Positions 1-64,000 of a stretch of DNA of 64,000 nucleotides are shown piece after piece. Origin of the DNA: Bacteriovoracaceae bacterium. Lineage in GTDB: Bacteria; Bdellovibrionota; Bacteriovoracia; Bacteriovoracales; Bacteriovoracaceae. The stretch spans positions 672,001-736,000 of the forward strand of contig JBLWTJ010000001.1 of the NCBI GenBank assembly GCA_048270185.1, read 5' to 3'. Under the pieces are notes generated by a model. It was not told where the DNA came from. It did not search any database and saw only the letters and a list, made by a program, of their open reading frames with translations. Every line of letters starts with the position of its first letter. Within the stretch, counting starts at the first letter, position 1. Both the position numbers and the translations under genes were made by a program.

Positions 1-530
1 TATTCATTTGGCCCGTAAACATTAAAGAATTTTAGTCCAAACCAATGACTGGGCTTACTTTCTTGCTTTAGAACCCACTCATCAAATAATTGCTTTGAGT
101 ATCCATAAGGATTTAATGGGCGAAGCTTTCCAATTTCCTCTTCATTATCTTCATAGCCTAACTCTCCATCACCGTATGTTGCGGCCGATGAAGCGTAGAT
201 AAAAGGAATGTCCAGATCACAGGCAAGTTCGAAGTAATACTTTGAATGGGCAACATTGTTGACCATGAGATAGTCCATATCCATCTCTGTAGTGGAAGAG
301 CATGCTCCCATATGATAGATCTTAGTAATAGCACCGTGAACTTCTCGAAAGCTCTCATCAAAGAATTCATCAGCGTGAAAATATTCGGCATATTTTAAAT
401 TTCTAAGATTTTTCCACTTATCCTTGTGATCAAAGCGATCAATGATAATAATATCTTCGCGTCCTAAGGCATTTAATTTTGCGACAAGGACACTTCCAAT
501 AAAGCCTGCACCACCAGTGACGAGAATCAT
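1..530 (-). CDS. rfaD: ADP-L-glycero-D-manno-heptose-6-epimerase, truncated by the window edge
   Basis: Not in the ORF track; translated by hand from ATG at 530: MILVTGGAGFIGSVLVAKLN...KWKNL...HMGACSSTTE...YASSAATYG...LNPYGYSKQLFD...GLKFFNVYGPNE. These are characteristic RfaD/HldD extended-SDR motifs. ATGA overlap with the upstream gene's stop. Confidence 0.93.
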   Translation of the reverse strand, partial: MILVTGGAGFIGSVLVAKLNALGREDIIIIDRFDHKDKWKNLRNLKYAEYFHADEFFDESFREVHGAITKIYHMGACSSTTEMDMDYLMVNNVAHSKYYFELACDLDIPFIYASSAATYGDGELGYEDNEEEIGKLRPLNPYGYSKQLFDEWVLKQESKPSHWFGLKFFNVYGPNE

Positions 531-1042
531 GCCTCACCTTCTTCTTTTGTATTTAATTTACTCAAGTGAGTGAGTGAGATTCCACACATGGTAAGAAGAG
601 CGATTAACTTGAAACTATCAAGACGAACGTATGTCTTGTGGTAGCTTCTTAATTGTTCATCAAAGATTTGATATTCTTCATCTGTTTCAATGTAGTTAGA
701 TTTTGAAATATTGGCCTCTTTAATTCCAGGGGATAATTTAAAAGTATAAATAACGGCCAAGATCAAGGTCGCAAGAGAGAGAACTTTTACAATCTTAGAA
801 GCAATGGACTTATTGCGATAAAGTAGAGCAAGAATAATGAGGAAACAGGCCAGGATTAATTCGATCACATTAAATGATGTGAAGATGATTCCACCAAGAG
901 TTCCTGCTTCTTTTAAAGAGCTTACATTACGAAAGATATTTGGAGCGGCAATGAAGTCGATGAAAATCGTGGCAAAGAACCAGCTCATTGAAACGGCCAA
1001 AATAAGACTAAGAGTGACGTGTTTTTTTAAAATTGATTTCAT
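527..1042 (-). CDS. DUF4149/TMEM205-like four-helix membrane protein
   Basis: Four hydrophobic segments; FIAAPNIF...AGTLGGIIF and a late 'YHKTYVRL' pattern resemble DUF4149. Confidence 0.6.
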   Translation of the reverse strand: MKSILKKHVTLSLILAVSMSWFFATIFIDFIAAPNIFRNVSSLKEAGTLGGIIFTSFNVIELILACFLIILALLYRNKSIASKIVKVLSLATLILAVIYTFKLSPGIKEANISKSNYIETDEEYQIFDEQLRSYHKTYVRLDSFKLIALLTMCGISLTHLSKLNTKEEGEA

Positions 1043-1058
1043 GTAGAAATCATACCGA

Positions 1059-1796
1059 CTATTTCATGTGATGACGAGCAAGATATGGGTGCACAATTAA
1101 TGCGACGGCCCAAATTCCGGCCTCAAACAAGCAAACCAATGGAACCCATAATCCCATCATAGTGATGACATCAGGTGGCGTTAGCATGGCCGAGACAATG
1201 GCAAAGGCCACATAGACATAGCGGCGCATATTTGAAAGTGATTGTTTTGTCACAATCCCCATAAAGCCAAGGATCAGCATTACATTGGGAAGTTGAAAGA
1301 TAAGACCTAAAAAGACTAGTACTTTACTAGAGAGAACAAGATAGTCTTTAAGTCCAATCGTTGCCTCTACGTTCTGCACCCCAAAACCAAGCAGTGTTTC
1401 AAAAGTTAATGGGAAGACAACGAAATAGCCAAATGCCACACCTAGAGCAAAAAGAAATAGTCCAATAACAATAAAGGGACGCACGGCCTTCTTTTCATGG
1501 TCATAAAGCCCTGGTGAAATAAATTTCCAGACTTGGTAAAACCACAGAGGACATGACAAAATCACACTTGAATAAAATGATACCTGGAATTGTGAGAGGA
1601 CTTTATCGAGAAGGCCTAAGTAGACAACCTTTCCCCCATCACTTCCAAGGGCCATGCGAAGTGGCCTTAATAAGATTTCTTGAATTTGGTCACCTAGGCC
1701 GTAGCAGACGATAAATGAGACCAAGATTATCACAAACACCTTAATAAGCGCTGTGCGTAATTCCTCTAAATGGTCAATCAAACCCATCTCTTTCAA
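1059..1796 (-). CDS. tatC: twin-arginine translocase subunit TatC
   Basis: HLEELR, YQVWKFISPGLYDHEK, FQLP, LTPPDVITM motifs; six TM segments. Confidence 0.97.
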   Translation of the reverse strand: MKEMGLIDHLEELRTALIKVFVIILVSFIVCYGLGDQIQEILLRPLRMALGSDGGKVVYLGLLDKVLSQFQVSFYSSVILSCPLWFYQVWKFISPGLYDHEKKAVRPFIVIGLFLFALGVAFGYFVVFPLTFETLLGFGVQNVEATIGLKDYLVLSSKVLVFLGLIFQLPNVMLILGFMGIVTKQSLSNMRRYVYVAFAIVSAMLTPPDVITMMGLWVPLVCLFEAGIWAVALIVHPYLARHHMK

Positions 1797-1870
1797 AACT
1801 TACCCTAGTTTTCCATCTGTACTTCAAGTAAAATAATATTAATACTAAATATTTAACATAGTTAGAGCAA

Positions 1871-2452
1871 ATGAAGTACCCATTAATTCTTATTACATTA
1901 ATTTTTTTATTCAGTCTTAACACTCAAGCTAAGACGATTCTGCTATGCCTTGGGCAAGAAGAAAGCTTCTATGCGAAAAAGCACGACACGGGTCCTCGCT
2001 ATCATCTTAATCAAATAATGATTAATGAGATCTCAGCTATTGGTAATCCTGAGTTTACAGGCAAAAAATATAAGAAGTATTGTTCACATCCAGACAAAAT
2101 GCCTTCACTTCAAATTCTTAAGGCCCTAACTATTGGCAATGAGAAATTATTCAAATTCAAAACAGAAGATACAAGTGCTATGAGTCTTCAATATACAATG
2201 GTGACTTATGATGAGTTTAGACTCAAATCCATTAAGATCTTAATTGATTACTTGGCCAAATTACAAATGAATGCAAAGAGTGCAGATTGCTTAACAAATA
2301 ATATCAAGGGCCTTTCTGACTTCTATGCACGTTTTCGCTATCTTGAAGGCGAAGTCAACTTTCAAAGCTTAAAAGGTTCCAAGACAGAACTTGAGACAAT
2401 CTATAATTCTCTTGAAAATATTGAGAGTATTTATAAAAAGTGTAAGAAATAA
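1871..2452 (+). CDS. hypothetical secreted protein
   Basis: 193-aa ORF with signal peptide (..LNTQA/K) and four Cys. Confidence 0.7.
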   Translation: MKYPLILITLIFLFSLNTQAKTILLCLGQEESFYAKKHDTGPRYHLNQIMINEISAIGNPEFTGKKYKKYCSHPDKMPSLQILKALTIGNEKLFKFKTEDTSAMSLQYTMVTYDEFRLKSIKILIDYLAKLQMNAKSADCLTNNIKGLSDFYARFRYLEGEVNFQSLKGSKTELETIYNSLENIESIYKKCKK

Positions 2453-2462
2453 CAGCTGAGAA

Positions 2463-3149
2463 TTAAATAAAGAAAACTTTTACGTTTGAATCTGCATCAT
2501 TAACAAAAGTTAGAAACTTCTTAGCTTCATCACTCGCTTCATCAGCAATTATGTAGAGATGATCTCCAATTAAAGCTTCGATTGTGATATTTCCTAATTG
2601 TTCAGCTAATGGAAAGAGGTCTTCTTTTAAAAATTGCCATGGCCTCTTTCCTGCCACAGTTTCCTTCTTATAGGAATTAAAAGTCACAGCAGGAATTGTC
2701 GTTTGTGTACTTTTACTTTTAAGCATTGGCCTAATATCAACAATACAACTTCCACAACCTCCACCGGCCTTAGAAATATTGGTAATCGTTAGAAGATCAC
2801 TAGCACCATTATCAATGAGGTCTTTAACACTGGCACGTGAAACACCAAAGCAGCGACATAATAGATTATCGGTATCGATGACTAGACCTTGATTTGGATA
2901 GAAGTAATTAAGTACTCCCTTAAAAAGAGTGAATAATTCAATTTGATCTAAAGTCTTATCATTGAACTTGGATTCAAGATATTCAACTAATGGAAGCTTT
3001 GTAGCTAAGGCATCATTAAGAACAGTATTTATCGTGGAGTCACTTGATTCCACATAGTATTCTTTAAGCACATTAAACTTATTAAAGCGCATCTGAATGC
3101 GACAAGGGTGACTAAGAGTTAAATCAGGAGCGATAAGAGATTGAGTCAC
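2463..3149 (-). CDS. BFD-like [2Fe-2S]-binding protein with a degenerate NifU-like layout
   Basis: LCRCFGVS...AGGGCGSC is the BFD-type 2Fe-2S motif; flanking regions lack the NifU catalytic Cys residues. Confidence 0.7.
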   Translation of the reverse strand: MTQSLIAPDLTLSHPCRIQMRFNKFNVLKEYYVESSDSTINTVLNDALATKLPLVEYLESKFNDKTLDQIELFTLFKGVLNYFYPNQGLVIDTDNLLCRCFGVSRASVKDLIDNGASDLLTITNISKAGGGCGSCIVDIRPMLKSKSTQTTIPAVTFNSYKKETVAGKRPWQFLKEDLFPLAEQLGNITIEALIGDHLYIIADEASDEAKKFLTFVNDADSNVKVFFI

Positions 3150-3151
3150 AA

Positions 3152-3919
3152 TTAAGGATGAACCTCATCACTTCTTAGTGTCAGAATTTCAAAAGCATCA
3201 TCTGTTACAAGAATAGTGTGTTCAAATTGTGCCGACCACTTCTTATCTTTTGTAAGAACGGTCCAACCATCTTTTAGAACTTTGCAATCTTTTGTTCCAA
3301 GATTGATCATTGGCTCAATTGTAAAAGTCATACCAGGCTTCATCTCGGCGCCCTTACCTCTTTTCCCAACGTGAACGACTTGTGGATCTTCGTGGAACTC
3401 ACGACCGATACCGTGACCACAATAATCTTCAACAATTCCATATCCGTGATCGTGAGCGATCTCCATAATGGCCGCACCGATGTCTCCGATGTGTCCACCA
3501 GGGCGAACTTGCTTAATCCCTTCCATCATACATTGGTAAGTTACATCAACAAGCTTCTTAACTTCATCACTTACATTACCCACAAGAAAAGTCTTGTTAG
3601 TATCACCATGGAATTTATTAAGGTATGTCGTCACATCAATATTTAGAATATCACCATCTTTTAGAACATCTTTTGTACTTGGAATCCCATGGCAAACAAC
3701 TTCATTAAGAGAAGTACATACTGATTTTGGAAATCCGTGGTAATTAAGTGGTGATGGATAAGCTCCATTCTTTACAATATAGTCATGACATAATTTATTG
3801 AGCTCTTCAGTGCTAACGCCTGGCTTAACAAATGGCCCAATATACTCAAGAGTCGAAGCCGCAAGCCTTGAAGTCGCACGCATTAATTCGATTTCACGTT
3901 TTGATTTTATTGAGATCAT
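3152..3919 (-). CDS. map: type I methionine aminopeptidase
   Basis: FPKSVCTSLNEVVCHGIP, FHGDT, YCGHGIG..FHEDP, FTIEPM, SAQFEHT. Confidence 0.98.
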   Translation of the reverse strand: MISIKSKREIELMRATSRLAASTLEYIGPFVKPGVSTEELNKLCHDYIVKNGAYPSPLNYHGFPKSVCTSLNEVVCHGIPSTKDVLKDGDILNIDVTTYLNKFHGDTNKTFLVGNVSDEVKKLVDVTYQCMMEGIKQVRPGGHIGDIGAAIMEIAHDHGYGIVEDYCGHGIGREFHEDPQVVHVGKRGKGAEMKPGMTFTIEPMINLGTKDCKVLKDGWTVLTKDKKWSAQFEHTILVTDDAFEILTLRSDEVHP

Positions 3920-4073
3920 ATCTTATCCTTATTCTAAGTACTTAAATATTCATACCTTTTAACATATTTGGGCCCACTAAAAAATAGACAAATTGAAAAT
4001 ATTACAATTTCCATGCTTCTAAACCCTTAAAATGGTATGATAAATGAAAATAATCATCAATCGGACCCATATT

Positions 4074-5732
4074 ATGAAAGTAAGAACGAAAATTTTAAGC
4101 CTATTCCTTTGTCTCATCCTTGGCCTCAATGTCATGGCCACGCAAGATGATGCTCGTTCAAAACTCTTCATTCTTAAGTCAATTGATGACAATATCAATG
4201 CCCTTACCTTTGATAAGATTGGTGAAAAATACGATCCTGAATTTAATAACTTTGATAAATTTAGCGTCATCATGGACCATACAGCGCAGCTAGAAAAAGT
4301 AGCGACTACCTTTGCATCAGAGTTAAATGAGAAAGAAAAGAATGAACTTCCAATTAAAGGCGAAGACCTTGCGATCATGAGGGCCCTAATGAGATCAATG
4401 ATTCTCATTATGGAAAAAACGAGTATCTTCACGAATATTTACAAGAAGGCGAAAACAAGACAAATAAAAATGAGCTCAGAAGAGCTTGATGCACAAAAAG
4501 AAATTGCATCACTTTTGGCCAAGCTAAATTATTTAAAAGCTTATAAGGCCGCCTATCATGCTTTTTATAAAAGTAGCCGTACAAAGAGAATGGCAAAAGA
4601 AGTTGCAAGGGTCATTGAGAACGACAAGGACAAAGAAATTCTTAAACAATTTACTAAAATTGCTCGACATGATGACTTTCAAGAGTCTCTCCAAAGAGAA
4701 GCAAAACAATTCCTTGAGTTTAGAAATTACTACCTGCAACTTTTAAAACCAATGGTGACAACAGGAGTTGTTCAAGTTGAAAAATTTGATCTTAGAAAAA
4801 ATGTAATTGATAAAGAAATACCTAAAATTAAAGTATCAGGTATTGGAGATTGGTTTGTTGAGATTTTCAGTAAGACAACAAACTTCATTTCAGGTCTTTT
4901 TGGAAACCTCGTTGGTAAACTTAGATTCCGTCACGGTTATATGAAAGATCATGAAGGAGCTCTTAAGTATCTTTATGGAACTCTTAAACCACTTGATATC
5001 ATTGCTGAGAAAACTCCATTTGCGGCCACTGACTTCTTTATTCCAGGACACTTTGGTCACATTGCAGTTTATATTGGAACTCAAGCACAATTAGAAGAAG
5101 CGGGTCTATGGAACCATCCATCAATTAAGAAAATCAAAAAAGATATTCAAGCAGGTAAAACAATTCTTGAGTCGATTAGACCAGGAAGCCGCATGGTTTC
5201 ACTTGAAGAATTCTTAGAAATTGATGAGATCACAATTATTCGTGAAACAAATATCTTAGATAATAAATGGCAGAAGGAACAAGTCCTTGCAACGGCAATC
5301 GAGCAATTGAATAAAGATTACGATTTCAATTTTGATGTTTCAACACTTAAGAAAGTTGTTTGTTCTGAAGTTCCATACCATGCCTTTGGTCATAAGAGAT
5401 GGACAACAAGTTATATCTTTGGACGCAATACGATCTCACCTGATGAGATTATTGAAAATGCTTATACAAGAGGATCTGGTATTGAATTTATTGCTTCAAT
5501 TCAGGCAACTAAAGACGGTAAACTAAAAGGTATCGATAAAGAAAAAATGGCAAAGAATCTAAGCTTTGACTTTGATAAAAAGAAGAACCTATTCACAAAA
5601 GAGACGAAAGAATGTCGACTCGTGAGAGTTGTTCAACATAGAAATAAAAATGATCACTATATTGGTAAAAAATACCGTTATTACAAGAAATGTAAGAAAG
5701 TCGACACACCGCTAATTTATAGCGCCCTATAG
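4074..5732 (+). CDS. secreted permuted NlpC/P60 (YiiX/YebB-like) papain-fold enzyme with a large N-terminal helical region
   Basis: LKPLDII...IPGHFGHIAVYIG...DYDFNF....VVCSEV (His before Cys, permuted order); signal peptide from Met at 4074 (ORF open from 4044). Confidence 0.8.
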   Translation: MKVRTKILSLFLCLILGLNVMATQDDARSKLFILKSIDDNINALTFDKIGEKYDPEFNNFDKFSVIMDHTAQLEKVATTFASELNEKEKNELPIKGEDLAIMRALMRSMILIMEKTSIFTNIYKKAKTRQIKMSSEELDAQKEIASLLAKLNYLKAYKAAYHAFYKSSRTKRMAKEVARVIENDKDKEILKQFTKIARHDDFQESLQREAKQFLEFRNYYLQLLKPMVTTGVVQVEKFDLRKNVIDKEIPKIKVSGIGDWFVEIFSKTTNFISGLFGNLVGKLRFRHGYMKDHEGALKYLYGTLKPLDIIAEKTPFAATDFFIPGHFGHIAVYIGTQAQLEEAGLWNHPSIKKIKKDIQAGKTILESIRPGSRMVSLEEFLEIDEITIIRETNILDNKWQKEQVLATAIEQLNKDYDFNFDVSTLKKVVCSEVPYHAFGHKRWTTSYIFGRNTISPDEIIENAYTRGSGIEFIASIQATKDGKLKGIDKEKMAKNLSFDFDKKKNLFTKETKECRLVRVVQHRNKNDHYIGKKYRYYKKCKKVDTPLIYSAL

Positions 5733-5764
5733 TAATTGAGGGAAAAAGTTGATAGATTAGAGGT

Positions 5765-6718
5765 ATGAACTACTATATCTATCGACCAGAAATATCGAGC
5801 TACCAAGGTGAAAGCTTCCGCTTAAAAGAGCGTAAGGCCCTTGATGAGCTGGGTGCTAAATACGTTGATACACCCATTGAGATTCCTGATGGTGCACAGG
5901 CCATTGTCATCTCTACCAGCTATACAAAGAATGAAGAAATTCTCGCATCTCTTTCACATGCACAAATTGCTCTTTGGATTCACCCTAATTCAGGCTATGA
6001 TAATTTCTCGTATGATTTCGTCAAGACAACACCATTTCCGATTGTATTAGGAAATGAAATTAGGGCCAATGCCGTTTCTCAATTCTATCTGCAATCCCTC
6101 CTCGATCACTTGGGGCGTATCCCGATAGTTAAAAATTGGGATAAGAAGAGACAATATAATCGCAATTTACTTGATGGAAAAAATATTCTAATTATTGGAC
6201 GAGGTCCAATTGGACAAAAGGTTGGAACTTGCCTTGAGAATTTTGATGCAAAAGTTAACTACTACGATCCATATCAAAATACCAAACAAAGCAAGAAAGA
6301 TCTCACTCAATGCTTAGAAAAAGCTCAAGTTCTTATCATGGCCTGCTCACTAAATAAGTCTTCATTTCACATGATTGATGAAGATGTTTTTAAAATTCTT
6401 CGTCCAGAGATTCTCATCATGAATGCAGCAAGAGGAAAGCTTATTAAACAAGAGGCCCTTCTTGAATTTTTAGAAAAGAATAGAGAGGCTCACGCTATTA
6501 TCGATGTATTCGAAAAAGAACCAATTGATTTTGAACAATTTAAAAAATACTCAAACCTAACAATGACTTCACATATCGCAGGTGTCTATCATGGCATCAA
6601 TAATAAAGTAATTAAATTTGAAAAAGAAGTGATTAGAAGCTTTCTACAAGATACTAAACTAGATAAATACCAACATCGCTTCTTAAGTAACCGTATCAAA
6701 GGCGACCTACTAATATGA
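5765..6718 (+). CDS. D-isomer-specific 2-hydroxyacid dehydrogenase family protein
   Basis: SGYDN, GRGPIG (NAD binding), NAARG, DVFEKEP, TSHIAG (Arg/Glu/His triad present). Confidence 0.88.
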   Translation: MNYYIYRPEISSYQGESFRLKERKALDELGAKYVDTPIEIPDGAQAIVISTSYTKNEEILASLSHAQIALWIHPNSGYDNFSYDFVKTTPFPIVLGNEIRANAVSQFYLQSLLDHLGRIPIVKNWDKKRQYNRNLLDGKNILIIGRGPIGQKVGTCLENFDAKVNYYDPYQNTKQSKKDLTQCLEKAQVLIMACSLNKSSFHMIDEDVFKILRPEILIMNAARGKLIKQEALLEFLEKNREAHAIIDVFEKEPIDFEQFKKYSNLTMTSHIAGVYHGINNKVIKFEKEVIRSFLQDTKLDKYQHRFLSNRIKGDLLI

Positions 6719-7812
6719 ATTCACAAGATAAATTAGAGCAATACCTATGTCCTGCTGGATATGGTGTCTTCACAGTCAACACAGCAAAAGAAAGAAAAGA
6801 AAAACTAACACAATTTCTCTATAAAACATCGCAAGACAATGAAGTCAGAAATGCGTGGGGTAAGAACTTAGACAAAATTGCAAGTGCAAAAGGCTGTGCT
6901 ATCTTAGGAATTGCCTCAGACTGTGGAGGTGGAATTCAAAGAGGTGCAAACTGGGGGCCTTTATTTCTTAGAAATACACTCATTGAAGATCATCTTGATA
7001 TATACAGTGAATGTCTTGATATAGGAGATATTCGTGTTATCCCTCACCTACTTCATGACAAGTACTTAAACGATGAAACAATTAAAAGTGCACAGAACGC
7101 ATTATATAACGGTAAGGATCTAAGTGTCTCACCATTAAGTATTGCGAAAGAAAGTGTTGATGAAGTTTTTAAAATTAACAATGACCTTAAACTTTTTAGT
7201 ATTGGTGGTGACCACTCCGTAAGCTTTCCACTAGTAAAAGCTTGGATTAATAATCGTAAATCCTTAGGAAAAAAAGTTGGGCTCATACATTTCGATGCCC
7301 ACACAGACCTGTTAAGAGAACGTCTTGGTATCGACTACTGCTTTGGTTCATGGCTTACTCACGTCTTAGATGATCTTGATTCTCCATCTCTGTGTTATCA
7401 ATTTGGAATTCGCTCCACAGGTAAGAGCAAAGAACACTGGGAAAGAGAATTTGGACTAAACCAATATTGGGCAAAAGATGTCAAAGAAATGGGAGCGCTT
7501 GAACTAGCACAAAAAACCTGTAAAGAACTTAAAGCACATGGAGTTGAAGAAATCTATATTAGCTTCGACATTGACGCTCTTGATGAGAGTGTTGCCGGTG
7601 CAACAGGGACTCCTGAACCAGATGGTATGATGCCACACGAATGTGCTATAATGATAAAAGAGTTCACAAAAGAATTCAACCTAACAGGTGCTGACATGGT
7701 TGAAATAGCTCCTCTTGTGGGACTTAGCGAGGAAGGCTCTAAGACAACACTTGAGGTTGGCGCGGCCATGAGCGCATTAATGATGGAGGCCATGATTAAT
7801 GGCAATAATTGA
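6715..7812 (+). CDS. arginase/agmatinase (ureohydrolase) family protein
   Basis: GGDHSV, HFDAHTD, SFDIDALD, TGTPEPDG metal-binding motifs. Confidence 0.92.
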   Translation: MNSQDKLEQYLCPAGYGVFTVNTAKERKEKLTQFLYKTSQDNEVRNAWGKNLDKIASAKGCAILGIASDCGGGIQRGANWGPLFLRNTLIEDHLDIYSECLDIGDIRVIPHLLHDKYLNDETIKSAQNALYNGKDLSVSPLSIAKESVDEVFKINNDLKLFSIGGDHSVSFPLVKAWINNRKSLGKKVGLIHFDAHTDLLRERLGIDYCFGSWLTHVLDDLDSPSLCYQFGIRSTGKSKEHWEREFGLNQYWAKDVKEMGALELAQKTCKELKAHGVEEIYISFDIDALDESVAGATGTPEPDGMMPHECAIMIKEFTKEFNLTGADMVEIAPLVGLSEEGSKTTLEVGAAMSALMMEAMINGNN

Positions 7813-8494
7813 ATTTCCACCTGTCGATATCGCTGATGAGCAAGGACTCCTTGCCATCGGTGGAGATCTGCACCACGACTCTCTCCTTTTGGCGTACAAA
7901 AGTGGGATCTTCCCTTGGCCAATTTCTGAAGAATATCCTCTTGCCTGGTTTTCACCTCCACTTCGTGGAATCATTAAACAAGAAAATATCTCTCTTTCAA
8001 AATCAACAAGAAAATTTTTAAAGAATTGTGATTGGAAAATAACGTTTAATAAAGACTTCTTTGCAATCATCACTCATTGCCAAGAAACCCATTTAAAATC
8101 ACAAGATGGAACTTGGATTACAGATGAAATTATCTCTGGCTATACAAATTTCTTCAACAAAGAAATGGCATATAGTGTGGAAGTGAGAGATGAGCAAAAT
8201 GAGATTATAGGCGGACTATACGGTGTTAATATTGGACATTTCCTAAGCGGTGAATCAATGTTCTACATGAAGCCTTATGCCTCAAAAGTAGCCTTACTGG
8301 CAGTCTTATCAATTGTAAAAAAGTTTGATATCCCATATCTAGACACTCAAATGGTGACACCAGTAACTGAAAGTTTTGGAGCAACTGAAATCAATCGAAT
8401 CGACTTTATAAATACATTAAAGGAGCTAATGAACAAAAGGCCTATTGATTTTCCCGAAGAAATGAAGGCACGTGACTTACTTTCTCTTTTTTAA
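7799..8494 (+). CDS. aat: leucyl/phenylalanyl-tRNA--protein transferase
   Basis: GLLAIGGDL, AYKSGIFPW, GTWIT, GGLYGV, GESMF, ASKVAL, DTQMVT. Confidence 0.96.
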   Translation: MAIIEFPPVDIADEQGLLAIGGDLHHDSLLLAYKSGIFPWPISEEYPLAWFSPPLRGIIKQENISLSKSTRKFLKNCDWKITFNKDFFAIITHCQETHLKSQDGTWITDEIISGYTNFFNKEMAYSVEVRDEQNEIIGGLYGVNIGHFLSGESMFYMKPYASKVALLAVLSIVKKFDIPYLDTQMVTPVTESFGATEINRIDFINTLKELMNKRPIDFPEEMKARDLLSLF

Positions 8495-8568
8495 TTTGAA
8501 ATACAAACCAATTCTTTTTAGAAAAGTACTAATTCTAAAGCGACGATTATAAATGACCTTTGGTAAAA

Positions 8569-10086
8569 TCATTTAATCACCTCCTCTTCATTAATCCCTA
8601 AAGCATTCCACTCACAAGCAATCTGAGCAAGAGAAAATCTTTTCAATCGATCTTTAAAATACTCAATATTAGTTAGAGATGGAGTAATATAATGGAAACG
8701 CTCTACTTTAGAATCATCATTTAAATAGCAAAGCACACTAAGCTCACCAGAAGAAACTTGTGTTGTTGCATAGAAGATACCTTTTAAACACTCTTCTCCA
8801 TTTTGTTTGAAGCGTTTTTTTATGACAGGATATTCTTCACATACTTTTATGATATTTGAATAATTATTACTAAGCTCCTGTAGACGAATAAGAATTATTT
8901 CATAAGTCGTTCCACGTAAACTTAGAAACTCCTTATTATTAAGGTCGCAATATTCATAAAAACTTTCAAATTTCTTTATATTATAGTGATGGCCAAGTGA
9001 TTGTAGAGGATATGACTTAAGTGAATAATTTAAAGCAGGTAGAGGGCCATTAAATGAGTCATCTAAACTTAAGAAGTAATCATTACCTTTAGCGATTTCA
9101 ATAATATGATTTATTTCATCTTGAAATTCATGAATGAGATCTCTAACTTGATAAATCCAAGAGCGATCTTCTTTTTCAAGTAGTGAAATAAACTCATCAT
9201 AATTTGAAATATTAGCTAAATTTAACTTTTTGACAATAGAACGATATTGCAAAGAAATAAATTGAGTAACTTCACTCATCCCAGCTTTCTTAAATATATT
9301 CTCAAGACACTTTAAATTTTCAAGTGCACTTAGAACTTCAAAAATAAACATTCGTTGAATATTTGCTTGAGGACTCTTTAGTTTTCCCTCTGTGTACTCT
9401 TTTAATTCAACACATAAAAGAGCACTCATATACTTTAGTGAGAAATCACTTTCTAGAAAGCTTCCTACAATATCATCAATCGACTTTCCTTCCTGATATT
9501 TTTCAAAACTTTTAGAACTACCAAGGTCAAATTCAAACTTTATATTCTCTATTAAATTAGCATTAACATCAAAGAGAATATTTGACTTAGAGTAAGGGCC
9601 CAAAAACTTTTTAATAGGAACAACCACTTCTTCGTGGCCTATTGAACAGTCTTTAAAATATGAAAGGCAAATATCTTTTGAATCAGTATCTTTTTCAAAA
9701 CTATACTTCGAAGAAGGATGGACAATTTCATGTTGGATTCGATCATCTTTATGGTAAAAGTGAACACCATAGTGGCGGTTTATTTCAGCTTCAAACCATG
9801 TCATGGCACTGTACAAGTGAGCAAAAGAAGTAATAGTTTGCCCATAACTTAAGGCTACACCATAGAACTCACGCTTATGAAGTGCCAAATTTTGGAATTG
9901 ATAAATAAGTAAGAATCTTGCATTTAATAGGTTATATTTTGACTTCAGATCATAGGCATTCATCAAATCAATACAGCTTAAACTTGTAAAGATGACTTCT
10001 TGACTATCAAAATAATCATATGCAAGCTCACTAAGACGTGATTTTGTGATTATCTGAATTTCATCCGTAATATTAAAAATATTCAT
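8569..10086 (-). CDS. highly divergent NADH-quinone oxidoreductase subunit C/D (NuoCD)-like fusion protein, probably inactive
   Basis: NuoC-like segments TSLSCID, RFLLIYQF, AMTWFEAEINRHYGVHF; NuoD-like segments LGP, FEKYQEGK, QANIQRMFIFEV, YEIILIRLQEL, SSGELSV..DDSKVERFHYITPS. Confidence 0.65.
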   Translation of the reverse strand: MNIFNITDEIQIITKSRLSELAYDYFDSQEVIFTSLSCIDLMNAYDLKSKYNLLNARFLLIYQFQNLALHKREFYGVALSYGQTITSFAHLYSAMTWFEAEINRHYGVHFYHKDDRIQHEIVHPSSKYSFEKDTDSKDICLSYFKDCSIGHEEVVVPIKKFLGPYSKSNILFDVNANLIENIKFEFDLGSSKSFEKYQEGKSIDDIVGSFLESDFSLKYMSALLCVELKEYTEGKLKSPQANIQRMFIFEVLSALENLKCLENIFKKAGMSEVTQFISLQYRSIVKKLNLANISNYDEFISLLEKEDRSWIYQVRDLIHEFQDEINHIIEIAKGNDYFLSLDDSFNGPLPALNYSLKSYPLQSLGHHYNIKKFESFYEYCDLNNKEFLSLRGTTYEIILIRLQELSNNYSNIIKVCEEYPVIKKRFKQNGEECLKGIFYATTQVSSGELSVLCYLNDDSKVERFHYITPSLTNIEYFKDRLKRFSLAQIACEWNALGINEEEVIK

Positions 10087-10101
10087 TTAAATAAAAACCT
10101 A

Positions 10102-11445
10102 TTATAAATTAAAACTAATATCGCTTGGAAAGATTATATCTTTTTTATCAGACTTGTCACAGCTTTGTTTCTTTCCATTAAATAAAACCCAATTATAAAT
10201 TTTTTGATTAAATGTATCGGCACCACTATCGTATTCGATATAACGATAGTATGGAGTGCCCGCTTGTGAAATTGAAGCTAGTAAAGATACTGCAGAAGGA
10301 AATGCATCGGCTAGATTTTCATCACGACAACCACCAATGATTTTCCCTTGGTTAACAATGAACTCACCTTTATTATTTTTAATATTTCTAACCCAAGTTT
10401 TTAAACGACAATCATAGTAGAAGCCAATTTCTGCCGCATGCTTAAAAGCCGTTAAATATTCGATCTTCCAATGTTTATCTTTTTCTTTCTTAATATCGTA
10501 ATGACGCACGAATTTACGACAAATATCAAATTTGTTCCAATCATTCTGATAGAATTTTTTTAGACGATCTGATAAATCCTTTTTTTTATCAAATAGTTTT
10601 AAAGCGTCAGAGTAAACAACACGGCAAGATTTTTTAAGTGTTGCTAACTCACTATTTGAAAAAAGATGTCCTGAGTTAATAACATACTTCAAGGCCCTAC
10701 TTGGTAGAATTGGTGACTCTAAACGATAAGCGCCTTTAGATGTACGACCGATTTCATTTCGCCCCATTGAATTTTCGATAAATGCTTTAAAATAGCCCCA
10801 ATCAATATACTTCTTCAAAGTAGTCAGCCCCTGAGCATTATGTAGACTTTCATCAAGCATACTTTTTGCAATCAGAATAACTTCCGATTTCCAATGATTA
10901 TTTAAGTCACAAAGACCAGTGAGACAACTTTTAACTATATAAGCGCCAAGGATTTGGACTTGGACACTTTCCTCTTTCGGAAAACTTCCATCAACTAAGT
11001 ATTTAAGGTCACCAAAAACGGCCACTCGCTGAGGTTTTCCGTTTCGATTAAGTAAACGTGGAACAAAGGCCCAAGAAAAATTTGGACGCTCAATTGAAGA
11101 CGTATAATTCTTCCAAATATCTTCTTCTTTACAGAAAGTGCGCTCTTTATAAAACCTCCCACTAACCAGATCAATGTCATAATGATTTTGACTATCACGG
11201 GGCGTCGAAATAACAACATCAACCAAGTGGGACTTCACATCAATTTGTGGAGCGAAGTCAAAGAAGAGATGACCAACTGTACTTCCTTCATAATCGCGAT
11301 AAATAAAACCTTCAGGTGAATTAAACCAATTGGCCGTTAAACGATTTGTAGGTAGAACAATTTTTTTTGTTGCACAGCCAATAACAAATAATGCAAGTAA
11401 AAGAAAAATGAATTTAGTAGTTTTTTTGAATTGACAAATATACAC
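10102..11445 (-). CDS. hypothetical Cys-containing lipoprotein
   Basis: Lipobox LFVIG/C after KKTTK. The track start at 11565 runs antisense through the tRNA, so the in-frame GTG at 11445 is the more plausible start. Confidence 0.7.
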   Translation of the reverse strand: MYICQFKKTTKFIFLLLALFVIGCATKKIVLPTNRLTANWFNSPEGFIYRDYEGSTVGHLFFDFAPQIDVKSHLVDVVISTPRDSQNHYDIDLVSGRFYKERTFCKEEDIWKNYTSSIERPNFSWAFVPRLLNRNGKPQRVAVFGDLKYLVDGSFPKEESVQVQILGAYIVKSCLTGLCDLNNHWKSEVILIAKSMLDESLHNAQGLTTLKKYIDWGYFKAFIENSMGRNEIGRTSKGAYRLESPILPSRALKYVINSGHLFSNSELATLKKSCRVVYSDALKLFDKKKDLSDRLKKFYQNDWNKFDICRKFVRHYDIKKEKDKHWKIEYLTAFKHAAEIGFYYDCRLKTWVRNIKNNKGEFIVNQGKIIGGCRDENLADAFPSAVSLLASISQAGTPYYRYIEYDSGADTFNQKIYNWVLFNGKKQSCDKSDKKDIIFPSDISFNL

Positions 11446-11460
11446 GTTATAGTCCAAAAT
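11431..11460 (+). promoter_or_regulatory. sigma70-type promoter candidate for tRNA-Leu
   Basis: TTGACA-N18-CAAAAT ending 17 nt before the tRNA. Confidence 0.45.
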
Positions 11461-11477
11461 CGTTAAGCATTCTAAGC

Positions 11478-11564
11478 GGTTCGGTGTTGGAATTGGTAGA
11501 CAATCTGGATTTAAAATCCAGTGGGGGCAACCCCGTGCGGGTTCAAGTCCCGCCCGAACCACCA
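11478..11564 (+). tRNA. tRNA-Leu (anticodon TAA)
   Basis: Acceptor GGTTCGG/CCGAACC + A + CCA; D loop AATTGGTAGAC; anticodon stem CTGGA/TCCAG with loop TTTAAAA; long variable arm GGGG-CAA-CCCC; T arm GCGGG-TTCAAGT-CCCGC. Confidence 0.97.
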
Positions 11565-11668
11565 TTCCTTTTTATTAATTATCAACTCTACATTTAACTT
11601 TATCAAGCTCATAATTAAATCGAAGAATTTATCATTGATTATTTTGAAAAAATGCACTGCATCTATTT

Positions 11669-13258
11669 TTAGGCAGCTTTCTTTTGACCTTGGTCCTGAT
11701 TGAGAATTTCGATCATTCTCTCACCTAGAACTTCCATAATTGTATCTGAGAGGGACTCAAATCTGATCCCAAAACCACGTGGCCTTTGGTGTGAAGTTCG
11801 CATAATAGTGAAATCAACAGCGATAGCACGCTCAAAATTCCCTTCGGAGATATAAAGAGTTCCTCTTGTATTCTTTTTAAATTCATCTTCAAATCTTGTG
11901 ACCTCGAGAAAGCCACCACTAAGAGAAAGATTTGTTATATATCCCTTAAATTCTTTATCAACGTCCATTAACGAAAATGACACAACTTCTTGCATCTCAA
12001 CGCGATACTCCGTGCGTTCAATAAGATACTTATTATTTTCAGGGTTTTCTTTATCTTCAAAAATAAGCGTTGCTTCAGTATTAAGCTCTAGCCTTTCACT
12101 TGCTGTCATCCAAGGAGTACCTGCTTTTTTCTTAACAAGAGTATCAGGCTTAATATTTCCCTTTTCCATATCAACAAGCATTTCATCAAAACGAAGAGGT
12201 CCAACAACACCTGCGCCTGTATCATACGACCATGATTTTTTATTTGAAATTTCAAAGCTCTTACCTTTTTTAAGGCCTTCGAGATTTAAACTTTCAAGTT
12301 CTTCATCATCTGCGTGCGCACGACTACCAATCTCAAGACTACCACTGGAAATATCAAACTCACCAGTTGCCTCTTCTGTGTACTCTTCAATTCCACTAGT
12401 ATCTTTTGCAAGTTCATCCTGCGAGATCATATTAAACTTTGGAGATTCAGACGCTACAACTTCATCAAGTTGATATTCCTGTGTGCGATCCTCATCATCA
12501 TTTACTAAAATATCAGGATTTGTAGAATCGGTGATTTTCTTTTCTGTATAACTTTTAAAATGCTCTAGCTCTTGTTCTGCAACTTCTAGTTTTGCATTTA
12601 AGGCCTTAGCTTTAGCAATAACCTTGGCAAGATTCTTCTTCGCCATTTTATTTTCAACAGATAAGGTTTTATATTTAATTTTAAGTGCATTAAATTTCTT
12701 TGAATACTCTTGAGAATTAGTCCCACTATCTTCGATTTCTCTAGTTGTCGAAAGTATTTTTGTAACTTTACGATTTACATCACTAATGAGTGTCATCTCA
12801 TCAAGAACACCGTCGATCTTAGCAAGAATTAAATGACTCTTGTCTTTATCACTTGAACCAATAAATTGGGCCATCTCACCAATCTTCTCTTCTAATGTTT
12901 CAACTTTTGTTTCAAAGTCTTCTCTAACCTTTTGCATTTCAGTTTGAATGATTTTAGAAATTTCATTTAGAAGATTATTAGAAGAATTATGCTCAACTTC
13001 TTCGACCACATTGATTTGTTTTAACTCAAAACCTTTAGGTGCAACTTGTGGCATATCAAAATGATTAGGAGATACTTGCAGAGACTCGTTTATAACTTTA
13101 GGAAGTTGAATATCTTTTAAAAGTTTCCATGTAAGTGAAGATTCTTCAAAGCCATATTGATTAGAAAAGACGATGCCAGACAAAGCTTCGACATAGAGAT
13201 CATTTAGATCTACCACCCTAAAATCGGTCAATGTTTCTGCAATTATAAGCTTCTTCAA
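11669..13258 (-). CDS. coiled-coil + GYF_2 (DUF4339) + PilZ domain protein, putative c-di-GMP effector
   Basis: GYF_2-like WSY...VGPL....M..GNIKPDTLV.....W; PilZ RTEYR (RxxxR) and NLSLSG (D/NxSxxG), GFGIRF; TTG start with GAGGA RBS. Confidence 0.85.
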   Translation of the reverse strand: MKKLIIAETLTDFRVVDLNDLYVEALSGIVFSNQYGFEESSLTWKLLKDIQLPKVINESLQVSPNHFDMPQVAPKGFELKQINVVEEVEHNSSNNLLNEISKIIQTEMQKVREDFETKVETLEEKIGEMAQFIGSSDKDKSHLILAKIDGVLDEMTLISDVNRKVTKILSTTREIEDSGTNSQEYSKKFNALKIKYKTLSVENKMAKKNLAKVIAKAKALNAKLEVAEQELEHFKSYTEKKITDSTNPDILVNDDEDRTQEYQLDEVVASESPKFNMISQDELAKDTSGIEEYTEEATGEFDISSGSLEIGSRAHADDEELESLNLEGLKKGKSFEISNKKSWSYDTGAGVVGPLRFDEMLVDMEKGNIKPDTLVKKKAGTPWMTASERLELNTEATLIFEDKENPENNKYLIERTEYRVEMQEVVSFSLMDVDKEFKGYITNLSLSGGFLEVTRFEDEFKKNTRGTLYISEGNFERAIAVDFTIMRTSHQRPRGFGIRFESLSDTIMEVLGERMIEILNQDQGQKKAA

Positions 13259-13284
13259 ACTATCCTCGTTAATCTCTAAATAAA

Positions 13285-13312
13285 GTATCGGATAATAATT
13301 AATTAAAGTTTA
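13285..13312 (-). promoter_or_regulatory. sigma28 (FliA)-like promoter of the PilZ gene
   Basis: minus strand TAAAC-N15-TCCGATAC. Confidence 0.55.
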
Positions 13313-13501
13313 ATAAAAATAGGTATTTACTCGGTTTTTATTTAACAAACTAAATATTGAACGCCATAACTGATTAAAATCATAGAACCTCCCCTTAATA
13401 TTTATTGGGCAAAATCAGTTCGCAACAATATTATTAATTGACTAAAATATGGCCATAATCTTTGGCATGACGGCCCTTAGAAAATATGACAAATTACTTT
13501 G

Positions 13502-14431
13502 ATGTATAACTTAAGTGAGAATGAACTTATCAAGACAACAGGGTTTGAAATCGATATTGTTTCAGAAATTGAAAATTCTCTAAAACAAATTGACTGTAAA
13601 TCAACACCAGAGTTCTATCTCGATGGCCAAAAAGAAGAGGCCATCAACACTTCTCTTCAAGATTTTTACCAAATATTAAAGTCATTTAGTAATAGTCACA
13701 AAGGCCCTATTACAATTTGTGATATTGGAGCCTCCTATGGAAAGATGGCATTCGTTGCACAAGCTTATTTTCCAAATATAAAAGTCATTAGTATTGAGCC
13801 AGTAAAAAAGAGAATCGATTACGCTATCAATAAATTAAAAAACTCTAAACACGTATTTATTAATGATAGATTTAGGCAAAAATACGTTAGTGAATTTGCT
13901 ATTGATTACTACTTTCTCTACTTTCCTGTTGGAGTTATTTTAGATGAAATAATTGAGGCCATAGAATCCCCAATTATCGCAATAGAAAGCCATGGAGAGC
14001 TTTTAAATCGCTTGGGACATAGCTTCAAGCAAAAGAGACAACTAACAAAACTAATCTCACCTCGTCACAACCCAAACAGCTTTATTTTTTCAGATAAATG
14101 TGAAAGCGTACTCTATCAAGAATTTAAAGAGTTTCTATCAAAAGAGAGTGATTTAATCCTAATTACAAATGAAAAGCCTTGGTATGCAGACAAGGCTGAT
14201 CTTAAATATTTCTTCGATGAAGAAGATCAGATTACACTTGAGCTTATGACGCCTCCACGTACAATCCACTTTAGTAACAATTTAGAAACGATAAAAAGCA
14301 GCGAGCTTGATACTAACGTTCAAGAAATCATTTCCATGCGACGTGAAGGTAAACAAATTGATGGATGCTTTATTCGTAAGATTTTTGTAGATGGAAGTTA
14401 TGAGCTTTCAAGTGGGGTGATTAAGAAGTAA
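13502..14431 (+). CDS. class I SAM-dependent methyltransferase-like protein
   Basis: ICDIGASYG (motif I) and VISIEP (motif II). Confidence 0.65.
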   Translation: MYNLSENELIKTTGFEIDIVSEIENSLKQIDCKSTPEFYLDGQKEEAINTSLQDFYQILKSFSNSHKGPITICDIGASYGKMAFVAQAYFPNIKVISIEPVKKRIDYAINKLKNSKHVFINDRFRQKYVSEFAIDYYFLYFPVGVILDEIIEAIESPIIAIESHGELLNRLGHSFKQKRQLTKLISPRHNPNSFIFSDKCESVLYQEFKEFLSKESDLILITNEKPWYADKADLKYFFDEEDQITLELMTPPRTIHFSNNLETIKSSELDTNVQEIISMRREGKQIDGCFIRKIFVDGSYELSSGVIKK

Positions 14432-14665
14432 CTCTTTCCCATTGCTCCTGCGGAAACAAAATCGACATAAACGTCGATTTGTTTAAATAGTATTCGAGCT
14501 AAAGACTGGGGAGCTAACACCGCATCATATCTTGCTTCCGCAAGATGCTGCGGATGTTTTCGTAAGATTTTTGTAGATGGAAGTTATGAGCTTTCAAGTG
14601 GGGTGATTAAGAAGTTATGAGCTTTCAAATGGGGTGATTAAGAAGTAACTCTTTCCCATTGCTCC
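14373..14665 (+). repeat. 76-bp direct duplication of the methyltransferase 3' end and first downstream bases; second copy carries an extra 31-bp tandem unit
   Basis: 14373-14448 is identical to 14559-14611 + 14643-14665; 14612-14642 repeats 14581-14611 with one G>A change. Confidence 0.95.
14432..14558. repeat. double-hairpin structured element, copy 1
   Basis: Hairpins at 14454-14484 and 14516-14558; homologous to 14649-14777. Confidence 0.85.
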
Positions 14666-14777
14666 AGAGGCAACAAAGCCGACATAAACGTCGGCTTGTT
14701 GAATATATTTTTTTAGCTAAAGTGCTGGGGAGCCTATAGTGCGTCAAATCTTAGCTTCGCTAAGATGCCGCACTATA
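14649..14777. repeat. double-hairpin structured element, copy 2
   Basis: Hairpins at 14671-14701 and 14735-14777 with compensatory changes relative to copy 1. Confidence 0.85.
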
Positions 14778-16176
14778 TATTTAGAGGTTTCTTATCAAAG
14801 GCATCAAGAGCAGCTTCTTTAAGCGCTTCAGAATAAGTTGGGTGCGCATGACAAATGCGTCCAATATCTTCAGCTGCAGCTCTAAATTCCATTGCCACAC
14901 AAGCTTCTGCAATTAAGTCAGCAGCACGAGGGCCTACGATGTGAACTCCAAGAACTTCGTCAGTTTCTTTACAAGCAAGTACTTTTACAAAACCAGCAGA
15001 TTCATTTGATGCACGAGCACGTCCACTTGCTTTAAATGGAAATTTTCCTGCTTTATATGGAGTCTTATTAGCTTTAAGCTCTTGTTCTGTTACACCAACT
15101 GAGGCAACTTCCGGCCATGTATAAACAACACCTGGAATTAAGTTGTAGTTAATATGTGGCTTCTGCCCAGCAATAATCTCAGCACAAACAACACCTTCTT
15201 CCTCAGCTTTGTGAGCAAGCATAGCACCAGTTGTTACATCACCAATTGCATAGATATGAGAAACATTTGTACGAAGGTGATCGTCAGTAATAACACGACC
15301 TCTCTCATCTAGGTTTACACCTGCGTTCTCAAGACCAAGGCCATCAGTGAATGGACGACGTCCTACGGCCATTAGGCAGTAGTCACCATCTAGTTTGATT
15401 TCTTCTTCATTCTTTTTGTTCTTGGCCTTAACATGTACCTTGTCGCCTTTTCTAACAACTTCAGTTACACCGTGACCAGTATAGAATTCCATTCCTTGTT
15501 TCTTTAGAACTTTCGTCATCTCTTTTGCACAATCTTTATCCATTGTTGCGAGGATCGAGTCTGCGTATTCAACAACAGAAACTTTTGAACCAAGTCTTAA
15601 AAATACTGAACCAAGCTCAAGTCCGATAACACCACCACCAATAACGATGAAATGCTTTGGAAGAGTATCAAGTTTTAGAGCTTCAGTAGATGTAATGATT
15701 CTTTCTTTATCAATTTCAATTCCAGGAATTGAAGCCGGCTTAGAACCAGTTGCAATGATGAAATTCTTAGCTTTAAGAGTTTCTTCTTTTTCACCAGATA
15801 CTTTAAGCGTATTAGCATCAACGAATGAACCAATACCATGGAAAGTTTCAACTTTATTCTTACCCATTAAGTAAGTGATCCCACCTGAAGTATCTTTTAC
15901 AACTTCAGCAACACGCGCTGCCATCTTTCCGATGTCGGCCTTAACTTTTCCAGTTGAGATACCGTGCGCTTCAAACTCATGAGTCGCTTCGTGAAATTTC
16001 TCACTTGAGTCAAGCCATGCTTTTGATGGGATACATCCAACGTTAAGGCATGTCCCACCAAGTGTATTATACTTTTCTACGATTGCTGTCTTCATTCCTA
16101 GTTGAGCACAACGAACAGCACTGATATATCCACCAGGACCTGAACCAATTATAACAACATCAAATTCTTTACTCAT
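14773..16176 (-). CDS. lpdA: dihydrolipoamide dehydrogenase (E3)
   Basis: GSGPGGY, GGTCLNVGCIPSK, MLAHKAEEEG, HAHPTYSE. Confidence 0.98.
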   Translation of the reverse strand: MSKEFDVVIIGSGPGGYISAVRCAQLGMKTAIVEKYNTLGGTCLNVGCIPSKAWLDSSEKFHEATHEFEAHGISTGKVKADIGKMAARVAEVVKDTSGGITYLMGKNKVETFHGIGSFVDANTLKVSGEKEETLKAKNFIIATGSKPASIPGIEIDKERIITSTEALKLDTLPKHFIVIGGGVIGLELGSVFLRLGSKVSVVEYADSILATMDKDCAKEMTKVLKKQGMEFYTGHGVTEVVRKGDKVHVKAKNKKNEEEIKLDGDYCLMAVGRRPFTDGLGLENAGVNLDERGRVITDDHLRTNVSHIYAIGDVTTGAMLAHKAEEEGVVCAEIIAGQKPHINYNLIPGVVYTWPEVASVGVTEQELKANKTPYKAGKFPFKASGRARASNESAGFVKVLACKETDEVLGVHIVGPRAADLIAEACVAMEFRAAAEDIGRICHAHPTYSEALKEAALDAFDKKPLNI

Positions 16177-16209
16177 ACTTATTCCTTCAAAAAATTAAAT
16201 TAGATAGTC

Positions 16210-17436
16210 TTAAATATCTAGTAGCATTCTGGCCGGATCTTCTAGCATTTCCTTAACCATTTTAAGGAATGTTACTGATTCCTTACCATCGATGATTCTG
16301 TGGTCATATGAAAGAGCTAAGTACATCACAGGGTGAATAACAACTTGTCCGTTTACAGCAACAGGTCTTTCAACAATATTGTGCATTCCTAGAATCGCTG
16401 ATTGTGGAACGTTAATAATTGGAGTTGAAAGCATTGAGCCGAAAACACCACCATTTGTAATCGTGAAAGTTCCACCAGTCATTTCATCAACTGTAAGCTT
16501 TCCATCACGTCCCTTAAGAGCAAGTCTTCTTACTTCTTTTTCAATTTGTGCAAGACTTAGACTTTCAGCGTTTCTAATAACTGGAACAACTAGACCTTTT
16601 GGAGTTGATACCGCAATACCAACATCTGCATAGTCGTGATAAATGATATTTTCACCATCAATTTGTGCGTTAACACCTTTGATCTCCATAAGAGCTTTTG
16701 TACAAGCTTTTGTGAAGAAAGACATGAAACCAAGACCGATATCGTGCTTATCTTTGAATGCATCTTTATATTTCTTACGAAGCTCCATTAGGTTGAACAT
16801 ATCAACTTCATTGAAAGTCGTAAGCATAGCAGTTGTATTCTTTGCCTCCACAAGACGTTTTGCAATTGTCTTACGGATACGCTTCATTTTCACTTCTTCT
16901 TTAGCGCGACTTGCTCCACCCATTGGTGCCTGAACAGCAATTTCTTGTGCTGGAGCAGACTTTGCAGCAGGAGCTGCGGCAGGTGCTTGAGCAACCTTAG
17001 CGTTAACAGCATCGTTCTTTGTAATGCGTCCATCTTTTCCTGTTCCAGCAACAGATGAAGCATCAACACCTTTTTCTGCAAGAATTTTTGCAGCGGCCGG
17101 AGATGGATAATTCTTATCTCCACCAGTAGGAGTTGGTGCGCTCGCTGGAGTTGAAGCTGATTCTGTTGCAGGAGCACTAGTCCCTGCTGGAGCTGAAGCC
17201 GAAGTATCAAGTTCAGCAACAACAGCACCGATCTCTAACTCAGCACCTTCTTCAGCGATAATTCTAATGATACCGCTTTCTTCCGCTGGAAGTGGAAGAG
17301 TTGCCTTGTCAGATTCAACCTCAACAAGTTCATCACCTTCACTTACATAGTCACCATCACTTACTAGCCACTCACCTAGAGCAACTTCAGTAATTGATTC
17401 ACCAATTGGTGGAATAGTAATTTTTACGATTGCCAT
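16210..17436 (-). CDS. sucB: 2-oxoglutarate dehydrogenase E2, dihydrolipoamide succinyltransferase
   Basis: Lipoyl motif VESDKA, E3-binding [32 protein letters not shown]. Confidence 0.98.
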
Positions 17437-17450
17437 TTTCTTTTCCTTAT

Positions 17451-20195
17451 TTATTTAAATGCATTCTCTACAATTGTTTCTTGTTCTTTAATATGGACTG
17501 ATGCATATCCAGTAGCAGGAGATGCCGAAGCCTTTCTCGAAATACAATCAATATCTCTAAAAGTGTCACGCCAACGATTTAAGTGCATCCAAGCTCCCAT
17601 ATTTGAAGGCTCTTCTTGTACCCAACGATGAGTCGCTTTTGGATACTTCTTAAGAATCTCTTCAATTTTTTCAACAGGAAGTGGATATAGTTGCTCAAGA
17701 CGAACAACCGCAACATCTTTGCGATCATTTTCTTGTTGATACTTAAATAGATCGTAGTAGATCTTACCAGTACAGAAGACAACTTTCTTAACATCTTTTG
17801 GATTTACCCAAGTATCGTCAAATACCTCTTCAAATTTACCATCAGTTAAGTCTGAAACTTTTGACTGACATAATGGATGCCTTAGAAGAGATTTTGGAGT
17901 GAAGACAACTAGTGGCTTTCTAAACTCCCACTTTAGCTGACGTCTAAGAGCATGGAACATATTGGCCGGAGTTGTAATATTACAAACAACCATATTCTCT
18001 TCAGCACATTGTTGTAGAAATCTTTCTGGACGACATGAAGAGTGTTCTGGGCCTGCCCCCTCATAACCATGAGGAAGAAGCATTACTAAGTTACTCATTC
18101 TTCTCCACTTACTCTCTGCTGCCGAAATAAATTGATCGATAACAATTTGGGCACCATTAGTGAAGTCACCAAATTGCGCTTCCCAAATATTTAGCGCATG
18201 TGGAGTTGCTTGTGAGTAACCATACTCAAACGCAAGAACCGCATATTCAGAAAGAAGTGAGTTATAAATATAGAAATCACCTTGACCAGTTGTTAGGTGC
18301 TCTAGTCCACAATATGCTTCATTTGTTTTCTCATCGAAAACTTTTGCGTGACGGTGAGAGAATGTCCCACGGATAACGTCTTCACCAGAGAAGCGAACAT
18401 CGTTACCTTCAGTAAGAATTGATCCATAAGCAAAAAGCTCTGCCATGGCCCAGTCGATTTGATCATTATCAAAATTTGCTCGACGTTGATCAAGTAGCTT
18501 CTTCGCCTTTCTTAAAGGCTTAAACCCTGCAGGTGTTTGTGTGATTGAGTTTACAATCGTTTCAAGAACATTCTTATCAACTCCTGTAGCAGGAGAATTT
18601 GCAAAGTCTTCTAAAGTCGAGAAACGAATGTTCTTCCACTGTTGGTGAGGTCCAGGAACCTTCTTAGGAATAACATTTTGTTTTACGTTGTTAAAACGAT
18701 CTGAAAGAAGATTCTTATACTCTTCTTGCATTTCTTTTGCCACGGCCTTATCTACAGACCCGTGTGCAGCTAGTTCTTCAATATACATTTCACGAGGATT
18801 CTTATGCTTTGAAATCATCCCGTAAAGTTCTGGTTGTGTATACTTTGGTTCATCACCTTCGTTGTGACCGTGCTTACGGTAACAAACCATATCGATGAAA
18901 ACATCTCTCTTAAATTTTTGTCTAAACTTAACAGCAAGCTCACATGCGTAAACCACGTCTTCAGGACAGTCACCATTAACATGAATAACTGGAATATTTA
19001 GCATTTTAGCAACTGATGTTGAGTAGTGAGATGAGCGTGCATCTGTGAAGTCAGTAGTGAAACCAATTTGATTATTAATAACAAAGTGAACTGAACCACC
19101 TGTACGATAACCATCAAGCTCAGACATTTGCAGCGTTTCGTAAACAATCCCTTGTCCTGCAACAGCAGCATCACCGTGAATAACGATTGGAATAATTTTA
19201 CTTTCATCGCCTTCGTAAGCGATATCAATTTGAGCACGAGCGTAACCAGTTGCCACTGGAGAAACTGTTTCTAAGTGTGATGGGTTTGGAAGAAGCTTTA
19301 AGTAAACTTCTTTCTCATCTTCAGTTTTAGCAACAGAAGTAAATCCCATGTGGTACTTAACATCTCCATCACCTTGACCTGCAAGTTGCTCTAGTGAGTT
19401 TCCTTCAAATTCAGAAAAGATATACTCATAAGTTTTTCCTAACGTATTTGCTAGAATATTTAGACGTCCTCTGTGGGCCATTCCAATAATAAATTCTTTA
19501 GCACCTAATCTTGCACCTTCGTTAATGACAGCATCAAGACCAGGAATTGTTGACTCTCCACCTTCAAGAGAAAATCTCTTTTGACCTGTGTACTTAGTTT
19601 GAAGAAAGTTTTCAAAAACATTTGCTTCATTAAGCTTGTGAAGAATTCTCTTCTTCTTATCGACTGTAAAATCTTTTTTTAGATATGTCCCTTCGAACTC
19701 ATTTCTAAACCAACGTCTCATATCTGTGTCAGTTGAGTGCATATATTCAACACCAATTTTTCCACAGTATAATTTCATCATGTGATCCATGATTGCTTGT
19801 AGAGTTGCACCAGGCATTCCGATAAACTCACCACATACAAAGCTTTCTTTTAGATCATCATTTGTTAAATCATAATCTTCAAGAGAGATATGGGCATGAC
19901 GATTCAATCTTGGACGAATTGGATTCGTATCAGAAAGAAGATGTCCTCTTGCACGAAAAGATTGAATTAGACGAAAGACATTAAATTCTTTGCGTAATTT
20001 TTCATCACTAACATCTCCACCAGCTGAAGATGATCCCTTACCTGCTCCAAATTCAAATCCTAGAAAAAAGTTTCGCCAACTTTCTTCTACTTCATTTGGG
20101 TTTGATTCATATTGCTCATAAAGTGAGTCAATGTAAGAGATGTCTGAACTTGAAAGGGTTGAAAAGTCGAATTGATCCATTTGATAAAAATCCAT
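17451..20195 (-). CDS. sucA: 2-oxoglutarate dehydrogenase E1
   Basis: [48 protein letters not shown]. Confidence 0.98.
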
Positions 20196-20383
20196 TTTTT
20201 AGCGCTTTGCGGCTATTACAAAATTAATAATTTAGGCACGTTAATATACCTTATATCTTAACAGTTCGTGAAGTTTTCTTTTTTAAGAGGCAAGCTTTGA
20301 CTAGATAAAAATCAAAGTGATAAAGTCCGAAGATATTCACAAATTAAGTTAGTTTAACTCATCAACTAAACACAGGAGATTAT

Positions 20384-20776
20384 ATGAACTCAAAGCAGTA
20401 TATGGCCGATGCAATCAGAACAGAATCAAGAGATTTTGATGCAATGAACACTCGACTAAATGACGATGGTATTAAAAGACTCTTACACGCAGGAATTGGC
20501 CTATCAACTGAAGCTGGTGAGTTCCTCGATGCCCTAAAGAAGCATATATTCTACGGTAAAGAACTTGATCGAGTTAATCTTGCCGAAGAACTTGGTGACC
20601 TATTCTGGTATATGGCCATTGTAGGAGATGAACTTGGTATAGAATTCGAAGATGTGATGGCACGCAATATTACAAAGCTTAAGGCGCGCTATGGAGAGAA
20701 GTTCTCAGAAGAAAAAGCTGATAAGAGAGACCTTGAAACCGAAAGAAAAATTCTTGAGGAACAGGCCTTTAACTAA
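20384..20776 (+). CDS. MazG-like nucleoside triphosphate pyrophosphohydrolase
   Basis: GLSTEAGE..D.LKKH.F.G, EELGDLFWY, N..KL..RY. Confidence 0.88.
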   Translation: MNSKQYMADAIRTESRDFDAMNTRLNDDGIKRLLHAGIGLSTEAGEFLDALKKHIFYGKELDRVNLAEELGDLFWYMAIVGDELGIEFEDVMARNITKLKARYGEKFSEEKADKRDLETERKILEEQAFN

Positions 20777-21786
20777 TGAAACTTCACCAAATCTTAATAT
20801 TTATTCTTGGGATACTTCTCACCTCATGCCAGAGCGATAATCTTCAAATTCATCGTTTATCGGGAAAAACGATGGGGACAACGTACCACATCAAGTATAT
20901 TGCACCAAAAGATCACGATGAGAAGACTCTCCAACAAGATATTGATCTTCGACTCAATGACGTCAATAAGGCCATGAGTACTTATATCGCTGACTCGGAG
21001 ATTTCGCTCTTTAATAAAATGCCAAAGAGTGAAAAGTTCTATCCCGGAGAAGATTTTAAAAAGACGCTGGCCCATGCTCTGGAGTTGGCCCAAAAGACTC
21101 AAGGAATATTTGACCCGACAATTGGAACACTTGTTAATCTTTGGGGCTTTGGACCAACCGGTAAGAGAAAAATACCAAGTCCACAATCAATTGAAGAGGC
21201 AAAGAAGAAAGTTGGATACGAGAAGATAAAATTAAAAGACGGCATCCTTACAAAAGAAATAGATGGGGTTTACCTTGATCTTTCGGCATCGGCCAAAGGT
21301 TATGGTGTCGATACGATTATTACCCTCCTAAAGTCGCGTGGAATTCACAATGCTTTAGTTGAGGTAGGTGGCGAAGTTGCAACAATGGGAGAATCCCTTA
21401 CTCGTCCATGGCGAATTGGTGTTGAGTCCCCTAGTAATGAAAATGGCAATCCAGTAGTTCGTGTTGTAAAAATCAAGAATGTTGCACTAGCAACTTCTGG
21501 TGATTATCGAAACTTCTTCAAGGAAGGTGGCAAACGCTATCAACACACTATTAACTTTAAATCGGGAGCCCCTGTTGCTTCTAAGCTTGCTTCCGTAAGT
21601 GTGATCTCTGACACTTGTATGGATGCAGATGCTTGGGCCACGGCCCTCATGGCAATGGGTGCAACAAAGGCCATCGCCTACGCTAAAGAAAATAAGTTGA
21701 AAGCATTCTTCATTCACCGTTCACAAGATGGTTCAGGAAAGTATTTGGAGACATCAACGGAAGAATTTGATAAGATAACCGAGTAA
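20776..21786 (+). CDS. apbE: FAD:protein FMN transferase lipoprotein
   Basis: Lipobox LLTSC; GKTMGTTY, FDPTIG.LV.LWGFG, DLSASAKGYGVD, ATSGDY, ADAWATAL. Confidence 0.96.
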   Translation: MKLHQILIFILGILLTSCQSDNLQIHRLSGKTMGTTYHIKYIAPKDHDEKTLQQDIDLRLNDVNKAMSTYIADSEISLFNKMPKSEKFYPGEDFKKTLAHALELAQKTQGIFDPTIGTLVNLWGFGPTGKRKIPSPQSIEEAKKKVGYEKIKLKDGILTKEIDGVYLDLSASAKGYGVDTIITLLKSRGIHNALVEVGGEVATMGESLTRPWRIGVESPSNENGNPVVRVVKIKNVALATSGDYRNFFKEGGKRYQHTINFKSGAPVASKLASVSVISDTCMDADAWATALMAMGATKAIAYAKENKLKAFFIHRSQDGSGKYLETSTEEFDKITE

Positions 21787-21814
21787 ATAGCTCACCCTAT
21801 TAGGAGATCGAATT

Positions 21815-22027
21815 ATGGACGCTAACTTTAAATTATTCCTCGTAACTTTTGCAGTACTCGCACTGTCGATTACAGGAATGGCAGTTGGTGTAATCATATC
21901 TAACCGCAAACTTTCAGGATCTTGTGGTGGACTTGGTGCAATTATCGGTGAAGACTGCATGTTCTGTGAAAAGAAAGAAGAATGTAAAGAACATCCAGAA
22001 GAAGCTGAAGAATGCTTAAAAGCATAA
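21815..22027 (+). CDS. nqrM: Na+-NQR maturation factor NqrM
   Basis: TM helix, then MAVGVI..RKLSGSCGGL....CMFC; directly downstream of apbE. Confidence 0.88.
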   Translation: MDANFKLFLVTFAVLALSITGMAVGVIISNRKLSGSCGGLGAIIGEDCMFCEKKEECKEHPEEAEECLKA

Positions 22028-22056
22028 TTTAAAAATCAATAAATTCTAATCATATT

Positions 22057-22080
22057 GGCCCCGATCTGGGGCCTTTTTTT
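22057..22080 (+). terminator. intrinsic terminator after nqrM
   Basis: GGCCCC-GATCT-GGGGCC followed by T7. Confidence 0.9.
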
Positions 22081-22165
22081 GTTTCAAAGATGGCAAAAGG
22101 CCACCAGTCCCCCAAAAGACACCACCTTCATCATAGCTAAGTCACTGATTGTACGTGTTCAGAAT

Positions 22166-22181
22166 TGGCACGAGACATGCT
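22166..22181 (+). promoter_or_regulatory. sigma54 (-24/-12) promoter
   Basis: TGGCACGAGACATGCT: GG-N10-GC with the TGGCACG consensus, in an intergenic region upstream of a + strand gene. Confidence 0.7.
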
Positions 22182-22263
22182 TTTATACTGGCATCAAGCT
22201 CTTAGATAGGAAGTTCAAGAGCAAATGGCTTCAGGAAGAAATAGTGACCATGAAGGGGCCGAC

Positions 22264-22623
22264 ATGAAAAAATCAGTAATAAAAGCATTGTACATCACAT
22301 TTGGGATCATCATGCTTACACTAACGATTCAGGAGACTGCAAGCGCAAGAGAAATGCAGAGAATCACGCCAGAGCAAATCCAAAAACTAGATCGCGCCAT
22401 GGCAATTGAAACTGTTAATGGACGTTTTCTAGATATCAGCACAGCTGCCCATATCAAAAAAACTTTTGGAAACGTGGAGGAATTAAAAAAATTAGGTGAA
22501 ATCAAATTAAAAGATGGAGGTTACTTAAACGCAGGTGATATCCGCTACCTTTACGTAGAAAGGTTAAAGGCAAAGAAAGCGAAGAAGTTAGAGGTGGGAA
22601 GAACTCCACATGACGAAGAATAA
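22264..22623 (+). CDS. small secreted hypothetical protein
   Basis: Signal peptide MKKSVIK...ASA/R from ATG 22264 (ORF open from 22225). Confidence 0.7.
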   Translation: MKKSVIKALYITFGIIMLTLTIQETASAREMQRITPEQIQKLDRAMAIETVNGRFLDISTAAHIKKTFGNVEELKKLGEIKLKDGGYLNAGDIRYLYVERLKAKKAKKLEVGRTPHDEE

Positions 22624-22627
22624 TTTT

Positions 22628-23248
22628 TCAATACGCTTTTGCTACTCCTTCCTTAGTAGCAATAACCAGTAAGACATCCGGGTCGCTCGAAAGAGCGGCC
22701 TTTCTTTTTTTTGAGGCCACAAATTTTCGTCCACGAGGAAGTGTTAGAAACTTTATTGTAAAGCCGCGCTCAATTAATAAACTCTCATATTCCATCGAAT
22801 CTAAAACGGTTACAGCAAGCTGCGTAGCTCGATATTCCTTATGTGAAATCATGGCCTCAAAACAGAAGATCCCACCGTCATTTAAAGCATTAAAAACCTC
22901 GTCAAGATATTTCTCAATCTCTCCTACACCGTTCAGATAATGAATTTGATGAGCGTCTAAAATAAGATCGTAAGACTCTCCAAGCTCCCTTAGGTTAAGA
23001 CTTGAATGAGTTTTAAAGTTTTGATTTGGGAAATTCTCTTTTGCTTTTTCAATGGCCTCAGATGAAATATCAATTCCTGTTATGCGACATTCATCATTAA
23101 TAAAGTGCAGGCCCTGGCCGCAGCCGACTTCGAGTATACTTGAAATTGTAATCCCACAAAGACTGTGGGCCTTTTCAACAAGTGAGATTAGACTTGGAGA
23201 AGCTTCAAAATGATTCGTAACTAAATGGAGCTCATTAAATTTATTCAC
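22628..23248 (-). CDS. class I SAM-dependent methyltransferase
   Basis: ILEVGCGQG, TGIDIS..AIEKA, YDLI, LNDGG. Confidence 0.88.
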   Translation of the reverse strand: MNKFNELHLVTNHFEASPSLISLVEKAHSLCGITISSILEVGCGQGLHFINDECRITGIDISSEAIEKAKENFPNQNFKTHSSLNLRELGESYDLILDAHQIHYLNGVGEIEKYLDEVFNALNDGGIFCFEAMISHKEYRATQLAVTVLDSMEYESLLIERGFTIKFLTLPRGRKFVASKKRKAALSSDPDVLLVIATKEGVAKAY

Positions 23249-23251
23249 AAT

Positions 23252-23842
23252 TTAATATAACAGGCCCATATCCTCAAAGTCACTTGAATAGTAGAAATCA
23301 TTTGGAGAAAGTCCTGGAAGGCCAGTTGGTGGCTTCTTCCCAAAGTAGCGCTCCCAAGCGTCAGTATTCTTATCATAGCTCATAGGCTTTGGAACAAAGT
23401 CCACAATGGCATAGACGCTCTTTAGAAGCTTATAAAGAAACTCTGAACAATAGAGTTTTTCATCATCCCAGATATAGTCATGGTCAAACGGTTGCCCCAT
23501 ATACTTTTCTTGATAATTAGCAAGAAGCTGCTTTCTCATAGCGTAGCTTAAGTATTTTGGACGCATAACCTGCGCCTTCTTACGAGAATAACTTAGAAAG
23601 TTCTTCAGAGGAATGTGATGAACATTTCCAAGAGACTGAGCGACGAAATAGCGACTACCGTGTTTGAGCACAATTCCAGAGTGAGAAAAAGGTCCACCAG
23701 TTTGTTGCTCAATTAGTTCACAACTGAAACAATCCATATCCAAAAGAATAATATCACCTGTTTTTAGGCTTTCTTTTGGTAGTGCCAACGAATTAAGGCT
23801 AGCAAAAATTGAAAATAAGGCCATAAATCTAGCTGCTTTCAC
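23252..23842 (-). CDS. YiiX/YebB-like permuted NlpC/P60 protein, secreted
   Basis: LKTGDII, FSHSGIV, PFD..Y.WDDEKLYCSE, SPND; signal peptide. Confidence 0.88.
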   Translation of the reverse strand: MKAARFMALFSIFASLNSLALPKESLKTGDIILLDMDCFSCELIEQQTGGPFSHSGIVLKHGSRYFVAQSLGNVHHIPLKNFLSYSRKKAQVMRPKYLSYAMRKQLLANYQEKYMGQPFDHDYIWDDEKLYCSEFLYKLLKSVYAIVDFVPKPMSYDKNTDAWERYFGKKPPTGLPGLSPNDFYYSSDFEDMGLLY

Positions 23843-23972
23843 GTCAAAACTCCTTTAATATCAAAAACTTAACGTCTGATAAAGCAATTGCCCCTCTATC
23901 GAAAAACAAGGCTTTGCTGTTATACTAAGATAGTTACTACTTTAATAGACCAAAAAAGAGAGATAGGTAAAA

Positions 23973-25781
23973 ATGAAAGGCATACTTTTAACACTCATAT
24001 TTCTAAGTTTTGCCCTTGGACACTTTGAGATCTTTGCTACGACAAAATGTCCCACTGGACAGATCTTCAACACAAGTCTCAACCGCTGTATGTACACAGA
24101 GGGATCAATAAAAAATCGTAATGATTACACCGAGTGTGAAGGCATTGAAAACGAGACAGAAAAGAATGCATGTATTAAGAGAACGGCCGATACTCGTCAA
24201 CAAGCAGCAATCAACGAATTAAATGAGGGCCGTGTAAGTGATAGCGACGTAAATAACAATGGTCAATTCAACGGTGGCTTCACAGGTTTTTCAGCTTCTC
24301 TTTTAGAAGCCTATGGCCTTGTTAACGGGATTGCTCTCGTGGCCGGTAAGGCTTTTGATTCTGTGGATAAAAAACTTGGTGAACAGGATTGTATGTCTTG
24401 TACAATCGTTTCAGCAACAGCAGCCTATAGTTTCTATCAATCCAAAATTCAAAAAGAAGATGTTGAAAAGAAGACAGATGAATTTAAAACAGAATATGAA
24501 GAATACACTAAGAATCCAGAGTCGATGAATGGTGCACAACTTGAAGCTTTCAATATGATTGAAAAAGAACAACAGTATCTCGCTGAAGTTTCAGGTAAAC
24601 ACAAAAAACAATATCGTACGACAGCAATGGGCTATACTGCTGCAACAGTGGCAGCGGCTTATGATATCTGGAAAGATGGTGGAACAAAGTGTTTTGGTGA
24701 AGAAGGAAGTATGGGACGTGGCAATTGGGCGGCCACTATGTTTAAAAACCCGTGTGTAATTCTCTTTGGGGGTGCTGTCGCTGCGACCGCTTCATTAAGC
24801 GTATCAAGTGCAGCAGGCCAACAAGAAAAAGAAGCTGAAGCCAATGTTGCTCAAATTAAAGAACTAAAAGAAAAGTATATCAAAAGTGTTGCATCATACT
24901 GTCCAAATGGACGTGACAGCTTGAGTGAGCCTGCATGTTATTGTTATACAGCAGACGGAAAGAAGAATCCAAATCGTCAAAAGTCCAATACATGTATCGC
25001 CTACTGGAATAAGTATGATGGCTCATACGTATCTTCCACTGATGCATCAAGAGCTGCGCCAAATAGGAATCCATCAGGATGTATCTATAAAGATGGAAAA
25101 TTTGACCGTGAATGTAATTGTCGAAAACTTAAAAATAATAAAGGTGAAAATGCCTGTCAAAGCTTAAAAGTCTCATCAGGATTTGGAACAAGTCTTGGTG
25201 GTTTAGATGTTTCAGAGGCCCTTGATTTAGTAAATCAGACATCACAAGGTAATGCTGGAACCTATTCTTCATCAAGTGCTAATCAGTCGGCCATAACAGA
25301 TAAGGCCCTTGCCGCAGTTAAGAAGAAAGTAGAAGCTCCATTCAAAAAAGCAACAGGTATTACTTTAGATCAAGCCGCTAATAAATTCGCAAAAGATTTA
25401 GGTCGCTCAGGTGATAACAATAATGTCGCAATCTTCAATGGTTCTCCAGGAGAGCAATTTGCGCGCCTTAGACCAACTCCCCCTTCACAGTTTCAAGAAA
25501 CCATTGCCAGTGTAGAAAGTAAACTTCCGGCCAAAGGTATTATTGCGAGTAGAAAAACAACACGTACAAGATCAAAAACAAAAAATAGTAATCGTTGGAA
25601 ATTTGATGACTCAACAAGTTCTCAGGTTTTAAGCTACGGTAAGGGTGCAGATGAAGCAACTTCAAATAAGAAGTATGATCTGGGTGATAATGACATTATC
25701 AAAGATAAATCAGTTTCAATTTTTAAAGTAATTTCTCATCGCTATGTTCAGTCAGGACTTAAGAAATTATTCTCAGAATAG
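23973..25781 (+). CDS. large secreted Cys-rich orphan protein with Ala/Gly-rich hydrophobic helices
   Basis: 602 aa, signal peptide, many Cys, C-terminal SIFKVISHRY. Confidence 0.75.
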   Translation: MKGILLTLIFLSFALGHFEIFATTKCPTGQIFNTSLNRCMYTEGSIKNRNDYTECEGIENETEKNACIKRTADTRQQAAINELNEGRVSDSDVNNNGQFNGGFTGFSASLLEAYGLVNGIALVAGKAFDSVDKKLGEQDCMSCTIVSATAAYSFYQSKIQKEDVEKKTDEFKTEYEEYTKNPESMNGAQLEAFNMIEKEQQYLAEVSGKHKKQYRTTAMGYTAATVAAAYDIWKDGGTKCFGEEGSMGRGNWAATMFKNPCVILFGGAVAATASLSVSSAAGQQEKEAEANVAQIKELKEKYIKSVASYCPNGRDSLSEPACYCYTADGKKNPNRQKSNTCIAYWNKYDGSYVSSTDASRAAPNRNPSGCIYKDGKFDRECNCRKLKNNKGENACQSLKVSSGFGTSLGGLDVSEALDLVNQTSQGNAGTYSSSSANQSAITDKALAAVKKKVEAPFKKATGITLDQAANKFAKDLGRSGDNNNVAIFNGSPGEQFARLRPTPPSQFQETIASVESKLPAKGIIASRKTTRTRSKTKNSNRWKFDDSTSSQVLSYGKGADEATSNKKYDLGDNDIIKDKSVSIFKVISHRYVQSGLKKLFSE

Positions 25782-25791
25782 GAATTAAATC

Positions 25792-26487
25792 ATGAGTAAA
25801 GTAGACAAGGATGTCTTATTCGGAATGACCAAAGATCATCTTATCTTTGATGAATCGATTAATCGCTACTTCCATAAAGAATCCTATGAAGACTTTTTAA
25901 AATTCAAAGATGATGGCCTAAATGAAGAAATTGATATCTTTGTCACGAGCTCTTTTCGCTCCTTTGATGATCAACTAAGAATTTGGAATGAGAAGTGTGA
26001 GGGAAAGCGTCCAATCTATGATAGAGACGGTAAACAGCTAAACCAACAAGAGATGACACCTTCACAAATCGTAACAAGTATTATCAATTGGTCTGCCCTA
26101 CCGGGGACATCCCGCCATCATTGGGGCACAGAATTAGATGTCGTTGACGGCAATAGCTGGCCCGAAGGTTATCATATTCAATTAGTTCCTGAAGAGTTTA
26201 CACAAGGTGGACCATTTGCAGCTTTCAGTGTGTGGCTAAATCGTAAAATTCAGGAAGATAAGAGCTATTCTTATTATAGGCCATATCAAGAAGATCTTGG
26301 TGGTGTTGCGCCAGAAGCCTGGCATATAAGCTATGCCAATGTATCAAGAGACTATCACGAGCAATATACATATGAAATTTTTTGTGAATTACTTGAACAT
26401 CAGAAGATGCGCGAGCTTACTTACTTAGATGAAGTAAAAGCAAACTCGCAACAAATCTATTATCATTTCTTTAGGCTTTTAAAGTAA
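25792..26487 (+). CDS. M15 family (VanY-like) D-Ala-D-Ala carboxypeptidase
   Basis: SSFRSF..Q, SALPGTSRHHWGTELD (SxHxxGxxxD), EAWH (ExxH). Confidence 0.9.
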   Translation: MSKVDKDVLFGMTKDHLIFDESINRYFHKESYEDFLKFKDDGLNEEIDIFVTSSFRSFDDQLRIWNEKCEGKRPIYDRDGKQLNQQEMTPSQIVTSIINWSALPGTSRHHWGTELDVVDGNSWPEGYHIQLVPEEFTQGGPFAAFSVWLNRKIQEDKSYSYYRPYQEDLGGVAPEAWHISYANVSRDYHEQYTYEIFCELLEHQKMRELTYLDEVKANSQQIYYHFFRLLK

Positions 26488-26923
26488 GTCCTACGGCCTT
26501 TAACCAATCAGGATCATGACTTAATAATTTTCTCTCTTTTAGATCAAAGAGCCCTGCCGTCATTGTAAAGTGTGTATAGACCTTTCCACTATCGTCAAAC
26601 ATCTCTTGCTCATAAACCAGGACGCGGCTATTCACAAATTGAGTTGCTCTTGAGCGAATCTTTACAACTTGCCTTAGTCTTAACTCTGACTTGAATTTGA
26701 TATTGATATCAAGAACAACTGGTCCTTTTTTTTCACGCATAATACGCTCCATTCCCCATCCATTCTTTGTAATCATATCCCAACGGGCCTGCTCAAAAAT
26801 AGTCAGGTAAGTAGCATTATTCATATGTCCAAAAGTATCGAGATGAGTCTCTTGAACAGTAAATTCATAGATTGATTCTTCAATATTATAATCTTCAATA
26901 GATAAGCTTTTTTGAGTACTCAT
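26471..26923 (-). CDS. acyl-CoA thioesterase (4HBT/YbgC hot-dog family)
   Basis: LDTFGHMNNATYL.IFEQAR. Confidence 0.9.
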   Translation of the reverse strand: MSTQKSLSIEDYNIEESIYEFTVQETHLDTFGHMNNATYLTIFEQARWDMITKNGWGMERIMREKKGPVVLDINIKFKSELRLRQVVKIRSRATQFVNSRVLVYEQEMFDDSGKVYTHFTMTAGLFDLKERKLLSHDPDWLKAVGLTLKA

Positions 26924-27078
26924 ATTATCATCCTGTAAGTTATTAAAATCTTTGAATTGGCCATTATCATTGGCATTATTAAAATTTCATTTTATCTCGC
27001 AGATACTGAAAAATGAACATATTTCTAACTACTTATGTTGTGCAACACCCCTCAAAAGCTCAAATCATGCTTAAATAC

Positions 27079-27106
27079 TCAACTTTTCAAAGAAATTAAC
27101 CGATTA
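27079..27106 (+). promoter_or_regulatory. sigma28-like promoter
   Basis: TCAAC-N15-ACCGATTA upstream of the 686-aa secreted protein. Confidence 0.5.
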
Positions 27107-27152
27107 GAACTTATAATTTAAGTAAGCATAAAACCTAACTTTCGAGATATTT

Positions 27153-29213
27153 ATGAAAAAACCAACAAGAAAGATTTTATTCAACATCGCTTCCACGCTC
27201 TTCATTATTAGTCTAATGGGCCCTGCTCATGCTGAAATAATCAACCACCCATGTGTAGACGAAAACAATAATCACTATATGGTTGAAATCGAAGATAGTG
27301 TCCCTGAAGACGAGAGAGACAAGTACTGTATCAAAGACGATGGAGCTGCCGGTGCTGGGCTTCAAAGCCAAGGTAAAGAAGTTAGTGATAATGTTGATAA
27401 TAAGCCTCCAGCTCCTGTAAATAAAAAAGCTGTCCAAGAAGTTGGTGTGTGGGAAAAGTGTAGCGGTGAATCAGAAGGTGCCGATGCACTAAAAGATAAA
27501 ATCAAGAGTTGTTATAGCGCGACAGATCTAAATTTTAGTGAGGTTGCGACAAATAATATTATGGAAGGGACTGCGGCCGCTCAAAATTGTCAGCGCCTAC
27601 TCACTAAAGCCGTTGATAATATGACTTGGAAGCAGATCACAATGGAAACTTATGATCGTAAAATACCAACGTCATTAAATAATCCCAAAGCATTTGCAAA
27701 ACTTGTTGCAATCTATCTGAATAATTTATCAGGAATAAGCTCAGGAGAAGAGCCAAGTGATAGTAACATTAAAGATGCAACAAAGATGTCGATTAGCTGC
27801 CTTCAGCTTGCGGCAGCCGTTGGTCAAAATATGAAAGAAGGACGTGAGACAGAAGACGCCTATAGTGAAACGGAGAAACTCACTTCACTAGATGGCAAAA
27901 TTACTTGTAAAGTATCAGGTCTAGAAACTCTCGACTATGATGAATGTTCAAATCTTGTTCTTGCTCACAATGCCGCACAATTAGGTAAGACAGCAACCGC
28001 AACATACCAAACAATTTCGGCACAAGAGTTTCGTTCTGATCAACAAAATGATCTTCTTAATATGGACGGAACTGAAAACGTAACAACTGTTGCCCTTAAA
28101 GCGCAGAAAGATGGCCTAAATAAGCAACAAGAGATGGCCGAACAAAGACGTGCACTGGAGCTGGCAAGACTTGCAACAATTGGTGAGATGTCTCGCCAAA
28201 TTCCTACTTCTGAAGATTATTTTGATAATAGAAAGTTATGTGCTGATCCAATTGACCAAGCTAAAGATATTGCAAGTCAAATGGGAGTCGATCTAACTTC
28301 GGCTACAACAGCGGCCCTATGTTCAGAGAACTTTTTAAACGGTGGTTTTGCTTTCCTTAGAAATGGAGCTGCAAAGCGAGTCGGTTTTAGAATTATGGCC
28401 GAAGCAGGTATCGATGCTGCAGCTGAGACAATGTCGATTGAACAGCTTGGTAAACAAAAGAGTATGATAAATAATGCTATCGGAAAAATTGAAGGGATGG
28501 ATACAATCAAACTCCCTGAAGGTTTCTTTGATAATGAAGAAGTTTACGCACAATTTTGTTCAGTAAACCCTACTCATGCTCAGTGCCAGTCAGGTTACGG
28601 AGCAGCGACAAATGTACCTTCATTTGGCGATTATAATATGGGTGGCTTTGGAACAAATCAGGCTTACCAACAAAATGAAGACGAAGCAGTTGTAACTGCA
28701 ACGGCCGCTTCATCATCAGACCCAACAAGCGCTGGAGTAGAAACAGGAACTGCTGTTGATAAGAAGACAGTAGCAAGCGGACTGAATGGAAATTATGGTT
28801 CTGCAGCTTCGGTAAGTGAAGGTGGCCAATTAGCTCAAGGCTCAGGTGGCGGTGGTAGCTCTCCAGGAGGCGGAGGTGGTGGCGGTGGTTCATCAGCTGG
28901 CGGTGATGGACAAGGACAACCACAAGGAACAGGTTCAGTAAATGGAACGAAGGGACTTAGCTACGTTGGTGGTGGCGGACCTAGTTTCGTGGGAGGACGT
29001 GGAACATCGAGATCGAGAAAACCGTCTTCAGCAAACCCATTTAAGAATATGTTTAATAAGACAAAAGACCGTAACCTTAGTTCACTTAACTATAAAGGTA
29101 AGACGGCCATTGGTTCGAAGACAGGAAATCTCTTTGATCGAATTTCATCGGCCTATGACAAGGCAAATAACAGTGGTAACCTACTGAAATATGAAACGAA
29201 AACACTTGAATAA
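27153..29213 (+). CDS. large secreted Cys-containing orphan protein with a Gly-rich C-terminal region
   Basis: 686 aa, signal peptide (..PAHA/E), CSVNPTHAQC, poly-Gly tract, C-terminal NLFDRISSAY. Confidence 0.75.
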   Translation: MKKPTRKILFNIASTLFIISLMGPAHAEIINHPCVDENNNHYMVEIEDSVPEDERDKYCIKDDGAAGAGLQSQGKEVSDNVDNKPPAPVNKKAVQEVGVWEKCSGESEGADALKDKIKSCYSATDLNFSEVATNNIMEGTAAAQNCQRLLTKAVDNMTWKQITMETYDRKIPTSLNNPKAFAKLVAIYLNNLSGISSGEEPSDSNIKDATKMSISCLQLAAAVGQNMKEGRETEDAYSETEKLTSLDGKITCKVSGLETLDYDECSNLVLAHNAAQLGKTATATYQTISAQEFRSDQQNDLLNMDGTENVTTVALKAQKDGLNKQQEMAEQRRALELARLATIGEMSRQIPTSEDYFDNRKLCADPIDQAKDIASQMGVDLTSATTAALCSENFLNGGFAFLRNGAAKRVGFRIMAEAGIDAAAETMSIEQLGKQKSMINNAIGKIEGMDTIKLPEGFFDNEEVYAQFCSVNPTHAQCQSGYGAATNVPSFGDYNMGGFGTNQAYQQNEDEAVVTATAASSSDPTSAGVETGTAVDKKTVASGLNGNYGSAASVSEGGQLAQGSGGGGSSPGGGGGGGGSSAGGDGQGQPQGTGSVNGTKGLSYVGGGGPSFVGGRGTSRSRKPSSANPFKNMFNKTKDRNLSSLNYKGKTAIGSKTGNLFDRISSAYDKANNSGNLLKYETKTLE

Positions 29214-29253
29214 ACTTAATTAATCACACGCATTCACAATATTTTATAGACAC

Positions 29254-29275
29254 TGGGGCCAATTTTTTGGCCCCA
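29254..29275. terminator. stem-loop, probable terminator
   Basis: TGGGGCCAA-TTTT-TTGGCCCCA perfect 9-bp stem 40 nt after the stop; U-tract weak. Confidence 0.6.
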
Positions 29276-29321
29276 CTCTATTTCTGAACATTTGATTTCG
29301 GTAACTTATCAAAAATAAATT

Positions 29322-29337
29322 TGGCACGTATCGTGTA
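29322..29337 (+). promoter_or_regulatory. possible sigma54 promoter with variant -12
   Basis: TGGCACGTATCGTGTA: perfect -24 element, GT instead of GC at -12. Confidence 0.4.
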
Positions 29338-29424
29338 TATGTAATAATGAGCTTACTGATGAGCCCATGACACGACACAACGTGGACAAGATGCAAATGA
29401 AAGTGCATATTTCAAGGAAGAGAT

Positions 29425-30648
29425 ATGAGTAATTCAAAGGAAGAAATGAATACTGTTCAAGAAATTTTATTAAGTGAATTAACACAATCAAAGAGCTACT
29501 TAGAAAGAATTCTCCATGCTACTTGTGAGTTAAGTGATACACACCTTGACCCTAAGGCACGTCTTGCTATTCAAGAGCTTAGTATGGGCTATGAGAAGCT
29601 TATTTGCGATATGTTAATCCCAAGTCACTATCCAGAACTAAGTCTTATTCATCAAAATAACTTCCGCCAGGGCCGTGAAAATATGCGCCTGATGAATAAC
29701 TTCATTGAAAGTTTTATTACTCTAGCTCCAAAGAATGAAGATGAGCTTGTCTCAGTCATTACTAGACTTATTAACTTCTCTTATAAGTATACAAGAGAGC
29801 TTCACCTAATTCTCATTGAAAGATCATCTCTTGATGTTGCCACTCCTCGTATGGGGCTTTTAAAGGCCATCGATATTAATGAGAAGAAAGAAATCGTCAT
29901 AGCAAATAAGCCTATTAAAAAAGGTCCATTCACACTTATCGAAGGTGGACGCAGTGATGAAGAAGATATTGAGTTTGAAGATGAAGTCGACTTCACTCCT
30001 CCTCTATTCTTCTTAGAGTCACTCGAAATTATTAATCTTGCAAATGCAAAGACAGCACCAATTCTTGGAATGAATGCCAAGCGAGAAGAAAAGTACGAAA
30101 AATATATTTCAGAGGCACACGTTCTCGTTGCAAAAAAAGATCTTGCTGGAGCACTAGAGCTCTTTGAGAAAGCAAGAGGTCACAAAGAAACAGCTGAAGT
30201 ACTAACTCTTATGGGATGGGTAACTTCACAAATGGGCAACTCTGAAGATGCAAAATCTCTATGTCTAAAGGCCATTGAAATTGATCCTGAATACGGTGCC
30301 CCTTATAATGACATGGGAACACTCCTTCTAAATGAAGGTCATATCAATGAGTCAATTAAGTGGTATGAATTAGCAAAGCGTGCTCCAAAGTACACAAACC
30401 GCGAGTATCCATATATCAATGCTGGCCGCGCCTATATGCAGTTAAATAACTTCGATAAGGCGATGGAAGAATTTGAAGTGGCCTTAAAACTCGTGCCAGA
30501 AAACCAAGAACTTCGCCACACTGTTAGCAAAATTCGCTCATCTGTCCAAAAAGGACAAGAGCGTCAAGATGCACATAAAGGCTTTAATAAGTTCAAAGTT
30601 GATTTCTCAACATCCAAAGGGGATAATGATAACCAACCAACACAATAA
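29425..30648 (+). CDS. tetratricopeptide repeat protein
   Basis: About four TPRs in the C-terminal half (AIEIDPEYGAPYNDMG, PYINAGRAY, ALKLVPEN). Confidence 0.85.
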   Translation: MSNSKEEMNTVQEILLSELTQSKSYLERILHATCELSDTHLDPKARLAIQELSMGYEKLICDMLIPSHYPELSLIHQNNFRQGRENMRLMNNFIESFITLAPKNEDELVSVITRLINFSYKYTRELHLILIERSSLDVATPRMGLLKAIDINEKKEIVIANKPIKKGPFTLIEGGRSDEEDIEFEDEVDFTPPLFFLESLEIINLANAKTAPILGMNAKREEKYEKYISEAHVLVAKKDLAGALELFEKARGHKETAEVLTLMGWVTSQMGNSEDAKSLCLKAIEIDPEYGAPYNDMGTLLLNEGHINESIKWYELAKRAPKYTNREYPYINAGRAYMQLNNFDKAMEEFEVALKLVPENQELRHTVSKIRSSVQKGQERQDAHKGFNKFKVDFSTSKGDNDNQPTQ

Positions 30649-30671
30649 TTAAAAAGGTTTGGATATCATTT

Positions 30672-31448
30672 ATGCCAGAAGCAAAAGTTATTAAGAGAAA
30701 AGAGCTCGAAAAGTTTTTAAATAAGCACTTAAATATCTATGAGTACCAAGATTACGGCCCGAATGGGCTTCAAATCGAAGGGAAAGAAGAGATCTCAAAG
30801 ATTGCCTTTGCCGTTTCGGCCCAAAGAGACTCAATCACAAAAGCCTGTGAATGGGGAGCAGATGCCCTTATTGTTCACCACGGTCTATTTTGGAAATTCC
30901 ATGGCGTTAGAAAAATCACGGGAAGCTTTGCAAAGCGAGTAAAGCCTCTTATTCAAAATGATATTAATCTATTTGGTTACCACTTACCTCTTGATGCCCA
31001 TATCGAAGATGGAAATGCTGCGGGAATCGCCAAGGCCTTAGGCCTTACAGATCTTGCACCTTATGGTGATCACAAGGGAATGCCAACTGGCCTACAGGGA
31101 AAGTTTCCAACTCCCATAACTCCAATTGAGCTAAAAGAAAAATTAAAGGCCATCCTAAATCACGAAGTCATCCACAGTGAACCTAATGAAGAAAAAATCT
31201 CTTCAATGGGAATTATCACAGGTGGAGCAAACTCAGATTGGCGCTACTGTATTAGAGAAGGGCTTGATGCCTATCTGACAGGAGAGATGAGTGAACACGA
31301 TTGGCACGAGTCACGTGAAGAAGATATTCACTTCTATGCAGGTGGACATAATGCCACAGAGAGATTTGGTGTCTTAGCTCTTAAAGAATTAATTGAAAAA
31401 GAGTTTGGGTCAGAGTGTCTCTTTATTGACTCCTCTAACCCTGCTTAA
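30672..31448 (+). CDS. Nif3-like dinuclear metal center protein (YbgI/DUF34)
   Basis: DYGPNGLQIEG, IVHHGLFW, YHLPLDAH, YLTGE, GGHNATERFG. Confidence 0.95.
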   Translation: MPEAKVIKRKELEKFLNKHLNIYEYQDYGPNGLQIEGKEEISKIAFAVSAQRDSITKACEWGADALIVHHGLFWKFHGVRKITGSFAKRVKPLIQNDINLFGYHLPLDAHIEDGNAAGIAKALGLTDLAPYGDHKGMPTGLQGKFPTPITPIELKEKLKAILNHEVIHSEPNEEKISSMGIITGGANSDWRYCIREGLDAYLTGEMSEHDWHESREEDIHFYAGGHNATERFGVLALKELIEKEFGSECLFIDSSNPA

Positions 31449-31480
31449 GTAACTGCGAAATTGTTCGTCTCAGGAGTGAT

Positions 31481-31972
31481 CTACTTTCTTTTAAGAGAAA
31501 GCGTAATCACGAATTTTGCAACAGGCTCATCTCCTGAAATGTCAGGGCAAGTTGCGATAATATTAAGAGGAAGGTTGTGACGCTCATCACTTGCTAAGAC
31601 CTTCTCAACAAAAGCGTCAATTTCTTTACCTTGAGTACAAGTAAAGACAGTATCCCCTTCGGCCCTTTTTAAAAACTCAGCATGAAATTCTTTAAAGGCC
31701 AAAGAAACTCTCTTCCCCTTATCCATCGTTTTTTTCATAGCAGCAAAACCACCTGCAAGATCCGCACCGCAAGCAAGGGCACCAAAGTACATACTATTTA
31801 AATGATTCTTTGAACGACGAGATAGAGGGATTTTAATTGCTGTCACTTCTTCATTTAATTCAAGAACTGATGGACGAAGCCAAAAAATCATAGGAACTTT
31901 TGTTAGTCCAAATAGTCTAACAAAGGCAGTATTTCTTAAACCTTCAGGTAATTTATCTAAAACTTTTTTCAT
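31481..31972 (-). CDS. DUF4442/PaaI-like hot-dog fold thioesterase
   Basis: KNHLNSMYFGAL..GADLAGG, AEFLKRAEG. Confidence 0.8.
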   Translation of the reverse strand: MKKVLDKLPEGLRNTAFVRLFGLTKVPMIFWLRPSVLELNEEVTAIKIPLSRRSKNHLNSMYFGALACGADLAGGFAAMKKTMDKGKRVSLAFKEFHAEFLKRAEGDTVFTCTQGKEIDAFVEKVLASDERHNLPLNIIATCPDISGDEPVAKFVITLSLKRK

Positions 31973-32778
31973 TATTTATTTCCTTTTAATTCGAGTGTTC
32001 TTTGATAAGCACGCTCAATTGCGCGATTAAAAATCTCTTCAAGATTTGATTCTTTAAAAGATTCTAATGCTTCATAAGTCACACCATTTTTTGAGGTAAC
32101 GTTATTACGAAGAGTTTCGGCATCATCACTTTGAGAAAGCATGCGTCCGGCCCCCTCTATTGTACCTGCAATCATCTGATGTGCAAGGGCCCCATCAATT
32201 CCGCGTGACTTCAAGTCTTGTATCAAGATACGTGCTATTTCGAAAAAGTAAGCCGGGCCTGAGCCAGAAAATGGTGTAATGATATCAACATCATCTTCAT
32301 TATCAAAAACACAATTTGTACCCTGGGTATTAAAGGCCTGCCAGAAAGTATTCCACTTATCCTTATTAACTTCTTTTGTTTTATAAAGTGCATTCACTCC
32401 AAGACCAACTTGTGCAGGAGTATTAGGCATAATACGAATGATCTGTTGAGTTCCAAAATTCTTTGAAAGCTTATCACAATCACTTCCTGCAAGAAGTGAG
32501 ATAACACTAAGGTATGGATGTGTTAGAAAGTCGATTTCTCCAGCGACTTGCTCAAGTTGCTGTGGCTTAAAGCATGCCCATAGAAAATCAATATGAGTAT
32601 TTCTTAATTCGTCTAAATCTTTAATCCAAGTAATTCCATTCTTTTGAGCAAAATCACGGGCCTTATCACCACTTGGTGTAAAAACCATAAACTCAGTATT
32701 GTCAGACTCTTTGATGAAATTTGGAATGAGGGCCTGGGCCATATTCCCGGCCCCTAAAATTAGGTGACGATAAACCAT
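31972..32778 (-). CDS. proC: pyrroline-5-carboxylate reductase
   Basis: LGAGNMA, KPQQ, RIMPNTP, SGSGPAY, LRNNVTSKNGVT. Confidence 0.95.
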   Translation of the reverse strand: MVYRHLILGAGNMAQALIPNFIKESDNTEFMVFTPSGDKARDFAQKNGITWIKDLDELRNTHIDFLWACFKPQQLEQVAGEIDFLTHPYLSVISLLAGSDCDKLSKNFGTQQIIRIMPNTPAQVGLGVNALYKTKEVNKDKWNTFWQAFNTQGTNCVFDNEDDVDIITPFSGSGPAYFFEIARILIQDLKSRGIDGALAHQMIAGTIEGAGRMLSQSDDAETLRNNVTSKNGVTYEALESFKESNLEEIFNRAIERAYQRTLELKGNK

Positions 32779-35700
32779 TATGAATCAAGCTCCATCGGTG
32801 CACCATGCCTCATAATATTAACAGCATAACTTCGCTCACAAGAAAATAGATGGAAGAGATCAAAGAAATCCCCACCAATATTATCTTCAAGAGGAGAAAT
32901 GAAAGTTGTCATCACAAATTGGCCATTCTTTTGTCCACAAAGATCGTTAAACTCTTTAATAGATTCAGTATCACCATCACAAATAACTACATCAAAATTC
33001 TCACTCAATAGAGAAATCATTTTATCTTTGCTAACAAAGTAACAATCAATATTCTTCTTAGAGAAGCGATTCTTTTTTAAGATATCAATCAGGTAGCTCC
33101 ACCAGTGATAGGCCTTGTTATTTGAACAAAGAACAGTAATACCAGTTCCCGTTGTTAAGGCCATAAGGACAGCAAAGAAAGTCTGCATATTAATCTCTTC
33201 AGATAAGCTCAAATACAGAGCACGGTCTTTATTGGCATCAAATACTGAGTAATTAATTTGCCCCGGGATATAGCGGTTATTACGGCCGTTATTTAGAATT
33301 TCTAAGTAATCGACTTCAAGCCACTTTTTAAGATCTTTTAGTGCGTGTCTTTCTTCCCCAAAAGTTCCTGGAAATAAAGGCCCGAAGTTACTGATAATTT
33401 CATCAAGAGCAGGAAGAATTTTTTCACGTCTTACAAAGTGATCTGAAGATGAGCTGCGAGATACAACAGGCTCATACTTACTTCCCTCTTCATAAATTGT
33501 CTGCCCTAGCTCAAGAGAGCTAATTTTAACAAAGAGACTTCTTAGATAGTCTGCACCACCGGCCTTAGGCCCTGTTCCAGACATTTTAAATCCACCAAAT
33601 GGTTCAATGGCAACTCGAGCTCCAGTAATGGGACGATTGATATAATTATTTCCGATTAACATTTTCTTAGTTAGGTAATCGATATCATCTTGTGACTGAG
33701 AGAAAACCCCACCAGTTAAACCGTACTCGACACTATTAAAGATATTAAGCGCATCATCATGATCATCATAGGCTACAATATGAATAACGGGAGCAAAGAG
33801 TTCACGTGAAGCAAAGCTTTCCTTTTCAAGAGCACGAGATTTAGGAAGCTCGATAATTGTAGGGCCAACACAGTAACCAGGAAGCTCTTCTTCTGAGCGA
33901 TTAACATGTACAACACCGTTGTATTGTTTTGCCTCTTCACAAGCTTCTTTAACTTGTGAAATAAGACGCTCTTTTTCCTCTTTAGTTACGAGCGGATTTA
34001 TAAAACTTGCAAAGTCAGTAGCTGGGCCAACATTAATATCAAGGGCCGCTTGCTTAAGACGTGCAACTAATTTGTCTTTAACTTCCTTATGGACAAGAAC
34101 ACGAGAACAGGCCGAACACTTCTGCCCAGCGTGAGCAAAAGCTGAATAAAGAATTCCTGAAACAGTCTCATCAAGCTCAGCATTATTTGTTACAATCACA
34201 GCGTTCTTACCACCCATTTCAGTAATAACACGAACTGGATATTTCTTATTACTTTGACGATTCTTATAAAGTCTCTTAGCACATGTTTTTGCAATGTGGA
34301 CACCAACCGGCTTTGAGCCTGTAAAGATAACTCCTGCAATTCGCTTATCTTCAATAAGGCGTTGCCCTACAACTTCACCAACACCAGGAAGATGAATCAG
34401 GGCATCTTTTGGAACACCAGCTTCATAGAAGAGATTAACTAACTCATTTGTAATGAGAGGCGTTTGTTCTGCTGGCTTTAGAATAACAGTTGAGCCAGTA
34501 AGGAGGGCCGACGCCGTCATTCCACATGGAATCGCTAGAGGAAAGTTCCAAGGCGCAATAATGGCAAATGGACCACGGGCCTCAAACTCACCTTCACTAC
34601 CTACCTCCTGGAGTTTTCTTATATAGAAATTTAAGAAGTCGATGGCCTCATCAACATCTGCGAGAGCTTCACCAATGGCCTTTCCTGACTCATGCATAAT
34701 AAGTGCTGAGTAGTAATTACGGCGCAGATACATAAGTTCTGCAGCGCGGGCCATGATACTTGCACGCTCAATCCAAGGCATTTGTGACCACGCACCTTCA
34801 TAGAATGATTTATCAACTGCCTCAAGAGCTTTTTCAGTATCCTCAATTGATGCAAATTGAATCTTGCCAACAATGGAAGTGCCGTCTGATGGGGAAAGTA
34901 TATCTTCATGACTTCCACTTAGAGTAAATTCTGTTTTAAACTCACCACCAATTTCATAGGCCTTAAATTCATCTCTAAAATACTTAAGTTCTTTTTCAAG
35001 ATAAGTTTTAAGAGGTGGACAATTGGCAAATTGGCCATGAACTTGCGTCAGTGTAGAATCAAGATTTAAAAGTCCATCTCTTTGGTTCTTTGCGTAAATC
35101 TCATTTGGAGACATAAGCTTGGCATTCTTCTTATGGCTTCTCATAATTGTAAGAACTCCAACTTGTGAAGAGTTCTCCATAATACGACGTACAAGGTAGG
35201 CCATTCCAACAATGAGAGATCCAATTGGAACGTAATTTCTTACGGCCCAGCCCATTTTCGCCATAGCAGTAGAAAGAGCTTCATAAGTCATGTGTAGACA
35301 CTGGTGTTCGATTTCATCAATTTGCTTATACTTTGTCTCTCTTAGAGCACTTGCAAAGGCATGATCAGAGAAATTATGTGAAGCTAGACATAATTTAATA
35401 TGTGGGAATGCTTCAAAGATTTCCGAAATAATTTGTCTAAAATTAATATCTGTTTCTTCTTTATTTAAGAATTCAGGAGCATTGTGACCATGGGCCTCAG
35501 CTTCGACGGTTTCAGCGTCCCAGTAAGCACCTTTTACAAGACGAATAGGCATTGTGTGACCACGCTCTTTTGCCAGAGAGATAACATCTTTTAAATGTTC
35601 GAAACAGTCACGAAGGTAAGCTTGAACAACAATCCCTGTATCAGCATAGTCACTAAGTTCAGGAGTTTCTAAAAGAACTTTCTTATATACTTCAAAGACA

Positions 35701-36890
35701 ATATCGCGATAATGATAGTGTTCAGCATCGATATTAATAAAGACTTGCTGCTCTTTTGCGGTCTTTAAAATTTTAATTAACCTTGGAGCAACTAGTCCGT
35801 AAGTATAGTCAAAAGCTTCAGGTTTAAAATCAGAGCAAAGTGCTGAAACTTTAATTGAAACGTGTGCTCTTAGAATACCTGCTTTGTTTCGACTTCCTGG
35901 ATTAATGTGCATACTAAAACCATTAACTAGTTTTAGAACTTCATTCATATAATTGTCAGCTTCGGCTTCAGAAACAACAAGCTCCCCTAACTGATCAAGA
36001 GTAACATCACGTCCTGTATCAAAGATTGCACTAAAATTCTTTTCAGCACTTTCAATTGTCTCGCCCGCAATAAAACGCTTTGCCATAAAGCGAACCTTGA
36101 AACGCACAATACTTGCCAATGCTTTGGCCGGAAATGCTTTAACGATTAGAAGAACGAAATAAAATAGAACAACTAATTGAGGAGGTAGAGCTTGTCTGTC
36201 TCCTTTAAGATTTAAACGTCTTGCTTTCTTAGAATCTAGAATCAGTCTTCTTAGAGATTCACGAAGAATTCTTTTAACTTCAACTCCTTCAACATCATGA
36301 TCAAGAGAAGGTAGAATCGCTAAAAACTTTAATAAGTGGATTCTAAGTAGAGCGTAATTGGCCGTAAGACCTAGCGCAAAGTCTGAAATCTTTTCAAAGA
36401 AAACAGGTTTGTAAGAATTTAAATATGAAACCAGCTTCTTTGTAATTGTTTCTGACATTGCTGAAACTTCACTATCTTCAATATCAGCTAGTTTCTTAAG
36501 AGAATACTTCTTTGTCACAATATGGCTAACACCTGGAAAATCAGATATTTTCACACTCATAACTTTACTAATGTGATTCTTAAACTTCTTATAGTCTTCA
36601 CTCTCCTCTCCATTGTAATTATCGAGAAGGAAAATTTCATTGGCGAGTTTAACGTTACACAGCCTTAGTACTTTTTCATCGTTGTCGATACCAAGCATCA
36701 GTTGAATGCCACCAAGGGCAATTTGATATTTGAATGAAGTTTCAAATTGAGTCCAAAAAAGGAGTTCTTTTAGAACTTCACTTTTTATTTCTTCTGAGTT
36801 TTCATTAAAAATTAAGGGCGAAAAATGCTCATAGAAATCAAGACTGTATTCTTCATTAAGCTTGATTCTTTTGATGATCGAAATCTTCAC
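32778..36890 (-). CDS. putA: bifunctional proline dehydrogenase / L-glutamate semialdehyde (P5C) dehydrogenase
   Basis: RFIAGE, SIKVSAL, IRLVKGAYWDAE, YLVRRIMENS; IAPWNFPLAI, EMGGKNA, AGQKCSACS, EPFGGFKMSG. GTG at 36890 follows a GGAG RBS (track start 36923). Confidence 0.93.
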   Translation of the reverse strand: MKISIIKRIKLNEEYSLDFYEHFSPLIFNENSEEIKSEVLKELLFWTQFETSFKYQIALGGIQLMLGIDNDEKVLRLCNVKLANEIFLLDNYNGEESEDYKKFKNHISKVMSVKISDFPGVSHIVTKKYSLKKLADIEDSEVSAMSETITKKLVSYLNSYKPVFFEKISDFALGLTANYALLRIHLLKFLAILPSLDHDVEGVEVKRILRESLRRLILDSKKARRLNLKGDRQALPPQLVVLFYFVLLIVKAFPAKALASIVRFKVRFMAKRFIAGETIESAEKNFSAIFDTGRDVTLDQLGELVVSEAEADNYMNEVLKLVNGFSMHINPGSRNKAGILRAHVSIKVSALCSDFKPEAFDYTYGLVAPRLIKILKTAKEQQVFINIDAEHYHYRDIVFEVYKKVLLETPELSDYADTGIVVQAYLRDCFEHLKDVISLAKERGHTMPIRLVKGAYWDAETVEAEAHGHNAPEFLNKEETDINFRQIISEIFEAFPHIKLCLASHNFSDHAFASALRETKYKQIDEIEHQCLHMTYEALSTAMAKMGWAVRNYVPIGSLIVGMAYLVRRIMENSSQVGVLTIMRSHKKNAKLMSPNEIYAKNQRDGLLNLDSTLTQVHGQFANCPPLKTYLEKELKYFRDEFKAYEIGGEFKTEFTLSGSHEDILSPSDGTSIVGKIQFASIEDTEKALEAVDKSFYEGAWSQMPWIERASIMARAAELMYLRRNYYSALIMHESGKAIGEALADVDEAIDFLNFYIRKLQEVGSEGEFEARGPFAIIAPWNFPLAIPCGMTASALLTGSTVILKPAEQTPLITNELVNLFYEAGVPKDALIHLPGVGEVVGQRLIEDKRIAGVIFTGSKPVGVHIAKTCAKRLYKNRQSNKKYPVRVITEMGGKNAVIVTNNAELDETVSGILYSAFAHAGQKCSACSRVLVHKEVKDKLVARLKQAALDINVGPATDFASFINPLVTKEEKERLISQVKEACEEAKQYNGVVHVNRSEEELPGYCVGPTIIELPKSRALEKESFASRELFAPVIHIVAYDDHDDALNIFNSVEYGLTGGVFSQSQDDIDYLTKKMLIGNNYINRPITGARVAIEPFGGFKMSGTGPKAGGADYLRSLFVKISSLELGQTIYEEGSKYEPVVSRSSSSDHFVRREKILPALDEIISNFGPLFPGTFGEERHALKDLKKWLEVDYLEILNNGRNNRYIPGQINYSVFDANKDRALYLSLSEEINMQTFFAVLMALTTGTGITVLCSNNKAYHWWSYLIDILKKNRFSKKNIDCYFVSKDKMISLLSENFDVVICDGDTESIKEFNDLCGQKNGQFVMTTFISPLEDNIGGDFFDLFHLFSCERSYAVNIMRHGAPMELDS

Positions 36891-37060
36891 TAATACTCCA
36901 TAAAAACGCCATTTGGCGCGCAATTGTTTAACGGCCGTTATAATAAACTAAAGAGAATGTTTAAAAAACAAAAATAAACCTTACTTCAAGTAAATAACTC
37001 TACGCACAAGATAATAAAAAATTACTTTTGAAAAGGTGCTAAATTTGCGAAAATAACTCT

Positions 37061-37444
37061 ATGAACGAAGAAATTGTCTTCATCGATGATGATGAGAATA
37101 TTGCTGAATTATTTGCCATGACTCTTACTGCAAAGGGCCATAAGACTCTGCCTATTAGTGGTGAGGGTGAAGTGGACAAATACTTCAACCAGGCCAGTGA
37201 TAAACTTAAGATCGTCATTGCCGACAAGAATATGCCAGTCATAGGTGGTGCAGAAATTGTGCGTCGTTTTGAACAAGGCCCAAAGGCCGGAAGTCTCAAC
37301 TATATCATCATCTCAGGAGATGAAGAGTTAGAAAATGACGATATCTCAGATCTCGTCCACTTTATCAGAAAACCATTCAAGAAAGAGACACTCTTCTCTC
37401 TCATTGATCAGATTCACTCCAGTGACCAGGGGAAAGCATCTTAA
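37061..37444 (+). CDS. single-domain response regulator (CheY-like receiver)
   Basis: FIDDD, IADKNMP (phospho-Asp), ISG, RKPF. Confidence 0.9.
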   Translation: MNEEIVFIDDDENIAELFAMTLTAKGHKTLPISGEGEVDKYFNQASDKLKIVIADKNMPVIGGAEIVRRFEQGPKAGSLNYIIISGDEELENDDISDLVHFIRKPFKKETLFSLIDQIHSSDQGKAS

Positions 37445-38571
37445 TGAGATTTTTGTTTATTCTGGTTGCGCTTACGCTTTCATTTAATTCATTTGCTGTT
37501 CGATATACTATTGAAGACCTCAAGGTTCTTCATAGTGAGAAGTCATATAATGAATATATGAAGCACTACCTCGATGTCCGTCCTTCAAAGAGAGACTTTG
37601 ATTGGAAGAGAATGACGAGAGAAATGGCCACTGCATATGCGGATAATCTCATTGCCAAAAACCAAATTAATGAGAAAAATTTTAAGGCCCTGACTAAATT
37701 TATTGAGAATAAAAACCTTAAGGCTTATGCGTTTTTTACTCTTTCTTATTCAAAGTATGCCAATCTCTACTTCAAGAAGTGTCCTCATTGCAAGAGTGAC
37801 CTCGAGGTCTTTATCTCCCATTCTGCTCGCTACCCTGATATTGACTTTGAAATCTATAAGAGCTTAACAACTAAGCTACAAGACCAGTATGACGTCCTCG
37901 TGAAGGCTCCACTATTGAGTAATGATTCAATCTACTACTGCAAAGAAGCCCAAGGACAAAGTGCACTTTTAAGTATTTTAATTAAAGAGATTTCACGTAT
38001 TGATACAAAGGATGCAATAAAAGAGAAGGCAAAGAAAATCTTCAACCCAGATTGTTTAAACGGAATTAGTAAAGAAGATATAGCTAATCTACTTGCTCAA
38101 GGCGACTATAGTAGTGAAATTGCTTTTTTAACATTTAATGCTTTCGATAAATTAGACGTGACAACTAAGAATACATATCTTGCCTCTTATCTTCTTAATA
38201 ATCCAATTCCTGGTCCAATTATGAATATGGCATGGAATGAAATTGAAGCATTATCGGCCGACTATAATAAACGCATGGCCGTTTTTAGCGTTTTAAAGCA
38301 AAGGCATCCTCTAACTGGTGAAATCTTTCACCGTCGAAATGGCAAGGCCTCCGAAAAATCACAAGTCATTATCAAGAGGTTTGCTAAGAACTTCCCAGAA
38401 TATATTAATTTCTACGCTCAAACTTGCCTAAGTTTCTATCAGGGCTCAAAAACCTACCCTCGCGGAAATCCGGCCCTTCATTGTGATGATTTCATGAGCG
38501 AGGAAGTTGCAGGTCCATGGCTAAGTGATGAAATACGCTTAAACTACTCAGGTGTTAAGAAAATCAAATAG
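37444..38571 (+). CDS. secreted hypothetical protein
   Basis: 375 aa, signal peptide (..NSFA/V); TAATG-coupled to the response regulator. Confidence 0.72.
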   Translation: MRFLFILVALTLSFNSFAVRYTIEDLKVLHSEKSYNEYMKHYLDVRPSKRDFDWKRMTREMATAYADNLIAKNQINEKNFKALTKFIENKNLKAYAFFTLSYSKYANLYFKKCPHCKSDLEVFISHSARYPDIDFEIYKSLTTKLQDQYDVLVKAPLLSNDSIYYCKEAQGQSALLSILIKEISRIDTKDAIKEKAKKIFNPDCLNGISKEDIANLLAQGDYSSEIAFLTFNAFDKLDVTTKNTYLASYLLNNPIPGPIMNMAWNEIEALSADYNKRMAVFSVLKQRHPLTGEIFHRRNGKASEKSQVIIKRFAKNFPEYINFYAQTCLSFYQGSKTYPRGNPALHCDDFMSEEVAGPWLSDEIRLNYSGVKKIK

Positions 38572-38674
38572 TTACACCTGATAATAAATACAACGCACCT
38601 AGTTATCACTTGCCGATTAAATTCAACTATGGGACTATGACGTATCAATAAATAAATCTTAGGGAAAGTATATT

Positions 38675-39286
38675 ATGATCAAACAACTAATCGCTCTTAT
38701 TTGCCTAATTTCAATGTCACCGCTTTTAGCGCATGACGCTGTAAATGATGGAAATGATACTCCACAGGAGTGTCTAGTTTTAACACAAGAGAAATTAATT
38801 GGTCTGACTAGTAAGCCAGACAATGAGCTAGTTTTCATCTCTAATAAGTGCTCTTATGCAGACTTTGCAAAAGAGCTTAAAGAAAAACTTCAAAGTGCTC
38901 TTTTAAAAGAAAAGAAGGGTCGCCTTCAACTTCTACTTAAAGACGAAAAAATCAATATCATCATGGATACACTGGCGACAGACCATATGGGCTCAACTCG
39001 TTTTTCATATGAAGATACAAAGAAGATTGAAGATTTCTACACTTCCACTAAGGCCGATACTCTAAAGCAATCAGGAAGTTTTGAAGCATTTGATGATGAA
39101 ATTAGTAATGATTTCTATCTAGTACTCTTCTATACAGCTGAAAAAGATAAGTTAATCGTGATCTACAAAAGGCTTACTGAAGTTTTGGATATTCCAACTG
39201 AACCAACTGAACCAACTGATCCGGCTGAACCGACTGATCCAACAGATGGTTCAGATGACTCCGGTGACGTACAAGAATTACTATAA
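38675..39286 (+). CDS. secreted hypothetical protein with a Pro-Thr-Glu/Asp tail
   Basis: Signal peptide; C-terminal PTEPTEPTDPAEPTDPTD. Confidence 0.7.
   Translation: MIKQLIALICLISMSPLLAHDAVNDGNDTPQECLVLTQEKLIGLTSKPDNELVFISNKCSYADFAKELKEKLQSALLKEKKGRLQLLLKDEKINIIMDTLATDHMGSTRFSYEDTKKIEDFYTSTKADTLKQSGSFEAFDDEISNDFYLVLFYTAEKDKLIVIYKRLTEVLDIPTEPTEPTDPAEPTDPTDGSDDSGDVQELL
39194..39247 (+). repeat. 9-bp coding tandem repeat, six units
   Basis: ccaactgaa x2, ccaactgat, ccggctgaa, ccgactgat, ccaacagat. Confidence 0.85.
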
Positions 39287-41482
39287 GATTAAAAATTTCT
39301 TAGCATATAAGCTAGCAGCAAGGTCCGCATTCTTGCTGCTACGATTTTCAATTCGATAGCCAACAAAAACTCTCTTACCACGACGATAACGATACGCTGG
39401 AACCAGCTTAACAAATTTCTTCATATCACCTTTATAGATAATAAACTCATCTCCAGGCTTAATATCTTTAGCTGTAATTAAGAGCGAGCCAAGATCAATA
39501 CTATCAATATCTGCCTTAACTTTAATCTTCTTAATCTCATCACTCTTACTTGCAATACTTCGCCCTTGATCTTTTTGGTATTCAAGGCCATTAAACATCT
39601 TTGAAATTTCAGATGCATCAGGGTGGTTTGTAATTGATGATGGAAGAGTTGCACCAGAGCTTTCAAGAGTATTTAAATCAATATTTGGAGCGGAACGTCC
39701 TGTGATATCCACAACTGTTGCTTGTTTCTCTGGTGGTGCGAAAGTCGAACTCCCTGTTCCACCAGAACCACCTGCGCCGCCAAAACCTTGACCAGCACCA
39801 GCTCCTCCTCCACTACTTGCGTAATTTGCAGGAAAATCATTTCCAGAGGCCGTTGATCTCGAACCTTGTCCAAAACCACCAATAGGCTCTAGCGTTTCAG
39901 CATCATAACGCTGATACTTTGCTGCATTGGCCGCGGCCAATTTATCTGCTGCTTCTTTCTTTTTGCGATCTCTTTCGGCAAGGGCCTCTTCAAGCGAGGT
40001 TCCTGCCTTGCGAAGTGCTTTTATTGATTCAACAATTTCTTTTGCTTGCTTTGATACTTTGCGATTTGAGCGAGAACCCATTTGCAGAGTTCCACGACGA
40101 ATCGGTGCTTCAGTCTGCGTTAATTGTTGTGGTTGTTGAGTAGCCTGCGGTGCTTGCTGATGCTGCTGACTTCCACGCATGGCCATATTATTCTTAGGCT
40201 GAGGCTTCATCTTCGCCTGAGTTTCATTTACAGGACTTACTTGTGAAGTTTCTTTCTTTGCAATAACTTTTGCTTGAGGTTGTTGCGTTTTTTCATTAGG
40301 CACCTCTTCTCCAAAGAATTGGTTAACAAGTGAACCTTGGAAATTTGTTGGTGCCACATAAGAGTAGGCCACAACTTTTTCGTACTCTTCTTCACTTAGG
40401 TTGGCCTTAAGATAGGCCTTGTCCTCATCTGATAATGCCTTTGTTGTTGAGTTCTTGACAACCTTATCAACGAGTAATTCCTTTAAGAATTTACATTCTT
40501 CATTACCATTTTCTTTATCACTACAATTTAATCTTTCAAGTTCCGCCATGGCAGCATCGATATCCATTTTGCAGCCATGAATTGTATAAGGAGCTTTATC
40601 TTCACAGACTTTATTACAGACTGCGGAAGTATCTAACTCTCTTTTATTTTTATATGTTTGAGAAAGTAGTTGGAGAATATTTGTAAATTTAATATCCTTT
40701 GAAATCTTATGATCGATGATCTTACAATAGTAATTATAATTATCCACGATTTGTGGATTTGAAAGAGCATCCATTTCAAATTTATCTTTATCCGAAAACT
40801 CTAGAGGCTCTTGATTACATAGCACATCGACTTTCTGATTAAATTCCTCACACAAACTTCCAAGCATTTTTTCAACTTCATCTCGTGGTGTTTCACTCGT
40901 AACACTTTCAGCAAGATTTAGTTCAGGATTAAATAGAGAAGAGCATGAATTGGTCTTATATGAAGCGATAGTTGAATTCTTTAAGTCACTTCCTTCATAT
41001 AATTCTTTGTATTCTTTTTTTAGTTCCACAACGGCACTATCAAGGCCATTTTTAAAGTCATTATCAGGAAACATCTCTTTTAATGTATCACTCTTACAAC
41101 TGGCCTCGAGTACACCTTGTAGGTTACAACTTGCCGTAAGATCATTCTTCCCATAGCGGCTATTGACCTGATTAACGTAATTAGCAAATTCAAAAATTTC
41201 ACCTTTAATCTTAAGACCGATATTTCGGCGGACAATCCTTCGACTCTTGTCAAAGTCAGTATTCTTATCCTGTGCAATACATTCACAATATTGATCAGTT
41301 GAAGGCATATAATCATATTTTTCAACACAAGTTGCACCAACTCTCACCTTAATATCATCAGTAAGACTAGTTGCAAGTTGTTCAATAGTATTATTATTAA
41401 ATATGGCCGTAATACCGCGCAAGCATTCAGCATGAGTGTTCGTAGTTAGAAAGGTTAATAGAAGAAATATTTTAAAATTCAT
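39281..41482 (-). CDS. large secreted Cys-rich orphan protein (RSIAS family)
   Basis: 733 aa, signal peptide, YCEC, C-x10-C, YYC, Gln-rich linker, coiled coil, Gly-rich tract, GRSIAS. Confidence 0.75.
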   Translation of the reverse strand: MNFKIFLLLTFLTTNTHAECLRGITAIFNNNTIEQLATSLTDDIKVRVGATCVEKYDYMPSTDQYCECIAQDKNTDFDKSRRIVRRNIGLKIKGEIFEFANYVNQVNSRYGKNDLTASCNLQGVLEASCKSDTLKEMFPDNDFKNGLDSAVVELKKEYKELYEGSDLKNSTIASYKTNSCSSLFNPELNLAESVTSETPRDEVEKMLGSLCEEFNQKVDVLCNQEPLEFSDKDKFEMDALSNPQIVDNYNYYCKIIDHKISKDIKFTNILQLLSQTYKNKRELDTSAVCNKVCEDKAPYTIHGCKMDIDAAMAELERLNCSDKENGNEECKFLKELLVDKVVKNSTTKALSDEDKAYLKANLSEEEYEKVVAYSYVAPTNFQGSLVNQFFGEEVPNEKTQQPQAKVIAKKETSQVSPVNETQAKMKPQPKNNMAMRGSQQHQQAPQATQQPQQLTQTEAPIRRGTLQMGSRSNRKVSKQAKEIVESIKALRKAGTSLEEALAERDRKKKEAADKLAAANAAKYQRYDAETLEPIGGFGQGSRSTASGNDFPANYASSGGGAGAGQGFGGAGGSGGTGSSTFAPPEKQATVVDITGRSAPNIDLNTLESSGATLPSSITNHPDASEISKMFNGLEYQKDQGRSIASKSDEIKKIKVKADIDSIDLGSLLITAKDIKPGDEFIIYKGDMKKFVKLVPAYRYRRGKRVFVGYRIENRSSKNADLAASLYAKKFLIL

Positions 41483-41496
41483 TAATAATATTCTTC

Positions 41497-42198
41497 CTAT
41501 GGCATTGGCAGTGTTATTGGCATATCAGGTTCTTCTTTCTTAATTTGGTCAAGTGTCTTCTTTGGATACTTGGTAATATATCGTGGGTGCTTAAGTCTTT
41601 TAACGATAGGAAGGTACTCCATTTGAAATCTTTTCGATTTAGGGTAATGTTTAGCAAGATGATCATAGACAATATACATTGGTCCTTCATACATCTTCCC
41701 TTCACGCCAAATACGGACAAATGCATTTGGATCAGCACCATCAAATAAAGGCTTCATGATATCCCCAAACATCAATCCTATATCATCAAGACTTGTTAAG
41801 TGGTCAAACATATTCTTAGCATAGCCCCAACACCCCATTGTTAGCATATACTTAAAGAAGAAGTCCGTCTCATCTCCGTCTTTATATTTTTCCGTAATAT
41901 TTTCTCGAACATCTTTAAAGAATGGGTCCGTAGGATTAGCTCTTGCATAGAATTCACAAACTGTTTTCATATCAGGACTAAGGATTTCTCTTATATTATC
42001 TGGCAGCTTTGGGTAATCATAAGAAGAATAAATTCCCCCCACATTCTGTGCTCCAACACTTGCAAGCTTACGCACATTCTCCACATTCTTTTGATCAAGA
42101 GTTTCGAGGTTTCCCCCCTCACAATCAACAGAATTGGCCGTTTGGGCCTGAGCAAAAGCAGTGTTAAAGATGAATAATAAGCAAATGAATCTTTTCAT
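41497..42198 (-). CDS. secreted hypothetical protein
   Basis: 233 aa, signal peptide (..TAFA/Q); 14 bp upstream of the 733-aa gene. Confidence 0.7.
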   Translation of the reverse strand: MKRFICLLFIFNTAFAQAQTANSVDCEGGNLETLDQKNVENVRKLASVGAQNVGGIYSSYDYPKLPDNIREILSPDMKTVCEFYARANPTDPFFKDVRENITEKYKDGDETDFFFKYMLTMGCWGYAKNMFDHLTSLDDIGLMFGDIMKPLFDGADPNAFVRIWREGKMYEGPMYIVYDHLAKHYPKSKRFQMEYLPIVKRLKHPRYITKYPKKTLDQIKKEEPDMPITLPMP

Positions 42199-42217
42199 AA
42201 TATAATCCTTTGAAATC

Positions 42218-42244
42218 TCATCGGATTATAAGTCTATGACTTTA
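42218..42244 (-). promoter_or_regulatory. sigma28-like promoter
   Basis: minus strand TAAA-N15-TCCGATGA (canonical FliA spacing). Confidence 0.65.
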
Positions 42245-42292
42245 GAGGGAAAATTAAAGAATCTAAATAAATTCAATTATTTATTTGATATT

Positions 42293-44221
42293 TCAAAAGC
42301 CCGAGTAAAACCCTAGAGTTTCAGGATTGGCCACGGCCTGAATATTATCCAGTGCTCGCCCATTGATAAGGCGGCTCACGGCCATTTCCATCTTCTTACC
42401 AGAGCGAGTGTATGGGATGCCTTTGACGGCAATCACTCTCTTGGGCATGTGACGTGGGGTTGTATTTTCACGGATGCGATTTCTAATGAGCTTGATATCG
42501 TCTTCACTTAGTTCACGGCCGTCCTTTGTTACCACAAAGAGCCACACATCAACATCGCCTTCGATATTCTTTCCAACGCACACTGAATCTTCGATAAAGT
42601 CGATGGTTTCAGTTTGGCGATAGATTTCAGCGGTTCCGATTCTTACTCCCCCAGGATTTAGGGTTGCATCTGAGCGGCCAAGAACTTGGGCCCCACCAGA
42701 TTCAGTGATTTTGATGAAGTCACCGTGGTGCCAAACACCTTTAAATTCTGCAAAGTAGGCCTTGTGAATTCTTTCACCGTTATCATCATTTAAGAAATAG
42801 ATTGGGCGAGATGGAAAAGATTGGCGGCAAACGAGTTCGCCCTCTGCACCTTTGACTTCCTTGCCACGAGAATCAAAGCAAGTCACATCCATGCCAAGGC
42901 CAGCACATTGAAGCTCCCCTCTAAAGACCGGAAGAATCGGGTTTCCTAGAAAGAAACAACCAATGATATCCGTTCCACCAGAAATACTTGAAAGCTGAAT
43001 ATCTGATTTGATCCTATTATAAACGAAGTCAAATTGTTCAGGCAGCAGTGGTGCTCCTGTTGAAAGAATTGTTTCAAGACTTGAGAAATCAATCTTTGAA
43101 AGATCAGTGTCAGAGTCTTCTAGGGCCTTTAAGAATTTTGGGCTTGTGCCAAAAATATCAAGTTGCTCTCTTTCAATAATTGCTAGAAACTCTCCCATAG
43201 ATGGATAGGCCGGAGAGCCTTCATAGAGGACAACAGTTGAACCAAAGTAAAGAGAAGAAATCAGCCAATTCCACATCATCCAACCACAAGTTGTGAAGTA
43301 GAAGATTGAAGACTGCTCTTTTAGGTTTGAGTGAAGCCCAAGCTCTTTAATATGGTTAACAAGTGTTCCACCAATGCTGTGTACGATACACTTTGGCTTT
43401 CCAGTCGTTCCAGAAGAATACATGATATAAAGAGGATCAGCGAAGTTGCAATCAACATAAGTGATTTCATTATCACTTTCTTTAACCACTTCACTCCATG
43501 CCACGGCCTTATGAATTCTTGAAATATCAAGTCCCTCGCCATTGAAGTCAACGACGATAACTTTTTCAATTGAATCCACAACTTTAACAACAGCATTGAT
43601 TTTATCTGTGAGATCAAAGAATTTTCCACCGTACTCGTAACCATTAACAGTAACGAGAACTTTAGGACGAGATTGGCCAAAGCGATCAATCACTCCTTCT
43701 ATTCCAAAGTCACTTGAAGTCGAAGTAAAGACACCACCAAGCCCCGTTGTAGCAAGCATGGCAATTGGTGTTTCCGCGATATTTGGCATATAGCACGCAA
43801 GAACTTCACCTTTTGAAATGTGAGGCGCAATAACCTCTTGCAGCCCTGCTACTTGTTTACGAAGTGAACCGTAAGTCACACTACTTGTACGACCACTTTC
43901 ACGTACGCTCTTTAAAGCAATAGCAACGTCACGGCCATTCTTTAACATATTCCTTGCAAAGTTTAGCTTCACTTCAGGAAACCAACCGTAGCTATCAAAG
44001 CTTAAGTCGGTACAGACAGGCTCAAGATTTCCACTAAAGTCGACTTCATAGAATTTAATTAATTCTTTCCAAAAACCCTTTGGATTTTCGACAGAGTATT
44101 TATGAAGAGAGTGATAAGATTTGCAATCAAGTCCTTGGGTCTTATTAATCCACTTAATAAACTCCATCATATTCGATGACTGAACTTTCTCACTACTTGG
44201 CGTATATAAAATCTTATTCAC
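42293..44221 (-). CDS. acetoacetate--CoA ligase (acetoacetyl-CoA synthetase)
   Basis: YIMYSSGTTGKPKCIVH, YFTTCGWMMWNWL, SISGGTDI, GRSDATLNPGGVRIGTAEIY. Confidence 0.95.
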   Translation of the reverse strand: MNKILYTPSSEKVQSSNMMEFIKWINKTQGLDCKSYHSLHKYSVENPKGFWKELIKFYEVDFSGNLEPVCTDLSFDSYGWFPEVKLNFARNMLKNGRDVAIALKSVRESGRTSSVTYGSLRKQVAGLQEVIAPHISKGEVLACYMPNIAETPIAMLATTGLGGVFTSTSSDFGIEGVIDRFGQSRPKVLVTVNGYEYGGKFFDLTDKINAVVKVVDSIEKVIVVDFNGEGLDISRIHKAVAWSEVVKESDNEITYVDCNFADPLYIMYSSGTTGKPKCIVHSIGGTLVNHIKELGLHSNLKEQSSIFYFTTCGWMMWNWLISSLYFGSTVVLYEGSPAYPSMGEFLAIIEREQLDIFGTSPKFLKALEDSDTDLSKIDFSSLETILSTGAPLLPEQFDFVYNRIKSDIQLSSISGGTDIIGCFFLGNPILPVFRGELQCAGLGMDVTCFDSRGKEVKGAEGELVCRQSFPSRPIYFLNDDNGERIHKAYFAEFKGVWHHGDFIKITESGGAQVLGRSDATLNPGGVRIGTAEIYRQTETIDFIEDSVCVGKNIEGDVDVWLFVVTKDGRELSEDDIKLIRNRIRENTTPRHMPKRVIAVKGIPYTRSGKKMEMAVSRLINGRALDNIQAVANPETLGFYSGF

Positions 44222-44241
44222 TTCTTCAAACCTTTAAAAAC

Positions 44242-44808
44242 TTAAACGAGACCTTTTAAGATCCCTGCACTCTCATTTTCAACTTTTTCATGGAGAGAGT
44301 TTCCATGGGCATCCATTGTCACAACAACAGGAAATTCATCAACTGTTAATTCCCAAATTGCTTCTGGTGAACCAAGATCACGCCAGTAAACATTATCAAC
44401 TGATTTAATTTTTTCGGCAAGAACTTGTGCAGCTCCACCAATTCCGTGGAAGTAAACACAACCGTACTCTTTACAACCAGCAAGAGTCTTTGGCCCCATT
44501 CCACCTTTACCGATAACACCGAGAATTCCGTGGTCACGCATAACTTCCCATTGGTATGGCTCCTCACGAATTGAAGTTGTCGGTCCTGCAGCTTTTACTT
44601 CATAACTGCCATCTTTATTTTCAAGTACAACTGGCCCGCAGTGGTAGATGATTTGATTATTTAAATCAACTGGAGGAGGAGTCCCTTCGTGAAGACGCTT
44701 GTGAACGGCATCGCGTCCTGTAAACATCTTGCCAGAGATTAAAACCATATCCCCTACTTTTAGTTCTCTAATTTGTTCTTTTGTGAATGGATAGTCTAAA
44801 CGTTTCAT
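44242..44808 (-). CDS. Fe-S hydro-lyase (class I fumarate hydratase/tartrate dehydratase) beta subunit
   Basis: LKVGD, TGRDAVHKRL, IYHCGPVV, AAGPTTSIR, IGKGGMG, MDAHGNSL. Confidence 0.93.
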   Translation of the reverse strand: MKRLDYPFTKEQIRELKVGDMVLISGKMFTGRDAVHKRLHEGTPPPVDLNNQIIYHCGPVVLENKDGSYEVKAAGPTTSIREEPYQWEVMRDHGILGVIGKGGMGPKTLAGCKEYGCVYFHGIGGAAQVLAEKIKSVDNVYWRDLGSPEAIWELTVDEFPVVVTMDAHGNSLHEKVENESAGILKGLV

Positions 44809-44822
44809 GTTCTAACCTCTTA

Positions 44823-46010
44823 CTAGTATAACCATTTATTGATTGTATTATTTGCTTTAAGAGCAATACCTTGTCTTCTAAATGCCCAGCACATATATGA
44901 GACTGAAACAAAGAATGATGCCGGCAGGCGGTTTAGATCTGTTACCTTACATCCTAGAAGAGTTGTCTTTCCACCAAATCCCATTGGCCCAATACCAAGT
45001 TTATTTGCCGTTTCAACGATATCTTTTTCAAGGTCAGCAAGAACTGGATTAGCATTAGAATCATCAAGCTTTCTTAGGAATTGATCTTTAGCAGCGACGT
45101 GACCTGTACCACGATCACCACCGATACAAACCCCAAGAACACCAGGACCACAACCCTTACCTTGAGCCTTTTGAACACAATCAAGGATAACCTTTCTTAC
45201 ACCATCAAGGTCTCGTCCTGCGTTTAACTCAGTATTTGGAAGTGAGTATTGAGCACCAACGTTCTCACATCCTCCACCTTTAAGCATAAGCTTTACTTCA
45301 AGATTCTTTGACTTGTGTTGAACGAATTTGATAACAGGGTGACCGCCACCAACGTTCATACAGTCATTCTTTCCAGTTAGTGAGTTTACTGAGTTCTGTC
45401 TAAGGTAACCGATTTCAGTTGCCTTAAGAACGGCCTTCTCACAAACTTTTCTAAATGCTGCTTGATCAAAGTCTTTTGGGTGATAAACCTTGAAAACAAT
45501 TGTTCCCGTATCTTGGCAAAGTGGCTGAGATTTCATTTCGGCCATCTTGATATTTGCTTGAATGATATTCATTGCGTATTCAGCTGTTGTGTTCTTTTCT
45601 TCTCTGTGAAGAGCTTCAAGAACGACTTTTTGAACGTCATCAGGTAGAACTGTTGAAGTTACTCTAACTAGTTCTAAGAGTGATTCAAAAAGAGCTTTGC
45701 TTGGGTTCGCCTTTTTCTTTGTAACTTTCTTAGTCGCTTTCTTTGCTACTTTTTTCTTCGTAACTTTTTTGGCTACTTTTTTCTTAGTAGCTTTCTTTGC
45801 CACTTTCTTCTTTGTAACTTTCTTAGTAGCTTTCTTAGTAGCTTTCTTTGCCACTTTTTTCTTAGCTACTTTCTTAGTCGCTTTCTTCGTAGTTTTTTTG
45901 GCTACTTTCTTCTTTGTAACTTTTTTGGCTACTTTCTTAGTCGCTTTCTTCGTAGTTTTTTTGGCTACTTTCTTAGTTGCTTTCTTTTTGGCCACTTTCT
46001 TTTTTGCCAC
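44823..46010 (-). CDS. Fe-S hydro-lyase (class I fumarate hydratase) alpha subunit with an N-terminal histone-H1-like Lys-rich extension
   Basis: PLCQDTG, YLRQNSV, KGGGCEN, GKGCGPG, LGIGPMGFGG, MCWAFRR; first ~100 aa are KKVAKK/KKATKK repeats; GTG start after GGAG. Confidence 0.92.
   Translation of the reverse strand: MAKKKVAKKKATKKVAKKTTKKATKKVAKKVTKKKVAKKTTKKATKKVAKKKVAKKATKKATKKVTKKKVAKKATKKKVAKKVTKKKVAKKATKKVTKKKANPSKALFESLLELVRVTSTVLPDDVQKVVLEALHREEKNTTAEYAMNIIQANIKMAEMKSQPLCQDTGTIVFKVYHPKDFDQAAFRKVCEKAVLKATEIGYLRQNSVNSLTGKNDCMNVGGGHPVIKFVQHKSKNLEVKLMLKGGGCENVGAQYSLPNTELNAGRDLDGVRKVILDCVQKAQGKGCGPGVLGVCIGGDRGTGHVAAKDQFLRKLDDSNANPVLADLEKDIVETANKLGIGPMGFGGKTTLLGCKVTDLNRLPASFFVSVSYMCWAFRRQGIALKANNTINKWLY
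45712..46004 (-). repeat. degenerate coding tandem repeats (KK[V/A/T][A/T] units)
   Basis: Repeated gctactttctt/gctttctt/gtaactttt blocks, including a ~47-bp exact repeat at 45865 and 45928. Confidence 0.9.
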
Positions 46011-46020
46011 ATCTGACTCC

Positions 46021-47085
46021 TTAATCTATATAGAAAAAATTTCCAAATTCATGTGCATACTTCTGTGTAATCATCCCATACCCTGGGTAGCTTACACCAT
46101 CTAATTTAAACTTCTTTCCAAAGCCTTTCACACCCCAAGAATTCTTGAAGTAGTAAACACCCTTATACTCAAAGAATTTCCAAGAACCGTCTTCCATTTG
46201 CATACGAGTTCTAACGACAACGTCATCATCGTAACCAACAAGAATCATCGAGTGTCCTCCTCCGTTAACGGCAGAGATGCGACGATCACGAGTTCCAACT
46301 TCAGGATAGCCAACGATTCCGGCATACCACTTGGACTTATCACGCTCTTGAATTTCATAGGTTTCAGTCTTCTTTGAGTTCCAAGAACCATAGTATAACT
46401 TAGTTCCTAGAATAACGGACTTACCTTGGCTTAACCATTTCTTAATTTTACTCAAGTCTTTCGACTTATATGACTTTTTTCTTGAGAAAAGATCATTCAC
46501 TAAAGTATCTCTTAAATAAATTGATTCCTTTCTAATAGGAATGAAGTCAGGGTCAATTTTAGAGATATCATAATCTGTCATTTCAAATAGTCGTGGATCT
46601 CTTTGTCCAAGAAGACATGACTTAAGATACTGAAGTTTTTCAACGAGATGACCACAAGTCTTGCGGGCCACATTGATTTGAGGAAAGTCTTCATCAAGTG
46701 AAGGCCACTTCTTCCTCTCGTAAGGCCAAGTCGATTCATAGACAACACCCCAATCATAAATGGCACGCATATTCTTTGAAGTTGTTGAACCTTCGTAAGA
46801 TTTATCCTTCATGATTAGGTATTCCATCCACTGCTCAGACAGATCGACTTCAGTAGGAAGAAAGCCTTGTTTCTTAATAAGTAAGTGTTCAACAATTCCT
46901 ATTGCACTAAACATCGTACACGTTCCGCGAGAGCCCTGAGACTTAACGGAAGATTGCATACTTATAAGCTCATGAATATTACTTTTGCTTGGATAATCTT
47001 GTGCCCTTACCGAGGCAAAGACAAGAGTGAATAGAATTGAAAAATTCAATAATTTTGATAAGGTACGTGTTGTTTTCATGGTCAA
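46021..47085 (-). CDS. secreted C1A (papain-like) cysteine peptidase
   Basis: VKSQGSRGTCTMFS (Gln/Cys), DLSEQ, GGHSMILVGY (His), FKNSWG (Asn). Confidence 0.92.
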   Translation of the reverse strand: MTMKTTRTLSKLLNFSILFTLVFASVRAQDYPSKSNIHELISMQSSVKSQGSRGTCTMFSAIGIVEHLLIKKQGFLPTEVDLSEQWMEYLIMKDKSYEGSTTSKNMRAIYDWGVVYESTWPYERKKWPSLDEDFPQINVARKTCGHLVEKLQYLKSCLLGQRDPRLFEMTDYDISKIDPDFIPIRKESIYLRDTLVNDLFSRKKSYKSKDLSKIKKWLSQGKSVILGTKLYYGSWNSKKTETYEIQERDKSKWYAGIVGYPEVGTRDRRISAVNGGGHSMILVGYDDDVVVRTRMQMEDGSWKFFEYKGVYYFKNSWGVKGFGKKFKLDGVSYPGYGMITQKYAHEFGNFFYID

Positions 47086-47195
47086 AATTCTGACTCTTTA
47101 ACTCGGAATTAGCAAGATGCGTTGCATGACGAAAAGCCTGTGCAAAGCCTCTAAAACATATTGCCTAATCACCTTCTGACAGGCACATTATAGAC

Positions 47196-49241
47196 ATGAT
47201 TTCATTGGCAGGATTAAACGACAAACAACGCGAGGCAGCTGAGACCATCGAAGGCCCAGTACTTATTCTCGCAGGAGCAGGAAGTGGTAAGACTCGTACT
47301 CTTACTTACCGTATTGCTCACATGGTCGACAACCTCCACATCCCTTCAAAGCAGATCCTAGCAGTATCCTTTACCAATAAGGCCGCCAAGGAAATGAAAG
47401 AGCGCGTTATTACTCTCTTAGGCAAGCAGAAATCTCGTGGGATGACACTTGCGACATTTCATTCCCTAGGGCTTAAGATTCTAAAGAAAGAAATCGTCCA
47501 CCTTGGCTATCATAAGAATTTTTCCATCTATGACACAACCGATCAGATGGCCATTATTCGTGAAGGGCTTCGTCTCTATCACGATAATAAGGGAAACTTT
47601 AAGAAAGAAATCATTCAATCAAAGATCGGAAAACTTAAGAACGAAGGGATCACGCCTGAGAACTTTGCCGACTCACCATATTTTGATGGTGAAGACCCAT
47701 ACGATCACGCTACGAATTTTATATACGATTTCTATCAAGAAAAGCTTAAATTCTATAACGCCATCGATTTCGATGATATTTTGCTACTTACTGTAAAGCT
47801 CTTCGATGAAAACCCAGATATTGCAAAAGAGTATTCATCAAATTTTCAATATATCATGGTTGATGAATACCAAGATACAAATCCACTACAATTTAACTTA
47901 ATTCGCCATCTAACAACAACTCACGATAATCTATGTGTTGTTGGAGATGACGATCAGGCCATCTATTCATTTAGAGGTGCTGATATTTCAAATATTATTG
48001 GCTTTGAAAGAGACTACTCTCGTGCCAAAGTCGTTAAGCTTGAACAAAATTATCGTTCAGTTTCTCCAATACTAAAACTAGCAAACGCTGTTATTAAAGA
48101 GAATGCAGATCGACGAGATAAGACTCTTTGGTCAGATAAACCAAGTGATCTCAAACCAATTCTATGGGAATTAGAGGATACGGATCACGAAGCCGAAATC
48201 ATTGTTGAAGATATTGTCTCTCATCAATCAAAAGGTGGACACCTCGGTGATATCGCAGTTCTCTACCGCTCAAATACTCAAGCGGCACCAATAGAAGAAC
48301 AGCTAAGACTTTCACAAGTTCCTTATACTATTATAGGTGGCCAAAAGTTTTACGAAAAGAAAGAAGTAAAAGATATTATGGCCTATCTGATGCTCATCAA
48401 GAATCACTCAGATCAAATGTCACTAAGAAGAATTCTAAACGTTCCAAACCGCGGTATTGGAATGAAGACTTTAGAAAAATTCCTAGAAGAAAGTGAGGCC
48501 CATCAAACTGATCTCTTCAGTGTTCTAAAAAACTCACCAGAGATTGCAGGAACAAGAGCAGAAAAGATAGAAGGCTTTGTTCAGATTATTGAAACGGCAA
48601 AATCATACTTTGAAAAATACACACTAAGTGAGGCCATAACAAATCTCATCGAAGATTTAAAATACTTTGAATATATCGATAAATGCTACGATCAGGCCAA
48701 ACAGGCCAGTCGCAGGAAAGATGATATTCACTTCTTCATTGAATCAGCGGCGCGTTTTACTGAGAATTTCAAAGAATCAGCAACACTTGATAAATTCATG
48801 GAAAAACTCATGCTTCAAGACTCGCAAGATAATCAAAATGAGGAAGAAGATGATGATGTTAGAAAGAATGAAGTAACACTTATGACACTTCACTCATCTA
48901 AAGGCCTTGAGTTTAAACAAGTTTATATGGTTGGCGTTGAAGAAGAAATTCTTCCGCATAAGAGAACAATTATCAACAATGAAGGTGATGCTGAAGAGCG
49001 CAGGCTTTGTTATGTTGGGGTCACTCGAGCTCAAGAAAAGCTTATCATGACAGTATGTAAGCAAAGAAAGATTTATGGAAATATGCTTCCACGTCACCGC
49101 TCACGTTTTATTGTCACAGAAGATGCCAAGAGATTTTATACAGAACAAGACCGCCAAAACTTTGGTCACCTAGGATCACAAGAAGAAATTGAAGAATATA
49201 AGAAGGATTTCTTCTCTGGCCTTATGAATCTTCTAGATTAA
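47196..49241 (+). CDS. ATP-dependent DNA helicase, UvrD/Rep/PcrA family
   Basis: AGAGSGKT, FTNKAAKEM, MVDEYQDTN, VGDDDQAIYSFRGA, LEQNYRS, TLHSSKGLEF, EERRLCYVGVTRA. Confidence 0.97.
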   Translation: MISLAGLNDKQREAAETIEGPVLILAGAGSGKTRTLTYRIAHMVDNLHIPSKQILAVSFTNKAAKEMKERVITLLGKQKSRGMTLATFHSLGLKILKKEIVHLGYHKNFSIYDTTDQMAIIREGLRLYHDNKGNFKKEIIQSKIGKLKNEGITPENFADSPYFDGEDPYDHATNFIYDFYQEKLKFYNAIDFDDILLLTVKLFDENPDIAKEYSSNFQYIMVDEYQDTNPLQFNLIRHLTTTHDNLCVVGDDDQAIYSFRGADISNIIGFERDYSRAKVVKLEQNYRSVSPILKLANAVIKENADRRDKTLWSDKPSDLKPILWELEDTDHEAEIIVEDIVSHQSKGGHLGDIAVLYRSNTQAAPIEEQLRLSQVPYTIIGGQKFYEKKEVKDIMAYLMLIKNHSDQMSLRRILNVPNRGIGMKTLEKFLEESEAHQTDLFSVLKNSPEIAGTRAEKIEGFVQIIETAKSYFEKYTLSEAITNLIEDLKYFEYIDKCYDQAKQASRRKDDIHFFIESAARFTENFKESATLDKFMEKLMLQDSQDNQNEEEDDDVRKNEVTLMTLHSSKGLEFKQVYMVGVEEEILPHKRTIINNEGDAEERRLCYVGVTRAQEKLIMTVCKQRKIYGNMLPRHRSRFIVTEDAKRFYTEQDRQNFGHLGSQEEIEEYKKDFFSGLMNLLD

Positions 49242-49560
49242 ATTCCACTGTTACAGTTTGTGATGAATAGCCAGGAATAAGGCTTAACAGAGCTTCAAAG
49301 AATCCCTGAGAAATACCCACTCGCATTTTTGTTACTTCAGAGCACTTATAACTGCGTTGCTGTAGGATATCTCGAAGACGACGTTCTTCGATACCAAAAC
49401 CTGAAATATTCTTTTCGACTTTATAATCTAAGACTTCATCTGACTTTGCCCAGACTCCATTTCTTGAATTACAAAATTTCGAATTTAGCTTAACACCACT
49501 AGCACACGAGGTAGCAAGAATTACTATTGGTAGAAGACTAATCAAAAACTTCATATTCAT
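49222..49560 (-). CDS. small lipoprotein, Bor/Iss-like
   Basis: GGAGAGA RBS before ATG 49560; lipobox LATSC; C-terminal QGFFEALLSLIPGYSSQTVTVEF resembles the Bor C-terminus. Confidence 0.55.
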   Translation of the reverse strand: MNMKFLISLLPIVILATSCASGVKLNSKFCNSRNGVWAKSDEVLDYKVEKNISGFGIEERRLRDILQQRSYKCSEVTKMRVGISQGFFEALLSLIPGYSSQTVTVEFNLEDS

Positions 49561-49903
49561 TCTCTCCAATATCAGCATCTGCTCTTGTCTCAATTGTCTT
49601 CTCATTAAATAGGCCAAGACTTAGAAATTTTAAAAGTTGCTGTAAACCTGTCTCGTATTCACTGATCTCAACTCGAGAAACATATTCACTACGGTTACGA
49701 AAAAGTCCGTCTCCCATCGCAATCTTATGTTGCTTAGGCAGATTTCCATAGAACATATTCTCAATTGTTCTGTGCTCCTTTAGGTCCACGACTTCTCGGT
49801 TAGCATGTTTAGAAATATGTAAAAGTCGATTGCCGTCACCTGAGTACAATGTACTCGAACATGAGACTGATAAAATCAAAAATGTTAATAGTGACAGCTT
49901 CAA
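49538..49903 (-). CDS. small lipoprotein, Bor/Iss-like
   Basis: Lipobox SVSC; MFYG...ETGLQQLLKFLSLGLFNEKTIE resembles Bor FFVSG...QTFVNGLLGFITLGIYTP. Confidence 0.6.
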   Translation of the reverse strand: MKLSLLTFLILSVSCSSTLYSGDGNRLLHISKHANREVVDLKEHRTIENMFYGNLPKQHKIAMGDGLFRNRSEYVSRVEISEYETGLQQLLKFLSLGLFNEKTIETRADADIGENEYEVFD

Positions 49904-49906
49904 GTA

Positions 49907-50722
49907 TTAATTACCTTTAAAGTCCGGTGCTCTTTTTTCTTTAAGTGCTGCAAGCCCTTCAAAGTGATCATTGGTTCTTTGAGCAATCCCTTGGTAGGCA
50001 CTCATAAGATTTAGATGAGCTTCAAGATCATCACGAGATGCTCTCTTCATTGCTGTCTTTGTCATTTGCACCGCAACTGGTGCATTAGCAGAAATTTCAT
50101 TGGCCATGGCCATAACTGCAAGCTCAAGATCTTCACTTGTAACAATATTATTGATTAGCCCCATGTGCATAACTTCTTTAGCTGTATAGATGCGCCCTGT
50201 AAGATACATTTCCATGGCCTTAGTGTATCCAACCTTACGAGTTAGAAAATACGGTCCCCCATCCCCTGGAACAAGAGAGAGCTTACAGAAAGTCTCACCA
50301 AACTTAGCATCATCACTTGCGATTGCAAGATCACACATCGCCACAAGATCACAACCAGCACCAATTGCACCACCATGAACCATGGCAATAATTGGCTTTT
50401 GTAATCTTTCAATTGTTCTTGGAATATTTTGAATCCCTTTAGAGTAGCGATTTCTTAATTCAAATGGCTCACCTGCAAACATTCCCTTGCGACTAACCAT
50501 GGCCTTTATATCACCACCAGCACAGAAGTTTTCTCCTTCACCTTTAAGAACGATAACACGCACTTCATTATCACCATCAGCATAAGTTAGAACTTCAGTT
50601 AATGAGGCGATCATTTTATTTGTAATGGCATTGGCCATTTTTGTATTATCAAGACTTACCCAAAGAGTATGACCTTTTAGTTCTACTTTTAAGTGTTCAA
50701 ATTCATAGCCGTAAATAGACAT
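49907..50722 (-). CDS. enoyl-CoA hydratase/isomerase (crotonase) family protein
   Basis: FCAGGDI, KPIIAMVHGGAIGAG..L...CD, LVPGDGG. Confidence 0.92.
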   Translation of the reverse strand: MSIYGYEFEHLKVELKGHTLWVSLDNTKMANAITNKMIASLTEVLTYADGDNEVRVIVLKGEGENFCAGGDIKAMVSRKGMFAGEPFELRNRYSKGIQNIPRTIERLQKPIIAMVHGGAIGAGCDLVAMCDLAIASDDAKFGETFCKLSLVPGDGGPYFLTRKVGYTKAMEMYLTGRIYTAKEVMHMGLINNIVTSEDLELAVMAMANEISANAPVAVQMTKTAMKRASRDDLEAHLNLMSAYQGIAQRTNDHFEGLAALKEKRAPDFKGN

Positions 50723-51636
50723 TACTTTCTTCCTTTATATGCTTGAAAAAATTTAGATGGTGCTTGATGACCTATCTTATTCGTGATGAATTCACTAGCT
50801 TTATGTAGTTTGTCCATATCAACACCAGTATCAAGTCCTAATTTGTGTAGGAGATTGACGACATCATCAGTTGCAACATTCCCACTGGCCCCTTTTGCAT
50901 ATGGGCATCCTCCAAGACCTGCTGCTGACGAATCAAATACTTCGATATCTCCATTAGATGCCTCAAGAGAAGCATAGATATTGGCCAAGGCCATCCCTTC
51001 TGTATCGTGAAAGTGCATCGCCATTTGAGATAGTTCAAATTTTGAATCAATAAGTTTTACGATTCTCTTTACTTGAGCAGGGTTTGCAACTCCAATAGTA
51101 TCCCCTAGGGAGATTTCATAACAGCCAAGTTCTAGCAAGCGTTCGATACCTTCAATAATTGATTTATCTGTAACATCTTTTTCATAAGGACAGCCAAAGA
51201 CGGTTGAAAGATAACCACGCATCTTCATACCATTCGCCTTTGCAACTTTGGCCACTTCAACTTGTCTTTGATGAGCTTCTTCAACAGTAGCATTGATATT
51301 AGTCTGATTAAATGTATTTGAAGTCGCAGTAAACATGCTAATTTCTTTCACACCTAAGTCACGAGCAATTTCGAGCCCCTTAAGATTAGGCACAAGACAT
51401 GGAGTCGCAATCCCTAAAGGGTCAGTAAATTTTAAAACCTCAGGGTATAGTGTTGCCGCATCCTGCATCTGAGGAATTTTTTCAGCACGTACAAAGCTTG
51501 TTACTTCAATTGTTTTAAGTCCTGTTTCACTTAGAAGGCGAATAAATTCTAATTTATCAGTGGTGGCCACGAATGTTTTCTCATTCTGTAGGCCATCTCT
51601 TGGACCAACTTCAACAATTTTAACTTTCTTACTCAT
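50722..51636 (-). CDS. liuE: hydroxymethylglutaryl-CoA lyase
   Basis: EVGPRDGLQNE, SLGDTIG, HFHDT, GLGGCPYAKGASGNVAT. Confidence 0.96.
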   Translation of the reverse strand: MSKKVKIVEVGPRDGLQNEKTFVATTDKLEFIRLLSETGLKTIEVTSFVRAEKIPQMQDAATLYPEVLKFTDPLGIATPCLVPNLKGLEIARDLGVKEISMFTATSNTFNQTNINATVEEAHQRQVEVAKVAKANGMKMRGYLSTVFGCPYEKDVTDKSIIEGIERLLELGCYEISLGDTIGVANPAQVKRIVKLIDSKFELSQMAMHFHDTEGMALANIYASLEASNGDIEVFDSSAAGLGGCPYAKGASGNVATDDVVNLLHKLGLDTGVDMDKLHKASEFITNKIGHQAPSKFFQAYKGRK

Positions 51637-51647
51637 ATTCTTTCCAA

Positions 51648-53552
51648 TTAAGTTAACTCGACGAGATCAACTCCACCATCAACAGTCTGCCCTTCACTTA
51701 CAAGAACAGCATCAATACTACCATCACGAGAAGCCTTTACTGTATGTTCCATTTTCATTGCTTCCATCACTACAAGAGCGTCACCAACTTTCACTTTCTG
51801 TCCAGCTTCAACAAGAACCTTAAGAATCTTCCCTGGCATTGGGGAGCTCATTTCATGGGCCTCACCAGCGGCACTTCCAGATCGTTTTGCAACACTTCTC
51901 TTTAAAGCAACTTTCTTGCTATTTACAATATAAGCATTCTTCTGAGTTAAGATATGAAATGGTGTTTCATTAATCCATAGTGAATCTTCTTCAATATCAA
52001 CTGTGAAAGTATATTCTTCAAAACGTACGATCAGTGAGCTGACACCAGAGAATTTGAAATCAGCTTTGATTAGACGATCTGCGAATTCATACTGACGATT
52101 TTCTCTAATTTCACCACTCATACGAAACGAATCCATCAGGATATCGTCTTTTAAAAAGTCATGAGCAAGAGTTGCTGCGATTTCTTCAGCATAAACTTCT
52201 GCAGGAGCTAGATCTTCTTCATAAGTTTTTACAAAGTGAGTATATGTATTACCTTCTAAGAATGCTTCATGCTTTAAGATTCTTACAAGATAGTCATTAT
52301 TTGTTGTAAGACCTTCAAAAGGAAGATGATTAAGTCCTGCAATCATTGTTCCGATTGCTTCATTTCTCTCAGCTCCCCAAGTGATAACTTTTGCTATCAT
52401 CGGGTCAAAGTTTACAGTAATTGAATTTCCATTCTTATAACCTGTATCAAGTCTTACTTGATCAAGGGCATCTCCAATATATTCAAGACGGCCAATTGCT
52501 GGCATGAAATCATTATCAGGATCTTCTGCATAAATTCGGCATTCAATGGCGTGTCCTACTTGCTTAATATCATCTTGTGAAAAATCAAAAGCCTGTCCAC
52601 TTGCTGCAATTAATTGAAGTTCAACAAGATCAAATCCTGTTACCATTTCAGTGACAGGGTGTTCAACTTGCAGACGAGTATTCATCTCAAGAAAATAAAA
52701 ATCTTGTCCATCAAGGATAAGCTCAACCGTACCAGCACCATGGTAGTTAATTGTCTTCGTTATCTTAACTGCGGCATCAGTCATCTTCTTTCTTAGTTCT
52801 TCATCAAGAGCAAGAGATGGACTTTCTTCAACAATCTTTTGATGGCGTCTTTGAATAGAGCACTCTCTTTCAAAGAAATGAAAGTGGTTACCGTGTGTAT
52901 CACTCATCACCTGGATTTCGATGTGACGAGGGCTTGTGATAAATTTTTCAATAAGAACAATATCTGAACCAAAAGAGCTTAGGGCCTCACGCTTGCAGCT
53001 TTCAAGTTCGGCCATGAAGTCTTTTGAATCTTCAACAATTCTCATTCCCTTTCCACCACCTCCAGCAGAGGCCTTGATAAGAACAGGGTAGCCCATCTTA
53101 TCAGCTTCTTCTTTCAGAAGGGCCGGGTCCTGATTTTCTCCGTTGTAACCAGGGATAACAGGTACTCCAATTTCAATCATCTTATCTTTTGAACCTTTCT
53201 TATCTCCCATTAGAATAATATGTTCAGGAGTTGGTCCAATAAAAATTAAACCTGCATCACTTACTTTCTGTGCGAAAGTCGCATTCTCAGATAAGAAGCC
53301 ATAACCCGGGTGAATCGCATCACAACCACTTTCTTTTGCAATTTGAATGATCTTATCCATATTGAGATATGTTTCACTAAGAAGCTTTCCTTCAAGATAG
53401 AAAGATTCATCGGCATATTCTCTTTGAGGTAGATTTCTTTCCTCAAAAGTATAAAGTGTTACCGTTTTAATGCCGAGGTTTCGACAAGTCTTAATTACTC
53501 GAAGAGCGATTTCAGCACGGTTTGCAATAAGGACTTTTTTAATTTCTTTCAT
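51648..53552 (-). CDS. liuD: 3-methylcrotonyl-CoA carboxylase alpha subunit (biotin carboxylase + biotin carrier)
   Basis: IANRAEIA, IHPGYGFLSEN, GGGGKGMR, FLEMNTRLQVEHPVTE, EAMKME biotinylation motif; operon context. Confidence 0.9.
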   Translation of the reverse strand: MKEIKKVLIANRAEIALRVIKTCRNLGIKTVTLYTFEERNLPQREYADESFYLEGKLLSETYLNMDKIIQIAKESGCDAIHPGYGFLSENATFAQKVSDAGLIFIGPTPEHIILMGDKKGSKDKMIEIGVPVIPGYNGENQDPALLKEEADKMGYPVLIKASAGGGGKGMRIVEDSKDFMAELESCKREALSSFGSDIVLIEKFITSPRHIEIQVMSDTHGNHFHFFERECSIQRRHQKIVEESPSLALDEELRKKMTDAAVKITKTINYHGAGTVELILDGQDFYFLEMNTRLQVEHPVTEMVTGFDLVELQLIAASGQAFDFSQDDIKQVGHAIECRIYAEDPDNDFMPAIGRLEYIGDALDQVRLDTGYKNGNSITVNFDPMIAKVITWGAERNEAIGTMIAGLNHLPFEGLTTNNDYLVRILKHEAFLEGNTYTHFVKTYEEDLAPAEVYAEEIAATLAHDFLKDDILMDSFRMSGEIRENRQYEFADRLIKADFKFSGVSSLIVRFEEYTFTVDIEEDSLWINETPFHILTQKNAYIVNSKKVALKRSVAKRSGSAAGEAHEMSSPMPGKILKVLVEAGQKVKVGDALVVMEAMKMEHTVKASRDGSIDAVLVSEGQTVDGGVDLVELT

Positions 53553-53555
53553 AAA

Positions 53556-54347
53556 TTATTTCCAATTAGGTTTTCTTTTTTCTAATAATGCACTCATTCC
53601 CTCTTGCCCTTCATCAGAAATTCTCTGCTTAGCAATGACTTCACAAGTGTAATTTGTTACCTCTTCAACATTTCCAAGTCTTTCTTTTACGCCAAAGATT
53701 AACTTCTTTGCTTGTCTTTGAGCATTTGGTGCGACTTTAATAAGATCCTTTGCCATGAGAAGAACATCATTATCGTAGTAGCGATCAAGAGATACTTTAT
53801 GAACAAGGCCAATCTCAAGAGCTCTTTGACCATCAAATCTCTCACCAGTTAGGAATAAGTGTCGAGCATTAGACTCTCCAATTTTTGCAATAACAAATGG
53901 AGAAATAACAGCAGGAACGAGTCCTAGGTTAACTTCAGTTAACCCAAATTTTGAACTCTCACTTGCAATAACAAAGTCACAACAAGCAACGAGACCGACA
54001 CCACCACCAAGGGCGGCTCCATTGATTTTACCAATGACTGGCTTTGAGAGATTATTAATGGCATGAAAAAGTCCTGCTAGCTTCTTAGAATCTGCAATAT
54101 TCTCTTCCATCGAATAGTCTTTCATGCGCTTCATCCAATTAAGGTCTGCTCCAGCACAAAATGACTTTCCATTACCAGTAATGATAACAACACGTACACT
54201 GTCGTCATTTTCAAGCGCTAGAAACTCATCTGTTAATGCTGCAATCATTTCATCATTGAATGCATTATGTACTTCTGGACGGTCAAGTGTAATGAAACAA
54301 ATTCCATTCTCATCTCCCGTTCTTACTTCTTTTGTATATCCTGTCAT
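53556..54347 (-). CDS. liuC: methylglutaconyl-CoA hydratase (crotonase family)
   Basis: RPEVHNAF, FCAGADLNWM, GGGVGLVACCD, TEVNLGLVPAVISP; lies between the MCC subunits. Confidence 0.88.
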   Translation of the reverse strand: MTGYTKEVRTGDENGICFITLDRPEVHNAFNDEMIAALTDEFLALENDDSVRVVIITGNGKSFCAGADLNWMKRMKDYSMEENIADSKKLAGLFHAINNLSKPVIGKINGAALGGGVGLVACCDFVIASESSKFGLTEVNLGLVPAVISPFVIAKIGESNARHLFLTGERFDGQRALEIGLVHKVSLDRYYDNDVLLMAKDLIKVAPNAQRQAKKLIFGVKERLGNVEEVTNYTCEVIAKQRISDEGQEGMSALLEKRKPNWK

Positions 54348-54368
54348 AAAAATCCTTTTTCTTCCTAA

Positions 54369-55982
54369 TTACATTCTAAAGACACCAAACTTAGTCTCCT
54401 CAATAGGAGCCTGTTTACTTGCCTTGAGAGCGGCCGCAAGAACATCACGCGTCTTATGTGGCTCAATAACACCATCATCCCAGAGTCTTGCCGTTGAGTA
54501 ATAAGCACTGCCTTCTGTTTCATATTTATCAAGAATTGGTTGCTTAAACTTTGCCTCTTCATCGGCCGTCATTGGCTTTTCACCTTTGGCCACTAAGCCG
54601 TCTTGACGAACAGTTGCCAGAACACCTGCTGCTTGTTCTCCACCCATGACGGAGATACGGGCATTAGGCCACATCCAAAGAAAGCGAGGAGAATAAGCAC
54701 GTCCGCACATACCATAGTTACCTGCTCCAAAAGAGCCACCGATAACAACAGTAAATTTTGGAACATTGACTGTAGAAACGGCCGTAACCATTTTAGCGCC
54801 GTGCTTAGCGATTCCTTCTGATTCATATTTAGAACCAACCATGAAACCTGTAATATTTTGTAGGAAAACTAATGGAATATTTCTTTGACCACAAAGCTGA
54901 ATGAAGTGTGATCCTTTAATGGCAGACTCAGAAAAGAGAATACCGTTATTAGCAACAATCCCAACTCTTTCTCCTGCAATCTTTGCAAAACCACAAACAA
55001 GAGTTGGCCCATATTTTTCTTTAAACTCATGAAAGCGTGAACCATCAACAAGGCACGCAATAATCTCACGTACATCAAATGGCTTCTTTGTATCACGAGG
55101 AAGTATACCGTAGATATCTTCAGCATCGTACTTTGGCATTTCAAAGTTAAAGTCTTCTTCATTTTGAACAAAGTTTGTATTTTCAACAATTAAGCGAGTG
55201 ATTGCCAGTGCATCTTCTTCGTCTTCCGCAAAGTGATCGGCTACACCTGAATCACTTGTATGAACTTTGGCTCCACCAAGAGTTTGAGCATCAACCTCTT
55301 CACCAGTTGCGGCCTTAACAAGAGGAGGTCCTCCTAAGAAGATTGTTCCATTATCTTTAACGATAATTGATTCATCGGCCATGGCCGGAACATAAGCTCC
55401 ACCAGCAGTACATGAACCAAGAACAACTGCAATTTGAGGAATCCCCTGCGCTGACATTTGGGCCTGATTAAAGAAGATTCTTCCAAAGTGTTCTTTGTCT
55501 GGAAAAACTTCATCTTGCATTGGTAAGAAAGCTCCCCCTGAGTCAACAAGATAAATACAAGGCAAGCGGTTTTCGCGTGCGACTTCTTGTGCTCTTAAGT
55601 GTTTCTTAACCGTCATTGGAAAGTAAGTACCACCCTTAACTGTTGCATCATTGGCAACGAACATACACCAAATACCGTGTACTTTACCAATTCCTGTTAC
55701 GATACCTGCACTTGGAATATCCATTCCATACATACCGTTAGCGGCCAGTGATGATAATTCAATAAATGGAGATCCTGCATCGAGGATCTTATCAATTCTT
55801 TCACGAGGAAGAAGCTTTCCACGAGAATGATGACGAGCAACAGACTTTTCACCACCACCGGCGTGGGCCTGTTTTACTCTATTTCTTAATTCTTCTACAT
55901 TTGAAAAATGAAAATTAAAATTTTCTCGAAAGTCGTCACTTGAGCGCTCAACTTTCGAAACAATTGAGATTGTTTCCTGCAT
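54369..55982 (-). CDS. liuB: 3-methylcrotonyl-CoA carboxylase beta subunit (carboxyltransferase)
   Basis: [42 protein letters not shown]-terminal FGVFRM. Confidence 0.95.
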
Positions 55983-56085
55983 AGATATTTGCCTCTAACT
56001 TTGTCTAATAATTGAGGAATTTTATCTATTTAGGTCACATTTTGACAAGGCAGGGCACGTTATATAACGCGCCACTCAGTACTCA

Positions 56086-58692
56086 TTATTCTGTTATTTC
56101 TGCAGCGTTTAGAAAGTCGTTGTAGATACTACCTTCAGAACTTACATCTATAGTCTCAGAAGCGATACTGCGCTGTGCGCCAACTTCTACTTTTGCCAAA
56201 AGCTCGCTTGGAACTTGTGGTCCTTCTAACTCTGGATTTATGGCAACTTTCATTAAATCTTCTTCAGATGCTGATAGGATTACATTACCTTCTTCATCTA
56301 AACCAATAAAATAAGTATTTCCATCAGCGAGAGTTACAAGAGAATTCCCTTGAGAGATTGCACGATTAACAAGTTTCTGGTCTTGGTTATCGATACTCTC
56401 GACAGAGAATGTCGTTTTGTTTGCACTTGCTAAAGCTAAACCAGAAGCTTGCGATGAAGTCAGTGCAAGGGAAGAAGCAGCAGTGGCAATAGAACTTGCA
56501 CCAGAGCTTATAGCTCTTACTCCTGACGAAGCTCCTCCACTTGATGCGATTGACTGTGAAGATGAATTAGAAGGAGATGAGAGATGGCCATTTCTTGCGC
56601 CATTACTTACAAAAGTACTTTGTTCATTAGAAATGACTGCTTTACTCGTTTTTGGCTTAGCTAGTCCTTGAGGCTTCTTTGGATTACTACTATCAGCAAC
56701 CATAGCATTTAACTCTTTAATTTGAGCTCTAAGCGCTGTTAATTCATCATTTAAACCATTGTCCATTTCCGAGGAGTCAGAGCTAACAGACTTACTCGCA
56801 AGGCTTTCTTCCTCTTTAATTTTTTCAACTTTAACCTGAGCAACTGGAGTTTGAGCTACTACATTTTGGTCACTTGTTACTTGCATATAGTCAGTATCAA
56901 TTTGTTGCTGACTCATATTTTGGTTATTAAATTCATTAAACTTTTGATGGTTTTGTTCACTCATTTCTCCAATTAAACTTTCAGTGTATTGCTTTTCATG
57001 AACACTTATTTTAGTTTCGGCCGTAACCTCTGGAACTGCTGCGACATCAAGAGAGTGTTGTTTAGTAGCTTCATTTGCAGCAATTGAAGTCGAAAGATAA
57101 TCTTGGTGTTTCCTCTTAGCATCTTTAAACGTTTTCATTGAGTCATGATCAAAATTAAATACACCACCACTACCAATAGCAACAGCTTTAGAAACTTCAC
57201 CTCGGTCAATAGCATCACAGTAATACTTTGCTGTCTGAATACTCTGGCCTCCAAAGTTTTTATTAGCATCAGTAAACTCAACAGCACTTACACTCTTTAA
57301 GACCTCGGCCATATCTTCATTACAAACTCTTTCAAGTTCACTTATCTGTTGCTCACACTCACTGACAAGGCCATCACGTGCTTCCATATGGTAGTTTTGA
57401 TGAACGGCAAAAAGTTCATCACGACCTCTAGATCCACTGTGCCCTAACCTTTTCATAAGCTTTCTAATACCCTTATCGTTTCCAAGGGTACGATCAAGTG
57501 TTGCTAAGAATTTTGACTGATAAATAAAAGCAAATTGAGAAATCATACGATCTTCTTGAGACCTTGAGATACTATCTTCAGAAAGATCGATACTTCCCCT
57601 TTTACCTTCTGAGGCATAGTAAAGACTCTGACCCATTGTCTTTAAGGTATCAATTTCATTACTTCTAAAAGCATAATACTCTTGCATAAGGCCGATATCA
57701 TGAGCGATATACTTTCGAACATCTTTAATGAATGAATCAGGAATATTATTAAGATCTTTTACTCGCTGATACTTTGGTAAATCAACGAGAAATGTTTTAC
57801 CAAAATCAACTTGCATATAGTCAGTTTCAACACCTAGCTTGAAGCCATTTTCTTCTTTGAACTTAGCAGTGAAATTTTCAAATTCACGACTTTTATACTT
57901 GAATGACATATCAAGATAGTCTTTGGCAGTTTTCTCATCATCTTTTGTAAGAACAGGTCTAAAAGCATAACCAGTCTTCTTTTGAAGAGCTAGGACAATA
58001 CCTGGATCAAAGCAATTCTTAATCTTTTGACTAATCTTTTCAGCGTCACGACTCGTACAGGTGAATTTTTTTGATAAATCTTCTTCAGGCTCAAAAAACC
58101 TTCGATATTCTAAACGACTTTGATTAGAGCCAATAAAATCAAGTAAACTATAAATTCTATTAGCAATAATTGCAGAATAAAAACTACGATTGTATGTACT
58201 CATTTTTTCTTTATCATTTTCAAGAGCAATACCTTGCTCTTTTGAAGTCTGATCTACACATTCACAATACTTATCAACATTTGTTTCTTTCTGATAAAGT
58301 TCTTCGACAAGACTTACACTAAAAAGTCTTTTTTCACATGCATAAGCTTCATCTCCAACCTTAGGTGCAATAGAAAAAACCTCAGCGGCAGTGTCTCCAA
58401 TGATCTTTCCGACAGACTTACCACAGTCCCCACCCAATGGAGCTAGAGCAACCCCCATGATTTCAGCTGATTTAGATAACATTAACTCTGAAATCTGCTG
58501 TGTTCTTAGGGCCACAAAGTTTTGCTCATTTTGAGTAGCATTTTGTAGAACAAAGTCATCAGAGAGAAGTTCCTCAACTGATCTTTCTTTAATAGGTCCA
58601 TCTTTAATTGGACCTCCACTTGCCAAAGCTGTTCCCTGAAACATTGATGTTAGAGTAAATGTAATAATGAAAGTGTAATTTAATGTTCTCAT
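56086..58692 (-). CDS. large secreted Cys-containing orphan protein (RSIAS family), paralog of 59024..61858
   Basis: 868 aa, signal peptide, YCEC, C-x10-C, YYC, coiled coil, Ser/Ala-rich tract, QRSIAS, SIYNDFLNAAEITE. Confidence 0.78.
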   Translation of the reverse strand: MRTLNYTFIITFTLTSMFQGTALASGGPIKDGPIKERSVEELLSDDFVLQNATQNEQNFVALRTQQISELMLSKSAEIMGVALAPLGGDCGKSVGKIIGDTAAEVFSIAPKVGDEAYACEKRLFSVSLVEELYQKETNVDKYCECVDQTSKEQGIALENDKEKMSTYNRSFYSAIIANRIYSLLDFIGSNQSRLEYRRFFEPEEDLSKKFTCTSRDAEKISQKIKNCFDPGIVLALQKKTGYAFRPVLTKDDEKTAKDYLDMSFKYKSREFENFTAKFKEENGFKLGVETDYMQVDFGKTFLVDLPKYQRVKDLNNIPDSFIKDVRKYIAHDIGLMQEYYAFRSNEIDTLKTMGQSLYYASEGKRGSIDLSEDSISRSQEDRMISQFAFIYQSKFLATLDRTLGNDKGIRKLMKRLGHSGSRGRDELFAVHQNYHMEARDGLVSECEQQISELERVCNEDMAEVLKSVSAVEFTDANKNFGGQSIQTAKYYCDAIDRGEVSKAVAIGSGGVFNFDHDSMKTFKDAKRKHQDYLSTSIAANEATKQHSLDVAAVPEVTAETKISVHEKQYTESLIGEMSEQNHQKFNEFNNQNMSQQQIDTDYMQVTSDQNVVAQTPVAQVKVEKIKEEESLASKSVSSDSSEMDNGLNDELTALRAQIKELNAMVADSSNPKKPQGLAKPKTSKAVISNEQSTFVSNGARNGHLSSPSNSSSQSIASSGGASSGVRAISSGASSIATAASSLALTSSQASGLALASANKTTFSVESIDNQDQKLVNRAISQGNSLVTLADGNTYFIGLDEEGNVILSASEEDLMKVAINPELEGPQVPSELLAKVEVGAQRSIASETIDVSSEGSIYNDFLNAAEITE

Positions 58693-58720
58693 TCTTGTCC
58701 TAAATAATCGGTCATTTTAT

Positions 58721-58748
58721 CCATCGGATTGTTCATGCTATTTCTATA
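58721..58748 (-). promoter_or_regulatory. sigma28-like promoter
   Basis: minus strand TATAG-N15-TCCGATGG; a second ACCGATTA at 58705-58712. Confidence 0.45.
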
Positions 58749-58966
58749 GTGACCAAAAACTATTGATACTCGAGCTTTTCGTCGTTTCCCTCCTATCTAT
58801 TGTCTGTTTAAAATGATTTTTTTGCTTTAGATAAAGTATTGATTTTTGTCTTATTAATCGAAGTTACTGAACTTAGGTAAACACTTGTTTAAATTACAAC
58901 ATACACTATTTAATAAGTTCTTTTTATTTGCGCCAATTTTTATACTCAGCTCAATATTTAAGACAT

Positions 58967-58996
58967 AAAAAAAAGACCAACAAAGTTGGCCTTTTT
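58967..58996 (-). terminator. intrinsic terminator after the 944-aa gene
   Basis: minus strand AAAAAGGCCAAC-TTT-GTTGGTC-T8. Confidence 0.8.
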
Positions 58997-59023
58997 ATCT
59001 TATTAAAATTTATTTTATTTCTA

Positions 59024-61858
59024 CTATTCTGCAATCTCAGCAGCGTTTAAGAACTTAGAGTAAATACTCTCTTCAGCAGTGCCTTCTTCTTTCTCTGAAG
59101 CAATTGAGCGCTTAGCTTCTTCTGACTTTTCTTCCTTCTTAACTGGTAATTGTGGTCCCTCTTCTTCTGGCCCTAAAACCCCAGCTAGAACCTCTTCGGC
59201 AGTTTCAGATAGAATGACATTACCATCCTCATCTTGACCGATATAGTATACACGCCCATCTGCTAAGACAACACTATTGCTACCTTCTGAAATGGCCTGT
59301 GCAACAAGCTTCTGATCGCTTTTAGCTATATTATCGCTAATTACACCTGCGCTATAACTACGAGCTCCTGAAGCGCCACTTCCACTTGTTAGGCCAAGTC
59401 CACCTGTAGCACCAAGCTTGTTTATTCCTGCAACACCTGCACCAGCAGAGCTAAATGAAGATCCAGCGGCTGCAGCGGCTCCACCTATTCCTCCAGCAGA
59501 GTTTGAAGCAGTAAAAGTTCGTGCATTATTAGCTTGTCCAGTGTTTCGATTACCACTTCCAGCAAAGCTATTAAAAGAACTTGATGACCTTTTAGTTGGC
59601 GCTTGTACAGCAACGTCAACAGGTGCTTCACTTTCTTCTCTATCTGTATCAGCCTTTTTAGCAATTGAAGTGTTAAGTTGATTAATCTGAGCTTTAAGGG
59701 CCGCGAGTTGTGCCTTTAACTCTTCATTTTGCTTTAATTGTTCAGTCGAGACAGCATTACTTTTTTCATTTTCTTTAATTTCAGCTTCAACTGATTTAAC
59801 TTCGGCTTCAATATCAGACTTTGCTTGAATCATTTTTTCGGTACTCACATTCGGATCAGTCACCATTGATTGAAGACTTTGAGAATCCATTACATTTGAA
59901 TCAGGAAAGTCATTAGCTTGTTGTTGATTATTCATATTATCAAACAAGTTAGCTGCTTCATCAAAATTATAATCGTTTCCTGCTTCAGATGCACCAACAG
60001 CGGCTTGAATTGCTGCATCATCCATTCCACCAAGAGGTGCTCCTGGATTATCTAAATCAACAAGACCGCTATTAGAATGATCATTATTATCGTCTAATTT
60101 TGCAGTTCCCCCTATTGATCCACTTGGAGGAAATATTGCTGAAGAAGAAATAATACTGATATCATTATCAGAAAGATCACCTGCAGTAGCTGCTTTAGAG
60201 TCGATTGCACCATTTTTCCATGCATGACAATAAAGAGCAGAATCTTTTACAGCAACAGTATTATTCTCAGAGAAATAACCTAGTGAATTAACAAAAGTTG
60301 AAAGACTTAGATTATTCTTATAGTACTCATTTGAGTTCTCTGCATCACAAATCTTTTCTAAACGATCAATAGTGTTGTTACAAATTGCTTCATTTTCTCT
60401 ATCAACGATCTCTCTGAAACTATGATTTGCAAGAAAACTTAAGTTACGAAGTGCTCTCTCATCACCATTAACAGCGCCTTGTGAAAGCTTAATAAACTTT
60501 TCAAAAATACCTTTTTTCTTAAAATGATTCGTAAGTTTTCGAAACATCATAAGTCCAAATTGTTCATTCAAATAATTCTCACCTTCTTTTTCAAGCATCT
60601 GCATAGATGAATAATTCTGTTCTGAAGTCCAGTCACTTGTTGACTTTATAACCTTAGCTCTTTCATCATCCATAAATGCGTAATAGTCGTGACTTAAAAC
60701 AGGAGATGTGGATGCATATTCTCTAATTGCTTCTGTATCCAAAGAGAAATCTTTATTCTTTTCAAAATCAAATTGCGCTTTAAAAACATCAACTAAGAAG
60801 ATCTTTGCAAATTTTTGTTGATGTTCTTGCCAGTTTATCGAGGATGCAGTGCTTTCGGCCCACTTCTCACGATCGCCACGAATCTTAGAGAAATATTGCC
60901 CCAGACGATCCTTGGCAAGCTTCTTACGTCTTGCTTTATCAGATGTAAGAAAGGAAAGGTACTTACCTTTTTCATAATCGTCTTCATTAACATCGAAGTT
61001 TTTTTGTATATCAACAAGCTTCAAGGCTTCTGAGTCAAAGCAACCATTAATTCGTTCACTCATTTCATCAATTTTCTTATCTGAACAATTAAAACCAATA
61101 CTTTGACTTCCATTTAAACCATGACGATATCTCTTATCCATCGTTTCAAGATCTTCAAAAAATTTAGCTAAACTATTTGCAAGAATTTGTGGACGAGCGA
61201 TCTTATCAATTTGACGATATATTTCATCAACATCACTTGGTAGCACTAAATCTTTTGGTTTAAAGCGATCAACACAGCCACAGAAGTCAATGATTTTACT
61301 TTCTTCCGTATAGAATCTTCCAGTAGTTTTGAGTTTATTTGTACAATTAAAAATAGCATCGACTACATCATTATTATTTGAGGCAAATTGATTTAACTGC
61401 AAAGTATCTGGTGAAGAACCATATTGGAGCCCAGGACAGATTAATGGTGTATCTACATTAACAAAGTTACTAAACCTCATATTAAACATGACCGTCGAGT
61501 TTTCATCATATTGGTCTTGTAATGTTTCAACAGCTCTTAGATAGAGTCCATTACTTGAAGGTTCATTATAGGTAGGACTTGGACTATACTGTGCGCCACT
61601 CCATTTGCGATTTAAACCTGTTGTGCCAGAACCAATGAGATTTTTAAAGTTACTTGAATACTGATTCGCCCTCTCACTAGAATGCGCCTGAACTTGCTTA
61701 TGCTGATACATATCTTCAATCGTATCACCTGTAGAAATAGCCGCCCAAGCTATATCACCAGCATCCTGTGTAACTAAATCGGCCTGTGCATGAGCACTAA
61801 GAGACAGACTAAAGATAGTCGACAGCGTTAGTAGAATTGAAGTTTTTGATAGTCTCAT
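59024..61858 (-). CDS. large secreted Cys-containing orphan protein (RSIAS family)
   Basis: Likely start MRLSKTSILL at 61858 (GAGGA RBS, signal peptide ..AHA/Q; track start 61984); FCGC, C-x10-C, LYC, coiled coil, Gly/Ala tract, KRSIAS, SIYSKFLNAAEIAE. Confidence 0.78.
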   Translation of the reverse strand: MRLSKTSILLTLSTIFSLSLSAHAQADLVTQDAGDIAWAAISTGDTIEDMYQHKQVQAHSSERANQYSSNFKNLIGSGTTGLNRKWSGAQYSPSPTYNEPSSNGLYLRAVETLQDQYDENSTVMFNMRFSNFVNVDTPLICPGLQYGSSPDTLQLNQFASNNNDVVDAIFNCTNKLKTTGRFYTEESKIIDFCGCVDRFKPKDLVLPSDVDEIYRQIDKIARPQILANSLAKFFEDLETMDKRYRHGLNGSQSIGFNCSDKKIDEMSERINGCFDSEALKLVDIQKNFDVNEDDYEKGKYLSFLTSDKARRKKLAKDRLGQYFSKIRGDREKWAESTASSINWQEHQQKFAKIFLVDVFKAQFDFEKNKDFSLDTEAIREYASTSPVLSHDYYAFMDDERAKVIKSTSDWTSEQNYSSMQMLEKEGENYLNEQFGLMMFRKLTNHFKKKGIFEKFIKLSQGAVNGDERALRNLSFLANHSFREIVDRENEAICNNTIDRLEKICDAENSNEYYKNNLSLSTFVNSLGYFSENNTVAVKDSALYCHAWKNGAIDSKAATAGDLSDNDISIISSSAIFPPSGSIGGTAKLDDNNDHSNSGLVDLDNPGAPLGGMDDAAIQAAVGASEAGNDYNFDEAANLFDNMNNQQQANDFPDSNVMDSQSLQSMVTDPNVSTEKMIQAKSDIEAEVKSVEAEIKENEKSNAVSTEQLKQNEELKAQLAALKAQINQLNTSIAKKADTDREESEAPVDVAVQAPTKRSSSSFNSFAGSGNRNTGQANNARTFTASNSAGGIGGAAAAAGSSFSSAGAGVAGINKLGATGGLGLTSGSGASGARSYSAGVISDNIAKSDQKLVAQAISEGSNSVVLADGRVYYIGQDEDGNVILSETAEEVLAGVLGPEEEGPQLPVKKEEKSEEAKRSIASEKEEGTAEESIYSKFLNAAEIAE

Positions 61859-61889
61859 TTCTTCCTCACAAAATAGTAGTCTTCTTAAT

Positions 61890-61917
61890 TTATCGGTTAA
61901 AATCTTAGTTTTCTTAA
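61890..61917 (-). promoter_or_regulatory. sigma28-like promoter
   Basis: minus strand TTAAG-N15-ACCGATAA, 31 nt before the ATG at 61858. Confidence 0.65.
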
Positions 61918-62096
61918 ACTCTCTATATGAACTATTTTCACTTGAAATAGGAAAAAAACGAATAATATTACTCAGATAATACAAAGATAATTTTTGACGT
62001 TACGATAAAGCTTTGAAAAGACAGTGATTGAAGTAGGTGACAATTTGCTGGTCACTATTATTTAGACAAATAAAAGCGCCAATTAATTATTGCAAA

Positions 62097-63434
62097 CTAA
62101 CAAATCCCACGGCCATAATCATTAATTTTATCAAGGTGAGACTGAATTGTAGCGATAGCATATTTCTTAAGTCTATCAGGAAGTGATGGATAAATCACAC
62201 CATAGATATCATCAATTGAATGACCTTCTTCAAGACATTTGATAATTTGTTCTTCTCTCTCAAGGCGATGCTTCAAAGTTTGTGAAACTTTAAGAGTCCC
62301 TCCGAGGCTTATTCCGTGTGATGGCATGACAACTCTAGGGTTTATATCAATAACATTTTGTAGGGATTGAAAATACTCACGCATACATGAACCCTTTCCA
62401 CCTATTGTGACCGTTCCTATTGTTTGGATAAGATCAGAGACAATCATCCAAGCGCCATCGGCCCGTAATAGAGAGCTTTGTCCGAAGGCATGTCCTCCTG
62501 TAGTGACAATTTTTACATCATGGCCACAGGATTTCGTTAGGGTATCTCCATCATCGTAGAACTTTACATCAAATTCTTTAAAATAATTCTCATCAAAATC
62601 GCTTAAAAGATGATCATAAGTTCCTTCAGACATCGAAAAAGAAACCCCTAAAGTCTTAGCGATCTCACGGCTAAATTCATGGTGGTCAGGATGATGGTGC
62701 GTTAAGAAGATCTCATCAATTTTGTGTTTTCGAATTGAGTGGATTAATTTGTCCATCTCTTCGATATTCTTAGGTGAAGGATCAACTAAAATTTTCTTAT
62801 TCCCTTCATCACCTAGCAAGAAACAATTCGTTCGATTAGCAGGAGGAAAAGTATTAGAAAGAGGCATGAATTGTCTAAGCCCATAAAGCGGCTCAATCAT
62901 TGGCACTTCTCTTAGCGTATCATATTTTAAATTAGCATCTAAGAAATCAAGACTTGTAATATCACGATCAAGATCTTCTAGAATAGTAATCATAGGAGGA
63001 ACAACAAGTAGCTCTCCCCTCTTGTATGATTCAAAAGCTTCATGGCAATTAAGCCAGCTAGTATTAGCAATCTCCCCTTCATCAAATTCAAAATTCATTT
63101 GAGAAAGAGCTTCTTCATCTTTTATAAAAACTTTAAAATAATAATTTTCAAAACGATGTGGATTAAAATCAGGAGTAACAGCAAGGGCGTATTTTTCAAG
63201 GCCCGTAACAAGGCCATCGCGCATTAGCTCATCAAGATTAACATTAAGTTCTTCTGAGATTTCTCTCTTTAAAGCAAAGGCCAAGTAATCATCAGCGCCG
63301 TGGATGACATCTTCTGCATCAACTTTCCCTCCAGGAAAGGAAGTATAGCCAGGAAAAGCACGCAAGTAGTTTTGCCTCTTCATAAGAAGAAGACGATCAC
63401 CACAAATAAAGATAGCAGATACTGATTGCTTCAA
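62097..63434 (-). CDS. NUDIX + metallo-beta-lactamase-fold (LACTB2-like) fusion hydrolase
   Basis: FPGGKVD...REISEE Nudix box; LTHHHPDH, GGHA, SDL, MPSHG MBL motifs. Confidence 0.85.
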   Translation of the reverse strand: MKQSVSAIFICGDRLLLMKRQNYLRAFPGYTSFPGGKVDAEDVIHGADDYLAFALKREISEELNVNLDELMRDGLVTGLEKYALAVTPDFNPHRFENYYFKVFIKDEEALSQMNFEFDEGEIANTSWLNCHEAFESYKRGELLVVPPMITILEDLDRDITSLDFLDANLKYDTLREVPMIEPLYGLRQFMPLSNTFPPANRTNCFLLGDEGNKKILVDPSPKNIEEMDKLIHSIRKHKIDEIFLTHHHPDHHEFSREIAKTLGVSFSMSEGTYDHLLSDFDENYFKEFDVKFYDDGDTLTKSCGHDVKIVTTGGHAFGQSSLLRADGAWMIVSDLIQTIGTVTIGGKGSCMREYFQSLQNVIDINPRVVMPSHGISLGGTLKVSQTLKHRLEREEQIIKCLEEGHSIDDIYGVIYPSLPDRLKKYAIATIQSHLDKINDYGRGIC

Positions 63435-64000
63435 TTTAACCCCAATTCTCTAAAGGCTTCATTTGCTTTATCATAGCGTACCTCGCGATAGCCTTTAATA
63501 TTATCTAATTTTTTAAGAGCACGATATTGATTATCGGCCTTATGAATTCCTTCAAATAAATATGTTCTAATCTTAGCACTAATCCCACGCTCCTTAGCAT
63601 GCCACGTAGGTAAAATTGTACGAAGAATTCTAAAGTGCCTCATTAGACTCAGTTGCCAGTCTTTAGGAGAAATATCGAACTCGATCTTCTTTGAACCTAG
63701 ATCAAATGCTGGACGATTAATTCTCTCTTTTCGATATGACTTACCAAGTGATCCGTAGAGCTTAGTTTCCATCTCTTTAAGAAAAGGCGAAAGCATGAGG
63801 TGTGCCACCATGACTTCATCCTTAACAATGAAAGTCTTGGCCAGCAGTCTTGTCGCAAGGGTGCGATTTTCTTCACTCACAATTGTACCAAGGGCACGAG
63901 CACCAGAGATGAACTCAGTCGTCTCTTTTCCACGATTATAGATATATTGATCATGAATTATCTGAATAAGGTGTTCACGCTTCATCCAAGAAATATCAAC
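63431..64000 (-). CDS. hypothetical protein, possibly 5'-truncated by the window edge
   Basis: ORF 63431..63985; frame stays open (V-D-I-S-W) to position 64000; ATGA overlap with the downstream gene. Confidence 0.6.
   Translation of the reverse strand, partial: VDISWMKREHLIQIIHDQYIYNRGKETTEFISGARALGTIVSEENRTLATRLLAKTFIVKDEVMVAHLMLSPFLKEMETKLYGSLGKSYRKERINRPAFDLGSKKIEFDISPKDWQLSLMRHFRILRTILPTWHAKERGISAKIRTYLFEGIHKADNQYRALKKLDNIKGYREVRYDKANEAFRELGLN

Follow-up and report, generated by a model that had tools for sequence, protein, structure and literature searches.

Detailed descriptions of small structured repeats, which influence operon ends, the stability of mRNA and the rearrangement of genomes, exist for only a few model bacteria. 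The BIME/REP sequences of enterobacteria are extragenic mosaics of palindromes and linkers, which are found at the 3' ends of genes and within operons, near stop codons and in clusters, and which reach hundreds of copies. Protection of mRNA 3' ends, termination of transcription and binding of proteins have been proposed as their roles. RIME of Rhizobium and the pneumococcal BOX elements are taxon-restricted, intergenic and modular repeats of approximately 100–200 nt, with two or more large palindromes, variable modules and no known transposase. REPs proper are palindromes of 20–40 nt with a GTAG/CGTC end tag. In the accessible part of the article by Di Nocera et al. 2013 (PMC3733652), palindromic repeat families are described, including a CGTC type without a dedicated transposase, with stems of 8–9 bp and loops of 4–5 nt; GTAG/CGTC REPs are there considered plausibly transcribed and often form dimers with structured spacers, and Bdellovibrio is not named in that part. 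REPIN/RAYT systems and PATEs are hairpin-based, have no inverted terminal repeats, insert in an oriented way and come with a Y1 gene flanked by its own repeats. An intrinsic terminator, finally, is a GC-rich hairpin with a T run immediately behind it; in bidirectional ones the hairpin stands between A/T tracts.

The element described here was first noticed as two copies beside an lpdA-type gene. As judged from its sequence, the family is a genus-specific, non-coding repeat of about 130 nt of marine predatory bacteria. It has the palindrome–linker organisation of BIME/REP as well as the preference for gene 3' ends, operons, stop codons and clusters, but its 10–24 copies per genome are few for a REP-like family, its unit is larger, a long-range closing helix surrounds the inner hairpin and no cognate RAYT was found. 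All the traits listed above for RIME and BOX apply to it as well; it differs from them in belonging to another phylum, in the stop codon within its terminal stem and in the recurrent duplication of coding tails. Noteworthy are the terminal stem that carries a stop codon and the repeated rebuilding of coding tails. Compared with the CGTC REPs, its terminal hairpin P3 is much longer (approximately 20 bp) and contains an internal loop; one P3 subtype starts with CGTC on the gene-sense strand, but the tag is not family-wide. With REPIN/RAYT systems and PATEs it shares the hairpins, the lack of inverted terminal repeats and the oriented insertion, whereas none of the four Y1 genes of its genome is flanked by its copies, and at approximately 130 nt and with three helices it stands apart from the REP palindrome. 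Like a bidirectional terminator, it places a GC-rich hairpin between A/T tracts, and the two share their position at the lpdA site; the element is, however, much larger, repeated and conserved outside the stems, and its inner hairpin is not called by a terminator scan. On the basis of their descriptions, the element is best filed by kind with BIME, RIME and BOX; a likeness in sequence to BIME/REP would not be expected.

The lpdA locus

The window, i.e. the whole stretch of DNA that was analysed (64,000 nt), belongs to the genome of a Bacteriovoracaceae bacterium, designated G000 (3.35 Mb, 36.6% G+C). Positions given below are those of the window unless another sequence is named. The features of the locus are as follows.

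13499..14431, plus strand: 310-aa ORF, no Pfam family; its stop TAA (14429–14431) abuts the TTTCCC end of copy 1
14373..14429, plus strand: coding tail of 57 nt, first copy of the flank repeat, 100% identical to 14559–14615
14432..14558, plus strand: copy 1 of the element, covariance-model score 109 bits
14444–14448 with 14510–14514, plus strand: helix P1 of copy 1
14454–14466 with 14473–14484, plus strand: helix P2 of copy 1, loop 14467–14472
14516–14535 with 14540–14558, plus strand: helix P3 of copy 1, loop 14536–14539
14559..14615, plus strand: second, non-coding copy of the 57-nt tail, beginning immediately after P3 of copy 1
14616..14648, plus strand: partial tail repeat of 31 nt (14616–14646) plus TAA, abutting copy 2
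14649..14777, plus strand: copy 2 of the element, covariance-model score 124 bits
14661–14665 with 14729–14733, plus strand: helix P1 of copy 2
14671–14683 with 14690–14701, plus strand: helix P2 of copy 2, loop 14684–14689
14735–14755 with 14759–14777, plus strand: helix P3 of copy 2, loop 14756–14758
14773..16176, minus strand: dihydrolipoyl dehydrogenase (lpdA-type) gene with pyridine nucleotide-disulphide oxidoreductase domains

A preliminary description of this locus, made from the sequence, had reported two copies at 14432–14558 and 14649–14777 with two hairpins each. On re-reading the sequence, both copies and both hairpins were confirmed as written, including the three compensated pairs and the one-base A bulge of the first hairpin and the linkers AGCTAAAG and CTGGGGAGC common to both copies. 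The suggested pairing of GCTCC (14444–14448; 14661–14665) with GGAGC (14510–14514; 14729–14733) is possible in the sequence, and the helix that it forms, P1, covaries across the family. The stop codon of lpdA was likewise correctly placed within the last stem: TAG at 14773–14775 falls within 14769–14777, inside the 3' arm of the P3 of copy 2. The reading as a tandem repeat of about 128 nt held in part, in that the two copies are real; they do not form a simple tandem, as the 57-nt and 31-nt tail repeats intervene. The order is gene, tail, copy 1, tail, partial tail, copy 2 and lpdA. The bodies of the two copies are 75–90% alike, whereas the 57-nt tails are identical. Since the 57-nt tail recurs between the copies, the repeated unit is the element together with the coding tail.

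When compared with shuffled sequences, RNA folds of copies 1 and 2 gave z = −5.1 and −6.8, respectively, on the plus strand and −3.0 and −5.2 on the minus strand, and DNA folds of both copies gave z = −4.6 to −6.3. Relatives of the 310-aa ORF are present in all 13 genomes of the genus. The lpdA-type gene is the last after sucA/sucB-type genes and is preceded by a 2-oxoacid acyltransferase ORF (domain search) and a 914-aa ORF, the latter taken as sucA-type by position and size. On the other side, a 529-aa ORF (11669–13258, minus strand) has a C-terminal PilZ domain and a weak match to GYF_2.

Distribution of the family

In G000, nhmmer returned 17 matches at E ≤ 1, 15 of them below 1e-5, and the strong matches were spread over four contigs (BLAST and nhmmer). 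A covariance model trained on 11 copies from the same genome retrieved 131 matches in 10 of the 13 genomes of the genus, namely G002 (24), G004 (23), G011 (21), G000 (16), G008 (16), G009 (12), G007 (10), G006 (4), G012 (4) and G001 (1), and none in G003, G005 and G010. The 15 strong nhmmer matches and the 131 matches to the covariance model exclude chance. The proposed search of own and related genomes therefore did uncover further copies, and the number of matches and genomes, together with the compensatory helices described below, bears out a repeat family rather than a one-off terminator.

At the family level, 6 of 121 genomes gave a match, and four of these belong to the genus itself. Outside the genus (117 genomes of 68 other genera), the search yielded two weak partial matches of 31.9–34.1 bits, both in one genus. 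A BLAST survey of 41 relatives agreed with the range obtained with the covariance model; the nearest relative with a name, and the only one among those returned, was Halobacteriovorax sp. CON-3. Comparison with Rfam, also at permissive thresholds, matched no family, as the preliminary description would have it for a new element: the best score for the window was 24.2 bits (gathering threshold 47), and for 13 other copies the best scores were 35.5 (threshold 55) and 32.5 (threshold 149.1). Collections of plasmids and phages contained no match to the element. We found no description of the family in the available text of the literature on repeats of Halobacteriovorax and Bdellovibrionota and on intergenic mosaic elements, Halobacteriovorax genome papers included.

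Secondary structure and modules

We aligned 115 copies from 100 sources, read on the strand that corresponds to the plus strand of the window. From its start, the element consists of the conserved unpaired motif TTTCCCATTG, the 5' strand of P1, a short WGAG junction, P2, an AT-rich linker, the 3' strand of P1 and P3. P1 is a closing helix, which occurs in the variants GCTCC/GGAGC, GGCCT/AGGCC, GCGCY/GGCGC and ACCGCC/GGCGGT and encloses P2. In its commonest type, P2 has a GC-rich top of 6–7 bp on a CAACAAA/TTGTTG base; it is flanked by complementary A- and T-rich tracts, and one of its subtypes keeps a conserved 2×2 mismatch. P3 measures approximately 20 bp, and its outer arm ends in ...TGCTTA or a similar sequence and includes or adjoins the stop codon of the opposite-strand gene. 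In the main P3 type, a conserved internal loop with CAATAG opposite CAAT is bordered by three invariant pairs; the P3 of both window copies is of the shorter type, whose internal loop has TCAW facing GC. An additional hairpin module, P0, lies upstream, together with a T-rich stretch, in 25 of the 115 copies. In total, at least four types of P2, two of P3 and four of the linker, as well as the optional P0, are combined freely.

In P1 and P2, 91.8% of the cells of the 115-copy alignment are paired, against at most 49.1% when the partners are slid; double changes occur in 15 of 17 pairs, and the covariation score was reached by none of 500 shuffles. P3 was analysed in 58 sequences with a shared 54-nt register, which comprise 51 of the 52 copies of the main type (one truncated array member was dropped) and 7 of the 40 others; 33 segments that were of the short type, truncated or aberrant were excluded. 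Here 93.3% of the cells are paired (at most 41.5% when slid), with double changes in 11 of 20 pairs. It should be noted that covariation was counted over related copies, which overstates the number of independent events, and part of it may reflect the swapping of modules instead of compensatory mutation. The earlier proposal that the structure is under selection is nevertheless upheld, as P1 and P2 (115 copies) and P3 (58 sequences) are all kept by compensatory changes. The loop motifs on the minus strand, which had been pointed out in the two copies, are not conserved across the family.

Position at gene ends

All 14 loci considered in G000 have an opposite-strand ORF whose 3' end is turned towards the P3 end of the element, in 12 of them at a distance of −5 to +6 nt, and 11 of the 14 lie between convergent genes. 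The neighbours are metG, rpsD, etfA, nqrF, groEL, guaA, a dcp-type peptidase gene, rpsA, ychF and lpdA, together with four genes without an NCBIfam name. Among the 115 aligned copies, 85 have an opposite-strand stop codon within −11 to +3 nt of the end of the model, most often at +1 (28 copies), −6 (20) and −3 (18). The other 30 are mostly inner members of arrays, truncated copies or copies with a duplicated coding tail. The conserved end ...GCGGNTGCTTA itself carries the complement of TAA. The stops touched in the 85 cases are TAA (54) and TAG (31). TGA, with which 211 of 2169 long ORFs in the genome end, does not occur among them; given the dependence between copies, no conclusion is based on this. 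Some copies in relatives are located inside operons, for instance one between groES and groEL in G012. The P2 subtype with imperfect pairing (25 copies) is found at convergent sites in about half of the cases, with no clear split towards intra-operon positions.

The lpdA site with and without the element

The preliminary description had called for a comparison of orthologous loci, and this revealed an lpdA site free of the element. In G008 and G009 the site is occupied by a plain hairpin, GGCACC-CTAA-GGTGCC, located between an A run and a T-rich sequence and overlapping the end of the 310-aa gene. In G002 and G004, a single element is found there, the C-terminus of LpdA is unchanged and the stop codon lies inside P3; G002 has TAA here, G000 and G004 have TAG, and the pairing of P3 is kept. 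No second hairpin was detected between the two stop codons in G002, G004 and G000. In G011 and in strain CON-3 the terminator is retained and copy 1 lies further upstream. The presence of a terminator in G008 and G009, and of the element in its place elsewhere, indicates that the element can replace a bidirectional terminator.

A simple terminator scan did not call P2 in either direction, and its sole call was a small hairpin inside the P3 of copy 1. The tails of P2 read TTGTTGAA and TTTGTTG and are mutually complementary. As P2 is not called by the scan, the terminator role is argued from the comparison of lpdA sites. It is probable that the element has been taken over as a terminator or stabiliser of gene ends. 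The view that it is not a plain terminator was well founded, given the dispersed family and the conserved sequence outside the stems.

Tail duplications, alleles and remnants

Tandem arrays of 2–6 units with periods of 117–234 nt occur in several genomes. Repeats in the flanks scored above shuffled controls in 12 of 107 copies, the remaining 95 scoring below 18. Array cases aside, duplications of the flanks were found at four independent loci and measured 29–100 nt. At each of the four, a plus-strand gene has its stop codon directly at the TTTCCC end, and a decaying second copy of its last 29–100 nt starts exactly where P3 ends. Copy 1 in the window is one of these four.

A comparison with G011 showed that positions 14270–14558, i.e. 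the last 160 nt of the 310-aa gene plus copy 1, are 97–100% identical in the two genomes, while the gene is otherwise 50–75% identical. In G011 the shared block is followed by that genome's own diverged tail, and the body of copy 1 is identical in the loci L016 and L014 of relatives, the latter from strain CON-3. A block of 97–100% identity within a diverged gene points to a recent exchange of the gene end together with the element. Furthermore, a contig from a seawater metagenome (X4) joins 14372 directly to 14559, so that copy 1 and one tail are missing exactly, and a loose end in X3 has the same form as the X4 junction. As an allele without copy 1 exists in the metagenome, the unit is polymorphic in nature. 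It was either gained by a tail-duplicating insertion or lost through recombination between the tails. Positions 14464–14557 were left uncovered by the contigs of four metagenome runs, two of which cover both sides with the copy-1-free allele; this observation refers to contigs only and does not speak for absence. The C-terminus of the 310-aa ORF varies with the allele: in G004 the reading frame continues into the element, and in the metagenome allele the protein would end in ...KKL*.

The window also contains a decayed copy:

31449..31480, minus strand: internally deleted remnant of 32 nt, in which the element start is joined directly to the P3 end

This remnant fills the gap between the convergent stop codons of the ORFs at 30672–31448 (plus strand) and 31481–31972 (minus strand), and full copies occupy the same site in G008 (L115) and G009 (L123). 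Among sequenced relatives, there are alleles with the element, without it, with a decayed copy and with a recently exchanged one. For annotation, caution is advisable, since neighbouring ORFs have their C-termini lengthened or changed by the repeats and duplicated tails may be mistaken for genes or assembly errors.

Origin and role

We consider it probable that the element is a mosaic intergenic repeat, restricted to the genus and of the BIME/RIME/BOX kind, which spreads and is reshuffled at the DNA level and has been co-opted at gene ends. The copies are non-coding, taxon-restricted and close to gene ends, with interchangeable modules and arrays. Spread and reshuffling at the DNA level are inferred from the module swaps, the arrays, the decay by internal deletion and the exchange of gene ends between species. 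At gene ends, P2 would work like a terminator hairpin in both directions, and P3, close to the stop codon, could stabilise or modulate the upstream mRNA, as in enterobacterial REP/BIME. Within the window, one unit would occupy the usual place at the lpdA stop, and the second may have arrived, or have been duplicated, together with 57 nt of the coding tail of the other gene. The flank duplications of 29–100 nt at the four loci fall outside every step of this model. If the model is correct, a selfish-looking repeat does the job of a terminator at essential operons, including sucAB-lpd, groESL, nqr and ribosomal protein genes.

A possible, if doubtful, alternative is that the element is a structured RNA, either a gene-sense 3'-UTR module acting in termination, stop decoding or mRNA decay, or an antisense small RNA of the plus strand; the copies in the DNA would then simply be the genes for this RNA. 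The three helices with compensatory changes and the conserved unpaired motifs would be expected of such an RNA, and so would the stop codon inside P3 with pairing kept across TAA (G002) and TAG (G000); most neighbouring genes are of the highly expressed housekeeping type, and copies are found in operons such as groES–groEL of G012. The strands were compared for traces of an RNA. Of 102 distinct copies, 68 give a slightly more stable fold on the gene-sense strand (minus in the window), with a mean advantage of 1.4 kcal/mol, and the 2×2 mismatch of one P2 subtype reads GA/GA on that strand only, which together hint at an RNA or single-strand role of the gene-sense strand. An RNA made from one strand would, however, be expected to show GU pairs on one strand and A–C on the other, whereas GU pairs in whole-element folds are equally rare on both (278 of 4396 against 272 of 4256). 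In P1 and P2, 17 GU stand against 35 AC, 28 of the latter coming from one column pair of a misaligned subtype, which leaves 7. The strand signals are divergent and weak, and neither strand is clearly favoured.

Conservation also speaks against the structured RNA. In 27 orthologous pairs, the mean identity of the element to the G000 copy is 73%, compared with 76% for the left and 86% for the right flank, and the element exceeds both flanks in 5 pairs; the same site in different species is often occupied by different subtypes. Lower identity than that of the flanks and switches of subtype argue for turnover and module exchange and not for the conservation of an indispensable RNA. Moreover, the lpdA site works without the element in G008, G009 and G011, no Rfam family was matched, and P1 spans the bidirectional-terminator-like P2, so that a transcript ending there could not form P1.

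An unlikely explanation of the tail duplications would be a new kind of mobile hairpin DNA that targets gene ends, its terminal stem on the stop codon, with a tail-duplicating insertion that rebuilds the gene, travel between species as a cassette of gene end and element, and an enzyme that is supplied by the host or unrecognised, the element having no transposase gene of its own. It would enter the last 30–100 nt of a gene in one orientation, duplicate the tail and leave the old tail behind. If the tail duplications are indeed products of insertion, the mechanism would be new. No transposase or recombinase was found for the element. An autonomous parent was not found either, as the 5' motif occurs ten times in G000, in eight short copies and two unrelated coding matches.

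Quite improbable, though surmised in the preliminary description, is mobilisation of the REPIN/PATE type, in which a Y1 HUH transposase (RAYT or IS200/IS605 TnpA) would recognise the bulged hairpins and move the element in single-stranded form. Imperfect hairpins with conserved bulges and mismatches, the lack of terminal inverted repeats, the usual lack of target duplications and the constant orientation of insertion would all suit such a transposase, and the strand symmetry fits DNA. The genome does have four Y1_Tnp genes of RAYT size (33–40 bits), all outside the window:

C1:821330-821959, G000: RAYT-like Y1 gene
C1:563186-563863, G000: RAYT-like Y1 gene
C1:1332794-1333516, G000: RAYT-like Y1 gene
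C3:365808-366500, G000: RAYT-like Y1 gene

The suspected link to HUH nucleases was not borne out, since every one of these genes has an inverted repeat of its own on both sides, unlike this element; the search for RAYT/TnpA genes flanked by copies thus came back empty among these four. Y1 genes are also present in the element-free genomes G003, G005 and G010. There is no conserved GTAG tag, and CGTC appears only in the TAGCGTC subtype of P3. PATEs have subterminal hairpins at both ends and insert 3' of a fixed tetra- or pentanucleotide. Here, P3 occupies a subterminal position at one end, most copies lack such a hairpin at the other (P0 in 25 of 115 copies), and the only constant neighbour is a TAA or TAG stop codon (85 copies). 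The REP-like repeats of the four Y1 genes also abut stop codons and sometimes adjoin copies of the element.

A SINE-like retro-element, copied via RNA and inserted by target-primed reverse transcription, is very improbable. It would account for a constant P3 end with the other end variable or truncated, for the 29–100-nt flank duplications at four loci and for the TAAGCA-like microhomology at some empty sites. RVT_1 genes, however, were found in 5 of the 13 genomes of the genus and do not track the element; they are missing from G002, G004 and G011, which carry 21–24 copies, and on this ground the link to a reverse transcriptase was rejected. In addition, 95 of the 107 copies have no flank duplication (score below 18), and there is no A-tail. 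The notion of a merely local tandem duplication of an ordinary terminator region, which would suit the duplicated coding tail and the population variant without one unit, can be practically dismissed in view of 131 matches at unrelated loci in 10 genomes and of bodies that are 75–90% alike between identical tails.

Other element classes and associated repeats

Several further classes were considered and rejected. The ends of the element (..YAAC TTTCCCATTG.. and ..GCGGNTGCTTA) are not inverted repeats and there is no target duplication of fixed length, which rules against a MITE. The attC sites of integrons have RYYYAAC ... GTTRRRY cores that pair end to end and form arrays next to an integrase; the end cores of the element do not fit this by eye, and its copies are dispersed beside housekeeping genes. 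Also by eye, a promoter inside the element was dropped on account of its spacing, and a small ORF starting from the ATGGGAAAG end because its frame is lost where the T run varies.

Other repeats were observed near the copies. A second element type of approximately 150 nt has the same first 20 nt (TTTCCCATTGCTCCTGAGAC) as the family, followed by a different, hairpin-rich body, and lies upstream of copies at five loci (L039, L048, L004, L069 and L091). Upstream of the element at one locus of G004 (L052), at least three P0 modules stand alone in tandem with a period of about 50 nt. At a locus of G002 (L040), approximately 20 GGGTT pentamers directly precede the upstream hairpin module, about 100 nt upstream of the element. 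Finally, a second, tiny palindromic repeat of about 50 nt lies within the loops of P2 or P3 of several copies (L121:701-885, L093:701-885, L105:701-885, L077:701-886 and L073:1023-1130) and is also found beside copies in L072 and L106, as if it targeted hairpin loops.
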